From: Candidatus Levyibacteriota bacterium
GTDB taxonomy: Bacteria > Patescibacteriota > Microgenomatia > Levybacterales > GWA1-39-11
Assembly (NCBI GenBank): GCA_036788695.1
Contig: DAIQMY010000001.1
Location: 396,767 to 460,766 of the forward strand
Direction of reading: 5' to 3'
DNA length: 64,000 nt
Shown here: piece after piece, positions 1-64,000 of the stretch
Position numbering within the stretch: the stretch's first letter is position 1
Layout: each line of letters begins with the position of its first letter
Translations under genes and position numbers: made by a program
Notes under the pieces: model-generated
What the model was told of the DNA's origin: nothing
Database searches by the model: none
What the model saw: only the letters and a program-made list of their open reading frames with translations

Positions 1-1080
1 AAAGATTATCAGGGAAAATTGAATGAGTTGAAGGGTCAGGAGAAAACACTTTCTTCACAGATTGGAATCATGGACAATCAAATTAAGCTAACGGAGCTTA
101 AAATAAAAGCAGCTGAGGCTCAACTGGAGCAATTAGAGAAGGATGTTCAGATAACATTAAAAAGAATTTCAACATTAGAAAAAGATATAAATCTAGCCAC
201 CAAGGCTCTTATTAAGCGTGTAAATGCTACTTATCAGATAGGAAGAATTGACCCATGGCAAGTATTGTTAACGTCTAATAATATTTCAAATTTTTTAACA
301 CGGTTATCTTACCTTAAAATAGTACAAATAAATGACAAAAAAACTATTTATGCAGCTCAGGAGTCAAAAGAAAACTATGCAAGTGAGAAAGATGTACTAG
401 AGCAAAAACGAGAAGAAGAGGAAAAAATAAAAGAGCAGCTTCAGGGATATACGGAACAGTTGAATCAGGACAAGGTGGCAAAACAGCAACTATTAACTGA
501 AACTCGGGGGAATGAAGCAAATTATCAAAAACTACTTTCCGCAGCACAAGCGCAACTTGCCGGATTTACCAGATTCGCTCAGAGTCAGGGAGGAGCATCT
601 TTGTTGTCAGGGCAAACAAGCTGTGATGACTGGGGTTGTTATTATAACCAGCGTGATTCGCAGTGGGGCGGGTTGGCGCTTAACAATACACAGTATACCC
701 TCGCAAGTGACGGATGTCTTGTTACATCTATGGCTATGATTTACACCCATTATGGGCATAGGGATGTAAATCCGATTTCAATCAATTCAAACCCTAGTAA
801 TTTTGCGTCTTATTATCCCGCATACTTGTTGTATAAAATCTCAGCAAATGGAATATCATCAAGCAGGGTGGGTACAATAATAGACTCTTCATTAAGTAGT
901 GGAGATCCGGTAGTAGTTGGGGTGCATGCGTATGGAGGAACGCATTTTGTCGTTTTAAAAAGTGGAAGCGGTGGAGATTATGTAATGCATGATCCTTTTT
1001 TACCAAACGGAAATAATGTGAAATTTCAAGACCACTATTCAGTGGGTAGTATATTTGAAATAAATAAAGTTATATTTTAG
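1..1080 (+). CDS. 5'-partial protein: N-terminal coiled-coil region plus C-terminal papain/C39-like cysteine peptidase-type domain (putative secreted cell-wall hydrolase)
   Basis: Reading frame is open to base 1. The track start at 19 is TTG and is probably internal. The N-terminal ~190 aa are heptad-like and Glu/Lys/Gln-rich. The C-terminus has a Cys in DGCLVTSMAM, a His in GTHFVVLK and DPF, an arrangement typical of C39-like or CHAP-like peptidases. Confidence 0.5.
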   Translation, partial: KDYQGKLNELKGQEKTLSSQIGIMDNQIKLTELKIKAAEAQLEQLEKDVQITLKRISTLEKDINLATKALIKRVNATYQIGRIDPWQVLLTSNNISNFLTRLSYLKIVQINDKKTIYAAQESKENYASEKDVLEQKREEEEKIKEQLQGYTEQLNQDKVAKQQLLTETRGNEANYQKLLSAAQAQLAGFTRFAQSQGGASLLSGQTSCDDWGCYYNQRDSQWGGLALNNTQYTLASDGCLVTSMAMIYTHYGHRDVNPISINSNPSNFASYYPAYLLYKISANGISSSRVGTIIDSSLSSGDPVVVGVHAYGGTHFVVLKSGSGGDYVMHDPFLPNGNNVKFQDHYSVGSIFEINKVIF

Positions 1081-1081
1081 T

Positions 1082-1915
1082 ATGATTCGCCTTTTGGCAC
1101 TATTTTTTGTAATCGTATATATTATTTATCCATCTCCTGTTTTTGCGTCCAGTCTCATATTATCTTCTCAGCAGACTAATCTTTCTTCGTCTGATGAATT
1201 TATAGTGAATGCTGGCTTTAATATAAGTACGTCAGATGGAACAAGTTATTATTTGCGGGGTGTATTTTTTAAAGAAGGAACTTCAAATTATTGTGGATAT
1301 ACGTGGAACGGGAATAGTTGGTACAACGGACCTTACTCAGGCGGTGGATTTGGGCAATTATTGCCAATAACAGTATATCAGGGTAGTTGGTCAGGGCAAC
1401 TTAAGGCAAAGATTGACTCAGCAGACGCAGGTTGTCAGAGTAGTGGAACCTATAATTTTAAAATACAAAGATATACAGGTGGTGGTAGTTCCTCATTTGA
1501 TGATCAAAATAATCTAACTGTTGCAATTAGTCTTCCTACCCCGACCCCAACTCCTACTCCTACTCTTACCCCAACTCCGACCCCTACACGGACACCAACA
1601 CTTGTTCCTACTTCCACACCGACTGCCATCCAGCTGCAAAAAATTACACCTACGCAGACAAAGCAATCTAGTAATACTGCCCAGACAAAAACGGTAGCGA
1701 CAGGTATAAAAGAAAATTCTAAATCTTCAGTCTTGGGAAGTTCTGTTCATAAGGACAACAATTCACCTGTGGAGAGAACCCTTATAAAGGGGGAGAGCAC
1801 AGACTTTATGTTTCCTCCCGTTTTTTATGTTATTTTCGGACTTAGCATTTTAGTTATAGCGTGTGGTATACTTCTTTTTCGCGAATGGAAGAAGCAAAAA
1901 AATGAAGAATTATAG
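1082..1915 (+). CDS. secreted or surface protein with a Pro-Thr linker repeat and a C-terminal transmembrane anchor
   Basis: Hydrophobic N-terminal signal-like segment. Low-complexity PTPTPTPTPTLTPTPTPTRTPT linker. C-terminal hydrophobic helix followed by basic residues (REWKKQK). Confidence 0.55.
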   Translation: MIRLLALFFVIVYIIYPSPVFASSLILSSQQTNLSSSDEFIVNAGFNISTSDGTSYYLRGVFFKEGTSNYCGYTWNGNSWYNGPYSGGGFGQLLPITVYQGSWSGQLKAKIDSADAGCQSSGTYNFKIQRYTGGGSSSFDDQNNLTVAISLPTPTPTPTPTLTPTPTPTRTPTLVPTSTPTAIQLQKITPTQTKQSSNTAQTKTVATGIKENSKSSVLGSSVHKDNNSPVERTLIKGESTDFMFPPVFYVIFGLSILVIACGILLFREWKKQKNEEL

Positions 1916-2366
1916 GATAGACAGCAATGCACCCAAAAAATATGTTACAAAGTCTGATGAGGAGACACAGCTTTTGGGAGAGGAATTCTCATCTAATCTG
2001 AAAATGGGAGATGTCATTTTGCTCTATGGGAACTTAGGGTACGGGAAAACAACATTTATTAAGGGTCTCATGAAGGGTTTAGGAGTTAGTAAAAGAGTTA
2101 TGTCTCCAACTTTTGTGATAATAAGAACTTATGTTCCAAAAAATAAAAAAGGAGTAAAGAGAATATATCACGCTGACTTATATAGGATAGAGAATGATGA
2201 AAAATTAGTTGGGCTTGGGATTGATGAAAAAATTTCAGATCCTGCGGCTATTGTTGTTGTTGAATGGCCAGAAAAAATTAAAAAACTTCCAGAAAAAAGA
2301 TGGGAAGTCAAAATAGAAATGAACAATGACAATACTCGTATATTTAATATACTCGAATATGTTTAA
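1902..2366 (+). CDS. tsaE: tRNA threonylcarbamoyladenosine (t6A) biosynthesis ATPase TsaE
   Basis: P-loop GNLGYGKTTFIKGL is characteristic of the TsaE/YjeE family. Start moved to the ATG at 1902 (MKNYRID) to remove overlap with the upstream gene. Overlaps tsaC by 8 nt (ATGTTTAA). Confidence 0.75.
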   Translation: MKNYRIDSNAPKKYVTKSDEETQLLGEEFSSNLKMGDVILLYGNLGYGKTTFIKGLMKGLGVSKRVMSPTFVIIRTYVPKNKKGVKRIYHADLYRIENDEKLVGLGIDEKISDPAAIVVVEWPEKIKKLPEKRWEVKIEMNNDNTRIFNILEYV

Positions 2367-2934
2367 TACCCAAAAAGCAATAGACACAATAAAAAATGGT
2401 GGAGTTGTTATTTTTCCAACAGATACCGCATATGGTATTGGTTGTAGAATGGATAACACAGTGGCAGTGGATCGAATTTTTAAGATAAAAGAGCGCTCAA
2501 AAAAGAATCCACTTCTTGTATTGGTAGATAGTATACAAATGGCGGAAGAATATGTTGAAATTCCAAATGATGTAAAACATAAACTTTTGGATTTTTATTG
2601 GCCAGGAGGTCTAAGCGTTTTTTTTAAGACGAAAAAAAATAAAGTTCCAGAGATCGTTACCGCTCAAACGTCTGTTTTGGCAGTTAGATTGCCTAATCAC
2701 AAAATTCTACAGGAGATAATACGTATTGTGGGCGTTCCGATTATTGCGACATCAGCAAATAAATCAGGAGAGGCAACCCCTTACGCTATAGACGGCATAG
2801 ATGAAGATATCAAAAGAAAGGTAGATATGGTTTTTGATGGAGAATGCACTTATAAAAAAGAGTCGACCATTATAGATACAACAGTAAAGCCTTGGAAGAT
2901 AATACGGGAGGGAGCAGTGAAAGTTAAAATATGA
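2359..2934 (+). CDS. tsaC: L-threonylcarbamoyladenylate synthase TsaC (YrdC/Sua5 family)
   Basis: YrdC-fold motifs VIFPTDTAYGIGC, SANKSGE and RLPNH. The internal ATG at 2359 is used as start. Confidence 0.8.
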   Translation: MFNTQKAIDTIKNGGVVIFPTDTAYGIGCRMDNTVAVDRIFKIKERSKKNPLLVLVDSIQMAEEYVEIPNDVKHKLLDFYWPGGLSVFFKTKKNKVPEIVTAQTSVLAVRLPNHKILQEIIRIVGVPIIATSANKSGEATPYAIDGIDEDIKRKVDMVFDGECTYKKESTIIDTTVKPWKIIREGAVKVKI

Positions 2935-3242
2935 ACACAATAAAAATTGATACATCCAATGGTAGAATCACTGAGATTACGCTTGAAATGAATGGACGTA
3001 CTCAGGTCATAACAAAAGAGCGGGAGTTTTCAGGGGATCAAAATGTTGTTGAATTAATAGATTCGTTACTCAAGGAGAATGCGCTTAGCATAAAGGATGT
3101 TTCAGCCATCCAGTTTATAACGGGACCCGGATCATTTACGGGCTTACGAGTTGGAGCAGCTATAGCTAATGCTTTCGCGTTTGGTTTGCAAATTTCTGTA
3201 AATGGAAAAGAAATTGGAGAAATAGACATTCCTATCTATTAA
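2931..3242 (+). CDS. tsaB: TsaB/YeaZ-like protein, N-terminal half only (103 aa)
   Basis: ITGPGSFTGLRVGAAIANAFAFG matches the TsaB/YeaZ glycine-rich motif. The ORF ends after about 100 aa, whereas full TsaB is about 220 aa. ATGA overlap with tsaC. Confidence 0.65.
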   Translation: MNTIKIDTSNGRITEITLEMNGRTQVITKEREFSGDQNVVELIDSLLKENALSIKDVSAIQFITGPGSFTGLRVGAAIANAFAFGLQISVNGKEIGEIDIPIY

Positions 3243-3302
3243 ATACTGCATTTTCATATTACGCTTGCATATACGTACTTCCTTCGCTAATAATTAGTAT
3301 GT

Positions 3303-4184
3303 ATGGAATTATTACGACATCTGCTTAGCCCTACTAGAAAAAACAATTTTAGGGCAAGAGTAATTCAGAATTCTTCGCTTGTTATTCTTACCTTTCTTGT
3401 TATGCTTGCGACATCCGTAGTATTTGTGGTGAGAAGTACCCATCCTGAAGTATTAGGTATATCGTATTCAATTTCTGAGCAAGAATTATTAGATAAGACA
3501 AATGTCTTACGGGTACAAAATAGCCAAGCATCTCTTGTGCTCAATCCACAGCTTTCTGATGCCGCAAGAAGGAAGGCTGCTGACATGTTTCAAAAAGATT
3601 ATTGGGCACATTTTGCGCCCGATGGTACAACGCCATGGGGATTTATAAAAGCTGCCGGATACGAATATGCGTATGCCGGAGAGAACTTAGCCAAGGGATT
3701 TACATCTTCTGGGGATGTAGTTTCTGCCTGGATGGATTCTCCTTCACATAGAGAAAATATGTTGTCACGTAAATACAAAGATGTGGGATTTGCAATTGTT
3801 GAAGGAAAATTACAGGGAGAGGATACGGTTTTAATTGTTGAAATGTTTGCCTCGAAAGACGCAGAAATTGCGGCCATTCCGGAAGAATCTCAACAGATTG
3901 TAGAGTTTGAGAAAAAACCTATTGCAAAAAATGTAACTGATGGTCAAGGTGTTGCTGCGCTTGGGAAAGAAGTAAAAGCAGTACCGGTCGTAGACTCTCA
4001 AAAGACAATTAGGTCAAGTATTACAATTTTTCTTGTATTTATTATTGTAATTCTGATGCTCGATATTATAATTGTTGAGAAGAAAAAAATCCCAAGAATT
4101 GTGGGTCATAATATGGATCATATTATATTATTGGTGTTATTTTTATTGTTCGTTTTGGCATCAACAAATAAAGGGATTTTATAA
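3303..4184 (+). CDS. membrane-anchored CAP/SCP (PR-1-like) domain protein
   Basis: YWAHFAPDGTTPWG, GENLAKGF and SPSHRENML resemble CAP-superfamily motifs. An N-terminal TM helix and a C-terminal hydrophobic segment are present. Confidence 0.65.
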   Translation: MELLRHLLSPTRKNNFRARVIQNSSLVILTFLVMLATSVVFVVRSTHPEVLGISYSISEQELLDKTNVLRVQNSQASLVLNPQLSDAARRKAADMFQKDYWAHFAPDGTTPWGFIKAAGYEYAYAGENLAKGFTSSGDVVSAWMDSPSHRENMLSRKYKDVGFAIVEGKLQGEDTVLIVEMFASKDAEIAAIPEESQQIVEFEKKPIAKNVTDGQGVAALGKEVKAVPVVDSQKTIRSSITIFLVFIIVILMLDIIIVEKKKIPRIVGHNMDHIILLVLFLLFVLASTNKGIL

Positions 4185-4192
4185 AAACATGT

Positions 4193-4447
4193 ATGGGTAA
4201 ACACAACAGCTATTACATATTAGAAACATTTTTACTGGGGATAGGTTTTTTTGCGATTTATATCTATTCACCACATGTCGTGATAGAGACAATATTAATT
4301 GGATTATTATTAGTATTTTATTCCGGAATGGGAATATTTCATCACTACAAAGAGCATGACATTCATGCAAAAATTGTGCTAGAATATATACTTATTAGTT
4401 GTCTTGTTCTGTCCATTTTTATGTTTTTAAAAAGCGGAATAGTATGA
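4193..4447 (+). CDS. small hydrophobic membrane protein, function unknown
   Basis: 84 aa with three predicted hydrophobic helices. ATGA overlap with rfbA suggests it is translated. Confidence 0.35.
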   Translation: MGKHNSYYILETFLLGIGFFAIYIYSPHVVIETILIGLLLVFYSGMGIFHHYKEHDIHAKIVLEYILISCLVLSIFMFLKSGIV

Positions 4448-5166
4448 AAGGAATAATTCTTGCGGGTGGTAAGGCCACTCGTCTTAGACCATTAACTAAA
4501 ATTACTTCAAAGCAGTTACTTCCTGTTTACGATAGGCCCATGATTTACTACCCTATTGAGACTTTAGCAAAATCAGGCATAAAAGACATACTTGTAATTG
4601 TTGCTCCAGAGTATTCAGGACATTTTCTGAATTTATTGGGATCAGGAAAAGATTTGGGTTTAAATTTTTCATATGAAGTACAAGAAGAGCCGCGTGGTCT
4701 CGCTGACGCATTTATTGTTGGAGAAAATTTTATAGGCGGAGACAGTGTAACAATGATTTTGGGAGACAATATATTTGAGCATGATTTTTCTGAAAGTATA
4801 AAAACATTTAAAGGCGGAGGTATGATTTTTGCAAAGAAAGTGCATGACCCTGAGCGATTTGGAGTAGTTGAGTTTGATGAACATTTTAAGGTCATCTCTA
4901 TTCAAGAGAAACCTGCTTCTCCAAAAAGTGAGTATGCTGCGGTAGGCTTATATATATATGATAATAAAGTGATACAGTACGCAAAAATGTTAAAGCCTTC
5001 AGAAAGAGGGGAGATAGAAATAGTTGATCTTCACAACGAATATTTAAAGAGGGGGAATTTAGCGGTAAATATAATTGATGGTATGTGGGAAGACGCAGGA
5101 ACTTTTGAAAGCTTGTTGCGGGTCAGTAACTTCATGGCAGCAAGAAAAAAGGATAAGTCTTCTTAA
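4444..5166 (+). CDS. rfbA: glucose-1-phosphate thymidylyltransferase (short form)
   Basis: MKGIILAGGKATRLRPLT nucleotidyltransferase signature. Start placed at the ATG at 4444. Confidence 0.8.
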   Translation: MKGIILAGGKATRLRPLTKITSKQLLPVYDRPMIYYPIETLAKSGIKDILVIVAPEYSGHFLNLLGSGKDLGLNFSYEVQEEPRGLADAFIVGENFIGGDSVTMILGDNIFEHDFSESIKTFKGGGMIFAKKVHDPERFGVVEFDEHFKVISIQEKPASPKSEYAAVGLYIYDNKVIQYAKMLKPSERGEIEIVDLHNEYLKRGNLAVNIIDGMWEDAGTFESLLRVSNFMAARKKDKSS

Positions 5167-5232
5167 TGGTGTATACTGGCATGTATAGGAAACAGAGAAA
5201 AAACGTATAGTATTTTACCTTGATTTAAATAT

Positions 5233-6249
5233 ATGAAATTACTAGTAACTGGCGGAGCGGGATTTATCGGATCAAATTTCATTCTTTATTGGCTTTCACA
5301 CCATAGAAATGATTTAGTGATAAATTTGGATAAGTTAACATACGCGGGAAATTTAGATAATCTAAAAAGTATAGAACATGATCCATCATACAAATTTATA
5401 AAGGGTGATATTTGTGATACTGATTTGGTCAGAGAAATAATGGATGGTGTAGATACAGTTGTTCATTTTGCGGCTGAATCACATGTTGATAGATCTATTA
5501 AAAAACCTCAGGACTTTGTTATCACTAATGTTGTTGGGACGCAGGTATTGTTAGACATAGCAGTTGAAAAAAAAGTGAAGAGATTTCATCATGTATCAAC
5601 TGATGAGGTTTTCGGATCTCTTGATCTTAATTCTTCCGATAAATTTAATGAACAAACTTCATATAACCCTCATAGTCCCTATTCCGCGAGTAAAGCGGCA
5701 TCTGACCATCTAGTGAGAGCATATGCAGATACATATGGTCTACCAATAACAATAACTAATTGTTCTAACAATTTTGGCCCATTTCAGTTTCCGGAAAAAC
5801 TTATTCCACTTGCAATAACAAATCTTTTGGAAGGCAAGAAAGTTCCTGTTTACGGGGATGGTTTATATGTAAGGGATTGGTTGCAGGTGGAAGATCATTG
5901 CAGGGCAATTGAAGCTGTGCTTATGAATGGGCATGTCGGAGAAACATACTGTGTGGGAGGAATGACTCAGGATATATCTAACTTAGAAATAGTAAAAAAA
6001 ATAATAATTCTTTTAGGGAAGGATGAATCTATGATAGAGTTCGTTAAAGACAGGCCAGGGCATGATAGAAGATATGCAATAGACTGGAGTAAGATAAACA
6101 GAGAGCTCGGGTGGCACCCTGCCTATGATTTTGAGACGTGGTTGGAGAAAACTGTAGATTGGTATAGGGAAAACCGTGAATGGTGGAAGAGGTTAAAAAA
6201 CGCTGAATTTGAAAAATACTATCAGGGACAATATGGGGAGGAGAGCTGA
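5233..6249 (+). CDS. rfbB: dTDP-glucose 4,6-dehydratase
   Basis: MKLLVTGGAGFIGSNF Rossmann motif and a YSASK catalytic motif. Length and neighbourhood fit RfbB. Confidence 0.8.
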   Translation: MKLLVTGGAGFIGSNFILYWLSHHRNDLVINLDKLTYAGNLDNLKSIEHDPSYKFIKGDICDTDLVREIMDGVDTVVHFAAESHVDRSIKKPQDFVITNVVGTQVLLDIAVEKKVKRFHHVSTDEVFGSLDLNSSDKFNEQTSYNPHSPYSASKAASDHLVRAYADTYGLPITITNCSNNFGPFQFPEKLIPLAITNLLEGKKVPVYGDGLYVRDWLQVEDHCRAIEAVLMNGHVGETYCVGGMTQDISNLEIVKKIIILLGKDESMIEFVKDRPGHDRRYAIDWSKINRELGWHPAYDFETWLEKTVDWYRENREWWKRLKNAEFEKYYQGQYGEES

Positions 6250-7115
6250 TGCAGCAGATTTTGGCAACAGGGGTAACAGGATTAATAGGTTCCAGATTAA
6301 CCCTGGTATTACATAACTTCGAGTTTCTAACGATCTCCCGTAAGGATGGGGCAGATATTACGCAAAAGGAATCTTTGAGGAAGAATTTCAGTTCTTTTAC
6401 GGGTAAATTTGTTCTCCATATGGCCGCTAAAGCAGACGTAGACGGTTGTGAGGAAGATAAAGAAATGGGCGAGCAGGGAGACGCATGGAAAATAAATGTT
6501 TTGGGAACTCAGAACGTAGCGGAGTTATGCAAGGAATACAATAAGAAAATTATATATATCTCAACAGACTTTGTCTTCAACGGTGAAAAAAAACAAGGAG
6601 ACGCATACACAGAAGAAGACATTGAACAACCGGTAAATTGGTACGGGGAGACTAAATTTCAAGGAGAGCAGAGAGTTAAAAAAAGTGGGGCAGAATATCT
6701 TATCTTAAGAATCGCATATCCGTATGGAGTAAGTAGCGCTGAAAAAAGAGATTTTGTAAGAATTATCGCATCAAGAATTAAAAATAATCAACCAGTAGCA
6801 GCTGTAACTGATCACATTTTTGTTCCAACGTATATTGATGATCTCTCGTATGCTATAAAAAGACTTATTGAGTTAGACGCTGCGGGAACGTATCATGTTG
6901 TGGGAAGTGATCCACTTACTCCATATGATGCGGCACGTTTGATAGCAAAGGAAATAAATGCTGACCCTGAGGCTATTGGAAAAACAACAAGAGAAGATTT
7001 TTTTCATGGTCGAGCAAAACGTCCTTTTAATTTATATTTAAGTAATGGTAAAATAGAAAATCTTGGGATTCGTATGGAGGGATTTGCAGAAGGTATTCAT
7101 AAGATGAGTATGTAA
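6249..7115 (+). CDS. rfbD: dTDP-4-dehydrorhamnose reductase-like (RmlD substrate-binding family)
   Basis: ILATGVTGLIGSRL and YISTDFVFNG...NWYGETKFQGE match the RfbD pattern YSTDYVF...YGETK. Confidence 0.65.
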   Translation: MQQILATGVTGLIGSRLTLVLHNFEFLTISRKDGADITQKESLRKNFSSFTGKFVLHMAAKADVDGCEEDKEMGEQGDAWKINVLGTQNVAELCKEYNKKIIYISTDFVFNGEKKQGDAYTEEDIEQPVNWYGETKFQGEQRVKKSGAEYLILRIAYPYGVSSAEKRDFVRIIASRIKNNQPVAAVTDHIFVPTYIDDLSYAIKRLIELDAAGTYHVVGSDPLTPYDAARLIAKEINADPEAIGKTTREDFFHGRAKRPFNLYLSNGKIENLGIRMEGFAEGIHKMSM

Positions 7116-7118
7116 AAG

Positions 7119-8408
7119 ATGAAAATAACATTTATTGGACATGGATATGTGGGTTTAGTAACAGCGGCAATTTTTGCTGATTTGGGGAATACTGTCTATG
7201 TCATAGGACACACAAAAGAGAAGATTGAAAATTTAAAAAAGGGCATTCTCCCAATATATGAGCCGGGGCTAAGTGAAATAGTTACACGAAATGTAGAGAA
7301 TGGTAGGTTAATCTTTACGCTTGAATATAGCCCAGCTGTTTCAGAATCCGAAGTTGTATTTATAGCTGTTGGAACTCCTCCGCAAAAAACAGGCGACGCA
7401 GAGTTAACAACAGTATTTAGCGTGGCTGAAAAAATCGCAAAAAATCTCACTCATTATACGGTGGTTGTAACAAAGAGTACTGTTCCTCCTGGGACCAATA
7501 GAAAGGTAAAAAGAATACTTGAGGAAAATGTAAAAGAAGGAATAGATTTTGATATAGCATCAGTGCCCGAATTTCTTAGAGAGGGAAGTGCTATTGAAGA
7601 TACCCTTCATCCTGATAGGGTTATCATAGGAACGGAAAAGGATAAACCCTTGGAGATTCTCAAAGAATTACATAAGCCAATGGGTGGGGAATTGGTTGCA
7701 ACAAATCTTGAGACTGCGGAACTTATTAAGTATGCATCAAATTCCTTTTTGGCTACTAAAATATCATTTGCAAACGCAATTGCTAAGTTGGCCGAAAAAA
7801 TAGGAGCAAATGCACCCGAAGCGCTACATGGAATTGGCTTAGATAAAAGGATTGGGGAAGCCTTTCTCTATGCGGGTGCGGGATATGGTGGTAGTTGTTT
7901 TCCAAAAGATGTAAAAGCGCTTTTGGCTATAGCAAAAGACAATGACTACAATTTTGCTCTTCTTGATGAGGTAGAAAAGATAAATGATTTTGCAAGACGA
8001 GATATTGTGAAAAAAGTAAAACGACTGTGTGGGGAGTTACGAGGTAAGACAGTGGGCATATTGGGTCTTTCATTTAAGCCAAATACTGATGACATGAGAG
8101 ATGCATCATCCATTACTATCATTAATCTATTAAAAAATGATGGTGTGAAGATAAAAGCTTATGACCCGCAGGCAATGGAGAACTCGAAAAAAATTATGCC
8201 AGAAATTACGTACTGTAAAGATCCATATGAAGTAGCAAAAGATGCAGATGCCATTTGCATACTTACTGAATGGAATGAATTTAGAGAGTTGGATTTAGAA
8301 AAAATTCGAAGTGTTATGAAGACGCCAAATCTGATAGATGGAAGAAATATATATGCACCGTCTGTGCTCGAGAAATTAGGGTTTAATTCAGTTGGGGTTG
8401 GAAGATAG
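7119..8408 (+). CDS. ugd: UDP-glucose 6-dehydrogenase (UDP-glucose/GDP-mannose dehydrogenase family)
   Basis: MKITFIGHGYVGLVTAAIFADLGN NAD-binding motif and a GSCFPKD catalytic Cys region. Confidence 0.8.
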   Translation: MKITFIGHGYVGLVTAAIFADLGNTVYVIGHTKEKIENLKKGILPIYEPGLSEIVTRNVENGRLIFTLEYSPAVSESEVVFIAVGTPPQKTGDAELTTVFSVAEKIAKNLTHYTVVVTKSTVPPGTNRKVKRILEENVKEGIDFDIASVPEFLREGSAIEDTLHPDRVIIGTEKDKPLEILKELHKPMGGELVATNLETAELIKYASNSFLATKISFANAIAKLAEKIGANAPEALHGIGLDKRIGEAFLYAGAGYGGSCFPKDVKALLAIAKDNDYNFALLDEVEKINDFARRDIVKKVKRLCGELRGKTVGILGLSFKPNTDDMRDASSITIINLLKNDGVKIKAYDPQAMENSKKIMPEITYCKDPYEVAKDADAICILTEWNEFRELDLEKIRSVMKTPNLIDGRNIYAPSVLEKLGFNSVGVGR

Positions 8409-8416
8409 TTGATATA

Positions 8417-9367
8417 ATGAAAAAGGCTTTCATAACAGGCGTTTCAGGATTTGCAGGCAGCTTTTTAGCTGAGGTACTATTGACTGAGGGAGTAGAAGTG
8501 CACGGAACCCATATTTCTTCTGATACTAAAAATATTGATCACATCAAAAACCGCGTACATCTTCATAAATTAGATTTGCTTGAGAGGGAAAAAGTACAAA
8601 AATGCATAGAAGAAGTTCAGCCTGATACGATATATCACCTTGCAGCCCTCACATCTCCTGCTGAAAGTTTTTCAAAACCAGAAACTGTATTTATAAATAA
8701 TGTAACAGCACAGATACACTTGTTAGAAGCTGTTAGGCTTTCAGAGGGTACTCCACGAATTATGATAATTTCTTCAGCGGAGGTTTATGGTATTGTGAAT
8801 TCATCAGACTTGCCTATATCTGAAAATATCCAGTTACGCCCAGGAAGTCCGTATGCAGTATCAAAGATTGCACAGGACTATTTGGGTTTGCAGTATTTTT
8901 TATCATACGGAATGGATATAGTACGCGTGAGACCGTTTAACCATATTGGGCCACGCCAATCGGCATCGTTTGTTGTATCATCATTTGCTAAGCAAATTGC
9001 AGAAGCTGAGAAAAAGAAAAATGGACAAGAAATTTTAGTTGGAAATCTGGATGCAAAAAGAGATTTTACTGACGTGAGAGATATGGTTCGGGCATATTCT
9101 TTACTTGCAGAAAAAGGAAAAAGTGGAGAAGTTTATAATATAGGCTCTGGAGTATCACATAGAATCTCGGACATTTTAGGTAAGCTCCTTTCTTTTTCCT
9201 ATGAAAAAATAGAAATAAAAGTAGATCCTTCTCGGATGAGACCATCTGATGTGCCTGACATACGATCTGATAATACGAAAATAAAAAATGCGACTAATTG
9301 GGTGCCGCATATTAAGCTTGATCAAACATTAAAAGATACACTTGATTATTGGAGAGATAACGTTTAA
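8417..9367 (+). CDS. NAD-dependent epimerase/dehydratase, probable GDP-4-keto-6-deoxy-D-mannose reductase (Rmd/Fcl-like)
   Basis: FITGVSGFAGSFLAE Rossmann motif and PYAVSK (YxxxK). Sits immediately upstream of gmd. Confidence 0.55.
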   Translation: MKKAFITGVSGFAGSFLAEVLLTEGVEVHGTHISSDTKNIDHIKNRVHLHKLDLLEREKVQKCIEEVQPDTIYHLAALTSPAESFSKPETVFINNVTAQIHLLEAVRLSEGTPRIMIISSAEVYGIVNSSDLPISENIQLRPGSPYAVSKIAQDYLGLQYFLSYGMDIVRVRPFNHIGPRQSASFVVSSFAKQIAEAEKKKNGQEILVGNLDAKRDFTDVRDMVRAYSLLAEKGKSGEVYNIGSGVSHRISDILGKLLSFSYEKIEIKVDPSRMRPSDVPDIRSDNTKIKNATNWVPHIKLDQTLKDTLDYWRDNV

Positions 9368-9389
9368 TATTTTAAAGTTAAGTTAATGT

Positions 9390-10373
9390 ATGGCTATGGC
9401 AAAAAAAGCTTTAATTACAGGGATCACTGGACAAGACGGATCGTATCTTGCTGAGTTTTTGCTCAAAAAGGGATACACGGTTTATGGATTGGTTCGCAGA
9501 CTTAGTACGCCAAATATAATTAACATTCGACATATCCAAGACAAGATAACAATTATTCCTGGAGATTTATTAGATCAAGGATCTCTTGCTGATGCACTGA
9601 TCACATCGGAACCTGATGAGGTGTATAATCTTGCCGCACAGTCATTTGTAAAGGCATCTTGGAGTCAGCCGGTTTTAACTGGTGAATTTACTGCGCTATC
9701 TGTTACAAGAATGTTAGAAGCAATAAGACAAGTTAATAAAAAAATAAAATTTTATCAAGCTTCATCCTCTGAGATGTTCGGCAAAGTTACGGAGACACCA
9801 CAGAAAGAGACTACTCGATTTTATCCACGCTCACCATATGGTGTTGCGAAAGTGTACGGTCATTATATAACGGTAAATTATAGAGAGAGTTATGATATGT
9901 ATGCTTGCTCGGGGATTCTCTTCAATCATGAGTCACCTAGGCGCGGGTTGGAATTTGTAACAAGAAAAATTAGCAACGCTGCTGCAAGAATTTCTTTGGG
10001 AAAGCAAAAAAAGCTTGAATTAGGGTCACTGGATCCTAAGCGCGATTGGGGTTTTTCAGGTGACTATGTTGAGGCGATGTGGCTAATGCTTCAACAGCCA
10101 AAGGCTGATGATTACGTGATTGCAACCGGTGAGAATCATTCTGTTGAGGAATTTGTAAAAATTGCGTTTGCTACCGCTGGGATAAAAGACTGGGAGGAAT
10201 ATGTGGTAGCAAATAAAAAAGAATTTATGAGGCCAGCTGAGGTAGATTATTTAATTGGAGATTATAGCAAGGCTAAAAAAGAATTAAGTTGGGAGCCTAA
10301 GACTTCATTTAAAGAACTGGTAGAGATGATGGTTAGGGCTGACCTTGATCTAGAAAAGAAAAACGATCTATAA
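9390..10373 (+). CDS. gmd: GDP-mannose 4,6-dehydratase
   Basis: [23 protein letters not shown] and [15 protein letters not shown] are classic Gmd motifs. Confidence 0.85.
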
Positions 10374-10407
10374 TGTCTCCTTTTTTGGTATACTAGTTTA
10401 GCTCATC

Positions 10408-11532
10408 ATGAATGTTGTAATTATTCTTCCCACTTTTAATGAACGAGAGAATGTTCAAAAATTAATTCCTGTTTTGGAGGATGATATTTTTCCTAAAATA
10501 AAAGGTCATAACATGCATATTCTTGTTGCAGATGATAATTCTCCTGATGGAACGGCAGAAGAAGTAAGAAAGTTAATTAAAAAATATAAAAATATTGAAT
10601 TGTCTTCAGGTCCTAAAAAAGGTCTTGGCGCGGCTTATATTCGGGGAATGTCACATGCTATTTCTGAAATGAATGCAGATGTAGTATTTGAAATGGATGC
10701 AGACGGACAACATGATCCAACGAAAATACCAGAATTTCTAAAGAAAATTGATGACGGGTATGATATTGTGATTGGTACAAGATACAGTGCCGGAGGCTCA
10801 ATACCTAAAAACTGGCCACCTCAACGAAAATTATTCTCAATTACTGCAAATATTCTTGTGAGAAGTATTTTTATGCGGTTTTCTATTCATGATTGGACAG
10901 GGGGGTATCGGGCTCTTAGAAAAGAAGTTTTTTTGAGAGAGAAAATTCATCTAAAAAATTATAACGGATATATATTCCAAATTGCCTTCTTGCATAAGGC
11001 AGTTGTTGATGGATTTAAGATCGGTGAAGTTCCTTTTCATTTTACAGATAGAACATTGGGCAAGTCAAAAATTGCACCATTAGGGTATATTTTTGACGTA
11101 TTATATTTTGTTATAACCGCAAGACTTCAAGAAATAATTTTTGGTCGGTTTGGTAAGTTTTTTACTGTAGGTTTAAGCGGACTCATAATAAATCTTTCGA
11201 CATATTACATACTCGCAAACTATTCACATGCGAGTCTAGTTTTTGCAAACACAGTAGGAGCACAGCTCGCGATATTCTCAAACTATAATCTTAACAATTT
11301 GTGGACGTTCCGTAATAAGCGTGCCAAGGCACCCATTCCGTACCTTATAAAAATGGTACAGTTCTTTCTAACCTCAAATATTGGAGTTTGGATCTTTCAG
11401 AATGGATCAATATATTTAGGGGAAAGATTATATGGTAGGCAGTTTTACCTACTCTACTTTGTAATAGGAACTGGTTTGCTTTTAATATGGAATTTCACCG
11501 TATACAGTAGGTTCATCTGGAAAGAAGATTAG
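10408..11532 (+). CDS. GT2 polyprenyl-phosphate sugar synthase (DPM1/ArnC-like) fused to a C-terminal GtrA-like membrane domain
   Basis: GT-A motifs ILPTFNEREN and DADGQHD. The C-terminal ~130 aa have four hydrophobic helices typical of GtrA. Confidence 0.7.
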   Translation: MNVVIILPTFNERENVQKLIPVLEDDIFPKIKGHNMHILVADDNSPDGTAEEVRKLIKKYKNIELSSGPKKGLGAAYIRGMSHAISEMNADVVFEMDADGQHDPTKIPEFLKKIDDGYDIVIGTRYSAGGSIPKNWPPQRKLFSITANILVRSIFMRFSIHDWTGGYRALRKEVFLREKIHLKNYNGYIFQIAFLHKAVVDGFKIGEVPFHFTDRTLGKSKIAPLGYIFDVLYFVITARLQEIIFGRFGKFFTVGLSGLIINLSTYYILANYSHASLVFANTVGAQLAIFSNYNLNNLWTFRNKRAKAPIPYLIKMVQFFLTSNIGVWIFQNGSIYLGERLYGRQFYLLYFVIGTGLLLIWNFTVYSRFIWKED

Positions 11533-11546
11533 TTTTTTACCCCTCT

Positions 11547-13130
11547 ATGCGCAAGAAAATGAAAAGAATATTTTTTAAAAAAGAGAACATCGCAATAGTT
11601 TTTATTCTTTTGGTTGGTGGCTTTTTTAGGCTCTATAAAATCTCAGAATATCTTACATTTTTGGGAGATGAGGGCAGGGATGTTCTTGTTGTAAAGCATA
11701 TTCTGGATGGTAATCTTACATTACTTGGACCTACAGCCTCAGTTGGTGGATTTTTTCTGGGACCGATCTACTACTATATGATGGCTCCTTTTTTACTCCT
11801 ATTTAACTTTAATCCTGTGGGACCGGCTGTTATGGTAGCACTTTTTGGTGTTGCAACCATATGGTTGGTGTATAGGGTGACGCGTGATTTTTTTGGTTAC
11901 TATCCGGCTCTTATTTCCTCATTCCTGTATGCAATTTCTCCGTTAGTAATCATTTATTCAAAATCGTCATGGAATCCTAATACTGTTCCCTTCTTCACAC
12001 TCTTAATGCTGTTCCTGCTTTATATGGGCTTGATGAAGAAATCGAGTAAATATTTTTTTCTTTCAGGCATAACCCTTGGAATACTGCTTCAGCTGCATTA
12101 CCTGACAACATTTCTTGGTGTTTTCTGTGGTATTTATATTTTGGTGGGTACATTTTATGGCAATAGTAAAAAAATAGTAGAATCACTCAGAACAGTACTT
12201 AAAAGATATGGGCTATTTGCGGGAGGAATAATTATTGGCTGGTCGCCATTTTTGGCGTTTGAAATTCGTCACGGCTTCCCTAACGTTAAAAGTATCTCTG
12301 AATTTGTCCTCTCATCTGGCGAAACAGGGAATAACGGACAATACTTTACTATTGTCTCAGATGTTTTTTTAAGACTATTTGGAAGACTTCTTTTAGCATT
12401 TCCGAGAGTAGAAGATTTGCGTTTATATTCACCGGCAGTTTTAGATGTATGGGGTTTTGCCTCATACGCAATAGGATTTTTATCAATAATTATGTGTTTA
12501 GTCGGGATTATCTATTCATTTAGAAAAAAAGATTCGTCATTTTACAAATATTCTTTACTTCTTTTATGGCTTCTTATCTGCGTGCTTTTGTTTGGCTTTT
12601 ATAAAAAAGCGATTTATGATTATTACTTTGGAATTTTATTCCCCCTCCCCTTTGTTTTATTTGGCGGGCTTGTGTCTTACGCATTTACGCGAGGAAAAAT
12701 TGTGAGCATCGCAGTTTTAGTTGGAGTATTAGGAATGGTAGCGCTTAATTTATACAACACTCCAATTTTTTATCCCAGAAATAACCAGCTAAAACAGGTA
12801 AGAAGTATTTCTGAATTTGTGTTATCAAAAACAGATGGAAAGCCGTTTAACTTTGCTGTTATCTCATCGGGGGGGAATTCTGACTATGCATACAGATACT
12901 TTTTTGAGGTAAACGAAAAGATACCTGTAACTATAGAATTTCCCGGCGCGGATCCAAAAAGAAATACTATTACTGACCAGTTGCTAATTGTATGCGAATC
13001 AGTGCCATGTCAGCCCCTAGGATACCCCTTATGGGAGGTTGCAGGCTTTGGACAGGCGGAGATAGTGGGGGAATGGCCAATATCAGTTGTGAAGGTCTAC
13101 AAGCTGGTCCACTATGAGGAAAAAAAGTAA
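11547..13130 (+). CDS. GT-C family membrane glycosyltransferase (ArnT/PMT-like)
   Basis: About 12 TM helices with a loop motif FLGDEGRD after TM1. Positioned directly after the polyprenyl-P sugar synthase. Confidence 0.6.
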   Translation: MRKKMKRIFFKKENIAIVFILLVGGFFRLYKISEYLTFLGDEGRDVLVVKHILDGNLTLLGPTASVGGFFLGPIYYYMMAPFLLLFNFNPVGPAVMVALFGVATIWLVYRVTRDFFGYYPALISSFLYAISPLVIIYSKSSWNPNTVPFFTLLMLFLLYMGLMKKSSKYFFLSGITLGILLQLHYLTTFLGVFCGIYILVGTFYGNSKKIVESLRTVLKRYGLFAGGIIIGWSPFLAFEIRHGFPNVKSISEFVLSSGETGNNGQYFTIVSDVFLRLFGRLLLAFPRVEDLRLYSPAVLDVWGFASYAIGFLSIIMCLVGIIYSFRKKDSSFYKYSLLLLWLLICVLLFGFYKKAIYDYYFGILFPLPFVLFGGLVSYAFTRGKIVSIAVLVGVLGMVALNLYNTPIFYPRNNQLKQVRSISEFVLSKTDGKPFNFAVISSGGNSDYAYRYFFEVNEKIPVTIEFPGADPKRNTITDQLLIVCESVPCQPLGYPLWEVAGFGQAEIVGEWPISVVKVYKLVHYEEKK

Positions 13131-13340
13131 CTGTTTTTATTGTTGAGATTACATTACCTCTTATACCCTTTTTTAGATGTATCGTCATTTTTCTAAGCCT
13201 TGTATTTCGTATCCGATTATTCTGATGTTTTATTCAGTTGATACTCTGATGTATAACAAAAACCCGATTATTAAATGTTCCTTGAACGTCAAGTAACACT
13301 TGAATATCGGGTTTTTGGGTTTTTGTAGCAAAAAGAGAGC

Positions 13341-13484
13341 TTACTTTGCTCCAATTTTGAACATTGCTGTTCCACAAACTGGGCACTTTCCTTTCATTGC
13401 TGGTTTACCATTTTTCATGGTAACTGGTGTTGCGTTTGGATCTTCTCTTTTTGCGCGACATTTAACACAGTACATGCTTGCCAT
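13341..13484 (-). CDS. 47-aa zinc-ribbon protein (DUF5679-like), absent from the ORF track
   Basis: Translates to MASMYCVKCRAKREDPNATPVTMKNGKPAMKGKCPVCGTAMFKIGAK with CxxC...CxxC pairs. A GGAGGTG Shine-Dalgarno lies 8 nt upstream of the ATG on the minus strand. Confidence 0.7.
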   Translation of the reverse strand: MASMYCVKCRAKREDPNATPVTMKNGKPAMKGKCPVCGTAMFKIGAK

Positions 13485-13883
13485 ATTTAATAATCACCTC
13501 CTTTTTTTCTTGCTTTTATTAATATCCCAAAAAATGAATATTTAGGATATTGCTATGCAAGACAAAGTAAAAACTGAAAGACAAAAAGATGAGTAATGAG
13601 GTTATGAAAAGAGTCTGACGCGTATCACGGAGAACATACGTATAATCGTGAGAAGAATTTGATGCAACTGTTTTCTGAGGGTTTTTTTTTGATTGAATAG
13701 GTGAGAGAAATGAATATACAGGAGTTGTAGTAAGGCTACTTGCTTGAGTAATCATTTGGGCTTTCATTTTTTCTTTTTTTGTTTTTCTTTTTTTACTCAT
13801 ACAGCTTTATACCCAAATTAGAACGCAACTTAAATTGAGCCTGATCTGTGCTCATAGGGTGCATGACACAAAAAGTATCATAT

Positions 13884-13912
13884 TGACTTGCACTGTGTCA
13901 AGAGGCTAAAAT
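13884..13912 (+). promoter_or_regulatory. sigma70-like promoter TTGACT-N17-TAAAAT
   Basis: TTGACT at 13884-13889, a 17-nt spacer, then TAAAAT at 13907-13912. This lies about 37 nt upstream of the 13949 ORF. Confidence 0.45.
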
Positions 13913-13948
13913 AAAAAACGCCCTTTAAGGGTCCTTTCTCAAAACATA

Positions 13949-14419
13949 ATGAATCTTCAATTTATCTTTATTCTATGCCTTATTCTAGCTTTATGGAACG
14001 TGATTCTTACGTTCTTTTTTTTAAGGTTCTTTTTTTATTATCAACGCATAACAAAGGGGAACAAAAAAGAATCTTTAGTTAAAATGCTCGATCAAATTGT
14101 TTTAGATCAGGAAAGAATGAAAAAAGCACTTGACGAACTTGTTGCGGCCTGTGTTAAACTAGAAGCAGATGGTCTACTCCATATTCAAAAAGTAGGCCTT
14201 TTGCGTTTTAATCCATTTAAGGATACAGGTGGAGACCAGAGTTTTATTCTTGCCCTTGTTGATGCGAAGGGTACAGGGGTAATAATATCCAGTCTGCATA
14301 CAAGGTCAGGTACCAGATGGTACGCGAAGCATGTTACAAATGGCAAAGGTTCTGAATATGAACTCTCAAAAGAAGAAGAAGAGGCATTGAAAACAGCAAA
14401 AACCATGCGAACACAATGA
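13949..14419 (+). CDS. membrane-anchored protein, DUF4446-like
   Basis: N-terminal TM helix and a conserved-looking block RFNPFKDTGGDQSFILALVD. Confidence 0.45.
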   Translation: MNLQFIFILCLILALWNVILTFFFLRFFFYYQRITKGNKKESLVKMLDQIVLDQERMKKALDELVAACVKLEADGLLHIQKVGLLRFNPFKDTGGDQSFILALVDAKGTGVIISSLHTRSGTRWYAKHVTNGKGSEYELSKEEEEALKTAKTMRTQ

Positions 14420-15603
14420 AACAAACAAGAAAAAACATAATTCTTATTTCTATAATTCTCTATGGTGTAACTACCATTATCTCCTATTTTATTTTCGCAA
14501 ACACATCCTTTACGAATAACCTCATGAGAACGCCTATTCCCCAACCGAAACAAGTAGGAGGAGATAAAGATGGAAAATTAGTGTTTGATGAAACACTTCC
14601 CAAAACAGAAGCATGTCCATTAAACGGGCAAAAGTACTCAGTACAGCAGAAGAATTGGTGGGAAAAACATAGGCCTCTTGGGGTTATGATAGAGAATTCA
14701 GTAGATGCTCGCCCACAGTCTGGACTACAATCAGCGGATGTTGTGTATGAAGCCGTTGCTGAAGGTGGTATTACGCGTTTTCTAGCTGTATTTTATTGCC
14801 AGGACGCAGGGCAAATTGGTCCTGTTCGTTCTGCTAGAACATATTTCCTTGATTATATATCGGAATATGGAGAGAATCCTTTATACGCACACGTAGGTGG
14901 AGCAAACACCCCTGGTCCAGCAAATGCATTGGGACAAATTATAGATTATGGATGGAATTTTTATAATGATCTCAATCAATTTTCAGTACCATTCCCAATA
15001 TTTAAAAGAATTGAGAATATAAATGGACGACCTGTTGCAACAGAGCATACAATGTATTCAAATACTGGCGCATTATGGGAGTATGCGGCAGATAAGAGAA
15101 AGTTATCAAATAAAGATGAAGACGGTGTTAGTTGGGATAAGACATTTGTTCCTTACGCGTTCAAAGAGGATGCAGCATCATCTGCTAGGCCAGCAGCGCA
15201 AAAAATTTCATTTGATTTTTGGGACGGATATGAAGATTTTAGTGTTGTTTGGAATTACAATAGTGCGACAAATCTCTATGTAAGACAAAATGGTGGAGAA
15301 AGTCATATGGATAGAAATACAAAAAAGCCTTTGGCTGCAAAAAATGTTGTACTGTTATTCATGAAAGAATCTAACGCAAATGATGGGTATGAGAACAATT
15401 TACATATGCTTTACGGCACAAAGGGAACAGGGAGGGCACTGATATTTATGGATGGAAAAGAGATTGAGGGCAGATGGAAGAAGCCAACAAGGGAATCAAG
15501 GACAATTCTTACAGATGCTGCAGGTCGTCAGATAGATTTAAATCGTGGGTTAACATGGTTTGAAATATTAGCAACAGATACTAATGTGACTGTTACTCCA
15601 TGA
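14416..15603 (+). CDS. DUF3048 (YerB-like) secreted/membrane-anchored protein
   Basis: GVMIENSVDARPQSGLQSADVVYEAVAEGGITRFLAVFY matches the DUF3048 core. N-terminal TM anchor present. 4-nt overlap with the upstream gene. Confidence 0.6.
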   Translation: MKQTRKNIILISIILYGVTTIISYFIFANTSFTNNLMRTPIPQPKQVGGDKDGKLVFDETLPKTEACPLNGQKYSVQQKNWWEKHRPLGVMIENSVDARPQSGLQSADVVYEAVAEGGITRFLAVFYCQDAGQIGPVRSARTYFLDYISEYGENPLYAHVGGANTPGPANALGQIIDYGWNFYNDLNQFSVPFPIFKRIENINGRPVATEHTMYSNTGALWEYAADKRKLSNKDEDGVSWDKTFVPYAFKEDAASSARPAAQKISFDFWDGYEDFSVVWNYNSATNLYVRQNGGESHMDRNTKKPLAAKNVVLLFMKESNANDGYENNLHMLYGTKGTGRALIFMDGKEIEGRWKKPTRESRTILTDAAGRQIDLNRGLTWFEILATDTNVTVTP

Positions 15604-15683
15604 CGAATTCTATAAAGAAAACCCCTTGAGACACAGACTAATAAGTGTTACAATTCTTTGTACAAACTTGCCCCTAAAAACCT

Positions 15684-16259
15684 ATGCTAAAAGACCTCAT
15701 AACATCTAAGACGCGCGTAAAATTATTGTGTTTATTTATTGAAAACTCAGATGATATGTTTCATGTGAGAGAGGTTGTAAGAAGAGTTAGTGAAGAGATA
15801 AACGCGGTAAGACGAGAGCTAATTCTTCTTGAGAAAAAAGGCATACTTTCTCGTGAGCCAAGAGCAAACAGAGTATATTACTACCTTGATAAAAACTATC
15901 CTTTTTATTATGATTTAATCCATCTTTACGCCAAAACAAACGGATTAGGCGCTGATATTATTAAAAATAGAGTAAAGTTGGGAAAGATCAAATACGCAAT
16001 GCTTTCAGGAAAGTTTACAAGGAAAGTAAGAGAAAGCCCAGATGATGTAGATTTACTAATTGTAGGAACAGTTGTGTTGCCCGAGCTTGCATTGGTAGTA
16101 AAACAGGAAGAAGCAAAGAGGGGTAAAGAAATAAATTACACAGTTATGACTGAGGAGGAGTTTGTGTTTAGGAAAAAACGTCTTGATCCATTTATTGTCT
16201 CTGTTATAAGTGGTTCAAGAATTATGCTCATAGGGGATGAAGAGAGTATGCTTAGTTAG
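15684..16259 (+). CDS. putative transcriptional regulator with an N-terminal winged-helix domain
   Basis: The N-terminal ~70 aa resemble an ArsR/MarR-type wHTH (RVKLLCLF...VREVVRRV...IN). The C-terminal half is unassigned. Confidence 0.35.
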   Translation: MLKDLITSKTRVKLLCLFIENSDDMFHVREVVRRVSEEINAVRRELILLEKKGILSREPRANRVYYYLDKNYPFYYDLIHLYAKTNGLGADIIKNRVKLGKIKYAMLSGKFTRKVRESPDDVDLLIVGTVVLPELALVVKQEEAKRGKEINYTVMTEEEFVFRKKRLDPFIVSVISGSRIMLIGDEESMLS

Positions 16260-16319
16260 TTTTTCAAACGAAACTTTTTTTCTAAGGTTGCACCTACCCA
16301 CGATCTCTCTTGCCTGCAA

Positions 16320-17657
16320 TTGATTAAAATGAAAAATCCAAAAATATTTATAGTCACTCTTTTTTTATTCGTCTTATTTCTTATCATTTTTGATTTTCCG
16401 CAAAACTTTCAATTTCTAGGTGTAAAAACTCCCGAGAGCATAGATCTTAATATAGGAAATATTCATTTTAAAAAGGATATTTCATACAAATTAGGTTTGG
16501 ATCTTCAGGGTGGAACTCAACTCACATACAAAGTAGATATGGTGAATATTCCTGCATCGGATCAAGATAAGGCATTTCAGGGCGCAAGAAATATCATTGA
16601 AAGACGTATAAACTTTTTTGGGGTTGGGGAGCCGAGTATTCAAACCTTAAAATTAGGGAACGAACACCGTGTGGTAGTTGAGCTTCCTGGACTGTCAAAT
16701 GTAACTGAGGCAACGGGCTTGATTGGAAGAACAGCGGAACTGTCCTTCTGGGAACAAGGGAAAGAAATAAAAGGTGCATCCCCTTCACCAACGCTTCCTG
16801 TAGGTTTAGCATTGTTTCTTGGGAATAATCCTTTAAAAACTAAATTATCAGGAGGAGATTTAAAGTCATCACAAGTTGTATTTGGTAATACCGGGAGTTC
16901 TCAGCCGCAGGTACAATTGAATTTTACACCTCAGGGGACAAAGTTGTTTGCTGAGATTACAAAAAGAAATATTGGCAAGTCGCTTGCGATAGTTTTAGAT
17001 AACCAGCTCATAGAAGCTCCGCGTGTTAATCAGGCAATTTTAAATGGGGACGCTGTTATAACTGGAAACTTTACTGTAGAGTCCGCAAAGGCTCTCTCAA
17101 TTCAGCTTAATTCCGGTGCTCTTCCTGCGCCGCTTAAAATATTGGCACAAAAAACAATTGGGCCCTCTTTGGGTATTGATTCGTTGAAAAAATCTTTATT
17201 TGCAGGGCTTTTAGGATTTGGTGCTGTTGTTATATTTATGAGTTATCTTTACAAAAAAGAAGGAATCATTGCATCAATAGCATTGTCTATTTATATAATT
17301 GTGACACTGGCAATATTTAAATTTATTCCCATAACATTGACTCTTGCGGGAATAGCAGGATTTATTTTATCTATTGGTATGGCGGTAGACGCAAATATTT
17401 TAATTTTTGAAAGAATGAAAGAAGAATCTAGAGCAGGCAAGACAAAGGAGGTAGCTGTTAAGCTAGGTTTTGCAAGGGCATGGTCGTCTATTAGAGACTC
17501 AAACATCTCAAGTCTTATAACGTCTGCAATCCTTTACTATTTTGGAACAGGTATAGTTCGTGGATTTGCACTGACTCTTGCTATAGGAATAATTATTTCC
17601 ATGTTCTCTGCAATAATCGTAACAAGAAGTTTACTTAAAGTGTTTGATAAAAGTTAA
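16320..17657 (+). CDS. secD: protein translocase subunit SecD
   Basis: GLDLQGGTQLTY motif and a C-terminal six-TM SSD-like block. Confidence 0.85.
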   Translation: MIKMKNPKIFIVTLFLFVLFLIIFDFPQNFQFLGVKTPESIDLNIGNIHFKKDISYKLGLDLQGGTQLTYKVDMVNIPASDQDKAFQGARNIIERRINFFGVGEPSIQTLKLGNEHRVVVELPGLSNVTEATGLIGRTAELSFWEQGKEIKGASPSPTLPVGLALFLGNNPLKTKLSGGDLKSSQVVFGNTGSSQPQVQLNFTPQGTKLFAEITKRNIGKSLAIVLDNQLIEAPRVNQAILNGDAVITGNFTVESAKALSIQLNSGALPAPLKILAQKTIGPSLGIDSLKKSLFAGLLGFGAVVIFMSYLYKKEGIIASIALSIYIIVTLAIFKFIPITLTLAGIAGFILSIGMAVDANILIFERMKEESRAGKTKEVAVKLGFARAWSSIRDSNISSLITSAILYYFGTGIVRGFALTLAIGIIISMFSAIIVTRSLLKVFDKS

Positions 17658-17677
17658 ACATTTAAATTAAATATAAA

Positions 17678-18589
17678 ATGAATTTAATAAAATATAAAAA
17701 TTGGTATTTTTTATTCTCCGCGCTTTTAATTCTTCCTGGTTTGTTTTTCTTGTTTTATTCAGGGTTAAAGCCTTCAATAGATTTTACTGGAGGATCTGAA
17801 ACTGAATTTGAGATATTAAAAGCAAAAAAAACTATATCTGCAAAAGATATACAAGATATTATTCAGAATAAAGTAAGCGTAAACACAGTAAGGCTTACTT
17901 CCCCAAATACTTTTGTTGTAAGAACACAGCCAATAAGCAACGCGGAGAAAACTACACTACTTTCTCATATAAAAGTAAAATACCCATCTGTTTCAGAAAA
18001 ATCATTTGAGACAATAGGTGCAACAATTGGTTCGGAAACAGAGGCAAACGCTTTAAAGGCGGTAGTTATAGCATCAATTGCCATTACACTTTATATAGCG
18101 TTTGCGTTCAGGAAGGTATCAAATCCTGTTGCTTCCTGGAAATATGGAGTCGCAGCAGTTATTGCCTTGTTACATGATGTGCTGCTGGTAGTAGGAGTAT
18201 TTGCAATATTAGGTTACTTTTTCCATGTTGAGATTGATTCTTTGTTTATAACAGCATTGCTTACTGTTATGGGATTTTCTGTGCATGACACTATAGTCGT
18301 TTTTGATAGGATACGCGAAAATCTAAAGAAGGATGCGCGTCTCCCATTTGAGTTAATTGTAAATAATTCCATGCTTGAGACTTTGAATAGATCATTGAAT
18401 ACATCAGTTACCGTAGTTCTTGTTTTATTTATGTTGTTATTATTTGGTGGCGCATCAACTCAGTGGTTTATTGTTGCGTTATTGGTAGGGGTTGTCTCTG
18501 GAACATATTCGTCTATATTTAATGCTTCACCTCTTTTAGTTTTGTGGTATGAATTTGACAAGAAAAGGCAAAAGAAAATTAAGATCTAA
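17678..18589 (+). CDS. secF: protein translocase subunit SecF
   Basis: IDFTGGSE motif and six TM helices. Immediately follows secD as a separate gene. Confidence 0.85.
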   Translation: MNLIKYKNWYFLFSALLILPGLFFLFYSGLKPSIDFTGGSETEFEILKAKKTISAKDIQDIIQNKVSVNTVRLTSPNTFVVRTQPISNAEKTTLLSHIKVKYPSVSEKSFETIGATIGSETEANALKAVVIASIAITLYIAFAFRKVSNPVASWKYGVAAVIALLHDVLLVVGVFAILGYFFHVEIDSLFITALLTVMGFSVHDTIVVFDRIRENLKKDARLPFELIVNNSMLETLNRSLNTSVTVVLVLFMLLLFGGASTQWFIVALLVGVVSGTYSSIFNASPLLVLWYEFDKKRQKKIKI

Positions 18590-18664
18590 TTTCAAATTTT
18601 CAATTCGCAATAATTTCCATTTTTTATATAAGAATTTAGCCATAATTTTAATCCCTTTTATTCT

Positions 18665-19816
18665 ATGAGATTATATAATTCACAATCTAGGTCAAAGGAA
18701 GATTTTAAGACAATTTTACCCAATAAGGTGCTTATGTATGTTTGTGGCATAACACCAAACAATGCGACACATATTGGTCACGCATTCACCTATGTTTCCT
18801 TTGATATTTTAGTAAGATATCTGAAGCTGAAAGGATTTGAGGTAAATTACCTACAGAATGTGACAGACATAAATGATGGTGATGACGTGATTGCTCAAGC
18901 CCAAAAAACAGGTAAGACATGGCAGCAAGAAGCAGAGTACTGGGTTAATCACTTTCATCAGCAAATGGATGCGCTTAATGTGATTCGTCCCACTCAATTT
19001 ATTTTTGCAACAAGTGTGATGGATAAAATTATTGAGATAAATTCTGAGCTTATAAAAAAAGGATATGCATATGAAAAAAATGGGAATGTCTATTTTAATA
19101 TTTTGTCATTTCCCAAATATGGAGAACTTTCCCGGTATACAAATGAACAGATGTTATACATCTCAAAAGATCGCGGAAATAATCCTGATGATCCATATAA
19201 AAAAAATCCTTTAGATTTTGTTTTGTGGTTTAGATCAGATAGTATTCCTGCTTGGGATTCTCCATGGGGGAAAGGGAGACCGGGGTGGCATATAGAATGT
19301 AGTACCATGATAAATTCTCTATTGGGTCCACAAATTGATATTCATGGGGGTGGGCGCGATCTTATCTATCCTCATCACGATAGTGAGATAGCGCAGTCTG
19401 AAAGCTATACAGGAAAAACACCTTTTGTTCATACCTGGATGCATTCATCTATGGTTTTGTGTGAGGGGGAAAAGATGAGCAAGTCATTGGGAAACCTAGT
19501 ACTAGTTGGTGATTTACTTAAAAAATTCTCGCCTAATGCAATCCGTTGGATGCTTTTATCTCATCATTATAGATCACCATGGGAATACGAAGAGTATGAG
19601 TTGGAACAGATCGAAATAAAAGTTAGCAATATTTTGAGAGTTATTTCCGGTGTTTCAGATGATCACAAGACTGTGAATACGCAAGCGTTTGAACAAATTA
19701 TGGATGATGACCTAGACACTCCAAGCGTTTTACGCTACATAGAAAAATGTCTTGCTGATGGTGCAAAAAAAGAGGCAAAGAAAATGCTGAACATCTTAGG
19801 ATTTAATTTTGAGTAA
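18665..19816 (+). CDS. cysS: cysteine--tRNA ligase, short form (383 aa)
   Basis: HIGH motif THIGHAF, KMSKS motif, and the CysRS zinc ligand arrangement (CGIT, WHIECS, HGGGRDLIYPHHDSE). The C-terminal ~80 aa expected after KMSKS are missing. Confidence 0.75.
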   Translation: MRLYNSQSRSKEDFKTILPNKVLMYVCGITPNNATHIGHAFTYVSFDILVRYLKLKGFEVNYLQNVTDINDGDDVIAQAQKTGKTWQQEAEYWVNHFHQQMDALNVIRPTQFIFATSVMDKIIEINSELIKKGYAYEKNGNVYFNILSFPKYGELSRYTNEQMLYISKDRGNNPDDPYKKNPLDFVLWFRSDSIPAWDSPWGKGRPGWHIECSTMINSLLGPQIDIHGGGRDLIYPHHDSEIAQSESYTGKTPFVHTWMHSSMVLCEGEKMSKSLGNLVLVGDLLKKFSPNAIRWMLLSHHYRSPWEYEEYELEQIEIKVSNILRVISGVSDDHKTVNTQAFEQIMDDDLDTPSVLRYIEKCLADGAKKEAKKMLNILGFNFE

Positions 19817-20270
19817 GTGTTGATTTGACAATTGAGGATACAAGTCCAGCGTCAGCCTTGCCTTTTATCTGTTGCATAAGTGCTCCCATTACTTTGCCCA
19901 TGTCTTGTATTCCTGAGGCATTTGTTTTGGAAACAGCCTCATCAACGAGTTTTTTTATCTCGTCTTCTTGTAATTGTTCCGGGAGATATCCTTGTAGTAT
20001 ATTTAGTTCTTTTGTTTCTTTTTCAGCAAGTTCTGGTCTTCCACCTTTTTCATATAAATCAATTGATTCTCGTCTTTTTTTTACTTCCTTTGAAATAACA
20101 TCAAGAATATCCTCATCTGTTGCGGAATAGTTTACGCCCTTATTAATCTCTGCGTATTGAATAGCACTTTTAAGCATTCTAAGCGTTGAAAGCAAATCTT
20201 CATTTCGAGCGAGCATAGCTTTCTTTATATCTTCTTCTAGGGTGTCTTTAAGCATAAAATGATTATACAA
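19803..20270 (-). CDS. GatB/YqeY domain protein
   Basis: Sequence pattern LKDTLEEDIKKAMLARNEDLLSTLRMLKSAIQ matches the YqeY family. Confidence 0.7.
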   Translation of the reverse strand: MYNHFMLKDTLEEDIKKAMLARNEDLLSTLRMLKSAIQYAEINKGVNYSATDEDILDVISKEVKKRRESIDLYEKGGRPELAEKETKELNILQGYLPEQLQEDEIKKLVDEAVSKTNASGIQDMGKVMGALMQQIKGKADAGLVSSIVKSTLTQN

Positions 20271-20288
20271 TAAAAAGATGAGCGTATG

Positions 20289-21668
20289 TTAGTTGTTCCC
20301 AAGTTCAGTTATTCGTTTAAGCAAATACTCTCTATTGTTGAGCTCTAAATTTTCGTCAACCTCAAGAAATATTTTTTGTAATATCTCACCAATCTTTGGT
20401 CCAGGCTTAATATGTAATATTTGCATGATATCATTTCCGTCTATTAAAAGATCATTTACTGAAAAAGGTGGATTTAGTTCTTTTACTATTCTTTCTTTGA
20501 ATTGTCTGAGTCTCCATGATTCTGCGGTTTGTGTGCCGCTTCCAAGTCTATCCCCAATTCTAAGATCAATCATATCTTTTACATTTTCAATTCCAACTCG
20601 TCTTATAAAACGACGTATTGCCGAATCTGTAATATGCTCATCTACCGTAAACATATGCCAACGGATAAGAGTCATAATTTTCTCTCTATCCTTTTTGGAT
20701 AAATGCAGTCTTTCAGCTACTTCTCGAGCTATTTTAGCACCCGCAATCTCATGATTATAAAATATTACTAACCCCTGGCTATCCTCAGACCTAACCATTG
20801 GTTTTCCAGCATCATGGAGTAATGTCGCAAGGCGTACCAAAGGATCAGTTGCGGGAGTATGCTTTAAAGATAAAACATTATGTGTAAAGACATCTGCTGT
20901 ATGATGTCTTCCGGGTCTTTCCTGAGATACTCCTTTTCCTATTTCAAGTTCTGGAAGAATGTACTGCAGTAGACCGGTAGAATCTAACAGCATAATACCG
21001 TCATATGCGCGCTCTGAAGCTAAGATTTTTATGAGTTCGTCTCTTATTCTTTCTCCTGAGACATGCTTTATAAGTTGTGCATCCCTGCAGATTGCAACAA
21101 GAGTAGTTTCATCTATTGAGAAATCTAATTGAGTAGCAAGTCGTACGGCGCGCATGAGACGAAGAGCATCTTCTTTAAAGCGTGCGTTTGGATCTCCAAC
21201 TGCCTTGATAAGCTTTAGCTCTATATCTTTTATCCCATCAAATGGATCTACATATTTAAATGAGTTTGTAGAATCCTCTTCTATCTGAAATGCTATTGCA
21301 TTCATGGTAAAATCACGTCTTTTCAGATCTTCTTCGATCGTTTTACCCCAAGAAACAGTTTCAGGTTTTCTGTGATCCTTATAGGTCCCCTCATTTCTGT
21401 ATGTAGTGATCTCTACTACCCCCTTGTGTTCATCCTCTGGTACCTGAGGAAGGGGTATGCCAACTGTCCCGAAGGAGTTATCATAAAATGAATCGGGGAA
21501 AACGCTTTGTATTTCAGCAGGCGTTGCATTTGTTGTAAGATCCCAATCTTTCGGATTTTTCTGAAGTAATATATTCCGAACACAACCGCCCACAAAGTAC
21601 ACTTCAAAGCCAGAATTTTCAAGCCGTTTGTATATTGACAGAACATCTTCGGGAATTTTGTCTTTCAT
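20289..21668 (-). CDS. cca: CCA-adding tRNA nucleotidyltransferase with C-terminal HD domain
   Basis: Pol-beta head motif YFVGGCVRNILL...DWDLTT, and an HD motif HHTADVFTH...LHDAGK. Confidence 0.8.
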   Translation of the reverse strand: MKDKIPEDVLSIYKRLENSGFEVYFVGGCVRNILLQKNPKDWDLTTNATPAEIQSVFPDSFYDNSFGTVGIPLPQVPEDEHKGVVEITTYRNEGTYKDHRKPETVSWGKTIEEDLKRRDFTMNAIAFQIEEDSTNSFKYVDPFDGIKDIELKLIKAVGDPNARFKEDALRLMRAVRLATQLDFSIDETTLVAICRDAQLIKHVSGERIRDELIKILASERAYDGIMLLDSTGLLQYILPELEIGKGVSQERPGRHHTADVFTHNVLSLKHTPATDPLVRLATLLHDAGKPMVRSEDSQGLVIFYNHEIAGAKIAREVAERLHLSKKDREKIMTLIRWHMFTVDEHITDSAIRRFIRRVGIENVKDMIDLRIGDRLGSGTQTAESWRLRQFKERIVKELNPPFSVNDLLIDGNDIMQILHIKPGPKIGEILQKIFLEVDENLELNNREYLLKRITELGNN

Positions 21669-21688
21669 GTGGTACTATTGATTTTATC

Positions 21689-23344
21689 ATGAAACGCTGG
21701 AAAATCCTGAACGAAGAAAAAATAGAGAGCAAAAAAGAGATCATAGCTATGATTCTTAGGAACAGGGGGATAAAAGACCCTTTTGATATTGAGAATTTTT
21801 TAAATCCTAAACTTGAGACTATAACGCAAGAGTCTGTGGGGATTAATTCCGGAGAGGTAAAAAAAACAATAGCTCTTATAAAAGAGACAATAATGGAGGA
21901 TAAGAGCATCATAATTTATGGAGATTATGATGTGGATGGAATTTGTGGAACAGCTATTTTATGGGAGACAATTTTTTCATTTTATAAAAAAGTACATCCG
22001 TATATTCCTCATAGAATAGATGAGGGTTATGGTTTATCAATTGCTGGCATTGAACATTGTAAAGAACAAAACAAGGATATTGGACTCATCATAACTGTGG
22101 ATAATGGAATCGTTGCTGAAAAAGCGGTACGTTACGCAAAGACTGAGGAGATTAGAGTTGTTGTTTCTGATCATCACACAAAAGGGAAAACTTCACCTCA
22201 TGCAGATGCCATAATTCATACAACAGAGCTTTGTGGGGCAGGGGTTGCCTACCTGCTAAGTACTAAGATTCGGGAGGAATTTAAGATTCCAGCAGACAAT
22301 TTGCATCTTGAATTAGTTGCTCTTGCGACGGTTGCTGATTTGGTACCGCTACAAAAACACAATAGAACATTCCTGAAGCATGGCATTATGGCATTACGAC
22401 AAACAAAGAGGGAAGGACTTTTAGCACTTTTTACAGAAGAAAAGATTGAAAAGGCGCTCATAGATACGTATCACATCGGACATATTATTGCCCCAAGACT
22501 GAACGCCTCCGGGAGAATCTCTCATGCGCTCGATTCATTACGATTAATCTGTACAACTAATAAAAAAAGAGCAATAGAATTAGCAAAACAACTTCATGAA
22601 GTAAATAAAGAGCGTCAAATGCTGACAATTACTTCAGCGGATCACGCAAAAGCATCAGTATTAAAGAGTAAGGATGAGTTAGGAAATTTGCTTTTTGTAG
22701 CAGACCAATCTTATGAGCAGGGGGTTGTGGGGCTGATAGCCTCAAGGTTAGTAGAGGAGTTTTATAGACCTTCTATTGCAGTATCTATAGGCAAGAAAGT
22801 TTCAAAAGGATCAGCGCGGTCTATCTCCGGAGTGAATATCATAGAATTAATTCGATCAGTCCCAAACCTTGTTTTTGAAGCAGGTGGGCATCCTATGGCG
22901 GCAGGTTTTAGTATAGACACAGAAAAGCTGGATACGTTTAAAAATGAATTAGTAAAGAAGGCAGCTGAAATAAAAAACGAATTATTTGAGCGTTTACTGT
23001 CAATTGATTCAGAATTATCTTTCAGTACTATAAATCTTGATCTTTATTATGCCATTCAGGCATTATCCCCGTTTGGTATGGGAAATCCTACTCCAGTATT
23101 TATGACAAAGGCAGTCTCCATTGCGTCTTTAGGTAAAGTTGGTAAAGAAGGGAACCATTTGCAATTTTTATTTGAGAAAGATGGGGAGTTTTTTAAGGGA
23201 ATACAATTTAATTTTAAAAATACTGAAACCTTTCATGTAGGTGATATGGTAGATATTGTTTACACAATCGAGCTAAATGAGTGGAAGGGAAACAAAAATA
23301 TTCAGCTAAAAATAAGAGATATGCAGAAAAATAGCCTGATTTAA
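21689..23344 (+). CDS. recJ: single-stranded-DNA-specific exonuclease RecJ
   Basis: DHH motifs (IIYGDYDVDGICGTAIL, DHH) and a DHHA1 motif GGHPMAAGF. Start moved to the ATG at 21689 so that it does not overlap the divergent cca. Confidence 0.8.
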   Translation: MKRWKILNEEKIESKKEIIAMILRNRGIKDPFDIENFLNPKLETITQESVGINSGEVKKTIALIKETIMEDKSIIIYGDYDVDGICGTAILWETIFSFYKKVHPYIPHRIDEGYGLSIAGIEHCKEQNKDIGLIITVDNGIVAEKAVRYAKTEEIRVVVSDHHTKGKTSPHADAIIHTTELCGAGVAYLLSTKIREEFKIPADNLHLELVALATVADLVPLQKHNRTFLKHGIMALRQTKREGLLALFTEEKIEKALIDTYHIGHIIAPRLNASGRISHALDSLRLICTTNKKRAIELAKQLHEVNKERQMLTITSADHAKASVLKSKDELGNLLFVADQSYEQGVVGLIASRLVEEFYRPSIAVSIGKKVSKGSARSISGVNIIELIRSVPNLVFEAGGHPMAAGFSIDTEKLDTFKNELVKKAAEIKNELFERLLSIDSELSFSTINLDLYYAIQALSPFGMGNPTPVFMTKAVSIASLGKVGKEGNHLQFLFEKDGEFFKGIQFNFKNTETFHVGDMVDIVYTIELNEWKGNKNIQLKIRDMQKNSLI

Positions 23345-23568
23345 GCCTTTTTCCGTTTTTTCATGAGGATTTCTTCTTGTTCAGGCGTAATATTTGGTTT
23401 GAGTACTAAATAACCATCGGATAAGCGGGATACTGTTTTTGGAACAGTATATCCCCCAACAGTCCTATTAGGATCTACTTGCCTAGGGCTATGGATTCCA
23501 GCATCTCGCATTGCCTCTAAATGACTTTGAGTTAGCTCTTCTCTTGATGGTTTATGGTGTTCAATCAT
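23341..23568 (-). CDS. small hypothetical protein (75 aa; the track version uses a TTG start at 23658)
   Basis: The ORF is real at the sequence level. The first ATG is at 23568. The longer TTG-initiated version would read through a hairpin plus T-run at 23590-23625. Confidence 0.3.
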   Translation of the reverse strand: MIEHHKPSREELTQSHLEAMRDAGIHSPRQVDPNRTVGGYTVPKTVSRLSDGYLVLKPNITPEQEEILMKKRKKA

Positions 23569-23757
23569 ATGTTTAATGTTTATAAAACAAAAAAAACTCC
23601 CAAAGTTTTCTGGGAGTTTTGAAACAAAAGTTTCAAGCCCCCTATAGGAGTCCTGCAATCTTATTTAAAAAACGTGTGAAAGTCATAGATATATTAGTAT
23701 ATTACGCCTTTAATATCCCCTTGTCAAGTTAGGTCACGAAGCTATACAATATGCTGT

Positions 23758-25146
23758 ATGAAGATGGAAAACGGAGAACAGATGGAAAGGACTTTGGCGC
23801 TTGATTGTATAGGAAAGATTGGGCAACAGGTTCGTCTTTGTGGATGGGTACAAGTAGTACGTGCTCATGGCAAAATAGCGTTTATTGACTTGAGAGATAG
23901 ATCTGGAGTAATTCAAATTGGTGCGTTTGAAGGAGATTTACCAGGTGCTTTTAGTAAGTTAGGATCCCAGGATATTATAGCAGTTGAAGGAGTTGTGAAG
24001 GAACGTGGTGAACGGTACGTGAATAGCAATCTTCCAACAGGAACAATAGAAATAGAAGCAACGGTTTGTGAGGTAATTCAAAAGTCACACGAAATGCCAT
24101 TTGATATGGCAGGACGTGATCTGAATCTAGAGCTACCTACACTTCTTGACAATAGGGGCTTAACGCTTAGGCATCCTAAAATTGCCGCAATTTTTAAAGT
24201 TCAAGAGGTAATAATAGATGCATTTAGGATGGCACTGAAAGAAAAGGGTTTTACGGAATTTCAGTCTCCAGTTATCATTCCCCAAGGAGCAGAGGGCGGG
24301 GCTGAAATGTTTGAGGTGAACTATTTTGGGAATAAAGCATTTCTTGCTCAAAGTCCTCAGTTTTATAAACAGATTATGGTTGGCGTTTTTGAACGCGTAT
24401 TTACTGTTAACAAGACCTTAAGAGCAGAACCATCAATTACTACAAGGCACTTAGCTGAGGCAACAACTCTTGACGCTGAATTTGGATTCATTAGCTCATG
24501 GACGGATGTTATGGATATGGCTGAGTATGTTGTGAAATTTGTATTTGATAAGGTCATGCATACATGTGGTGCTGAACTAAGCATGTATGATACTGAAGTT
24601 CCCATTATTGAAAGTGAAATTCCGAGAATTAAATTGAGAGCTGCACAAAAAATCATTTTAGAGCGAACAGGTAGGGATAACACTCAGGAGCCCGATTTAA
24701 CGCCTGAAGATGAGCGGGAAATTTGCAGATGGTCTCGGGAAGAGAAAGGATCAGATTTGGTATTCATAACTCATTATCCGGTTGAAAAAAGACCTTTTTA
24801 TACATTTGAGGATCCGCAGGATCCGGGGTATACATTAAGTATGGATTTGTTGGGAAGAGGTGTTGAGTGGATGACGGGAGGGCAAAGAATTACTGATCTT
24901 GAGAAGCTTACTGTGAGTGCAAAAAAACGCGGGATAGACTTGCTAAAATCAGAGCTTTACTTTCAGGCATTTAAATATGCAATGCCTCCTGAGGGTGGAT
25001 TTTCTTTTGGGTCAGAGCGCATGACAATGCACATATTAGGGTTATCAAATATTCGTGAGGCTTCACTCTTTCCACGAGACATGGAAAGAGTAGACGAGCG
25101 TTTTTCTGCCGCACATGAAAAAAAAGAAACAACAAAAGGCGAATGA
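23758..25146 (+). CDS. aspS: aspartate--tRNA ligase, archaeal/eukaryotic-type class IIb (AsnRS not excluded)
   Basis: N-terminal OB fold, motif 2 FRAE region (RAEPSITTRHLAE), QSPQFYKQ, and motif 3 GGFSFGSERMTMH. The ~460 aa length fits the short archaeal-type enzyme. Confidence 0.7.
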   Translation: MKMENGEQMERTLALDCIGKIGQQVRLCGWVQVVRAHGKIAFIDLRDRSGVIQIGAFEGDLPGAFSKLGSQDIIAVEGVVKERGERYVNSNLPTGTIEIEATVCEVIQKSHEMPFDMAGRDLNLELPTLLDNRGLTLRHPKIAAIFKVQEVIIDAFRMALKEKGFTEFQSPVIIPQGAEGGAEMFEVNYFGNKAFLAQSPQFYKQIMVGVFERVFTVNKTLRAEPSITTRHLAEATTLDAEFGFISSWTDVMDMAEYVVKFVFDKVMHTCGAELSMYDTEVPIIESEIPRIKLRAAQKIILERTGRDNTQEPDLTPEDEREICRWSREEKGSDLVFITHYPVEKRPFYTFEDPQDPGYTLSMDLLGRGVEWMTGGQRITDLEKLTVSAKKRGIDLLKSELYFQAFKYAMPPEGGFSFGSERMTMHILGLSNIREASLFPRDMERVDERFSAAHEKKETTKGE

Positions 25147-26077
25147 AAAGCCAAAAAAAACTTCACATAGGAAAATATTTATAATTGCATTTTTTGTTTT
25201 AACGCTTTTAAATTTTGTGTTATTTGGGATAATCATTGTATTTATAGCGTTAATACAGTTTTCTCAGGTTAAAAAAAATCAAGAGCAGATTATTAAAAAT
25301 ACATCATTTTCTTATTTTTTAAATCAACCTCAGCTGTTACTGTCTTCAAAGGCTCTTGAAGTATATGATGCAAATTCTCACGTCTCACTTTTATCTAAAA
25401 ATAATAATTTACGCTTCTCTCCTGCTTCAACAGTTAAAATAATGGCTTCTATAGTGGCTCTTGATGCCTTTCCCCCCGGTAAAATAGTAACTGTGGAGAA
25501 ATTAGATATTCGTCCGGACATCTCAAAGATGGGTTTATATGTGGGAGAAAGAATTTCAGTTCTGGGTCTGCTTTATGGAATGATGCTTCCGTCAGGAGGA
25601 GACGCGGCTGATGTGTTAGCCGATAATTACCCGGGGGGTAAGGAGGCATTTGTAGCAGCCATGAACAAGAAAGCACGCGAGATAGGCTTAGTTAATACGT
25701 ATTTTGCTGATCCTTCAGGATATAGTGATGAGAACTATTCAACTGCTGCTGATTTGTCAAAGCTGGGTGCTTATGCGCTGCAAAATCAGACAATAAGGGA
25801 AATAGTGAAAACAAAGGAAATATCTTTATACGCGCCTGATGGCACTATTGCCCATAAACTAAAAAACTTAAATGAGTTATTGGATATACCAGGTGTGGTG
25901 GGCGTTAAGACCGGTTTTACAAATGAGGCAGAAGGGGTATTGGTAACATCTTATGTGAAAAATAACAAAACGTTTATCATAGTGATTTTGGGAAGTAAAG
26001 ATAGATTTGCAGATACAAGATTGCTCATCGAAGCAATTATTAAGGATTTAAAAAGTGAGAGTTATACAAATAATTAA
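25115..26077 (+). CDS. D-alanyl-D-alanine carboxypeptidase (S11/PBP5-like)
   Basis: SPASTVK (SxxK), SGGD (SxN-like) and KTGFT (KTG) active-site triad. N-terminal TM anchor. Confidence 0.75.
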   Translation: MKKKKQQKANEKPKKTSHRKIFIIAFFVLTLLNFVLFGIIIVFIALIQFSQVKKNQEQIIKNTSFSYFLNQPQLLLSSKALEVYDANSHVSLLSKNNNLRFSPASTVKIMASIVALDAFPPGKIVTVEKLDIRPDISKMGLYVGERISVLGLLYGMMLPSGGDAADVLADNYPGGKEAFVAAMNKKAREIGLVNTYFADPSGYSDENYSTAADLSKLGAYALQNQTIREIVKTKEISLYAPDGTIAHKLKNLNELLDIPGVVGVKTGFTNEAEGVLVTSYVKNNKTFIIVILGSKDRFADTRLLIEAIIKDLKSESYTNN

Positions 26078-27090
26078 GGAAGTGCATTTACATATGCCTG
26101 AAAATTATTTGCACCGGTAAACACAATAATAGGCATTAAATATTTTTGAGACGTGTCAGTTGATAAATAATACCCAAGACTTATGTCTGTAATATCTATT
26201 GTTGAGGCAGTTGTTGGGCGTACTATATATCCTTTTCCTTTTTTCAAATCTTCAAATGCCTCATCAGCAGATCGCAGTTTATATGTTGATGATTCATTTA
26301 AATCAGGAAGAAAATGGTTGTAGTTTGCATCTACAATCCCTGAAGTGTTATCAGAAATAGTCGTGACATATAAGGTTGAAGGGTTTGAGGTAGGATAATA
26401 AATTGGTAATTCGTTAACATTTTTTTGCGCTAAAAAAACTCTTGCGACAGTCGCGGTTATTGCTGATTCTGCCTCCACGAGTTGACCATTATGTATGTTG
26501 TAATAAAAGATTGGACTTTTTGACATATCAATGTCAGAAGTATTTGATCCGAGCGTATTAATAAAAGATAAAACTGTTCCCGTAACATCTTCTGTATTGG
26601 AAAGTGATGAGGGGGCAAGGTTTGGATCCGTAAGATAATCAGATTCAACAGAGAAATTGAGTGAGGTTATATTATAAAAAAGCACGTTATTTATATTTGA
26701 TTTTGACCATTTGTATAATGATTGAGTAATGGTTTGTTGGTTTTGTGTGTAACCCAAGGACGCTGCTCGATTACGTGCGCTTTGAAAGTCAGATATTTTT
26801 GGCGTTCTTTGCTGCAGTTTATATACAAGAATTGTTGATGGGAAGGAGGGGAATTTTCCAGAAATAGTATTAAGTTTAAATTCAGGAAGAGAGTTAGTTG
26901 ATTCTGGGAATGATAGAGCAGGTAAGGCTCCAAATTTTTCTTCCGCGGGAGTTGGAGCTTGAGGAAATAGAGATTTTTTAATATATAAGCCCCCCTGGAA
27001 TATAAGAAAAATAAGAACGAGTGTTCCCATAACAATTCCACCAATCTTTAGGCTAAAACGTGCTTCTCTTGTGATTTGCGCAAGTGACAT
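26074..27090 (-). CDS. hypothetical secreted/membrane-anchored protein
   Basis: Start moved to the ATG at 27090 (MSLAQIT...), which gives a signal/TM segment and avoids overlap with gltX. No recognisable domain. Confidence 0.4.
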   Translation of the reverse strand: MSLAQITREARFSLKIGGIVMGTLVLIFLIFQGGLYIKKSLFPQAPTPAEEKFGALPALSFPESTNSLPEFKLNTISGKFPSFPSTILVYKLQQRTPKISDFQSARNRAASLGYTQNQQTITQSLYKWSKSNINNVLFYNITSLNFSVESDYLTDPNLAPSSLSNTEDVTGTVLSFINTLGSNTSDIDMSKSPIFYYNIHNGQLVEAESAITATVARVFLAQKNVNELPIYYPTSNPSTLYVTTISDNTSGIVDANYNHFLPDLNESSTYKLRSADEAFEDLKKGKGYIVRPTTASTIDITDISLGYYLSTDTSQKYLMPIIVFTGANNFQAYVNALP

Positions 27091-27141
27091 AATTTTGAAG
27101 TATATTGAGTATAGGGAATAAGTCAGGTAAAATGCAAGGAT

Positions 27142-28368
27142 ATGGAGGTTGGGGATATAAGAAAAATAAAAACACGTTTTGCGCCGAGTCCTACAGGTAG
27201 TTTGCATGTTGGGGGAATTAGAACTGCGCTCTTTAATTATTTTTTAGCAAAGGTGAAAAATGGAACATTTATGCTGCGTATTGAAGACACTGATCAGCAG
27301 AGGAAGGTAGAGGGAGCTGAGGAGCAGATAAAGGAGTCGTTAGAATGGCTTGGAGCTAATTGGGATGAATTTGTTGTTCAGTCACAAAGACTAAGTGAAT
27401 ATAAAAAATATGCAGAAAAACTATTGGCAGAGGGGAAGGCTAAACTCGATAATGGAGCAATTCGTTTTATAGTCTCTAAAGAGGGAAAAACAGCATGGAA
27501 TGATGCGATTGGTGATAAAGAAATAATTTTTGAGAATAAAGACATAGAGGATTTTATAATTCTGAAAGGAGATGGATATCCTACCTATCACTTAGCAAGT
27601 GTCGTAGATGATCACATGATGAATATAACACATGTGATACGGGGAGAAGATTGGATTTCTTCAACTCCAAAACACATTATGTTATATTCGGCATTGGGAT
27701 GGAGTGTGCCAGTTTTTGCCCACGTTCCGAATGTATTTGGAACGGATGGGAAAAAACTTTCAAAAAGAAGAGGTGCTAAGAGCGCCTTGGATTATAAAAA
27801 AGAAGGAATTCTGTCTGACGCTTTACTAAACTACTTAATGCTTCTGGGTTGGTCTCCAAAAAATGATCGTGAGATATTCAGTAAAGAGGAAATTGAAAAA
27901 GAATTTACATTAGAAAATGTAAATTCGTCCCCTGCAATTTTTGATGAAAAGAAGCTGCTGTGGGTAAATGGTGAACACATAAGGCTGTTAACCACAGAAT
28001 CCTTACAGGAAAGATTACTTGAATTTGATCCAACTCTGTCTGGGATAGCGAATTTTACGAAATACCTTTCTCTTGCACAGACCCGGATGAAGACGTTAGC
28101 TGAATTTAGAGGTATGGTGGAGGACACTCGGGGTGTAGAGCTATCAGATAAGCAAAGGCAATTAGCGGGTTTTCTATTGGATAAATATAAGAGTATTTCA
28201 CGTTGGAATACTGAGGAAATCCTGCAGGCATCACTTGCTGCAAGAGATATGTCTGACGCGAAAACTCAAGATTTATACGTGGTTTTAACTGGTAAAACTC
28301 AGGGGCTGCCATTTGCTGAAAAGTTAGAAATTGAAGGAAAAGATGCTACAATTAAAAAACTACAATGA
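27142..28368 (+). CDS. gltX: glutamate--tRNA ligase (short, 408 aa)
   Basis: SPTGSLHVGGIRTALFN (HIGH region) and KLSKR (KMSKS variant). Confidence 0.8.
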   Translation: MEVGDIRKIKTRFAPSPTGSLHVGGIRTALFNYFLAKVKNGTFMLRIEDTDQQRKVEGAEEQIKESLEWLGANWDEFVVQSQRLSEYKKYAEKLLAEGKAKLDNGAIRFIVSKEGKTAWNDAIGDKEIIFENKDIEDFIILKGDGYPTYHLASVVDDHMMNITHVIRGEDWISSTPKHIMLYSALGWSVPVFAHVPNVFGTDGKKLSKRRGAKSALDYKKEGILSDALLNYLMLLGWSPKNDREIFSKEEIEKEFTLENVNSSPAIFDEKKLLWVNGEHIRLLTTESLQERLLEFDPTLSGIANFTKYLSLAQTRMKTLAEFRGMVEDTRGVELSDKQRQLAGFLLDKYKSISRWNTEEILQASLAARDMSDAKTQDLYVVLTGKTQGLPFAEKLEIEGKDATIKKLQ

Positions 28369-28730
28369 TAGAGCATAGATCACTCGTAAAATCATTTCAT
28401 TACGCATACCAGGGTGTGGCATATGCAGTGAAAGAAAATCAAAATATAAGAATTTTGATTGCAATAGCAATCATGGTTATGATAGCAAGTATATTTTTCC
28501 AAATAAATGCATTTGAAATGGGAATTCTAGGAGTTATGATACTACTGGTTTTATCTGCCGAAATGATTAATACCTCACTTGAGGAAATGACAGATCTTAT
28601 TACAACTGAGCATAGGAAAGAGGCAAAAATAGCAAAAGATGTAGCTGCGGGAATGGTATTAGTAGTATCTTTAGGGTCACTTATTGTAGGTGTTCTTATT
28701 TTTCTTCCGTATATCCTTAAGTTGTTTTAA
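28365..28730 (+). CDS. dgkA: diacylglycerol/undecaprenol kinase (DgkA family)
   Basis: 121 aa with three TM helices and the motif SAEMINTSLEEM. ATGA overlap with gltX. Confidence 0.7.
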   Translation: MIEHRSLVKSFHYAYQGVAYAVKENQNIRILIAIAIMVMIASIFFQINAFEMGILGVMILLVLSAEMINTSLEEMTDLITTEHRKEAKIAKDVAAGMVLVVSLGSLIVGVLIFLPYILKLF

Positions 28731-28732
28731 AT

Positions 28733-28990
28733 CTAGTTATCTTTTGTAGAATCTGCTCTTGATGAGGTGAGTGCAAGTATCTCAGATAGTTTTTTCACAA
28801 ATTTTTTTGCGTGACTTTTACTCATTCCTACGCGAGCTACGACCTGAACTTGGTTTTGAGCGATTCCTTTCTGGCAGACATCAATTATTACACCATCTTC
28901 ATTAACGTTCATAAAAAGTGTATCCGTATACAAAATAGGTATAGTAGTAGGTGTAACGTGTATATTTTCTTCCTGTTTTGGGTTTTGCAT
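28733..28990 (-). CDS. small protein, DUF3467-like
   Basis: Pattern YTDTLFMNVNEDGVIIDVCQ...VVARVGMSKSHAKKFVKKL resembles DUF3467. Confidence 0.4.
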   Translation of the reverse strand: MQNPKQEENIHVTPTTIPILYTDTLFMNVNEDGVIIDVCQKGIAQNQVQVVARVGMSKSHAKKFVKKLSEILALTSSRADSTKDN

Positions 28991-28992
28991 GT

Positions 28993-29319
28993 CTATTTTA
29001 TTTTTGATCCATTTGGTACCTCTTGTGTAGGTACTAATAGAACTGGACCGTTTTCTCCATCTGTTGCAAGAAGCATTCCTTCACTTGTAAGCCCCATCAT
29101 TTCCCTGGGCTCCAAGTTAACGATAAAAAGCGCCTGTTTTCCTATGAGGTCTTCGGGAGTGAAGTACTTCTGAATGCCTGACAGTATTTGTTTTTCACCA
29201 ATTTCAGGACCAAAATCAACTATTTCTTTATAGAGTTTTTCAGACCCTGGTACCTGTTCCACGTTTTTAATAGTCCCAATTCTTATATCTAATTTTTCCA
29301 GGTCATCGATTGATATCAT
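28993..29319 (-). CDS. tRNA-binding domain protein (CsaA/Trbp111/EMAP-like OB fold)
   Basis: LDIRIGTI...FIVNLEPREMMGLTSEGMLLA is the characteristic tRNA-binding OB-fold pattern. Confidence 0.7.
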   Translation of the reverse strand: MISIDDLEKLDIRIGTIKNVEQVPGSEKLYKEIVDFGPEIGEKQILSGIQKYFTPEDLIGKQALFIVNLEPREMMGLTSEGMLLATDGENGPVLLVPTQEVPNGSKIK

Positions 29320-29329
29320 ATGACAAGTA

Positions 29330-30346
29330 TTGTATCATATAAGAATCGCAATGGAAGCAGTTGAGAATTCTATAAAAAACATCATCATTAAAAACCAAAT
29401 AGTAGTAGCACTGCTTCTGGTTGTGTTGGGCTGGTTTATTATTCAGATAAAGGAAATTTTAATACTTTTCTTTATCTCATATATACTAATGGCTGCGCTG
29501 AAGCCGTATGTTTCGTACCTAACAAAATTTAAAATCCCAAGAACTGTAGCAATAGCTCTCTTGTACGTTCTGACACTGGGGGTAGTAGTGCTGCTTATTG
29601 TGCCTATAATTCCGTTTTTCTCTTCTCAAATATCCTCACTTATAGTTTCATTCCCTAAGTATTTGGATGACATTTTGCACGCGCTACGTATAAATATACA
29701 AGCGTCTCAAATGCAGGAATTTCTTACCTCTCAATTTGACACGATTACTTCTAATGCTTTTGCGGTAACCGGTGCGATTTTAGGTTCTATTTTTTCTCTA
29801 TTTTTGGTTTTTGTAGTAAGTTTTTATTTGATGCAAGATGAAAATAGGGTTAAAAAAGAACTCATGTTGTTTTTTCCGAAGAAAGATAAGGAAAAAGCCA
29901 TGTCAACCATGGCGATGATAGAGGAGAAGTTGGGTGCGTGGTTTCGGGGACAACTTGTATTATGCTTTACCATTGGGTTACTTACATGGATTGCGTTAAC
30001 CGTTATTAGTTTTCCGTTTGCCCTTCCCCTGGCACTTCTCGCGGGTCTGCTTGAGATAGTTCCTACAATAGGTCCAATTCTCTCTGCGGTTCCTGCAGTT
30101 ATTGTTGCTTTATCTATCTCCCCTGGGCTTGCGTTTACTATCATCATAATATACATAGTAATTCAGATGATTGAGAACAATGTATTAGTTCCTAAAGTTA
30201 TGCAAAAAGCAGTAGGGTTAAATCCTATTGTAATTATTCTAGCAATTACTATTGGGGCAAAATTGCTAGGTCTTATGGGTGCGCTTTTGTGTATTCCCTT
30301 TATCTCCATGATTATAATAATTATTAAAAACATGAGAAAAGAGTAA
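29330..30346 (+). CDS. AI-2E family transporter (PerM/UPF0118)
   Basis: Eight hydrophobic helices with the family-typical WFRGQL...LLEIVPTIGPI motifs. Confidence 0.65.
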   Translation: MYHIRIAMEAVENSIKNIIIKNQIVVALLLVVLGWFIIQIKEILILFFISYILMAALKPYVSYLTKFKIPRTVAIALLYVLTLGVVVLLIVPIIPFFSSQISSLIVSFPKYLDDILHALRINIQASQMQEFLTSQFDTITSNAFAVTGAILGSIFSLFLVFVVSFYLMQDENRVKKELMLFFPKKDKEKAMSTMAMIEEKLGAWFRGQLVLCFTIGLLTWIALTVISFPFALPLALLAGLLEIVPTIGPILSAVPAVIVALSISPGLAFTIIIIYIVIQMIENNVLVPKVMQKAVGLNPIVIILAITIGAKLLGLMGALLCIPFISMIIIIIKNMRKE

Positions 30347-30410
30347 AATAGCCTCTTGATTTTATAGTGGCATTTATATAAAATCTGCCTACCTCTGCCT
30401 AAGAATTAGT

Positions 30411-30701
30411 ATGCAAGATAAAAATATTGTCTTAGAGCGTGAGACACGAACAGCAGTCCGAGCAGGGAAAAAAATTAAACTATCCCCAAAAGAATATAAG
30501 TTATTATCATATTTTTTAGATCACAAAAACAGCCTGGTTGATAGAAGAAAATTGCTCACATTTATATGGCAGTATGCCCCAGATGTGGAAACTCGGGTTG
30601 TTGATGTATATGTTGGATATCTTCGGCGCAAGATTGACTCCGGGTTTTCGGAGCGGTTGATTTTTTCCGTTCGAGGTAGTGGGTACATCTTCAAGGGCTA
30701 G
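30411..30701 (+). CDS. stand-alone OmpR/PhoB-type winged-helix DNA-binding domain protein with no receiver domain
   Basis: LSPKEYKLLSYFLDH...VVDVYVGYLRRKI...RGSGYIF matches the trans_reg_C effector domain. The protein is only 96 aa. Confidence 0.6.
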   Translation: MQDKNIVLERETRTAVRAGKKIKLSPKEYKLLSYFLDHKNSLVDRRKLLTFIWQYAPDVETRVVDVYVGYLRRKIDSGFSERLIFSVRGSGYIFKG

Positions 30702-30720
30702 GTTTTTCTATCTTCATTAT

Positions 30721-30770
30721 TTTTCCCAAAAAAAAGCGAGCAAACTCTTATGTTAAAAGCTTGCTCGCTT
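30721..30770 (-). terminator. intrinsic terminator: 10-bp stem then T-run, reading on the minus strand
   Basis: AAGCGAGCAA at 30734-30743 pairs with TTGCTCGCTT at 30761-30770 around a 17-nt loop. On the minus strand it is followed by TTTTTTTTGGG. It lies just downstream of the minus-strand micro-gene. Confidence 0.5.
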
Positions 30771-30796
30771 AGGTTTCGAAACCACTTAGCAGAATA

Positions 30797-31018
30797 TTAC
30801 ATACCTGCAGTTGGTGGAGGAGTTGTTCCCCCGTCTACTGGTGTTTCTGGTTCAGGAGTTGGAGTTCCCATATCCCCAGTTGGTGCTGGTGTAGGTGTTC
30901 CTGTATCTCCTGTTGGCATTCCACCACCCATTCCTCCCTCTCCGCCTGTTGTAGGTTCAGGAGTTGGAGGAGTAGGAGTTTGACCCATTGGGTCTTGTGT
31001 TTGTCCGTTGTTGTCCAT
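30797..31018 (-). CDS. Pro/Thr/Gly-rich low-complexity small protein (73 aa)
   Basis: AGGAGGTG Shine-Dalgarno 9 nt upstream of the ATG. Internal repeats of the form PTGD(T/M)GTPTP. A terminator follows. The antisense plus-strand ORF at 30750-30983 is probably a shadow. Confidence 0.5.
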   Translation of the reverse strand: MDNNGQTQDPMGQTPTPPTPEPTTGGEGGMGGGMPTGDTGTPTPAPTGDMGTPTPEPETPVDGGTTPPPTAGM

Positions 31019-31126
31019 GTATAATATTCACCTCCTTTCAAGAAATTTTCTAAATATAATTAACACAGACATTGTTGCATACTTTTTAATTCATATCAAT
31101 ATTAATGAATACATTTTTATGTATTC

Positions 31127-32824
31127 TTACTTAACTTTTTCACGAATTGCCTGTATGACTACTGCGGTTTTTTCTTGGGGGGAAAGTTGATAGGATTTAA
31201 GAGCAGGGGGAAGGGCAAGCGAATATTTCCCCAATTCATAATATGATAATGAAAGGGTTAGCCATAGAGTTTCAGAATTAGGAAATTCTTTTAATGCGAG
31301 TAGTGTGAAATCGCGTGCATCTTCAGGACTTTTATGTAACAGATAGATTCTTGCTAGGTTTTCATATGCAGGGAGAAATTTTCCTTTAATCGCGTAAAGA
31401 AGGTATTTTTCCGCTTTTGTATAATCTTTTTTTTTCTCATATACAACTCCTAAGTTACTGTATGCGATATACCATTTCGGGTTAATTTTTATAGATTTTT
31501 TAAAGTGAATTATGGCCAAATCATATTTTCCCTGTTGTGCTAGTTGATCACCTATATTATTTTCAAGATAATAATTTTCTCCTGGAAGATTCACGTCTTT
31601 TGTGTAAAGTGTTAGTGCATCCTTAAAATCTAAATTTCTCAGGAATGTTTTAGTGGCAAAAAAGAGTAAGACTATAATAAATACTGCAAGGAAAATTTTT
31701 TTATGAAGAAGTACAAATTTTTTAAAATACTCAGTGAATGCACAAAGTATTCCTAGTAATCCAATCATTGGGAAATAAAACCAACGAGCAGCCACAGTCT
31801 GATCAAGTGCTTTTATGTGTAGGTGCAGTCCAATTCCCATGATGAATATTACGGCAAAAAATAAATAGATAGTTTTAAGCTTGTGAGATTTTCTTATAAA
31901 AAGAAAGAAAATAAGAACGAAAAATGCGATACCTAAAATATCCAAGAATAATGGAATGTAAAAATTTTCAATATCTACTTTTTCAACAACCCATTTTGGA
32001 AGTATGGAGACATTCTGTGGATATAAAAAATACGATAGATAAAAAAAGAAAATTTTAGGTACAGATATCATTCGATCTAAAAAAGGAAGGGATGAAATAT
32101 TTGATTTGACAATGTAGATAACACTATTTTGAGACGCTATGAAACGCAGGGTGAGATATAGTACTGAAGGTAACAGTAAGTATGGAATTTTTTCTATCAT
32201 TTTTTTTCGCATAAATAAGAAAAGGTAAAGTATGCCTGCCAGAAGAAACAATACTCCGCTTTCTTTTGATAAAAATGAAAATAAAAATAGAGCGCTTGCC
32301 AGAAGATTTTTTCTTACAGTTGCATGAGGAGATGTTATAAGAAGCATGGCGATTCCTCCGAAGAAAAAATAAAATACTTCTTGGGCAACTGCAATATAGA
32401 CAACCGCTTCCTGATTTAAAGGGTGAACTAAAAAAATAAGCGCTGAAGCAAATGCTATTTTCTGGCTAAAAAATCGTTTAAAAAATATAAACAAAATAAA
32501 AGCATTGCAAATATGAAGAACAAGAATAGGTGTTCTGAGAAAAAAAGGAGTTAACCCGAAGATGTGTTTTATAAAAGAGAAATAGAATAATGGAACCGGT
32601 CTATAGTATTGACCTAATAACGAGTGGGGATTTGTCGTGTCTATTTGAGATTGCAAGAAAGTCAAAAACGCCATTGGCAGTGGCATTGTGACGTGGTGAT
32701 TATAGAACACAATAAATTCATCCCCAACAAAACCGTTAAACAGCGAATTACCAAATACGCAAAGCCCCACAATAAAAAGAATTGTAAAAATCTTTGTCTC
32801 AGAGAGATTGTCTAGTATCTTCAT
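31127..32824 (-). CDS. polytopic membrane protein with C-terminal TPR repeats (TMTC/PMT_2-like putative glycosyltransferase)
   Basis: About 11 TM helices are followed by about 5 TPR-like repeats (YYLENNIGDQLAQQGKYDLAIIHF..., AYSNLGVVYEKKKDY...). Confidence 0.55.
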   Translation of the reverse strand: MKILDNLSETKIFTILFIVGLCVFGNSLFNGFVGDEFIVFYNHHVTMPLPMAFLTFLQSQIDTTNPHSLLGQYYRPVPLFYFSFIKHIFGLTPFFLRTPILVLHICNAFILFIFFKRFFSQKIAFASALIFLVHPLNQEAVVYIAVAQEVFYFFFGGIAMLLITSPHATVRKNLLASALFLFSFLSKESGVLFLLAGILYLFLFMRKKMIEKIPYLLLPSVLYLTLRFIASQNSVIYIVKSNISSLPFLDRMISVPKIFFFYLSYFLYPQNVSILPKWVVEKVDIENFYIPLFLDILGIAFFVLIFFLFIRKSHKLKTIYLFFAVIFIMGIGLHLHIKALDQTVAARWFYFPMIGLLGILCAFTEYFKKFVLLHKKIFLAVFIIVLLFFATKTFLRNLDFKDALTLYTKDVNLPGENYYLENNIGDQLAQQGKYDLAIIHFKKSIKINPKWYIAYSNLGVVYEKKKDYTKAEKYLLYAIKGKFLPAYENLARIYLLHKSPEDARDFTLLALKEFPNSETLWLTLSLSYYELGKYSLALPPALKSYQLSPQEKTAVVIQAIREKVK

Positions 32825-32892
32825 TTTTTAAATATATCACATATCAGATATGACCTGGATTTCTTTTAGCTCAAATATTTTTACCCCCCATT

Positions 32893-33333
32893 TTGCTACT
32901 TGACATAGATTGCATTTTTTTCTACGCTTATTATGCTATGGATTACAACGAATATACACAAACCACGACTGCTCCTTCAGTATTTCCATCCACTGGATTT
33001 TTAATTGGAGAATTAGTGTTTGCACTTATTATTATTGTAGCGGGGTGGAGAATATTTGAGAAAGCAAAAAAACCAGGATGGGCAATTCTTATTCCGTTTT
33101 ATAACATTTACGTAATGTTAAAAATTGTTGGACGTCCCGGTTGGTGGTTAATTCTGTTCTTTATCCCAATTGTTAATTTTATTATCCACCTTATAGTTGC
33201 TTTAAATTTGGCAAAGTCATTTAAGAGGAGTACAGCTTTTGGAATTTTCTTTCTTTGGTTATTCCCTATAATAGGATTTCTAGTATTAGGATTTGGTAAA
33301 AGCAAATATAGTGGTCCAAGTGTTAAGAAATAA
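32893..33333 (+). CDS. DUF5684-like small membrane protein
   Basis: GWAILIPFYNIYVMLKIVGRPGWW...IPIVNFI...LAKSFKRS matches what I recall of DUF5684. Confidence 0.45.
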   Translation: MLLDIDCIFFYAYYAMDYNEYTQTTTAPSVFPSTGFLIGELVFALIIIVAGWRIFEKAKKPGWAILIPFYNIYVMLKIVGRPGWWLILFFIPIVNFIIHLIVALNLAKSFKRSTAFGIFFLWLFPIIGFLVLGFGKSKYSGPSVKK

Positions 33334-33393
33334 CACAAGCTACAAAACACCTGTCTATATTCTCCTCAAAGCTCAAATTATAATTGGTCTCAT

Positions 33394-33597
33394 CTACATT
33401 CTAAAAAATTCTAAAAGTTCAAACACAAGAAATGCCGGCCAAAATATTGCCTTTACGACTCCTAATAATCCCATCCAAAATGATGTAGCATTAATAATAT
33501 AGTAAACAAGCGCTCCCAGAAGTCCTAAACCATAGACTGCGTCAGGAGTGTTGTTATTTACTACCCTAAGTTTTTGTATTTTATTGCCTTTTATCAC
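33394..33597 (-). CDS. possible small membrane protein (67 aa)
   Basis: Glycine-zipper-like hydrophobic core YGLGLLGALVYYI. No clear RBS. Confidence 0.2.
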   Translation of the reverse strand: MIKGNKIQKLRVVNNNTPDAVYGLGLLGALVYYIINATSFWMGLLGVVKAIFWPAFLVFELLEFFRM

Positions 33598-33715
33598 GGA
33601 AAGAGTATCTAATACCTATATGTTGTTTTCCATGATGTAAATCACATGTAGGTGCTTTTCAGTCTTACATTTAGTAAAATACATATTCAGCGCAACAAGC
33701 GTTTGGAAATAACAT

Positions 33716-33786
33716 TGCCGGATCATCTAATGGTAGGATAGTGGACTCTGAATCCATTCATTCTGGTTCGAATCCAGGTCCGGCAG
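33716..33786 (+). tRNA. tRNA-Gln (anticodon CUG)
   Basis: Hand-folded cloverleaf: acceptor TGCCGGA/TCCGGCA (U1-A72, as in bacterial tRNA-Gln); D-stem ATCT/GGAT; anticodon stem GTGGA/TCCAT; loop CTCTGAA with U33 and anticodon CTG at 33748-33750; T-arm TCTGG-TTCGAAT-CCAGG; discriminator G. CCA is not encoded. Confidence 0.8.
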
Positions 33787-33787
33787 C
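33770..33787 (+). repeat. left copy of an 18-bp exact direct repeat (tRNA-Gln 3' end), putative attL
   Basis: GAATCCAGGTCCGGCAGC; an identical copy lies at 39952-39969. Confidence 0.75.
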
Positions 33788-33909
33788 AAATTTTCTAGCC
33801 TCAAAAAACTATATCAAACCAAACAACCCACTCCTGGATTCGAACTTCTAGCTTCAACTAGCTAATTTTAGTCACTTGTATATAAATATATAAAATCTAC
33901 AATGTACAT

Positions 33910-34452
33910 ATGATTATTAGTCCGTACAAGCAAACACTTTCACATAGCTGCCTTGCCACATGCTTTCTCATGTTAAGACAAAAACATTTTAATGAATTTG
34001 ATGAGCAAAAATTAACATTAGATGGATCAAAAAGGATTTATCCTTTTTATGTTGTTGGGATTGCTATGGAATTTGTTAAGCAATTTAACAGCAAGCTTTC
34101 AGTATATGTTGACAATAAATACTTTGCCTCTGTTTTGAAGGATGCCTTTAAGGAGCAGAAAAGTATAGAAGTCATACATCAAAAAAATACCCTTTCATTT
34201 ATTTCTGAGCAACTTAATAAACAGCCACTTATTTGTCATATAGATGATCATGCCTTAGGGGATTACTCTCATGCTTCTCATTTTATAATACTAGAGAAAG
34301 CTACTAATAAATACATAGAGATAGTCGATCCATGGTTTGGGAAAAGAAAAATGATTAGCAATAAAACATTAGAAAATGCGATACATGAGTTAAGAGTTCA
34401 TGTAAAAATGTGTCCACTCATATTCTCAATAGGAGAACAACAAAAAAGTTAA
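33910..34452 (+). CDS. C39-like (papain-fold) cysteine peptidase domain protein
   Basis: Cys in LSHSCLATCFLML, His in SHASHFIILEK and Asp in DPWFG, with the spacing of bacteriocin-processing C39-type domains. No ABC transporter is attached. Confidence 0.5.
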   Translation: MIISPYKQTLSHSCLATCFLMLRQKHFNEFDEQKLTLDGSKRIYPFYVVGIAMEFVKQFNSKLSVYVDNKYFASVLKDAFKEQKSIEVIHQKNTLSFISEQLNKQPLICHIDDHALGDYSHASHFIILEKATNKYIEIVDPWFGKRKMISNKTLENAIHELRVHVKMCPLIFSIGEQQKS

Positions 34453-34673
34453 ATAACGTTAATTAAGTACTGTTGAGATCTCTGATATACTAGTTCTGGA
34501 TATCTGATTGAGTCAATCCACTTTTTTGTTCGGAAGTCCTCAATCAGTGCCAGCCAATATAAGAACCGAGAGTGACCGTACTCTCTAAATAGCCCGAGCG
34601 GGCCTTGCAAAGTGCCTCATTTTTCTTCAAGACATTCGTACTGAGATTATTGCATTTCAGTAGTTTATTTAGT

Positions 34674-34898
34674 CTATTTAGGTGAAGCCGTATATCCTGT
34701 TTTCTTAATCTGTTCAAGTATTACCTTAAATTCGATCTTTTCTTCATCAAATTCGACTTCACTTTCCTGCTTCGCATAATTAGTTTTTACTGACTTAACA
34801 CCTTCTAAATCCTCTAAATCGAAGTCTATATTCATGGCACACGAACTGCAATGCATGCCATCTATCTTAAGTTTTTTTTTAACTATATTATTGCTCAT
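34674..34898 (-). CDS. copZ: copper chaperone CopZ (heavy-metal-associated domain)
   Basis: GMHCSSCAMNI metal-binding motif (MxCxxC). 74 aa. Confidence 0.8.
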   Translation of the reverse strand: MSNNIVKKKLKIDGMHCSSCAMNIDFDLEDLEGVKSVKTNYAKQESEVEFDEEKIEFKVILEQIKKTGYTASPK

Positions 34899-35917
34899 AT
34901 TACTTCGATCACCCCCGTATACATTCCCATGGAGCAGCTAAAGGCAATCTTACCTGCCTTTTCTGGAGTAAATGTAAACGTATAAGTTTCGTTCGGTTGA
35001 AGGTTTTTACTTATCCCTAGTGATGGTATTCTAAACGCTGAGGCACAACTATATGCATCCTTACTAACTAAGTTTAAGGTAACTGGCGAATCTTTTTTAA
35101 CCTTAATATAGTTGGGCGAATAACCACTTGCAGTAACGTTTATTTGCGCAGTATTTGAAGGTGGTGTTTCATTATATAACTTTACTGTTTCCTTTGGCTG
35201 TGAAGTGGTTTGAAAAATTCCTGATAGAGCTTGTAAAGTTACAGGTGTGCCACTTGCAACTAAAGCTCCATTGACCGAAGTAATTCCTAGATAAATAACT
35301 ACGATAGCAGCTAATTTAAGAAACTTAGCTCTGAAATTATCACCCATAATGCTAGTTAACCAACCTACACCAAAGAATAGAGGTGTTGTGCCAAGAATAA
35401 ATGCGACCATAATCGAAGCACCCAAAAAGGGGTTTGCACTACTTATGGCTAGAGCTTCCATCGCTAAAGTCGTTCCACAAGGAATGAAAATTGTCATTGC
35501 TCCTAATAGCGCAGGTGCAAATAAATCTTTATTTTTAGATGCATTTTTAACTCTACGTGTTAAAAACTTTGGAGGCTGAATAACTGCATATCTAAATATC
35601 GGGTGTACGTTAAGCAAATTTAATGCCACAGCGATCATATAAAGCCCTGCTACAAGTTGCATTATTACTTGAATAGACTGATTGATACCAATAGCTCCAC
35701 CGAAGCCTCCCAAAATAAATCCTAATAATGTATATGCAATAAGTTTAGCTACAAGAAATGCCAAAGTAGGAAAGACCGTATCTTTTTTGTTTGTGCCTTT
35801 TTCTACTTCTTCCTCTTCTTTTGCCGCAATCACAGACGCTAACAACCCACCCTGAACCGCCAGGCAAGTTAATCCTCCAACAGTTAAACCAGTTAGAAAT
35901 ATAAGCCAAAGATTCAT
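34895..35917 (-). CDS. polytopic membrane protein with a C-terminal cupredoxin-like domain (putative copper-handling permease)
   Basis: About 8 TM helices are followed by about 100 aa ending in a Cys/Met/His block (SCASAF... FSCSMGMYTGVIEV). Embedded between copA and copZ. Confidence 0.5.
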   Translation of the reverse strand: MNLWLIFLTGLTVGGLTCLAVQGGLLASVIAAKEEEEVEKGTNKKDTVFPTLAFLVAKLIAYTLLGFILGGFGGAIGINQSIQVIMQLVAGLYMIAVALNLLNVHPIFRYAVIQPPKFLTRRVKNASKNKDLFAPALLGAMTIFIPCGTTLAMEALAISSANPFLGASIMVAFILGTTPLFFGVGWLTSIMGDNFRAKFLKLAAIVVIYLGITSVNGALVASGTPVTLQALSGIFQTTSQPKETVKLYNETPPSNTAQINVTASGYSPNYIKVKKDSPVTLNLVSKDAYSCASAFRIPSLGISKNLQPNETYTFTFTPEKAGKIAFSCSMGMYTGVIEVI

Positions 35918-35919
35918 AA

Positions 35920-38142
35920 TTATATTTTAACCTTTCTAAGTAGCAATGAATTTGAAACAACCGAAATTGATGATAAAGCCATTGCCACTGATGCAAAAAT
36001 TGGATTTAATAACATACCCATGAATGGGTATAGGGCACCCATTGCAACAGGAATCAGAAGTACGTTATACCCAAAAGCCCAGAACAAATTCACTTTAATT
36101 GTACGCATGGTCTTTTTAGAAAGTTCAATAGCAGAGGAGACTGCCTTTAAATCCTTGCTTATAAGTATGATGTCTGCCGCTTCAATTGCTACGTCGGTGC
36201 CTGAACCCATTGCAATGCCAATATCGGCTGCTGCGAGTGCGGGAGCATCATTAATACCATCTCCTACCATTGCGACTATTTTCCCTTCTGCTTGAATTTT
36301 TCTTACTTCTGCTTCTTTTTGGTCTGGCAATACTTCCGCTAATACACGTTTTATACCGAGCTTTTGTGCAATAGCATTAGCAGTTCTTTGATTGTCCCCA
36401 GTAATCATTATCACTTCTATTTTTTTATCTTGGAGTGCTTTCAAGCCTTCTTTTGCGGAATCCTTTATCGTATCAGCAACTGCAATAAGTCCAGCAAGTT
36501 TTCCATTAACTGCAAGCATTATTACTGTTTTTCCATCACTCTCTAGCTTGTTCATTTGTTCAGTAATTTCTTTATAATCAATTTTCTCTTTATCCATTAA
36601 TTTTCTACTTCCTAGAAATACTTTTTTAGTGTTGATCAACCCTTCGACTCCATGACCATCAATAGCTTGAAATTTCGTAACTGAACCAATTTCCAACTTC
36701 TGTTCTTCTGCTTTATTTACGATTGCCTCAGCAAGAGAATGTTCTGATCCTTTTTCAATTGATGCAGAAAACTGAAGTACATCATCTTTTTTGAATGAAT
36801 TAAAAGGAATAATATCAGTGACGATTGGTTTCCCGTTTGTAAGAGTTCCAGTTTTATCAAATACGACAGTATTTACTTTGTTTGCCAGCTCTAAACTTGC
36901 AGCGTCTTTTATGAGGATACCCCGTTGTGCCCCCACACCTGTTGCAACCATAATTGCAGTGGGCGTTGCTAAGCCCATTGCGCAGGGACAAGCAATGATA
37001 AGTACAGCTACCGTATTGAGCATCGCATACAAAAGAGACGGATTAGGACCAAAAATATACCAAACGCCAAATGTCGCGAAAGCAAGCATAATCACGATTG
37101 GTACGAAATATGACGACACTGTATCTGCAAGACGTTGTATTGGGGCCTTACTTCCTTGTGCTTCTTGTACGAGCTTTATTATTTGAGCAATCATGGTATC
37201 AGACCCAACTTTCATTGCCTTATATATAAATGTGCCTGACTTGTTCATGGTAGAACCAATAACCATATCGCCCTTAGATTTATCTACTGGAAGACTTTCT
37301 CCGCTAATCATTGACTCATCAATCGATGATTCTCCTTCAATAATTTCGCCATCAACAGGTATTTTTTCTCCTGGTCTTACGCGAATAACATCCCCAACTT
37401 GTACTTGCTCAATGGGAATATCTATCTCTTTACCATCCCTTATAACTCGTGCTGTTTTTGCTTGCAGTTCTACAAGCTTTTTAATGGCGCTTGAAGTTCC
37501 AGCCTTAGCTTTTGCTTCAAAGTAGCGGCCTAAAAGAATCAGACCAATAACTATCGTAGCAACATCAAAATAAGGCATTATTTCAACGCCTAGACCTATA
37601 AAAACATTAGGGAAGATAGTTACAACCGCAGAATATAAATATGCAACTGTAGTACCTAAAGCAACTAATGTATCCATATTTGAAGTTCTGTTTTTCAGTG
37701 CAGCAATAGCAGTTCTGTAGAACTCTAATCCAGCCCAGAACTGTACAGGTGTGGCTAAAAGCATTTGTACCCAGAAGTTATGCAAAATCGCTGGGGCAGT
37801 GTTCATAAGCCCTGGGAATGAACCCCAGAGGATTAAACCACCTAGTGCCAGACTGGTAATAACTTTATTCCTTAACCCTTGTAGTTCTTTTCTTCTTTCA
37901 GCAAGAGCGATTTCTTCGCTTTTTTCTTCAAGTTCAAGAGTGTAACCAGTTTTAGCAATAGAGTCTGCTAATTGTTGTGGCGTGCAAATGTCTTTATCGT
38001 AGGTAACCGTAGCTTTCTCAGTGGCTAAGTTTACAACAGCCTCTTTAACTCCTTGCACTTTTTTCAAAGCACGTTCGGTAACTCTTACACAGGAAGCACA
38101 ATGCATACCTTTCATTGGAAATGTTTGTTTTGTTTTTGCCAT
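35920..38142 (-). CDS. copA: copper-translocating P1B-type ATPase
   Basis: N-terminal HMA domain [12 protein letters not shown]-like SGESLPV, the CPC motif in [18 protein letters not shown], and [10 protein letters not shown]. Start set at the ATG at 38142 (MAKTKQ). Confidence 0.9.
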
Positions 38143-38143
38143 A

Positions 38144-38503
38144 TTATTGAACGATAATCTTTCCATGAAACATATTCATGCCACAGGATATTTCAAATGT
38201 TCCGCTTCTGGTAGGCGTTATTTGTATAGGAGTTGTTTTATTTAACGGTAGATATTTTCTTATTTTAAAATCGGGCAACACAACTTCTTCAAGACAAGAG
38301 CTGGGGTCGCGACGAATAAAATTAATAGTTGTCTGTTTATCTTTAGGAATTGAAATAACGCTTGGAGAATATCCACCTTCTACAGTAATATCCAGACTAT
38401 TTCCTTTTACGACAACCGCTTCACCATCTTTCCTCATTAAGAAAAACCAATAAGTGAAAGCAATGCCACTAATACTAGATATAGCTACAAGTAATTTATC
38501 CAT
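38144..38503 (-). CDS. small cupredoxin-like protein
   Basis: N-terminal TM helix. The C-terminal [16 protein letters not shown] block is paralogous to the C-terminus of the 34895-35917 protein. Confidence 0.5.
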
Positions 38504-38552
38504 AAGTTATCTCCTTGGAAGAAGCATATGCACCTCTTCTAAAAAGGTGACA

Positions 38553-39212
38553 CTATTGCCAGTTCTTCAGCCATTGACGCATTTGGTCAATTTCTTTTGT
38601 TTGTGCTGCGATTATGTCATCAGCAAGCTTTTTCATCTCTGGTCTTTCTGTGCCATTTTTAAGCATACTGGCCATCATAACTGCCATTTGATGATGTGGA
38701 ATCATCTCTTCAACAAAGGCTCTATCAAAATCAGTAGACTTCTCGAGATTTGTCATATCAGATGCATCTCCCATCATGCCCATGTGTGTACTATTACTTG
38801 TTCCCATCATTCCATGTTGGTTCATAACTTGATTATCCTGAGGTACTTCTTTACCAAACCAAGTTTTATACCAATCTTTCATTTGATTTATCTCTTTCCC
38901 TTGAGAATCAATGATGTTGTTTGCTAGTTCTTTTACTTCTGGCCGTTGTGCTTTTGTTTGAGCTAATTTAGCCATTGTGATTGCATCCTCATGGTGAGGG
39001 ATCATTTGCTCAATAAAATGAGCATCAATGGAGTTAGAGTTTTGCATTACACCCGTTTGGTTTCCATTTCTATAGCCCATCATTTCCATCATTCCAACAT
39101 TGTTCGAATTAACAATTGTCATTGTTGTGAGCCAAACAAGTATTGTTCCGATAAGTATTCCTCCTAATCCATATTTGAATTTATCGTTTTTCATATTTTC
39201 ACCTCCGTTCAT
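38553..39212 (-). CDS. DUF305 domain protein
   Basis: Duplicated MIPHH(E/Q)xA...M motifs (MIPHHEDAITMAKL and MIPHHQMAVMMASM). N-terminal TM anchor. Confidence 0.7.
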   Translation of the reverse strand: MNGGENMKNDKFKYGLGGILIGTILVWLTTMTIVNSNNVGMMEMMGYRNGNQTGVMQNSNSIDAHFIEQMIPHHEDAITMAKLAQTKAQRPEVKELANNIIDSQGKEINQMKDWYKTWFGKEVPQDNQVMNQHGMMGTSNSTHMGMMGDASDMTNLEKSTDFDRAFVEEMIPHHQMAVMMASMLKNGTERPEMKKLADDIIAAQTKEIDQMRQWLKNWQ

Positions 39213-39484
39213 TATGATTTTTTTTTAAAAACTTCCATTATTTCAGCGATTGATTTATCAGCTTTACCTTTAGCAATTGCATCCGCTACACAAGATTTAA
39301 GATGGTTTTCGAGTAATAGGTTTCCTGTTTCCTTTAATCCGCTTTCAATTGCCTGAATTTGATGTATGACATCAATGCAGTATGCGTCGTCTTCCATCAT
39401 TTTGATGACTTTATCGATGTGGCCTCTTGCGATCTTGAGGCGATGAGTTATTCGTTCGTGAGTGTTTTTTGGTCTGTATGCCAT
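39212..39484 (-). CDS. csoR: CsoR/RcnR-family metal-sensing transcriptional repressor
   Basis: RLKIARGHIDKV followed by the C-H-C sensing triad context (YCIDVIHQ...LKSCV). 90 aa. Confidence 0.75.
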   Translation of the reverse strand: MAYRPKNTHERITHRLKIARGHIDKVIKMMEDDAYCIDVIHQIQAIESGLKETGNLLLENHLKSCVADAIAKGKADKSIAEIMEVFKKKS

Positions 39485-39951
39485 ATATCCCCCTATGAGG
39501 GATATACTAGAGAATTATAGAATAAAAGTCAATGCTATTTCTAAACAAGGGGTAATGAAGTGATGGTTTCGTTGTGAGTATACAGATGCCTTATTTACCT
39601 TCAACAGCCTGGAGAAATGATGGTACTATAATGATAGAATGGGTCTAGACCATGAGGTACAGCAGATTCGACTCGCTTCGCTCGCTTACAGCTATAGCCA
39701 AGAGGAGAATCATCCTAAGTGGGCAACGCGAACCGAAGGAATATGCCTTTTTACGTTTACATTCTTCGTAGCACTTCAAGCCAATTATATTGGTCAAGCA
39801 AAATAATCTTCAGAATAGAGAGCATCAACAATTAACAAAAAGTTCTAAGGCGGCAAAGTATATTAAAGATAGTGAAGAATTTAAACTCGTCTTTCATGAA
39901 GAGTATTCAAGTAGGTTTGAATGTGTAAATTAACTGTGAGCTAGCCGAACA

Positions 39952-39969
39952 GAATCCAGGTCCGGCAGC
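39952..39969 (+). repeat. right copy of the 18-bp direct repeat (partial tRNA-Gln 3' end), putative attR
   Basis: GAATCCAGGTCCGGCAGC, identical to 33770-33787. Confidence 0.75.
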
Positions 39970-40107
39970 GAAACTTGGATTTAACCCTAAGCCGTTGGTA
40001 GTATGTGGTATAAGAGAGCAATCCGAGCGTTTAATTTATGGAGGAGACATGAGTGGGAGGTGGATTATCATAAATAAAAAAGGTTAAATCATGTAAAATA
40101 CAGATAC

Positions 40108-40314
40108 ATGAGTCATAATGTTAGTAATAATGTTTCCGACTATCGCAATAAAAATAAAGTAACTCAAGAAGAACTTGGGAAAGCGGTGGGGGTAACTCGC
40201 CAAACAATTATTGCAATTGAAAAAGGCAATTATACCCCATCAGTTTTGCTTGCTTTAAAAATTGCAAAGTATTTCAACACTATGGTTGAAAAATTGTTTA
40301 CAATAGGAAGGTAG
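40108..40314 (+). CDS. XRE-family helix-turn-helix transcriptional regulator
   Basis: [37 protein letters not shown] is a Cro/C1-type HTH. Confidence 0.75.
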
Positions 40315-40344
40315 CTTGTTGCAAGCTTCCACAGAGAGGTAATT

Positions 40345-40698
40345 ATGATCATTGAAACTATCAGTGCTATCGCAATACTTGGAATAGCAATTCTATTTTT
40401 AAATCCTGGTCATCTCACAATGCCTGACTCTATGGTGTCAATGTTAATCATAGGACTCATTGTTTCGTTTCTTACGTTTGCTGCTTACCTTTTTAGGGAA
40501 AAATCTTTGGATGAAAGAGAAGCGGTACATATTCTTACTGCCGGAAGGATTTCATATCTCGTTGGAGTTGGTACGTTAATTCTGGGTATCATATTGCAGG
40601 CACTCAAGCATGAGATAGATCCTTGGCTAGTTTTTGCACTCTGTGCCATGGTTTTTTCCAAGCTTCTTTCCCGAATTTATTCTCACTTCAAAATGTAA
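40345..40698 (+). CDS. small membrane protein, likely partner of the XRE regulator
   Basis: Three or four TM helices. A tight operon with the HTH gene, which is a common XRE plus small-membrane-protein pairing. Confidence 0.4.
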   Translation: MIIETISAIAILGIAILFLNPGHLTMPDSMVSMLIIGLIVSFLTFAAYLFREKSLDEREAVHILTAGRISYLVGVGTLILGIILQALKHEIDPWLVFALCAMVFSKLLSRIYSHFKM

Positions 40699-40705
40699 AG
40701 GTAAC

Positions 40706-40793
40706 TTGACATTTATAATTTTATTTACTACGATAAATAAGTAAACTTTTTTTCAAATAAGTAAATTTTTTGCAAATAAATATCGGAGGCGGG
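40706..40793 (+). promoter_or_regulatory. putative promoter (TTGACA-N17-TACGAT), then two 11-bp direct repeats AAATAAGTAAA spaced 20 bp apart, then a GGAGGCGGG RBS
   Basis: TTGACA at 40706-40711 and TACGAT at 40729-40734. Repeats at 40735-40745 and 40755-40765, with a partial third copy near 40773. The ATG is at 40798. Confidence 0.4.
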
Positions 40794-40797
40794 ACAT

Positions 40798-41322
40798 ATG
40801 AAAAATCCAATAATAATCTTTGTAGTGATTGCAGCTGTAATTCTTCTTGGTGTGGGTGGATATATCCTCTCTCAAAATTCTTCGCAATCCGATTCCGTGA
40901 TGCCTGCAAAGGATGTAGCAATGAAACCTACAGATAAGATGATGAAGAAAGATGATAGTGCTATGGAAGGTGAGAAAATGATGGATGACAAAAAGACTAG
41001 TTCTGGATATGTCCAGTACAAAAAGTCAGTTTTTGACAGTGCAGCAAGTTCCCGCCGAGTATTGTTTTTCTACGCATCGTGGTGTCCAACTTGTAGGCCC
41101 GCAGATGGAAGCTTTACAAAAAACGCGGGTAAAATTCCTGAGGATGTCACGCTTATCCGGGTGAATTACAACGATCCTGAGACAGATCAGGAAGAAAAAG
41201 ATCTTGCAAAAAAGTATGGTATCACGTACCAACACACATTTGTCCAAATTGATAGTAACGGACGCGAAGTGACTAAATGGAACGGTGGACAAATAGACGA
41301 ATTACTTTCTAAGATTAAATAA
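40798..41322 (+). CDS. membrane-anchored thioredoxin-like protein with a Met-rich segment
   Basis: WCPTC (CxxC) in a thioredoxin-fold context (VLFFYASWCPTCRP). N-terminal TM helix. Met-rich linker PTDKMMKKDDSAMEGEKMMDDKK. Confidence 0.65.
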   Translation: MKNPIIIFVVIAAVILLGVGGYILSQNSSQSDSVMPAKDVAMKPTDKMMKKDDSAMEGEKMMDDKKTSSGYVQYKKSVFDSAASSRRVLFFYASWCPTCRPADGSFTKNAGKIPEDVTLIRVNYNDPETDQEEKDLAKKYGITYQHTFVQIDSNGREVTKWNGGQIDELLSKIK

Positions 41323-41373
41323 GGAGTACAGTTTTATTACAAGATTAGTGTCAGAGATTAATTTGAAAAAACT

Positions 41374-43101
41374 ATGATATTACTAATCGCATTTGCATTT
41401 TTGGCTGGAGTTATTACGGTACTTTCACCATGTATCCTTCCTATCCTTCCCATCATTCTTACTTCAAGTATTGGTGGCGTAAATACGGGAAAATCCAGAC
41501 CAGTGGGAGTAGTTATTGGTTTTGTTCTTAGCTTTACCTTCTTTACACTTTTTCTTTCAACCATAGTACGTTTGAGTGGTATCCCTGCTGAAACACTTCG
41601 TTTTTTTTCAGTAATCGTAATTGCTGGTTTTGGACTTTCACTTCTTATTCCTCAATTTCAGGTGCTTGTAGAACGATTGTTTTCTAAACTGGCAGGCTTT
41701 ATGCCGAGTAGTCAAAATCGTACTGGTTTTGGCGGAGGCTTACTAATAGGATTTTCTGTAGGACTTCTCTGGACTCCGTGTGTAGGTCCCATTTTAGCGT
41801 CAGTTATATCTCTTGCGATCACTGGCACTGTTACCTTTGATGCATTTTTAATTACCCTCGCCTATTCACTTGGCACAGCTATCCCAATGTTTCTTATCAT
41901 GCTTGGAGGGCAGAATGCTCTTCGTAGAGTTCCGTGGCTACTTTCTAACCTAGGTCGTATTCAAAAACTGTTTGGCGTGCTTATGATCCTGACTGCCATT
42001 GGTATATTTTTTAATATTGATCGAAGATTTCAGACATTTATCTTAAACACTTTCCCACAATATGGTACGGGTTTAACTCGTTTTGAAGATAATCAATTGA
42101 TTCGGAATCAGTTAGATAAAAAAGCGGCTGATGAGGTAAAAAAAGAAGATATGGGCAAGCCTATGTTTGATCTTGTTAATCCAAAAGGGGTCAAAGCTCC
42201 TGAGGTTATTCCTGGGGGTGTTTGGTTTAATAGTGACCCGCTGACGCTTGCGCAGTTAAGAGGAAAAGTTGTCCTCATAGATTTTTGGACATATTCATGT
42301 ATTAATTGTCAAAGAACGCTGCCATATTTAAGAGATTGGAATAAAAAATATAAGGATAAGGGGCTTATCATTATTGGTGTTCACGCACCAGAATTTGAGT
42401 TTGAAAAAAGTGAAAAAAATGTTGCACTAGCAATAAAAGATTTTAATCTAGCTTATCCTATTGTCCAAGATAATGACTTTGCTACTTGGAGGGCATATAA
42501 CAATAGGTATTGGCCAGCCAAATATTTTATTGATAAGGAGGGTTATATTCGCTATTCACATTTTGGTGAAGGAGCATATGATGAAAGCGAAAAAGTTATT
42601 CAAGAGCTGCTGAAAGAAGCAGGGGCTACAGATATATCTTCTGAAATTAATAACCCAACCTATCAGATTCAAGCCAAAACTCCTGAAATATATTTGGGAT
42701 ACGCGCGAATTGAGCATTTTGCATCCACTGAGACTATTAAGAAGAGTGAATTAAGCACCTACTCGGCTCCAGAAAAACTTGGAAATAACCAAATGGCATA
42801 TGCAGGCAATTGGAATATTATGGAAGAATATGCCAACCCTCAAAAAGGATCAATCCTCACGCTTAACTTTGACGCGAAAGAAGTATTTTTAGTGATGCGC
42901 ACAAAAGGAGCGCCAGCTAAGGTCAAGGTATATCTGGACAATAAGATACAGGATTTTGGGAAGGATAATATAAATGGTGTAGTTACAGTAGATAGTGATG
43001 CGCTTTACAAACTGATTAATTTATCATCCCCAGGTCGTCACATTTTAAAGCTTGAATTTGAAGACAACAATGCAGAACTTTTTGCTTTTACATTTGGTTG
43101 A
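41374..43101 (+). CDS. CcdA/DsbD-type transmembrane thiol-disulfide transporter fused to a TlpA/ResA-like redoxin domain plus an extra C-terminal domain
   Basis: N-terminal CcdA-like helices with SPCILP and TPCVGP cysteines. A central redoxin region VLIDFWTYSCINCQRTLPYL...GLIIIGVHAPEFEFEK. About 170 C-terminal residues remain unassigned. Confidence 0.7.
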   Translation: MILLIAFAFLAGVITVLSPCILPILPIILTSSIGGVNTGKSRPVGVVIGFVLSFTFFTLFLSTIVRLSGIPAETLRFFSVIVIAGFGLSLLIPQFQVLVERLFSKLAGFMPSSQNRTGFGGGLLIGFSVGLLWTPCVGPILASVISLAITGTVTFDAFLITLAYSLGTAIPMFLIMLGGQNALRRVPWLLSNLGRIQKLFGVLMILTAIGIFFNIDRRFQTFILNTFPQYGTGLTRFEDNQLIRNQLDKKAADEVKKEDMGKPMFDLVNPKGVKAPEVIPGGVWFNSDPLTLAQLRGKVVLIDFWTYSCINCQRTLPYLRDWNKKYKDKGLIIIGVHAPEFEFEKSEKNVALAIKDFNLAYPIVQDNDFATWRAYNNRYWPAKYFIDKEGYIRYSHFGEGAYDESEKVIQELLKEAGATDISSEINNPTYQIQAKTPEIYLGYARIEHFASTETIKKSELSTYSAPEKLGNNQMAYAGNWNIMEEYANPQKGSILTLNFDAKEVFLVMRTKGAPAKVKVYLDNKIQDFGKDNINGVVTVDSDALYKLINLSSPGRHILKLEFEDNNAELFAFTFG

Positions 43102-43205
43102 TTGGTAATAGCTATAGAAATCTATCTTTTCAGACAAAAATGTGCTATTTTTTGCGAAATTATTTTTTAGCGCATTTTAAGTTTATTCCTGATATAATTT
43201 TCAAA

Positions 43206-43679
43206 ATGGAAACTCCCCGCTTTTTAGGTGAAAATCATAGGGGGATTGATTTGTTTAAGATTACCCCAATTGCCTACATGATTCTTCGGGATCAAAAAAA
43301 TAGAGTGCTTCTTTTAGGGCGTGTTGCAACAGGCAAATATAGTCTTCCTGCAGGGCATATGGAGGAAGGGGAAGCGTCTGTTGCGGCAGCACTCAGAGAA
43401 TTGCAGGAAGAAGTTGGCGTACGCGTAGACGCATCAAATGCAAAACTCGCAAATATAGGCAATTTCAAAGATCCAGACGGGCAAAGAATTGGATATTTTT
43501 ATGAGGCAAAAACATGGATTGGTAGACCTAAAATAATGGAGCCTAATATTCATAGTACTATTTTGTGGGCAACAGCAGACAACTTACCTCAAAATATATC
43601 ACCAAACGTAAGACAAGTACTTTTAAATATAGAAAAAGGTCAGTTTCACACGAAAAATGGTTGGCATGCTAAAACGTAA
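43206..43679 (+). CDS. NUDIX hydrolase
   Basis: Nudix box GHMEEGEASVAAALRELQEEVG. Start moved to the ATG at 43206. The track start at 43098 adds an AT-rich, low-complexity N-terminus. Confidence 0.65.
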   Translation: METPRFLGENHRGIDLFKITPIAYMILRDQKNRVLLLGRVATGKYSLPAGHMEEGEASVAAALRELQEEVGVRVDASNAKLANIGNFKDPDGQRIGYFYEAKTWIGRPKIMEPNIHSTILWATADNLPQNISPNVRQVLLNIEKGQFHTKNGWHAKT

Positions 43680-43752
43680 CCTCCTCTGCGAGTGTATGTG
43701 TTTGTGATTTTCATCATTCTAAAAAAAAGCAGCGTATATTATAATTTATTCT

Positions 43753-44478
43753 ATGGAGAAAGATGAGCAACCTGAAATAAATCACCCCGAGCCACACACC
43801 GCCAGTCATATCCATAAATTAAATTGGTTAAGAGCCGCTGTTTTAGGAGCAAATGATGGTATTGTTTCAATCTCTGGTCTTGTTCTGGGTGTTGCTGGGG
43901 CAAATAATTCTATTGACATAATTGCCGCAGCCGGTATTGCGGGAGTTATTGCCGGTTCAATATCTATGGCAGCAGGTGAGTACGTTTCTGTCAGTAGCTC
44001 AAAGGACACTGAACAAGCATTGCTTGAAAAAGAAAAATATGAATTAAGTAATTATCCAGAACAAGAAAAGGAAGAGTTAGCGCTTATTTATGAAAAAAAG
44101 GGTCTGTCCAGGGAGACTTCCAGAATTGTTGCAGAAGAACTAACCGCCAAGGATCCAATTGCTGCACATTTTGACGCGGAATTGGGAATTGACCCCAATA
44201 ATCTGACAAACCCCTGGCATGCAGCTCTGGCATCTGCAATTGCGTTTCTTTTGGGTGCAGTCTTACCTATGGTAGCAATTCTGTTGCCTCCCGCGTCAAT
44301 TCGTATACCCGTAACGTTTGTATCAGTATTAATTGCCTTAGTTGTAACCGGTTATTTAAGTGCTCGGGTAGGCGGGGCAAATACTAAAAAGGCGATAATT
44401 AGGGTTGTTATAGGTGGAGTATTGGCTATGGCAGTTACCTACTCAGTAGGTTATATTTTTGGAGTAAACAGCATCTAG
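43753..44478 (+). CDS. VIT1/CCC1-family iron/manganese transporter
   Basis: LNWLRAAVLGANDGIVSISGLVLGVAG is the VIT family signature. Five TM helices. Confidence 0.7.
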   Translation: MEKDEQPEINHPEPHTASHIHKLNWLRAAVLGANDGIVSISGLVLGVAGANNSIDIIAAAGIAGVIAGSISMAAGEYVSVSSSKDTEQALLEKEKYELSNYPEQEKEELALIYEKKGLSRETSRIVAEELTAKDPIAAHFDAELGIDPNNLTNPWHAALASAIAFLLGAVLPMVAILLPPASIRIPVTFVSVLIALVVTGYLSARVGGANTKKAIIRVVIGGVLAMAVTYSVGYIFGVNSI

Positions 44479-44497
44479 GAAGTAATTTTTTGTGTAA

Positions 44498-45520
44498 CTA
44501 TGATGCGGAAGCAGTTAGCTCTTTGCACCAATTAGCATTTGTTATTTCTACAGTCTTTAGTGTGCTATCCTCAAAGTTCAGATTTGAGAGCTTAATTCTT
44601 TGTGCGCCAGGTTCTTCATAGGTTTTTACATAATAGACTTTATTTTGTAAATCTGAAACCGTCATCCATTGGGTATCTTCATAGAATATTTTATCTCCAT
44701 GTTTTTCCCGAGTTAATCCAACGGGAATATCAAAGCTTCCCAGTATATGAAAAGCTGTTTTTACCTCTTCTTCTGCATTTTTTGAAGGAACAGCAGATTG
44801 TGAGAGTGCTATTGCTCTGATGAATCGGGATGGGGGGGTGAAATCTCCTGGAAGACCAAGCATTCCAGAGCCTTGTCCAATTGGTTTTATGGTCTCTCCT
44901 TGGATAGTTATTCCCGGGACGTTTGTTGCTGATAGGTTTGCGTAATTCCCTAAATTTGTTAAATGCCAGGTAAAGTCTGGAGAGTTGGTTACAACACCTA
45001 ATGGATTATCAAATATATGAAGTTTTCCGTCTGTATATTCAACGAGTATTGAGCCTCCTGTTGCATCATGAATTGGAAAATGGAGCGGAATCATTCCCAA
45101 TTCCCCAAATTCCATTCCCCATACCGCTATATCCTGTATTCCTTTCTTGACTTCAGCTACATTTTCAAAATTACTCAAAACCCATAGCGCAAAATCTATT
45201 TGAGATACTAATTTTCCGCTTAGTTCAGGCGTTGGTATTTGATACTTTGCATATCCCGGTAAGTATAAGCACCCAATCCACAGTCCGCTTTCGTTTATGC
45301 CGTCACTTATCATAACCTGGTTAAATCCATTCAGCCCTACAACCCCATATTTTCCTTTCCATGTAAGCGGTTTTAAGTTTTGATCAGGAAGGCTTTGGGC
45401 GGTATAGGTGTAGTTTCTTGGGAAAATAAGAAGTTTACTTTGTAGATCATATCCAAATTCCATAGACCTACCTATGACTACTGCCTTATCTTGGCTTACC
45501 ACTTTAAAGCTTGTGCACAT
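44498..45520 (-). CDS. choloylglycine hydrolase family (linear amide C-N Ntn-hydrolase)
   Basis: Cys at position 2 (MCTSFKV) is the Ntn nucleophile. Later motifs NESGLWIG and SVPSK-like blocks fit the CBAH/penicillin V acylase family. Confidence 0.65.
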   Translation of the reverse strand: MCTSFKVVSQDKAVVIGRSMEFGYDLQSKLLIFPRNYTYTAQSLPDQNLKPLTWKGKYGVVGLNGFNQVMISDGINESGLWIGCLYLPGYAKYQIPTPELSGKLVSQIDFALWVLSNFENVAEVKKGIQDIAVWGMEFGELGMIPLHFPIHDATGGSILVEYTDGKLHIFDNPLGVVTNSPDFTWHLTNLGNYANLSATNVPGITIQGETIKPIGQGSGMLGLPGDFTPPSRFIRAIALSQSAVPSKNAEEEVKTAFHILGSFDIPVGLTREKHGDKIFYEDTQWMTVSDLQNKVYYVKTYEEPGAQRIKLSNLNFEDSTLKTVEITNANWCKELTASAS

Positions 45521-45585
45521 ATATTTATACTAGAATAGCATATGGCAGTTTTGCAAGTAGATAAATAGTTTGCTACACTTTTTAT

Positions 45586-46245
45586 ATGAACGAATTATAC
45601 GCAAGTCTTATTCCTCATGCTGTTGCAGTAGCATTAAGCCCCATGCCAATTGCTGCTCTTATTTTTTTACTATTATCAAATAAGCCAAAGTCAAATAGTT
45701 TAGGATTTCTTGCAGGATGGTTTACAGCACTTGTTGTAAATGTGTTTATTTTCGCATTTTTATTTGGTGCTTCAGGTGTTCCCCAAGGCGGAGATCCTTT
45801 AGGCGTTCGCATTTTTCATTTGGTTTTAGGTATTATCCTCATTCTTTTTGCGTTCAATGAGTGGAAAAAACGACCAAAAAAAGGTCAAAAGGCGACCGTT
45901 CCTAAATGGATGAAGGAGATAGCCGGCTTTACACCTACAAAGTCATTTTTAATCGCGACAGCACTGGTTACTATAAATGCTAAGAATACTGTTCTTGATG
46001 TAGCCGTTGGAGATCTGATAAACAACAAGGCGGGAAGTATAGAAGGTGGCATAATTGCTATATTTGTTTTTGCATCCATAGCAAGCCTTAGTATACTTAT
46101 TCCGGTTTTTGCATTTTTCTTGTTTGGCGATAAATTAAAAAAGACATTAAATTCTCTCAATGGATTTTTTATCAAAAAAAGCAATATGATTCTTTTTGTT
46201 TTATTCATCGTTTTAGGAATAGGAATAGCAAGTAAAGCCTTTTAG
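45586..46245 (+). CDS. hypothetical polytopic membrane protein
   Basis: Six hydrophobic helices and no catalytic motif recognised. Confidence 0.35.
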   Translation: MNELYASLIPHAVAVALSPMPIAALIFLLLSNKPKSNSLGFLAGWFTALVVNVFIFAFLFGASGVPQGGDPLGVRIFHLVLGIILILFAFNEWKKRPKKGQKATVPKWMKEIAGFTPTKSFLIATALVTINAKNTVLDVAVGDLINNKAGSIEGGIIAIFVFASIASLSILIPVFAFFLFGDKLKKTLNSLNGFFIKKSNMILFVLFIVLGIGIASKAF

Positions 46246-46280
46246 TAAATTAAGTTACCTAGAAAAAGGGAATGAATCCT

Positions 46281-46553
46281 TTATGATAAGAGGAAGATAA
46301 TATCTATTATTGCAAGAAGTGCAATTGCCGCCCATATGATGTTTACGAAAAGCGGCTGGTACGTACGTTTAAAATAGCAAATTGCACCAAGTCCTATAGC
46401 GCCAGATAAGTTTAGGAGTTGATAAGATAAGTCTCTTGGATGTAGAACTCCAAAACTTACAAGTAAATATGCGGTTAAAGTTGCAAACGCTCCATACCAT
46501 CCAAGCATATTTTCAATTATATTTAGATATTTTCTCTTTTTATTTTTAGACAC
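46281..46553 (-). CDS. small membrane protein
   Basis: Three TM helices (MLGWYGAFATLTAYLLVSF...). Confidence 0.3.
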   Translation of the reverse strand: MSKNKKRKYLNIIENMLGWYGAFATLTAYLLVSFGVLHPRDLSYQLLNLSGAIGLGAICYFKRTYQPLFVNIIWAAIALLAIIDIIFLLS

Positions 46554-46610
46554 ATCTTAAGTTAATTTGATTTTTGAAAAAAATGCAAGTATTGACTGAA
46601 ATAGAATGAT

Positions 46611-47231
46611 ATGAATATAGTAAAGGTAATGAATAGAAATACAGATCGGCTTTATTTTCTACTTTTTGGAGTCCTTGACTTTATTGCGCTTGCGACGGCG
46701 CTTGTGTATTCTCTCAATGTGCTTAATGAATACTTTAGTTATTTTACCGTTCTCTCCAACATACTCATAACATTTGTTTTTCTTGTGTTCGGAATAGTGG
46801 GAATGAGAAAGGCGCTGAAGATAGGGATTGTTAAATTGCTTTATGGTCCTGCGGTATTATATATGAGTATAACGGGAGTAGTATTTTGGACAATCTTGCA
46901 TGGCGGCGCAGATCATGCTCAGTTACTTCCTTGGGTAAATATAGTACTTCATGGGATTACTCCAATAGCTGCATTTTTAGGGTGGGTTTTGTTTTCTCAA
47001 AGAGCAATGGTCAGTTATTCCAATGCTTATAAATGGTTATCATTTCCATTACTTTTCGTAGCATATACTCTACTAAGAGGTTTTGTTATCAACTGGTACC
47101 CATATGCAATTTTAAACCCAACAAAAGCGGGTGGGTATATAGGTATTTTTGGGTACGTGTTTGAGATAGTAATTGGGGCATACATCATGGGACTTATTCT
47201 TATAGTTATTAATAACCTTCACAGGAAATAA
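46611..47231 (+). CDS. hypothetical six-TM membrane protein
   Basis: Hydrophobicity pattern only. Confidence 0.3.
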   Translation: MNIVKVMNRNTDRLYFLLFGVLDFIALATALVYSLNVLNEYFSYFTVLSNILITFVFLVFGIVGMRKALKIGIVKLLYGPAVLYMSITGVVFWTILHGGADHAQLLPWVNIVLHGITPIAAFLGWVLFSQRAMVSYSNAYKWLSFPLLFVAYTLLRGFVINWYPYAILNPTKAGGYIGIFGYVFEIVIGAYIMGLILIVINNLHRK

Positions 47232-47303
47232 AGCCCTTAATAGAAAGCCAACTTACTTGCGTTTCCAAAATGAGCAAATTTTATTTGTTTTGTTCTGTGG
47301 TGA

Positions 47304-47855
47304 CTATTTTTTCTTTTTCTTCTTTGAGGAGGATTTTTTAGGGGTAAGCGTTTTTACGCGTTGGGCAAGTGCAATTAAGAACAGACCAAAGATGATTGCG
47401 TAAATTCCTATAACAAATGTGATTGCAAGCGCTGCAACAATTGGATTTATGAAAATAAATACTCCAAATAGTATTGAAATTACTCCAACAAACATAAGCC
47501 ATATTTCATTTTTAATGTGTTTTCTCAATTCAATTCCGGCAATAATCTCAAGAATTCCGCTTGCGATTGCCCAGATAGAGATAAGAAGCAGGAAGATTGC
47601 AGCTGCTTGAGCAGTAAAGAAGAAGACATAAAGTCCGACTAAAATACCAACAACCCCTTCTAATATAAGTATTGATGATTTGGCAGAAACACCTACTATA
47701 AAAGCCACAATTCCATCTATAAGCGCGAATGCTCCAAAATAAAGAATAATAATTTCAAAACCCAAAGTTGGAGCAAAGAGTGCAATAGTTCCAAATATTA
47801 CTGCAATAATTCCTCTTAGAAGTATCCCTTTATAGTGCTTATGTAATTCCCTCAT
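47304..47855 (-). CDS. HdeD/DUF308-family membrane protein with a poly-Lys tail
   Basis: GIIAVIFGTIALFAP...FGAFALIDGIV matches DUF308 repeats. Ends in SSSKKKKKK. Confidence 0.6.
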   Translation of the reverse strand: MRELHKHYKGILLRGIIAVIFGTIALFAPTLGFEIIILYFGAFALIDGIVAFIVGVSAKSSILILEGVVGILVGLYVFFFTAQAAAIFLLLISIWAIASGILEIIAGIELRKHIKNEIWLMFVGVISILFGVFIFINPIVAALAITFVIGIYAIIFGLFLIALAQRVKTLTPKKSSSKKKKKK

Positions 47856-47991
47856 AAATTTAGATTAGGTTAAAACATATGAGCCTGTCAATAGGTAGTT
47901 TGTGAAATAAAATGGAAAAAAATAAGAATTTTACGATTATTTATAACTTGGTCAGTTTCAAATTATAGATGAGGTATATAATAATAAACAC

Positions 47992-49854
47992 ATGAAAGGA
48001 ATTTTTATATTCTTACTAGCGGTCCTGTTTTCTTTTATTTTTACAGGTTATGCAAGCGCAAAGTCTTTCTATTTTCCAAATGTAGTGATAGATATCTACA
48101 TTAAGCCTGATTCAAGCATTTTTGTTACAGAGAAACGGACGTTTTTCTTTGACGGACAATTTTCCAAGATATATTGGGATATCCCGCTTTTAAAAAACCA
48201 AGAAATAAAGAATGTAAAAATTTCTGAAGATGGTGGGTCTGGACATTTTTTATATGAGTATATAGCTGCCCCTGATGAAACCCGCCCTAGATATAAATAC
48301 TCAGCGCAAAGATTGGGTGATACAGAGCATATAGAGGCATATCACCAGAGTAATAGTGAAACAAAGAATTTTACGCTCTCATATGAGCTAACAAACGCGG
48401 TAGTAAGGTACGAAACGATTGCAGAGCTATATTGGAAGGTAATAGGTGATTCGTGGGGTGTAAAAACTGATAGTGCAGTAATAACTGTGTATCTGCCCAA
48501 AGCAGTCAATAAAGATGAAATACATATCTGGGCGCACGGTCCTTTAAATGGTATGTCAAGAATCGTTGATGGGCGAAAAACCGAATTTTTTGTTTCAGAT
48601 ATTCCTCCACAGACGTTTGTTGAAATTCGTGAAATATTTCCATCAAATAGTATAGATTCAGGTCCTGTTGGTACGGGTAAATCTATTAACTCTATAGCGC
48701 GTGAGGAGAAATCTTTTCAACAGACTACTTTATTCAAAGAACGGTTAAGGCTTTTATTCTTTATTCTATTCCCATTATTTGTTCTTGTATGGATTATATT
48801 CTGGTATAAAAAGTGGCAAAAATATGGAAAAGATTCAATTCCTGGTGTTCCAAAATATGTTCACAACCCGCCTAGTAGCCTACCTCCGGCTCTTGTTGAG
48901 GCTCTCGTTACTCAGAATACAAATATTTCAGCAAATTCTTTTACGGCGACACTGCTTGATTTGGCCAGGCGAAAGTATATAAAAATTGAGGCTGCCGAAA
49001 AGGTACACAATGGGTTCCTGGGAATAGGAAGAAGAAGGTCATATGAATATATTCTGCACAAGGATAATAAAAAATACGTATCAAAAAAGAAGCTATTGGG
49101 GTTTGAAAATGATGTATTGAATTTTGTCTTTTCATTTTCAATCGACCAACAATCCGTATCTTTTAATGATGTAAAGTCTGGGATGCGGTTAAATCCGGTA
49201 AAAACAAGAACTTTTTTCAGTGAGTTTAAAAAAACTTTAAAACAAGAGGCACAAGCTCGAGGATTTTTAACGAAAGAAGGAAATTATTGGAGAAAAAGAT
49301 TTATTATTTCAAACATAGTATTATTTGTTATCTTACTGTTTGTTGTTGGACTTAGTTTTAATATTCTCGGATTTGTTTTTCTTGAAATTATGATTTTTGT
49401 AGTTGTATTAGGGGGTATATTTTTGGGTGGCGTAGGAAACATTTTCTTGAATTGGGCTCATCCTGTTGAGCGTGAGGCGTTTGAATGGATATCATTTAAA
49501 AGATTCTTGCATGATTTCTCACGTTTTAAGAAAGAAATTCCTCAAGCGGTAATTATTTGGGAAGAAATGCTTGTTTATGGAGCAGCGCTTGGAGTTGCAA
49601 AAAAAGTTTCAGAATACCTACCTCTATTGCTATCCCAAAAAGGATCACATGCTCCTACCTGGTATTACACAACAAATATGTATGGAGAAAATATTCAATT
49701 GAATGGTAGTGGTTTTGATTTTGGCACACATTTTGCGTCTAGTTTCTCAGGTCTCACGGCATCCTTTAGCTCATCTTTTAGTACCGGGAGTGGTGGGGGA
49801 TTTTCTGGTGGTGGAGGAGGCGGAGGTGGTGGTGGCGGTGGTGGAGCTAGTTAA
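47992..49854 (+). CDS. DUF2207-family membrane protein with a C-terminal Gly-run
   Basis: Signal peptide, a large extracytoplasmic N-domain, TM segments, and a GGGFSGGGGGGGGGGGGGAS tail typical of DUF2207. Confidence 0.6.
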   Translation: MKGIFIFLLAVLFSFIFTGYASAKSFYFPNVVIDIYIKPDSSIFVTEKRTFFFDGQFSKIYWDIPLLKNQEIKNVKISEDGGSGHFLYEYIAAPDETRPRYKYSAQRLGDTEHIEAYHQSNSETKNFTLSYELTNAVVRYETIAELYWKVIGDSWGVKTDSAVITVYLPKAVNKDEIHIWAHGPLNGMSRIVDGRKTEFFVSDIPPQTFVEIREIFPSNSIDSGPVGTGKSINSIAREEKSFQQTTLFKERLRLLFFILFPLFVLVWIIFWYKKWQKYGKDSIPGVPKYVHNPPSSLPPALVEALVTQNTNISANSFTATLLDLARRKYIKIEAAEKVHNGFLGIGRRRSYEYILHKDNKKYVSKKKLLGFENDVLNFVFSFSIDQQSVSFNDVKSGMRLNPVKTRTFFSEFKKTLKQEAQARGFLTKEGNYWRKRFIISNIVLFVILLFVVGLSFNILGFVFLEIMIFVVVLGGIFLGGVGNIFLNWAHPVEREAFEWISFKRFLHDFSRFKKEIPQAVIIWEEMLVYGAALGVAKKVSEYLPLLLSQKGSHAPTWYYTTNMYGENIQLNGSGFDFGTHFASSFSGLTASFSSSFSTGSGGGFSGGGGGGGGGGGGGAS

Positions 49855-50660
49855 CTCTCTGGACACGTTCCATTATATAGATTTTCCGTACTACAGACAG
49901 TTCCATCGGGAAGCGTACATGTTGAATTTTGTATAGCAAGAGTTTGTCCGCCTAGCCATGCACAGTATTTTTGTCCCATCGTGTCATATCCAGTTGTTTT
50001 AACGCCTCCAACCGGACATTCACCTCGCATTAAAGCCCATTCTTCGCAGGCCATATTATCTTCAAATTGACATAGCCCATATTGTGCCCCATTCTTCAGC
50101 GTTTGTATAACTGTTGTGCCTCCTACTTTTTTGCAATGAACGGAGGCGGGATTTGGAAGCGAAGACTGATGCGCTGAAGAATCGTTTGAATTGGTATTTA
50201 TAGTATTACTAATAAATACTGAAACAGTCATGCTGCAGGGGCAGTTAAACTGAAGTGGCTCGTTTGGATTGTTTGAAGAAGGTTTTGTATTGTAGGAATA
50301 GAGAATAATACTTGTTTTTTCACTGTTTTGTTTTTTATATCCCCACACAGACGACCCAGGTCCATCTGCTGATAGTGAATTGTCAGGTATATATCCCAAT
50401 TTTTTTAACGCTTCAGCGTCTTCAAAATGTGGAAGCGTGGCCTGGCTTGTTGTTAATTTTCCCGAAAGCTTTACTCCATTTAAATCACCATAAGGGGTAG
50501 GTTCATTTGTTTTTTGAGGTTTCCCCCAAGTTGCCTGAGAAAGTTTTGCTTTTGCACTGACAAGAATAGATGCTGCATTTCTTTCATGTGCTGAGAAGAC
50601 AACTGGAAGAGTAAAAATGACTATACAAATACAAATTATTATAATTGTAATTTTTTTCAC
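49851..50660 (-). CDS. secreted protein with C-terminal DUF333 domain
   Basis: Proposed GTG start at 50660 gives MKKITIIIICICIVIFTLPVVFSAHE as a signal peptide. C-terminal NPASVHCKKVGG...CPVGG...YCAWLGGQ is a DUF333-type Cys pattern. The track ORF extends to 50918 and overlaps the divergent nuclease gene. Confidence 0.5.
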   Translation of the reverse strand: MKKITIIIICICIVIFTLPVVFSAHERNAASILVSAKAKLSQATWGKPQKTNEPTPYGDLNGVKLSGKLTTSQATLPHFEDAEALKKLGYIPDNSLSADGPGSSVWGYKKQNSEKTSIILYSYNTKPSSNNPNEPLQFNCPCSMTVSVFISNTINTNSNDSSAHQSSLPNPASVHCKKVGGTTVIQTLKNGAQYGLCQFEDNMACEEWALMRGECPVGGVKTTGYDTMGQKYCAWLGGQTLAIQNSTCTLPDGTVCSTENLYNGTCPES

Positions 50661-50739
50661 TAATGTATTGTAGACATGACAAAAGACGTAATGCAAGATG
50701 ATTATTGAGTGCAATATGAAGGTATAGTATAGTAAGAAT

Positions 50740-51597
50740 ATGAGGTTTACATACAGTTTTTGGGCATTGCTGCTTCTTTTAGTGGGTTCATCTATAGCTA
50801 TTTTTACCCTACCAAAAACAAATGTAGATAAGGGAAAAGGAGAAAAAACAAGTTCAGTTAAAGGGATTGGGTCTGACAGTTTGGAGGTAGAAACTATTAT
50901 AGATGGAGACACAGTCATTCTTGCAAATGATACAAGGGTGCGTCTTATTGGAATAAATTCACCCGAAGAGAATCAGCCTTACTACAAAGAGGCTAAGGAA
51001 AAATTGGAAGACTTGCTGAAGGGAAAGGTCGTGGATTTAGTTTCTGATGTGGATAAGGTTGATCAATATGGTAGGAAGTTGCACTATATATATCTTGGGG
51101 ATACGTTTATAAATTACGAAATGGTGAAGTCAGGACTCTCTATAGTTGAAACAATTTCTCCAAATGTTTCGCATGCTGAAGAATTAAATCAGGCACAGAG
51201 CGATGCGAGAGACAAATGCTTAGGTATTTGGGAAGGGCTTTGCAGACCAGAGATTTCGTCTTGTATCCAGGTATCAGGAATTATGCAAGACGCAAAAAAT
51301 GATGATTCAAAAAACAAGAACTCTGAGTGGGTAGAAATTATGAATACGTGTTCTTCGCAACACAATTTATTAAATTATTTAGTAAAGGATTCAAGTGCTC
51401 AAAATTCATACACCTTTAAGAACTTTGTATTAGGATCAAAAAAGCGCGTTAAGCTCCATTCTGGATGCAGTATAGATACAGCCACTGATGTATATTGGCA
51501 ATGTCCAGAGAAAGAGAATGCTGTGTGGAATAATTCAGGTGATAAGGTTTATTTATATGATAATATGGGGAAATTAGTCAGTTGGATAGGATATTAA
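50740..51597 (+). CDS. thermonuclease (staphylococcal nuclease-like, SNase) with a C-terminal extension
   Basis: IDGDTVILANDTRVRLIGINSPE...QYGRKLHYIYLGDTFINYEMVKSGLS matches the SNase fold motifs. N-terminal signal/anchor. Confidence 0.7.
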   Translation: MRFTYSFWALLLLLVGSSIAIFTLPKTNVDKGKGEKTSSVKGIGSDSLEVETIIDGDTVILANDTRVRLIGINSPEENQPYYKEAKEKLEDLLKGKVVDLVSDVDKVDQYGRKLHYIYLGDTFINYEMVKSGLSIVETISPNVSHAEELNQAQSDARDKCLGIWEGLCRPEISSCIQVSGIMQDAKNDDSKNKNSEWVEIMNTCSSQHNLLNYLVKDSSAQNSYTFKNFVLGSKKRVKLHSGCSIDTATDVYWQCPEKENAVWNNSGDKVYLYDNMGKLVSWIGY

Positions 51598-51699
51598 TTA
51601 TTCCACGAATATAATCAACTTCAGCCTCGTATTTGATTATTTGCGCAAATTTAAGGGGTTGACAATTAGCACACAGGATGCTAAACTGCTAAGCAGATT

Positions 51700-54099
51700 A
51701 TGGCACACGAAAAAGGTAAAAGAGAAAGACTTATTCCTGTAATCCCAATTCGCGACGGTATTGTTTTCCCCCACACTGAATCAATTCTTACATTTGGACG
51801 TCCAAAAAGCTTGGCAGCTTTGGAATCAGCCTTTGCGGGTGAAAGAATTGTCTGTTTTGCTCTTCAAAAAAATCCACGTCAAAACGATCCAACTTCAGAT
51901 GACCTGTACACAATGGGTACGGTAGCTCACATAGAGCGAATGATACGTACGGAGGGAGAACTAAACGCTCTTGTGAGAGGAATTTCTCGTGCTAAGATTT
52001 TATATTATGAGGATCATGGAAGTTACTTTCTTGCAAAAATTGAAGAACTTGAAGAAGAGGCAGCAGACAGTACTCAACTTCAAGCATTATCAAATCATTT
52101 AATTGCGGAATTTAAGAAAGCTTTAGGGTTGGGAAAACAGGCGGATTTTTTAGTTTTTATGAATATTATGTCTCAGATTACTCCCTCAGAGCTTGCCGAT
52201 CAGATAGCATCCACACTTGACATAAAAGGTTCAGAAAGACAGGAAATTTTAGAAACTATAGATGTTAAAAAAAGACTGGAGCAGGTATCGGAATTTCTGG
52301 CGCGTGAAGTAAAGGTTTTAGAGCTTGAGAAAAAAATAACAAACAAAACGCAAGAGAATTTTGAGAAAAGTGCAAAAGAGGCTATCTTAAGAGAGCGGCT
52401 TAAAACTATTCAGAAAGAACTTGATGATACTGATGAGACAGGTGAATTTAAGGAATTATCGGATAAGATAAAGGCAGCCGGAATGCCCAAGGAAGTTGAA
52501 GAAAAGGCACGGAAAGAATTAAAGAAGCTACAACAGACTACTCCCTATAATCCTGAAGCAGGATATATTAGGAATTATCTTGAGGCGCTTGTAGTATTGC
52601 CATGGAATAAAAAAACAAAGACTACCATAGATCTTTCAGAAGCAGAAAAGATTTTAGACATAGAGCATTATGGTCTCAAGAAAGCTAAGGAGCGCGTTAT
52701 TGAATATTTGGCCGTGCATAAACTATCTGGAAAGATGAAAGGACCAATTTTATGCTTCTCAGGACCACCTGGTGTGGGGAAAACTAGTATTGGAAAATCA
52801 ATCGCAAAAGCCTTGGGGCGTAAATTTGTCAAAGTATCTTTGGGTGGCATACGCGATGAAGCAGAAATTAGAGGACACAGAAGGACATATGTAGGAGCTC
52901 TTCCTGGTCGAATCATTCAAGGGATTAAAGATGCAGGCACAAAAAACCCTGTTTTTATGTTGGATGAAATTGATAAAGTAGGAGCAGATTATAGAGGAGA
53001 TCCGTCAGCAGCGCTTCTTGAGGCGCTAGATCCTGAGCAAAACAATGCATTTTCAGATCATTATCTGGATGTACCATTTGATTTGTCAGACGTTATGTTT
53101 ATAACAACCGCGAACGTATTGGATACAATTCCTCCAGCGCTTCGTGACAGATTAGAAATAATTCACTTCTCAGGATACACAGAACACGAGAAGTTTAAAA
53201 TTTCTAAAGAATTTTTAGTTAAGAAATTATTGGATTCCCATGGATTAAAACCCAATCAGGTTGAAATATCTGATGAGGCAGTAAAATACATTATAAGGCG
53301 CTACACTCGGGAGGCTGGAGTTAGATCTCTTGAGCGAGAATTATCATCAGTTCTAAGAAAAATAGCACGAACAGTTGCGGAAGGAAAGAAAGATAAAACT
53401 ATTATTTCTGCGCGAGACATAATAAAGCTTTTAGGTCCTGAAAAATTTTCAGATACTATAGCTGAAAAGAAAGATGAAATAGGTATGTCAACTGGTCTTG
53501 CTTGGACGCAGGTTGGAGGGGATATTCTATTTATAGAAGTCGCTCTCATGCCGGGTAAAGGTGGACTCATGCTGACAGGACAACTAGGGGAAGTTATGAA
53601 GGAATCTATGCAAGCATCAATGTCATATATTCGTTCACGTGCGACAAAGTTGGGATTAAAAGATAACTTTTTTCAAAAAATTGATGTACATATTCACGTT
53701 CCTGAGGGGGCAGTCCCCAAGGATGGTCCTTCTGCGGGAAGCGCAATTACAACTGCTATTGTTTCCGCACTTACACGCATACCGGTAAATCATTTAGTTG
53801 GTATGACAGGGGAGGTAACACTGAGGGGAAGAGTTTTGGAAATTGGGGGAGTAAAGGAGAAGGTTATTGCCGCTCATCGTGCTGGTCTTAGAAAAATAAT
53901 TTTACCAAAAGAGAACAGAAAAGATCTGGAAGATGTACCCCAAGAGGTTATGAAGGAATTACGATTTGTCTTTGTATCTCATATGGACGAGGTTTTAAGA
54001 GAAGCACTTACAAAACCAATTCCAGGCTTTATTGAAATAAAAGGAGAACACAGGTCTTCCCATAATATAACTCCTCTTCAGCCGACCCCTGCCGAATAA
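51700..54099 (+). CDS. lon: ATP-dependent Lon protease
   Basis: LON N-domain, AAA+ P-loop GPPGVGKTS, and proteolytic Ser motif [14 protein letters not shown] with a Lys dyad. Confidence 0.9.
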
Positions 54100-54170
54100 C
54101 AGTTTCTATTGTGAGGCTTTATCAGATGAATTATCGTCTTGGTGCTCTTTATCTTTAGGGAGAATTCAAG

Positions 54171-54644
54171 TTAATTAGGAGAACAGGTACCGTTATAGAC
54201 TGACGCGGTTGAGCAAATTTTTCCGTCAGGCATCTTACATTGTCCATTCTCCGATCCTTGGGGTTTTCCACCGCGAAGCGCACAAAAGACTTGAGCTGTT
54301 GTATCATAGCCAATAGAATGAACCCCACCTACAGGACACTGTCCATTGTAAAGAGAATAGAGCTCACAACTCATATCATCAGCAAAATTGCAGACATTGT
54401 AATATCCTGAGTTTCCTCGTTTTGCTGTGGTTACAAATCCACCATTTTCAATACACTTTGTATAAGCTGCTGATGCAACCGCTCCGGCCTTTGTAGGGGT
54501 GGAAGTTGAAGAAGTGGTGGCTCCAAGCACATTTGAGGCAGCACGAAGATTACCACCTAAAAGAAACGCTCCGACAATTAAAATTATTACAGCAAATACA
54601 CTAATAAACGCAAAAGAAAAAAAGTCAGAATTTTTCTTTGCCAT
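54171..54644 (-). CDS. secreted DUF333 domain protein (paralog of 49851-50660)
   Basis: NVCNFADDMSCELYSLYNGQCPVGG...DGKICSTASVYNGTCSP aligns with the C-terminus of the other DUF333 protein. N-terminal TM/signal. Confidence 0.55.
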   Translation of the reverse strand: MAKKNSDFFSFAFISVFAVIILIVGAFLLGGNLRAASNVLGATTSSTSTPTKAGAVASAAYTKCIENGGFVTTAKRGNSGYYNVCNFADDMSCELYSLYNGQCPVGGVHSIGYDTTAQVFCALRGGKPQGSENGQCKMPDGKICSTASVYNGTCSPN

Positions 54645-54777
54645 ATATTTACTATTCCAAATAGAAAGAAAGCTGTCAAGAAGGAAAATGTGGTTAAATG
54701 GCTGGGTGGGAACAGCCTTTCTTTATAGAATTGCAATTGAAAGAAAGACGGAAATATACTAAAATGCTTTTTGACGA

Positions 54778-55326
54778 ATGGAAAGTAATATTGAAAAAGC
54801 TATTATTGGAGCGCGGATTGAAGCAGAACGGAAAGCTAGCTATTATCAAGGAAAAAGCAGGTATGAGAAAGCCTACCATAAAAACTACGATAATAATCTA
54901 TCTGGATTCATAAATAGAAAAAAATATAGAAAAAGGCAAGAAAAACTTCAGGAAGACGAAGTCGCAGAACTAGAAAGTCTCTTTTATATGTGCTCTGTTA
55001 CAGATCTTTATTTTGGTGACAATAATTCATGGGTATTAAAAGCTTCAATGGATGATAGAGATATTGTTGTTAAGCAAAAAGAGAAGAATGGAAATCACTT
55101 TTTCTCTGTCTTGATAGATGGGAAAGTGCCACCAACTGAAGAAAAGTATAAAACCTATGCTAATAAATATTCTGGAGTAGTAGAGCGGATTAAATCTAGA
55201 TTAAGAAATCAGGAGTTATATAAAGAAGAAATAACAGAGGGCACAGGTGAAGAAATCTTGGAAAAACCAGCGGAGGGAAATCAAGCTAAGGATAAAAGTT
55301 CCAGGGATCATTTAAGGTTGCTTTAG
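54778..55326 (+). CDS. hypothetical protein
   Basis: 182 aa, charged, with no recognisable motif. Convergent with the next gene and overlapping it by 41 nt. Confidence 0.35.
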   Translation: MESNIEKAIIGARIEAERKASYYQGKSRYEKAYHKNYDNNLSGFINRKKYRKRQEKLQEDEVAELESLFYMCSVTDLYFGDNNSWVLKASMDDRDIVVKQKEKNGNHFFSVLIDGKVPPTEEKYKTYANKYSGVVERIKSRLRNQELYKEEITEGTGEEILEKPAEGNQAKDKSSRDHLRLL

Positions 55327-56131
55327 TGGTTGTATCTGAAACTCGTTTATATAAACCAACAACTCCAGGGTTTTCAGATAGATGCCATCCTAAATCAATC
55401 CAATCTTCATGTATCCCATAGTCACCCTCATCACCTATACTCAGAAGTCCAGATTTCTCATGATAAAGTGCTACAGGCGATAGAGCGTCACATTCTCTAA
55501 CTATACCTTTTCTTTTTAGAAATCTTTCTAAATCTGTGTAGAAATCAGGTCTTAAAATTACCCGTTTCTTTTCTTGAAGAAATGTAATCTCATCATCTGT
55601 ATCTGGTTCGTATTCATGCCTACGTATGGGATAGTTTTCTATAAAATCTCCAAATGTTATGTTATCGCTTAGCGCAAGAAATGGCAATTCTTCTGGTGAA
55701 TTTCTTTCAAATGCTAATTTATATAGTAACTCAATGTCTGTATCAGTGGGAGGAGGATTTCCTAAAAGTTCTCTGCGTACCACGTGAGCATTCCACAAGG
55801 AAGTTTCAATTTTATCTCCTAAATCTTTTAATTGAATTCTAGCAAGACCATTAGCGATGGGAAATTGAGGAAGAAGAAAGGCAGGATTGTTTGGGTCTGG
55901 ATACCATGCGCCAGCTTCAATTTCATATACGCCAGGAGTATCTAGCCTTCCAACAATTGGAGCACCTAATGGAGTTGTAATGTCTGCAAACTCATTAATA
56001 CTAAGAGGTAAGGTTGTTTGCACCGCTTTTAATTCTTCTGGATTTCGGGTATGTCTGTCCTTAAGTTCAAAAATTGATGGTATAGCCTGCAGTGTTTGTT
56101 TAAATAAGGGATTTAATTCAGGTGAAGCCAT
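55286..56131 (-). CDS. hypothetical protein
   Basis: 281 aa with no recognisable motif. Confidence 0.4.
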   Translation of the reverse strand: MASPELNPLFKQTLQAIPSIFELKDRHTRNPEELKAVQTTLPLSINEFADITTPLGAPIVGRLDTPGVYEIEAGAWYPDPNNPAFLLPQFPIANGLARIQLKDLGDKIETSLWNAHVVRRELLGNPPPTDTDIELLYKLAFERNSPEELPFLALSDNITFGDFIENYPIRRHEYEPDTDDEITFLQEKKRVILRPDFYTDLERFLKRKGIVRECDALSPVALYHEKSGLLSIGDEGDYGIHEDWIDLGWHLSENPGVVGLYKRVSDTTTKATLNDPWNFYP

Positions 56132-56387
56132 GGGGAGATTATATCACAGCATATCACAACGCTCATGGCAATTAAATTATTTTAGCCTTAAAATTGAGCT
56201 GGTTAGAGGAATTGTAAAAATTATCTTTAGTTTTAGTAAAGTGGCGCACTTGATCTCCTTCCAAAATGAACTTCGTTTCTATTACCCTCTTTGCATTTGG
56301 TGATCCCTAAAAAAAGCTTATGACCTACATATTCTCATAAAAAATCATATTCAAAAATCTAAAATAGTACTGTATAATAGTCTATTC

Positions 56388-58052
56388 ATGAAGCAATTAT
56401 CAGATCAATTAAAGTCAAATTGGAAATCAGGGCTTACAGTATCCTTTGTATCAATTCCACTTTCCATATCTCTTGCTATTGCTGCAGGTTCTACTCCAGT
56501 TGCAGGGATTGTAACTGCCATATGGGCAGGTTTTTTTGCTGCGCTCTTTGGAGGGAGCAGATTTAATATTGTTGGTCCAACAGGAGCTCTTTCGGGAATT
56601 CTCGCAACGTATGCATTTTTAAATGGAGCAGAAAGCCTTGCATTTTTAGCATTAGCAGTAGGAATTGTGATTATTATTTCTGGATTATTAAGACTTGAAA
56701 GATTCCTTATCTTTATCCCTGCAAATACTATACATGGGTTTACTCTAGGTGTTGCATTTATTATTGCAATAAACCAATTAAATGCTGCTCTTGGTCTTCA
56801 GAATATACCAGGTCATGAGAAATTTATTGATAATTTTTTTGAATCACTAAGAAATATTCAGTTTTTATCCATGGAAACGTTTATCGTTTTCGTAACCTTT
56901 CTTACAGGAATTTTAATAACTGAAAGGTATAGAAAAAGGATTAAACTTCTTGCAAATATACCCGCAACGGCACTTTTTGCCGTTTTAGGAGTTCTTATTG
57001 GGTTTTTGTCTTCTGAACACATTATATCTTTGAATATTCAGACATTAGGATCAAAATATGCACATTTATCAGGGCAGTTATTTATTCCTCCCCATCTTTC
57101 ATTTAACCTCACCGGAGGTTTTATTTCTGCAGTTCTCACCGTTTCTTTAATCGCAATTATTGAAACTATGCTATCTGCACGAATTGCTGATTCAATGACA
57201 AAAACAAAGCATAATAAGAAAAAAGAAATGTTTGGGCTTGGTATTGCAAATATTGCGTCTGGTCTTGCAGGAGGTATTCCTGCAACAGCAGCACTTGCTC
57301 GTACTTCCTTGAATATTAAAAGTGGTGCAACTGATCGCGCATCTGCTCTTGTAAGTTCTTTGTCGGTTGCCATAATCTCCCTTTTCTTACTTCCATACTT
57401 CAAATACATTCCAATGGCAGTAATAGCTGCTATCTTAGTAACCGTTGCTGTGCGAATGGTTGAACAAGAACATTTCGTGAGAATGTACAAAATAGACAAA
57501 AAAAGCTTTATCATCTCTATGCTCGTCGCTCTTGTAACAATTTATGAGGATCCTACTATAGGCATACTCTTTGGGGTGGCAATTTCGTTGTTTTTCTTTC
57601 TTGAAAATATATCTCAAGGAAGATTCGAGTTGGGAATTAATGACTTACATAAGAAAATGATTGCACAAATTGCAGGGAAACAAACTTACACGCTACACAA
57701 AAACTCCCACACAATCGTATATTCGATAAAAGGACATTTGACCTACATTGATAGTCAAGCTCATCTTTCACGGTTTGAAACTGAACATAAACATCATAAA
57801 AATATAATTTTAAGGCTTAGGGAATTAAGCTTTATTGATATAGATGGAGTAGATGCTTTTGAAGAAATTGTAAGTATTCTTGAGAGGCGCGGAATAGAAG
57901 TATATGTTACAGGCGTAAATGATTTCATACTTCATATGCTTCATAAGAGCAAGCATTTTATAGCTCTGCAAGAAAAAGGAAGGGTGTTTCCGCATACTAC
58001 AGATGCGCTGCGTTATCTGGGATTTAAAATTCCTGAGAAACACGTTATGTAA
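56388..58052 (+). CDS. SulP/SLC26-family anion (sulfate) permease with C-terminal STAS domain
   Basis: N-terminal transporter core (FGGSRFNIVGPTGALS) and a C-terminal STAS-like domain. Confidence 0.8.
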   Translation: MKQLSDQLKSNWKSGLTVSFVSIPLSISLAIAAGSTPVAGIVTAIWAGFFAALFGGSRFNIVGPTGALSGILATYAFLNGAESLAFLALAVGIVIIISGLLRLERFLIFIPANTIHGFTLGVAFIIAINQLNAALGLQNIPGHEKFIDNFFESLRNIQFLSMETFIVFVTFLTGILITERYRKRIKLLANIPATALFAVLGVLIGFLSSEHIISLNIQTLGSKYAHLSGQLFIPPHLSFNLTGGFISAVLTVSLIAIIETMLSARIADSMTKTKHNKKKEMFGLGIANIASGLAGGIPATAALARTSLNIKSGATDRASALVSSLSVAIISLFLLPYFKYIPMAVIAAILVTVAVRMVEQEHFVRMYKIDKKSFIISMLVALVTIYEDPTIGILFGVAISLFFFLENISQGRFELGINDLHKKMIAQIAGKQTYTLHKNSHTIVYSIKGHLTYIDSQAHLSRFETEHKHHKNIILRLRELSFIDIDGVDAFEEIVSILERRGIEVYVTGVNDFILHMLHKSKHFIALQEKGRVFPHTTDALRYLGFKIPEKHVM

Positions 58053-58075
58053 ATAAACAATTGGGTGTGAGCGCT

Positions 58076-58149
58076 GTGTAACCCAAATGCAAAGCCCTGA
58101 GCCTGTCGAATGACTACCATTAGGCATTAGAATATGTTTCGGGTTGAAT
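58076..58149. repeat. mosaic repeat copy A: head and tail modules only
   Basis: GTGTAACCCAAATGCAAAGCCCTGAGCCTGTCGAA...CTACCATTAGGCATTAGAATATGTTTCGGGTTGAAT matches the head and tail of copy B. Confidence 0.7.
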
Positions 58150-58153
58150 TGGT

Positions 58154-58786
58154 TTATCGCAAGCTGTTGGCACTCTGCAGTGATGCGACCCCCATTGGAT
58201 TTGTAACTCTACTTCTCAAGCCTCTTCCGTATTTCCAAATTTCAACAGAATCGTATCTTGTTAGGTACTGAGTCCAAGGAAGTGTATCTCGTCTTTTATC
58301 GTGAATTACCTCTCCTACTGTAAAGTTTTTATGAAGAAATCTTCCGCCCCCGTAGCTTGGTACTCTCCCACTCTCTAATTCGCGTTCTGAAAATGTTACA
58401 ATAGCATCTTTCCAAATACCATCCAGGTCTTGTTCCTCTGTTAACATTCCCCAATCATTCAAATGGTAACTTCGGAATTTGCCTTGTGTGAGACCAGTTA
58501 CTTTTAATATAGTTCCAATGGTGAAGTCACCAACATTAAAAGTTTGCCCTTCTGATAAAGTTCTTATTGGATTTTCTGATCTGTTTAATTGCGCAGCGAG
58601 CATTCGGTTAAAATATGGGGCTTCTATCATACCCATACTATCGCGATTAGCATGTTTGACCATGGCTCTCCAAATAACATCAGGAGTATATTGAGGCTTG
58701 GGTTCGCTTGACCATTGACAAGAATCTTTGAAGCTATGACCACTCCAATTTTCTTGAATTTCATTTTTTCTTATTCTCTCAGCCAT
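58154..58786 (-). CDS. hypothetical protein (210 aa) bracketed by repeat copies A and B
   Basis: No motif recognised. The flanking 10-bp GCAAGCTGTT occurs at both ends (58151-58160 and 58820-58829). Confidence 0.45.
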   Translation of the reverse strand: MAERIRKNEIQENWSGHSFKDSCQWSSEPKPQYTPDVIWRAMVKHANRDSMGMIEAPYFNRMLAAQLNRSENPIRTLSEGQTFNVGDFTIGTILKVTGLTQGKFRSYHLNDWGMLTEEQDLDGIWKDAIVTFSERELESGRVPSYGGGRFLHKNFTVGEVIHDKRRDTLPWTQYLTRYDSVEIWKYGRGLRSRVTNPMGVASLQSANSLR

Positions 58787-58833
58787 GAGGGTGATTTTAG
58801 CTCGATTTTATATATAAAGCAAGCTGTTTAACG

Positions 58834-59049
58834 TGTGACCCACATGCAAAGCCCTGAGCTTGTCGAAGGGTTTTCCTGTCCTGAGCTTGTCGAAGGGTTC
58901 TCGCCCTTTGTGCTCGCAGGGAACCAAATTCGAAGCTCTTTGGAGCAGTGGAAACAGGTCTTGCAGTCTGAGCGTATTTCAGCTTCTTTTTTAATTACCA
59001 TGGGATACTTGGTACGAATGGAAATTAGAATATGTTTCGGGTTGAATAT
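58834..59049. repeat. mosaic repeat copy B, full length (about 216 bp)
   Basis: Modules GTGTGACCCACATG, a doubled CCTGAGCTTGTCGAAGGG, TTCTCGCCCTTTGTGCTCGCAGGG, AACCAAATTCGAAGCTC, TTGGAGCAGTGGAAACAGGTCTTGCAGTCTGAGC, and tail GGAAATTAGAATATGTTTCGGGTTGAAT. Confidence 0.75.
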
Positions 59050-59063
59050 TCCCCCTTAGGTAC

Positions 59064-59378
59064 TTGAATCTAATCAAAGAGGGTGCTAGAATTGGTCGTA
59101 ATATGTCAGAAAGAGAACGCCCAGAATGGGAAAGGAAAGAAAAGGTGGCGTTGAAATATAGCCCTAGCGATATGTTGCTAGGAGCACTTCAGGAAATTGC
59201 AAATAAATTTCATCTAGATAGTTTTGATGTAGCTCACGAGTTGTCTTTAAGGGTAGGTGCAAGCCTGCTTGCAGCAGAAAATATTTTTGACGAAAAAGGA
59301 TTAACAGTTTTAGATCCAAACGGGGAACGAGCTCATTTAAGTTTACCCAACGATGATGCTCATCAATCCGTTATTTGA
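59064..59378 (+). CDS. hypothetical protein (104 aa)
   Basis: Sits between repeat B and the GIY-YIG gene. No recognisable motif. Confidence 0.35.
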   Translation: MNLIKEGARIGRNMSERERPEWERKEKVALKYSPSDMLLGALQEIANKFHLDSFDVAHELSLRVGASLLAAENIFDEKGLTVLDPNGERAHLSLPNDDAHQSVI

Positions 59379-59387
59379 ATTCATAAA

Positions 59388-59421
59388 GTGTGACCCCACG
59401 GGAATGGATTCGGCAAGCTCA
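59388..59421. repeat. short repeat module GTGACCCCACGGGAA...CAAGCTCA abutting the GIY-YIG stop codon
   Basis: The same module recurs at 63628-63666 at the 3' end of the second GIY-YIG gene. Confidence 0.6.
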
Positions 59422-59727
59422 CCATTTTTTTCCAGAGTTATCCTTTGACACGCTCCGGGATTTACTTAACTGTTTTAACAACTCTAGATTGCCCTCGAGA
59501 AGAGCTCTCTTTTTTGCAACAGTCCAACCTTTAATTTGTTTTTCACGTTTTTCTGCATCTTTTCTTGTTAGATGCTCTTCAGTAAAAACTAGCTCAATGT
59601 AAGAAAACTCTTTAGTACCAATGTTTTGTTTTGATGTGTGAGATTTTAATCTTTGAGCAACGTTATGAGTAAGACCAACGTAGTACGTTTTCTTATCGCA
59701 AAAAAGAATATAGACATACCAGGGCAT
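59419..59727 (-). CDS. GIY-YIG nuclease family protein (YhbQ/UPF0213-like, about 103 aa)
   Basis: MPWYVYILFCDKKTYYVGLTHNVAQRLKSH...KGWTVAKK has the GIY...YIG pattern with conserved Arg and Glu. Start set at the ATG at 59727. The track ORF to 59895 is inflated by read-through of repeat C. Confidence 0.7.
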   Translation of the reverse strand: MPWYVYILFCDKKTYYVGLTHNVAQRLKSHTSKQNIGTKEFSYIELVFTEEHLTRKDAEKREKQIKGWTVAKKRALLEGNLELLKQLSKSRSVSKDNSGKKW

Positions 59728-59744
59728 ACACTTATTATGGTGTA

Positions 59745-59927
59745 AAACCCTGAGCTTGCCGAAGGGTGACCCAAATGTTTTTGAATTGCCCTGAGCTTGT
59801 CGAAGGGTTCTCGCCCTTTGTGCTCGGAGGGGAACCAGATTCGTGGCTCCCTCGAGAAATGGAAAACTGTCTTGGGGCCTGAGCTCACTCCGCATCTACT
59901 GACCCGCTACCACTAGAATTTAGAATC
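59745..59927. repeat. mosaic repeat copy C
   Basis: CCTGAGCTTGCCGAAGGGTGACCCAAATG...CCTGAGCTTGTCGAAGGGTTCTCGCCCTTTGTGCTCGGAGGGGAACCAGATTCG...CTACCACTAGAATTTAGAAT. Confidence 0.75.
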
Positions 59928-60883
59928 TTTTCTAATGGTGGATTGTTTTTCTGTATCTTTATTCCTAAGAGCTGAGGAATATCGGTTCTTATCCATACAT
60001 TATCAAGATTGTCTGAATACGGTTGTAATGGATCACGTCTAAGAGTGTCGGGAATTAACTTGTCTTCCCAGGTAAATCTCTGAACGTATTCGGTGTTGTG
60101 ATCCAACACCTTCTCAAGTGGCTGAGTTCGGGGAACTACTGCTCGTTGATCAACATCCTTTTCTTCGGGTACGTATGAAACAATCTCGACAGAGCTGGAG
60201 TTGACAGTAACTGCCATATTTCTTCCATTTCGCACTAAATCATATTCCTTTCCTATCTCAAGCGTTAGATCACCTTCAGTGAGATCGGACGAACCACGTC
60301 CTTTCAATACAGCTTCACCTGTCTCCTTATCAAATTTGATCTCTAGAGAATCGTTGTCCCATCCTTTTTCTGATCTATTTTGAGCCCGTAGGATATTATT
60401 ATCCATGAGTAGCAATCCTTCTAGGGTAGCGATAGTACTGTCTTGGAAGGCATAGTTAAAAGAAAGTTCAAGGTTATGGGCAAAAGGAATTAATACCCCT
60501 AGATTGTCTTCACTTTTATCAAGAACAGAGCCTACCTGGGTAATACCGATAGTATCTGGGTGATGAAGAGTAAATCCGCCGTTTTTCATGAAGGCAAGGC
60601 TAAAATTGGTGAGGTCATTGAGCAACTCACCTTCAGGAAATTCTGGCCAATCCATATCTAGGTCTGAATTCCAGGAGTCAGTCAAACGTAATATCCTCAC
60701 TTTTTCTCTTTTCGCAATTACATCTGCGCTTCCGGGTTCATTCCCAGCTCTAAACATATTTTGCTCATCAAGAATCACAGCATCCCTATTGTATGGTGCG
60801 TCTTTAAATGCTGCTCTTTGCTTATCAAGGTGGGTTCTGTGTAGATCTTCAGGCATATGAAGGTAGTATACACAAATATCCAA
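59885..60883 (-). CDS. hypothetical protein (332 aa)
   Basis: No recognisable motif. Flanked by repeat copies C and D. Confidence 0.45.
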   Translation of the reverse strand: MDICVYYLHMPEDLHRTHLDKQRAAFKDAPYNRDAVILDEQNMFRAGNEPGSADVIAKREKVRILRLTDSWNSDLDMDWPEFPEGELLNDLTNFSLAFMKNGGFTLHHPDTIGITQVGSVLDKSEDNLGVLIPFAHNLELSFNYAFQDSTIATLEGLLLMDNNILRAQNRSEKGWDNDSLEIKFDKETGEAVLKGRGSSDLTEGDLTLEIGKEYDLVRNGRNMAVTVNSSSVEIVSYVPEEKDVDQRAVVPRTQPLEKVLDHNTEYVQRFTWEDKLIPDTLRRDPLQPYSDNLDNVWIRTDIPQLLGIKIQKNNPPLEKILNSSGSGSVDAE

Positions 60884-60926
60884 GAGGGGAATAGGCCTAG
60901 CTTAAACCCAAGTTTGGTTGGAACCT

Positions 60927-61100
60927 AAATAGCCTTGAAAATTCGGGATTTGAAAAAGATTTCGAAAATATAGCTTCAGGTGACCCAAATGTTTTTGAAT
61001 TGGAACCAAATTCGAAGCTCGTTGGAGCAGTGGAAGCAAGTCTTACAGCCTGACTTCAATTCAAAGCTACTGACCAACTACCCCTAGGAATTGGAATACC
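60927..61100. repeat. mosaic repeat copy D
   Basis: AAATAGCCTTGAAAATTCGGGATTTGAAAAAGATTTCGAAAATATAGCTTCAGGTGACCCAAATG...GGAACCAAATTCGAAGCTCGTTGGAGCAGTGGAAGCAAGTCTTACAGCCTGAC...CCCCTAGGAATTGGAATACC. Confidence 0.75.
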
Positions 61101-61140
61101 GAGGGAATAGTAATAACTTACTTAGATAACCCTGAGTTGA

Positions 61141-61710
61141 CTACTTTTTCCTGAATGCTTGAAATATGAAGAAAATAAGCACAACTAAGCTTACAAGGTT
61201 TATTAGAAAAAGCGATGTCGTCCTATTGTAAATGTTTACTAAATACTCATGAGACCCAGCTTTGAGATGAAAATTTGCATAGTATTCAAAAATTCTCTGG
61301 ACTAAGATCAGCATTGATTGAATAAAGAAGTATATCCCAAGTCCTAGAAGCAACAGACGTATTCTTAAAATTGCATTCTGTTGTTTACTAAATGTTCTAT
61401 AGACAGCAAAAAATACAATACTTACGGCAAACAATAATGAACCCAATAAGATTGGTCCATATGTAATAAGTAGTGGATAGATAATTTCCAAAAAGTTTTT
61501 ATTCTGTTGCTGGTCGAGTGAAGCTCCATAAAATGCCCAGAAAAAACTTGCAGGCAGTACTACTCCAAATCCAAAAGGAATTGGAACTATGAAAAAAAGT
61601 GCGATATAAATTATGATAGCGAGAAAAAAGATTGGCATTATTTTTTTCATTGTTACTTGAAGTATTTCAAGATTTAAATAGTAAGTCAAGTAAGCTCTTG
61701 AGGGCTTCAA
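61141..61710 (-). CDS. hypothetical polytopic membrane protein (189 aa)
   Basis: Five or six hydrophobic helices. Flanked by repeat copies D and E. Confidence 0.45.
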   Translation of the reverse strand: MKPSRAYLTYYLNLEILQVTMKKIMPIFFLAIIIYIALFFIVPIPFGFGVVLPASFFWAFYGASLDQQQNKNFLEIIYPLLITYGPILLGSLLFAVSIVFFAVYRTFSKQQNAILRIRLLLLGLGIYFFIQSMLILVQRIFEYYANFHLKAGSHEYLVNIYNRTTSLFLINLVSLVVLIFFIFQAFRKK

Positions 61711-61715
61711 GGGAA

Positions 61716-61966
61716 TTCGAACTATTTTAGCTTCAAAATCAGAAGAATTTGTCGAAGATTTTAAAATTTAGCTTCAAGTGAGCCAAATGTTTTCTTTGAC
61801 CCTCGAAGCTTTAGCGAAGTGGGTTGAATTGCCTGGTACTCCAGGTTCTCGCCCTGAGTACTCGAAGGGGAACCAAATACGAAGCTCGCTTGAATAGTGG
61901 AAACAAGTAATTCAGCCTGAGCTTAGTTCAGGTTCTTTGGCTAACTACCATTAGAAATTAGAATCG
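61716..61966. repeat. mosaic repeat copy E
   Basis: GAATTCGAAC...AGATTTTAAAATTTAGCTTCAAGTGAGCCAAATG...TTCTCGCCCTGAGTACTCGAAGGGGAACCAAATACGAAGCTCGCTTGAATAGTGGAAACAAGT...CTACCATTAGAAATTAGAATCGGG. Confidence 0.75.
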
Positions 61967-61999
61967 GGTATAGAAGATGGAAGATAAGTTTAATAGAAA

Positions 62000-62533
62000 C
62001 TATTTAGTTTCAGAAGTAGCAAGTCTTTTAAAACCCTTAACTGGAAAATTAGCATTATCCTGTCTGAAAGATGTAATTTCTGTTCTCGGATTAAGCAGAG
62101 CGTGGTCTAGGGCCTCTTCAATTTCTTTTATGTCAGTCACCTTGTGTGGCATTCCTGATTCCATATGTTTTGAATCTCTTCCTCTTACAGTGACCCTCAG
62201 GGGATTGTCTCCGATGCTTATGCCTACTAAGTCTACTCTTCCAAACATCCATTTTTCAGGATCAAATTTATTTCCATATTCACCATGTTTTGTGAGATCA
62301 GTGATTAGGCATATCGTTGGGTCTGCTCCTTCTTCAATTGCTTGATCGGTTGAAATGCCTACTATTGCGCGTTGTCCTTGTTCTGTCAGAGAAGCTGCTC
62401 GATCAAGCGCCAGTGATACCATAGGAGAAGTTTTGAGTTTTGCTAGATCTGCCAGGCGATATTCTAAGCGTTTTTCCAAAATTGAAGCTGTAATCCTTTC
62501 CCGTTGTGGACCTTCATGTAACCGTGTACTCAT
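62000..62533 (-). CDS. hypothetical protein (177 aa)
   Basis: No recognisable motif. Flanked by repeat copies E and F. Confidence 0.45.
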   Translation of the reverse strand: MSTRLHEGPQRERITASILEKRLEYRLADLAKLKTSPMVSLALDRAASLTEQGQRAIVGISTDQAIEEGADPTICLITDLTKHGEYGNKFDPEKWMFGRVDLVGISIGDNPLRVTVRGRDSKHMESGMPHKVTDIKEIEEALDHALLNPRTEITSFRQDNANFPVKGFKRLATSETK

Positions 62534-62575
62534 AGATGCTATTCTATAACTATTTTAATGATTGTCAAGCAGCGC

Positions 62576-62618
62576 TTGTTCTGAGCCTGCCCAAGGACTA
62601 CCATTAGGAATTAGAATC
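62576..62618. repeat. mosaic repeat copy F: short head-tail form like A
   Basis: GTTCTGAGCCTGCCCAAGGACTACCATTAGGAATTAGAATCCA. Confidence 0.65.
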
Positions 62619-63525
62619 CATTTACTGCTGCAACAATATCATCGTCAGCTTGTTCTGTATCCCAAGCCACTTGAGGATTAAAATTATCGGGTCTAAAATC
62701 ATTTATTCTTTTGTAATCATCATCTGACATTATAAAATCGGTGGCAGAGTAATTCTCATCAATGTGTTTCTTGCTTGTAGAAAAAACCATTGGACTATAT
62801 CCTAAGTTACAAATCCAGTTTAGAACAATTTGATTTTGTGTCTTTCCATACTTTTCTGACAGCTCAACAAGTAAGGGCCAATTTTCCTCCATAGTCTTAG
62901 CTCTTCTTAAAGGTCTCCAGATTATATTTTTAACACCTAACTCATCACAAATATTGAATACCCCTTTATCTTGAAGCACCCTAACTTCAAAACTAAGGTG
63001 TCCTTCGTGAGCATAAAACTTATCACCAAACTCATTCTTAAAGGCTTTAATAAATTCGGGGCTGGCATTTGAAAGACTTACAAATCTCGTTTTCCCCGCC
63101 TGAAGTAAATCTTTTAGTATTGGATAGACTTCATCTTCACCAAACTTTAATACGAGTCCTTGTGTTATTAAGGTGGAGTCAGCGTAATCGGTATCCATTA
63201 TTTTATGAAAGCTTTCAACGTCTTCGGTAATTGTTTCTATGGACTGTAAGTCTCGTGGGTAAAAAGAGTGAGTAAAGAAAATATCTTCTCGCTTCACTGA
63301 GCTTTTATCGAGTGCTTGCTTAAAGATTTTTATTGAGTTTCCATGTCCGTAGCCTAATGCTATCTCAGTAAAATTTATTCCTTTATTTAGAGTATAAACG
63401 AGTGCTGAGACGTAGGTTTCATCATCCCGTTTTTCTGTCAGTTCAATATCTCTATGACCTCTACCACCAATCCCATAACTTCCTATTCCAATCCTTGATA
63501 CATCTTTACCAGAAATAGTTTTCAT
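62611..63525 (-). CDS. aldo/keto reductase family oxidoreductase
   Basis: IGIGSYGIGG, ALGYGHGNS...IF and the C-terminal IIWRPL-type motifs fit the AKR fold. Confidence 0.65.
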   Translation of the reverse strand: MKTISGKDVSRIGIGSYGIGGRGHRDIELTEKRDDETYVSALVYTLNKGINFTEIALGYGHGNSIKIFKQALDKSSVKREDIFFTHSFYPRDLQSIETITEDVESFHKIMDTDYADSTLITQGLVLKFGEDEVYPILKDLLQAGKTRFVSLSNASPEFIKAFKNEFGDKFYAHEGHLSFEVRVLQDKGVFNICDELGVKNIIWRPLRRAKTMEENWPLLVELSEKYGKTQNQIVLNWICNLGYSPMVFSTSKKHIDENYSATDFIMSDDDYKRINDFRPDNFNPQVAWDTEQADDDIVAAVNGF

Positions 63526-63569
63526 CTAATCGATTATATCATCAACTACCCAAAAAACACTTCGAACCG

Positions 63570-63666
63570 AAATAGCCTCAAAAACTGAAGATTTGAAAAA
63601 GATTTCGAAAATATAGCTTTATGTGACCCCACGGGAAGTTTCCTCGGTGAACTCGGAACAAGCTCA
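63570..63666. repeat. mosaic repeat copy G: shares the D-type 5' module and the GTGACCCCACGGGAA module
   Basis: AAATAGCCTCAAAAACTGAAGATTTGAAAAAGATTTCGAAAATATAGCTTTATGTGACCCCACGGGAAGTTTCCTCGGTGAACTCGGAACAAGCTCA. Confidence 0.7.
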
Positions 63667-63960
63667 ATTTTCAACTTCTCGAACGAGGTCTTTGGCAAAT
63701 TCAGTACAAGCGTTTATACCAAGTCTTTCATCTATTAACATTTGTTTCTTTGCGTGGGACCATCCTTTAAATTGTCTTTCTCTTTTTGCAGCTTCATATT
63801 TATTTTCGTATCGTTCACTGTAGACAAGAGTAAATCGAGAAAACTGTTTGGTAAAAGTGGATTGCTTGTTTTTATGTTGTAAAAATCTGTTTTTCAAATC
63901 ATCGGAAATTCCTACATAAAAAGTTTTCTCGTCGCAAAGAAGGATGTAGACATACCACAT
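63664..63960 (-). CDS. GIY-YIG nuclease family protein (YhbQ/UPF0213-like), second copy
   Basis: MWYVYILLCDEKTFYVGISDDLKNRFLQHKNKQ...FKGWSHAKK. Paralogous to the 59419-59727 gene. Confidence 0.7.
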   Translation of the reverse strand: MWYVYILLCDEKTFYVGISDDLKNRFLQHKNKQSTFTKQFSRFTLVYSERYENKYEAAKRERQFKGWSHAKKQMLIDERLGINACTEFAKDLVREVEN

Positions 63961-64000
63961 GCTGTTTTATAAGTGGGTGCCTTCTTGAATACAAGAAGTG

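Follow-up and report, generated by a model that had tools for sequence, protein, structure and literature searches.

GIY-YIG nuclease genes and hairpin repeats of a Levyibacteriota genome as candidate selfish cassettes at tRNA gene ends

Two small nuclease genes among repeats

Towards the end of the window, the 64,000-nucleotide stretch of the Candidatus Levyibacteriota contig DAIQMY010000001.1 analysed here, two genes for small GIY-YIG nucleases lie among short mosaic repeats, which raises the question of whether genes and repeats form a single genetic element and what such an element would target. As an earlier note on this DNA had proposed, both open reading frames are present on the minus strand (GIY #1, 59419..59727; GIY #2, 63664..63960), where they encode intact UPF0213/YhbQ-type proteins of 102 and 98 amino acids (HMM E 4e-48 and 2e-41) that match the Pfam GIY-YIG family PF01541 (E 1.1e-15 and 1.5e-15). 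Their roughly 50% mutual identity was also borne out (47% over 79 aligned amino acids, E 3e-27), and the catalytic columns Tyr, Tyr, Arg, His and Glu are invariant in the alignment. GIY #1 is an intact gene under purifying selection, with a dN/dS of 0.07-0.12 against its orthologues. The best sequence matches of the proteins are the UPF0213 structures 1ZG2 and 1YWL (E 1.2e-13), which also take the first two ranks in Foldseek, followed by Slx1 as the next-best fold.

Copies of a tRNA-Glu end behind both genes

The same 15-mer, GTGACCCCACGGGAA, follows both genes and occurs exactly twice in the window (59390-59404 and 63623-63637), in each case downstream of the stop codon on the coding strand, though at distances of 14 and 26 nt and not the 15-20 nt given before. 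This 15-mer is not specific to the element. Read as TTCCCGTGGGGTCAC, it is identical to the final 15 nt of a tRNA-Glu(CTC) gene located ca. 20 nt past the window end and directly upstream of GIY #2, so that the module of the earlier note consists of the duplicated 3' end of the adjacent tRNA gene plus a right hairpin. Because the 15-mer is a tRNA-Glu 3' end and the GTGACCC core of the repeats is most likely a tRNA acceptor end, the system appears to be targeted to tRNA genes.

Two contigs of ca. 480 kb match the window end at 100% identity. In strain L001, an intact tRNA-Glu(CTC) gene ending in TTCCCGTGGGGTCAC is directly followed by TTCGGCAAGCTCA, a leader of 56 nt and GIY #2, and the sequence of strain L002 diverges from it exactly at the junction of tRNA end and left hairpin, where L002 carries a conjugation/defence island. 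Read along the minus strand, the second cassette thus comprises the intact tRNA-Glu(CTC) gene and left hairpin TTCGGCAAGCTCA (1-93 nt past the window end; L001 9868-9953), the leader down to the ATG (63961..64000), the gene, a right hairpin TTCC-GAGTTCACCGA-GGAA (63640..63658) and a 17-nt copy of the tRNA-Glu(CTC) 3' end, ACTTCCCGTGGGGTCAC (63623..63639). Within the 3' coding region we read TGAATTTGCCAAA (63692..63704), which is the left loop in inverted and decayed form; in a comparison of right ends this segment corresponds to the conserved ...CTE(L/F)... / TGTACTGAGCTTGTTGAAG of related cassettes. An outer stem, GAAGTT (63673-63678) / AACTTC, surrounds the right hairpin, and hairpins of this class are found elsewhere with covarying stems.

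The first cassette, also on the minus strand, begins with GGGTCAC, a decayed tRNA-Glu end, and a hairpin ACCC-TTCGGCAAGCTCA-GGGT (59747..59772). Together with a CATAAT located 6 nt ahead of the ATG, the loop resembles a sigma-70 promoter, and a role as -35 box could explain part of the loop conservation in the GIY #1 subfamily, which speaks against the cassette reading. Its right hairpin, ATGG-TGAGCTTGCCGAAT-CCAT (59404..59425), holds the TGA stop codon in its loop, is also present in L087, L089, L008 and L011, and is followed by the 15-nt tRNA-Glu(CTC) copy TTCCCGTGGGGTCAC (59390..59404). In both genes the stop codon lies inside CAAGCTCA (reverse complement TGAGCTTG; 59414-59421 and 63659-63666). 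The orthologue in L089 (79% identity) sits directly behind a tRNA-Glu(CTC) gene and has a copy of the end of that tRNA at the equivalent place. An allele search found no empty allele of the window's cassettes in its own species, another point against the cassette reading.

A third cassette and scattered hairpins

A third, decayed cassette with a copy of a tRNA-Gln 3' end occupies 39.7-40.0 kb on the plus strand, behind the tRNA-Gln(CTG) gene (33716..33787) from which this copy derives. It opens with a decayed tRNA-Gln-like end, the left-type loop TTCGACTCGCTTCGCTCGCTTACAGCTATAGCC and a right-type hairpin TCCT-AAGTGGGCAACGCGAACCGA-AGGA (39667..39740), an arrangement resembling L069 and L073, and continues with a frameshifted and truncated GIY-YIG pseudogene (39743..39930; HMM E 4.8e-4) that matches model positions 1-17 and, after a change of frame, 21-57. 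A right hairpin CTG-TGAGCTAGCCGAA-CAG and the exact 18-nt copy GAATCCAGGTCCGGCAGC (39952-39969) complete it (39934..39969).

The repeat cores are enriched in the window, and this is not due to chance: TTCGRCAAGCTCA has seven matches with at most one mismatch against 0.17 expected, GAGCTTGYCGAA has 19 with at most two mismatches against 6.8, and GTGACCC has nine against 2.2, of which five lie in intergenic repeats, all on the plus strand. Of the seven TTCGRCAAGCTCA matches, six fall within 58.1-59.8 kb and one (39937) is part of the third cassette; apart from that match, the core motifs are confined to the final 6 kb. Solo hairpin cores on the minus strand include TCATTCGACAGGCTCAGGGC beside an acceptor-end-like GGGTTAC remnant (58094..58113), two tandem cores CCC-TTCGACAAGCTCA-GGG/GGA (58852..58897) adjoining a GTGGGTCAC remnant (58833-58841), and another CCC-TTCGACAAGCTCA-GGG just upstream of the first cassette's left end (59789..59807). 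On the cassette reading, hairpin debris and decayed tRNA-end scars of cassettes would make up the mosaic repeats. The proposal that they derive from GIY-YIG units fits the internally deleted derivatives without ORF that exist in metagenomes, but all that the mosaic repeats of the window share with other genomes is a hairpin core of 19-20 nt.

Cassettes in other genomes

The same architecture recurs behind at least 18 different tRNAs, and its order on the coding strand is tRNA 3' end, left hairpin, a leader of 10-60 nt, GIY-YIG ORF, inverted loop copies and tRNA-end copy. The left hairpin has a short variable stem and the conserved 13-nt loop TTCGRCAAGCTCA, inverted copies of which lie at or in the ORF 3' end and in the right hairpin. 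The ORF is always oriented like the tRNA gene, which itself remains intact beside the cassette, and the copy reproduces 15-18 nt of the local tRNA, beginning in the T-loop (positions ~57-59) and running to the discriminator. In a set of 80 loci with GIY homologues, limited to one genome per species, a co-oriented tRNA gene stands at most 300 nt upstream at 27 (at 25-60 nt in 15 of these) and downstream at none, while the density of non-adjacent tRNA genes at the same loci leads us to expect adjacency at ca. 0.4 loci; with T-loop motifs missed by aragorn added, 30/78 loci are tRNA-adjacent. Of the 69 tRNAs that are followed by a left loop, 35 have their own 3' end repeated downstream as a perfect match of 12 nt or more, against just 1/69 in each control. 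The repeated segment begins 17-18 nt from the tRNA end, and the copies are located at 82-93 nt or 329-425 nt. Duplications matching the local tRNA in other genomes span 16-18 nt, and in one pair 47 nt. The one filled/empty allele pair that we found concerns tRNA-Glu(TTC), filled in L136 and empty in L139, and genomes carry multiple paralogous copies.

The density of the 13-mer core supports the view that GIY-YIG genes and GAGCTTGYCGAA hairpin repeats belong to a single unit. In 68 homologous loci that span many phyla, it is 2.30 per kb within 200 nt of GIY-YIG ORFs versus 0.017 per kb beyond 500 nt, a ca. 130-fold difference. When metagenomes were scanned for the 21-mer left hairpin alone, and hence independently of the gene, 41% of copies abutted an intact tRNA (18 anticodons) and 40% preceded a GIY-YIG ORF; among the ORF-less copies are minis of ca. 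90-100 nt that retain both ends. The association is strong, though not obligatory. Exceptions of both kinds that the earlier note had named, repeats without gene and genes without repeat, do occur: ca. 60% of the metagenomic left hairpins have no GIY-YIG ORF behind them and no recognisable L-type loop stands upstream of the gene at 26/78 homologue loci, both of which count against the cassette reading.

The hairpin stems covary, with nine distinct Watson-Crick 4-bp stems and a mean of 3.35 contiguous pairs versus 1.42 +/- 0.20 after permutation. Inside the element, the start of the tRNA duplicate has an inverted counterpart (up to 10 bp in L170 and L115) that beats permutation in all but 1/2000 trials. 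Less favourable to the cassette reading, the short hairpins are no more stable than shuffled sequence and the GIY protein tree tracks tRNA type weakly.

Selfish cassettes or something else?

We consider it reasonably probable that each cassette is a selfish unit of ca. 350-420 bp, similar to homing endonuclease genes, that inserts at the 3' ends of tRNA genes, with SegB of phage T4 as precedent; our literature search found no earlier description of such tRNA-end GIY-YIG cassettes. The UPF0213-type nuclease of ca. 100 amino acids would recognise tRNA genes at the T-arm and 3' end, the hairpins of the cassette, or both; the hairpin loop starts with TTCGA, the sequence of the T-loop. A cut near the tRNA 3' end, like that of SegB, is the predicted next step, and repair or recombination would copy the cassette in and thereby duplicate the 3' segment of the tRNA gene. 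Minis and solo hairpins would be deletion products or footprints, perhaps mobilised in trans. If the tRNA-proximal junction stayed a lasting hot spot, later cassettes or gene islands would displace the older cassette together with its tRNA-end copy, which would explain the order tRNA-Glu, GIY #2, a 4-kb stretch of cargo that includes mosaic repeats, GIY #1 and tRNA-Glu copy as well as the order tRNA-Gln, 5.9-kb copper island, GIY-YIG pseudogene and tRNA-Gln copy. Against this stand the lack of a DNA-binding domain of Seg-type or I-TevI-type enzymes in a protein of this size and the length of the duplication, as known GIY-YIG enzymes make 2-nt staggered cuts and classical homing leaves no duplication.

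The strict co-orientation and a spacing down to 24-30 nt, leaving no room for a promoter at many loci, would also suit a nuclease gene that benefits the host, e.g., in dealing with R-loops or damage where tRNA genes are highly transcribed, and is co-transcribed with tRNAs, with hairpins and tRNA-end copies serving as RNA processing, stability or termination signals that free the mRNA from the tRNA precursor. Strong purifying selection agrees with such a gene, RNA structure would also explain the stem covariation, and the first bases of the tRNA copy take part in a stem that resembles a T-arm. We nevertheless regard it as unlikely, since the copy matches the local tRNA at all 18 anticodons with the length and position of an insertion duplication, lacks the acceptor 5' strand required of an RNase P/RNase Z substrate, and comes with neither a terminator-like signal nor a match to any Rfam family; ORF-less minis, nested hairpins, solo footprints, pseudogenes, the filled/empty pair and the multiple paralogous copies per genome also argue against it.

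Two further readings separate the genes from the repeats or the tRNA ends, and we judge both to be quite improbable. Direct repeats of tRNA 3' ends are a classical signature of island integration, and the window does carry cargo between tRNA and distal cassette (33.8-39.6 kb and 59.9-63.5 kb) and L002 has its island at the same tRNA-Glu junction, so that the copies could be ordinary att scars of integrase-mediated islands with genes and hairpins as passengers or border features. However, at least 30 independent loci hold just a GIY-YIG ORF of ca. 300 nt, or nothing in the case of minis, between tRNA and copy, with no integrase; no integrase-like ORF was noticed among those listed for the two window islands (the Pfam scan covered part of the ORFs), and hairpins flank the ORF in fixed order and orientation. 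Alternatively, the hairpins could be an independent REP- or MITE-like family that is moved by an unlinked enzyme and gathers at tRNA and GIY-YIG genes, or in which the GIY-YIG gene prefers to land. Most hairpin copies are indeed solo, some are nested in each other's loops (L017, L136), and the window's mosaic repeats contain many ORF-free cores, but an independent family accounts poorly for the core enrichment at GIY-YIG ORFs, for a left loop upstream and inverted loops downstream of which one overlaps the ORF 3' end or stop codon, or for the same pairing of loop and gene in CPR, Planctomycetota, Kiritimatiellia, Nitrospirota, Acidobacteriota and Chloroflexota.

Comparison with known systems

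Like REP/REPIN-RAYT and IS200/IS605 systems, the cassettes combine dispersed intergenic short hairpin repeats with one small nuclease gene that they flank, and hairpin ends count more than long terminal repeats. IS608 uses guide sequences, which the complementarity between cassette sequence near the hairpin foot and the flank recalls. The enzymes of those systems are HUH/Y1 transposases and not GIY-YIG proteins, and they show neither targeting of tRNA genes nor target duplications of 15-18 nt. MITEs and their autonomous partners share with the cassettes the inverted motifs at the termini, the duplication at the flanks and the existence of copies that have lost the ORF by internal deletion but retain both ends. 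The cassettes differ in that none of the transposase classes of insertion sequences is encoded and in having a single structured target, the tRNA 3' end, with a long duplication. Islands and prophages that integrate into tRNA genes through tyrosine integrases likewise leave the 3' part of the tRNA, between T-loop and end, as a direct repeat, restore the tRNA gene and accrete serially at a single tRNA, but the cassettes have no integrase and can be as small as ca. 90 nt (minis) or 400 nt.

As for the nuclease itself, UPF0213/YhbQ proteins (COG2827; Bacillus halodurans BH0048, 1ZG2, and Enterococcus faecalis EF2693, 1YWL) have the same size and single-domain layout. The deposited names of both structures state no function, and E. 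coli yhbQ is not known to be linked to tRNA genes. The eukaryotic structure-specific endonuclease Slx1 shares the fold (probability ~1, rmsd 2-3 A, 21-25% identity), and its processing of branched DNA, according to entry titles, would fit an enzyme that recognises hairpin or cruciform DNA. It has an extra C-terminal domain, requires its partner Slx4 and is a repair enzyme, not the gene product of a mobile element. The placement of the GIY-YIG genes in small, probably selfish cassettes hints at a role for the UPF0213 family.

A close parallel is phage T4 SegB, though this is a two-domain homing endonuclease with a C-terminal DNA-binding domain and the proteins described here are single-domain, of 98-102 amino acids and UPF0213 type. 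SegB homing takes place between co-infecting phages and not in bacterial chromosomes, and gives rise to no hairpin ends, tRNA-end duplications or ORF-less derivatives. SegB is a free-standing GIY-YIG enzyme encoded within a tRNA gene cluster; its recognition sequence is GGTTCRANTCC, a T-loop motif, and its cut falls directly behind CCAR at the tRNA 3' end (PMC2330249). The cassettes resemble it in the GIY-YIG catalytic domain, in the location of the gene among tRNA genes and in probably having a tRNA gene as target, and its recognition and cut sites match the span from T-loop to tRNA end that is duplicated here and the point of insertion directly behind the tRNA.

GIY-YIG proteins and their family

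Both GIY-YIG open reading frames described in the earlier note are present on the minus strand, at 59419-59727 (GIY #1, 102 aa) and 63664-63960 (GIY #2, 98 aa), and they match Pfam GIY-YIG PF01541 (E 1.1e-15 and 1.5e-15) and share 47% identity over 79 residues. Motifs, catalytic Arg/His/Glu and a domain of ca. 80 aa place them in the GIY-YIG superfamily, with Y6, Y16, R26, H30 and E62 invariant across an alignment of 17 sequences and a beta-beta-alpha-beta-alpha core in the AlphaFold model (pLDDT 83). The dN/dS of GIY #1 and its two orthologues is 0.07-0.12, and the protein is therefore under selection. A single-domain protein in the size range of ca. 90-105 aa together with sequence and fold similarity further assigns both ORFs to the UPF0213/YhbQ subfamily: the closest solved structures in a profile search of the PDB are UPF0213 proteins BH0048 and EF2693 (E 1.2e-13 and 2e-11), both deposited as hypothetical proteins, and Foldseek with the AlphaFold model ranks 1ZG2 and 1YWL at the top, followed by the branched-DNA-processing nuclease Slx1 and then the N-terminal domain of UvrC. 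No DNA-binding or other extra domain is seen in the 98/102-aa ORFs, their Pfam matches or the model. A homologue scan found UPF0213/YhbQ-type nucleases in many phyla.

At ten of the homologous loci, from Proteobacteria, Synechococcus and others (L041, L045, L050, L051, L053, L056, L060, L079, L084 and L085), the GIY frame stays open for 440-530 codons. These long ORFs may be read-through artefacts of high-GC sequence and not fusions, because the hairpin core directly follows the GIY domain (around 3280-3300) in at least five of them.

The shared module is a copy of a tRNA 3' end

The 15-mer GTGACCCCACGGGAA, which had been noticed behind both genes, occurs exactly twice in the window (59390-59404 and 63623-63637) and indeed follows both stop codons, though at 14 nt (GIY #1) and 26 nt (GIY #2) on the coding strand instead of the claimed 15-20 nt; both TGA stops lie within TGAGCTTG. 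The core motifs said to be common to all repeats are strongly over-represented and, save for one site at 39.9 kb, confined to 58.0-63.7 kb. The window breaks off within the GIY #2 leader, 3 nt past the end of the left-hairpin motif TTCGGCAAGCTCAGTGCAAG, and its last 10.3 kb match the ENA contigs L001 and L002 (476-491 kb) at 100% identity. NCBI assigns an identical protein to Candidatus Levybacteria, a lineage of CPR/Patescibacteria. In L001, read in coding orientation, an intact, uninterrupted tRNA-Glu(CTC) gene lies directly upstream of the GIY #2 left hairpin. Its last 15 nt, TTCCCGTGGGGTCAC, are the reverse complement of the module. The module thus duplicates the 3' end of a tRNA, and the GTGACCC core most likely represents the end of the acceptor stem.

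The units around the two genes, cassettes #1 and #2, share an arrangement in which the ORF stands between a 13-nt loop upstream and the reverse complement of this loop downstream. On the coding strand of cassette #2, tRNA-Glu (...TTCCCGTGGGGTCAC) is followed by TTCGGCAAGCTCA, a 56-nt leader and GIY #2, and then by TGA-GCTTG, the hairpin TTCC-GAGTTCACCGA-GGAA and ACTTCCCGTGGGGTCAC, in which 17 nt of the tRNA end are repeated. Cassette #1 runs from ...TTTGGGTCAC through the hairpin (A)CCC-TTCGGCAAGCTCA-GGGT, a 23-nt leader and GIY #1 into the hairpin ATGG-TGAGCTTGCCGAAT-CCAT, which carries the stop codon in its loop, and ends on TTCCCGTGGGGTCAC as a 15-nt tRNA-end copy. A third cassette on the plus strand (39667-39969) comprises a left-type loop, a frameshifted and shortened GIY pseudogene (HMM E 4.8e-4), the right hairpin CTG-TGAGCTAGCCGAA-CAG and, as its tRNA copy, the 3'-terminal 18 nt of tRNA-Gln(CTG) without mismatch; the tRNA-Gln gene lies at 33716-33787.

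Cassettes across genomes

A protein-first scan with one genome per species, in which CPR proteins served as the standard of similarity, yielded 80 loci. They belong to CPR, Planctomycetota, Kiritimatiellia, Verrucomicrobiota, Nitrospirota, Acidobacteriota, Chloroflexota, Bacteroidota and Proteobacteria. A co-oriented tRNA gene lies at most 300 nt upstream of the GIY start in 27 of the 80 loci (15 at 25-60 nt), or in 30/78 once T-loop motifs missed by aragorn are counted, compared to about 0.4 adjacent loci expected by an estimate from the density of non-adjacent tRNAs at the same loci; none of the 80 has such a tRNA downstream of the GIY gene. The adjacent tRNAs include those for His, Glu, Ser, Gln, Asn, Met, Leu and Ala, and the order of the flanks matches that of the window, with tRNA end, left loop, ORF, right hairpin and a copy of the tRNA's own 3' end. 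A tree of the GIY proteins, built from few and short sequences, suggests no more than that they do not group strictly according to tRNA type. The association of GIY genes and repeats that the earlier note had proposed to check genome-wide is borne out by the strict 13-mer core, which occurs at 2.30 per kb within 200 nt of GIY ORFs vs 0.017 per kb beyond 500 nt. Its stronger form, that these genes always come with the flanking module, fails for the 26 of 78 homologues in which no left loop is recognisable.

A DNA-first scan of metagenomes with the 21-nt left hairpin TTCGGCAAGCTCAGTGCAAGC, which made no use of the gene, gave a similar picture: among the matches listed, 48 of 117 left hairpins abut an intact tRNA (18 anticodons) and 41 of 102 have a GIY ORF at most 100 nt past the hairpin, counts to be read in the light that divergent GIY ORFs may escape tblastn and that aragorn misses some tRNAs.

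Insertion, duplication and derivatives

Comparison of the loci shows directly how the cassettes are built, that the duplication is specific to the tRNA, and that derivatives and polymorphism exist. Downstream of 35 out of 69 tRNAs with a left loop there is an exact copy, at least 12 nt long, of the tRNA's own last 24 nt, while the controls gave 1/69 for the 24-mer of the tRNA 5' end and 1/69 for upstream copies. The copies start 17-18 nt before the tRNA end, within the T-loop, and the duplication mostly measures 15-18 nt (range 11-19 nt, and 47 nt once). By distance, the copies fall into classes of 82-93 nt without ORF and 329-425 nt with a GIY ORF. The short class retains left hairpin, ORF-terminal inverted loop, right hairpin and duplicate, and these minis, found at tRNA-Arg, Asp, Phe and Glu, are non-autonomous internal-deletion derivatives that have kept both ends. 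The suggestion that solo repeats are internally deleted GIY units is shown directly for the minis of other genomes only, and the window's own mosaic repeats, the intergenic repeat family around cassette #1, may or may not have such an origin. Many tRNAs carry the left hairpin alone.

Filled (L136) and empty (L139) alleles were found for the same tRNA-Glu(TTC), with ca. 360 nt extra in the filled allele and a 47-nt duplication that starts in the T-loop and takes in a left hairpin already present. For the window's species no empty allele turned up: an exact 24-mer search for the empty site had 0 matches in metagenome contigs, and look-ups via the neighbouring 323-aa and aldo-keto reductase proteins returned the same arrangement only.

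Hairpins and possible expression signals

The loops are conserved and the closing stems vary yet stay complementary. Right hairpins use nine different Watson-Crick 4-bp stems, with a mean of 3.35 contiguous pairs vs 1.42 +/- 0.20 with arms exchanged at random among loci. Single hairpins are no more stable than shuffled sequence, and the case for them is therefore one of covariation only. At distant loci, the NCCA end of the tRNA pairs with a complementary TGGN inside the element to make the left stem. Ahead of the right hairpin there is often a segment that repeats, in inverted orientation, the 5-10 nt with which the tRNA duplicate begins (e.g., GGACTAGGAT/ATCCTAGTCC in L170 and GGGGTGGGAT/ATCCCACCCC in L115); only 1 of 2000 permutations attained the observed mean. 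In both examples the inverted segment does not reproduce the T-stem 5' strand of the tRNA with its preceding sequence; it is therefore either templated on the flank or selected for pairing with it.

Hairpin modules also seem able to insert into one another: the loop of a right hairpin (CTCT-GAGC[...]CCGA-AGAG) houses a left-type loop, TTCGGCGAGCTCA, complete with stem, at L017 (ca. 3300-3360) and L136 (385-440). GC-rich hairpins inserted into the left loop enlarge it in distant phyla (TTCGAC-[hairpin]-GCTCA).

Expression of the GIY genes probably depends on transcripts that run on from the tRNA. Members of the GIY #1 subfamily also show the loop (TCGACA/TCGGCA) followed, after a 17-18-nt spacer, by a TATACT/CATAAT/TAATAT box ending 5-6 nt before the ATG, an arrangement that looks like a sigma-70-type promoter of a leaderless mRNA and is located at 59734-59762 (minus strand) in the window as well as upstream of the gene in L007, L009, L011, L087 and L089. 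Part of the loop conservation could therefore reflect promoter function. A promoter/terminator scan found no enrichment over shuffled sequences.

Mosaic repeats and other repeats of the window

Solo hairpin cores (58094-58113, 58852-58870, 58879-58897 and 59789-59807) and related mini-hairpins, among them CCAAA-GAGCTTCGA-ATTTGG (58924-58943 and 61006-61025), lie within the mosaic repeats. We infer that GGGTCAC and GGGTTAC in these repeats may be decayed tRNA-Glu ends, and the repeats would fit the "scars" of repeated insertion at tRNA-Glu. The hairpin core is the only part that they share with other fetched loci, while the D1/D2 large repeat, a 69-nt module and the ACTACCATTAGAAATTAGAATC module are lineage-specific by comparison with all of these loci.

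The ACTACCATTAGAAATTAGAATC module (reverse complement GATTCTAATTTCTAATGGTAGT) is found at 59885-59930, 62597-62625, 61944-61965 and 58113-58134, at the 3' ends of minus-strand genes, and twice supplies the stop or the last residues, with endings ...ILNSSGSGSVDAE* in the 323-aa gene and ...NGF* in the aldo-keto reductase. The 69-nt module TTGGAACCTAAATAGCCTTGAAAATTCGGGATTTGAAAAAGATTTCGAAAATATAGCTTCAGGTGACCC (60918-60986 and 63561-63629; 86% identity) was not found in the other fetched loci, and each copy terminates in an acceptor-end-like GTGACCC. Spurious ORFs run through the repeats at 59419-59895 (minus), 58835-59059 (plus) and 58828-59001 (minus) and generate peptides such as ...PFGKLRVLHHNKCM..., PELVEGF and FDKLRA that likely contaminate protein databases; the first of these ORFs is the GIY #1 frame extended to 158 aa, and the 126-aa database protein P0002 is an N-terminally over-extended GIY ORF. 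Such read-through annotations could now be corrected. Short proline/threonine-rich tandem repeats at 1534-1593 and 30826-30969 (periods of 12 nt and 39 nt) are probably low-complexity coding repeats unrelated to the cassettes.

Islands between tRNAs and cassettes

About 5.9 kb separate tRNA-Gln(CTG) from the decayed third cassette (33716-39969). The ORFs of this block, with translations judged by eye, resemble copper/heavy-metal resistance genes, i.e., a P-type ATPase (35920-38166), CopZ-like, permease, cupredoxin-like, DUF305-like and CsoR-like proteins. Four ORFs, set apart by mosaic repeats, occupy the stretch from the cassette #2 tRNA-Glu copy to cassette #1: one is an aldo-keto reductase by Pfam, and three lack a Pfam match. 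Reading the translations, with Pfam run on selected ORFs only, we noticed no integrase-like ORF in either island, and the tRNA-Gln block therefore looks like an island without integrase that has repeats of a tRNA end at its borders.

In another Levybacteria genome (L089), a 79% orthologue of GIY #1 lies directly behind its own tRNA-Glu(CTC), the end of which recurs as a copy after the gene. This arrangement points to a former position of GIY #1 next to the tRNA, from which later insertions, the 4-kb segment and cassette #2, displaced it; in a test of synteny, the 213-aa protein of L089 and the 210-aa protein of the window were not homologous. The junction of tRNA and hairpin is an insertion hot spot at strain level: L001 and L002 are otherwise identical but diverge upstream of GIY #2 exactly between GGGTCAC and TTCGGCAAGCTCA, beyond which L001 (1-9960) carries tRNA-Glu, rhodanese and glycosyltransferase genes. 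In L002 (1-7398), the tRNA-Glu side is replaced by a conjugation/defence block of TraC-like, DUF87/TraG-like, peptidase M23, SMODS and SLATT (CBASS-like), HTH and PLD-family genes.

Proposed mechanism and significance

We tentatively propose, with confidence somewhat short of even, that UPF0213/YhbQ-type GIY-YIG proteins are the mobility nucleases of undescribed, hairpin-ended cassettes with MITE-like derivatives that occur across phyla, insert in the T-loop-to-3'-end segment of tRNA genes, duplicate 15-18 nt, make a short inverted copy of the flank and seed integrase-less islands. Insertion would begin with an action of the nuclease on the stretch from T-arm to 3' end of tRNA genes, on the hairpins, or on both. 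The hairpin loop starts with TTCGA, the sequence of the T-loop, though a match over five bases may be coincidence. Known GIY-YIG chemistry does not explain the 15-18-nt duplication and inverted flank copy; speculatively, hairpin or cruciform intermediates could generate both, or a circular junction of right end, tRNA copy and left end might recombine with the tRNA. Readings in which the genes serve an RNA-level or host function, the islands are integrase-type or the repeats are independent of the nuclease each explain a part of the observations and none the whole.

We rate the cassettes as a selfish element of homing-endonuclease- or MITE-like kind, built on a nuclease family without known function, and see a substantial chance that they form a distinct class of mobile element; our literature searches, of non-exhaustive coverage, found no description of the cassettes, the tRNA association or the repeat sequence. 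If true, our proposal would give the large UPF0213/YhbQ family its first biological role, testable as that of selfish, tRNA-gene-targeted nucleases, and explain the widespread "TTCGACAAGCTCA" intergenic repeats, offering an origin for the 19-20-nt hairpin repeat of distant phyla. In the reduced genomes of CPR, tRNA genes may become accretion points without integrase for cargo such as copper resistance, aldo-keto reductase, conjugation and defence genes. Should the nuclease read tRNA-gene structure or hairpins, it might furthermore serve as a very small structure- or site-specific DNA nuclease tool.

Comparison with known systems

The inverted 13-nt loops that flank the ORF and the duplication of the tRNA end (35/69) might correspond to the terminal inverted repeats and target-site duplication of transposons and MITEs, but the duplication varies in length and the cassette ends are hairpins and not simple inverted repeats. 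Non-autonomous copies with both ends occur as in MITEs. A DDE, HUH, serine or tyrosine transposase is absent, with GIY-YIG as the only cassette ORF. Unlike integrase-type tRNA islands, they have no tyrosine or serine integrase gene, and they differ from REP-RAYT (REPIN) systems in that their gene is GIY-YIG and not HUH/Y1 (RAYT).

Group I introns of tRNA genes mostly interrupt the anticodon loop, those known from CPR at position 35/36 (PMC13011429). We reject a group I intron because of this location, the intact upstream tRNA and the lack of a ribozyme; the non-coding part of a cassette is only ca. 40-70 nt. Rfam families gave nothing relevant over 57.9-64 kb at gathering threshold and at E<=10, and a hammerhead reading of GAUGAGAAG in the right ends, suggested by its look, is rejected for want of support from Rfam.

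Homing endonucleases of the Seg/I-TevI type have an N-terminal GIY-YIG domain, a linker and a C-terminal DNA-binding domain in ca. 200-250 aa. The window ORFs differ in their 98/102 aa and score 20.8 bits against the NCBIfam grpIintron_endo model (cut-off 56), but the cassettes across genomes resemble free-standing homing endonucleases in the adjacent presumed target gene (27-30 of ~80 loci next to a tRNA) and the filled/empty pair L136/L139. Phage T4 SegB is a GIY-YIG homing endonuclease encoded inside a tRNA cluster that recognises GGTTCRANTCC and cuts directly after CCAR at the tRNA 3' end (PMC2330249). By analogy, we regard SegB as the strongest external support and sole functional precedent for an insertion that would be initiated by the nuclease, with a recognition span and cut point that correspond to the duplicated segment and the start of the left hairpin of the cassettes.
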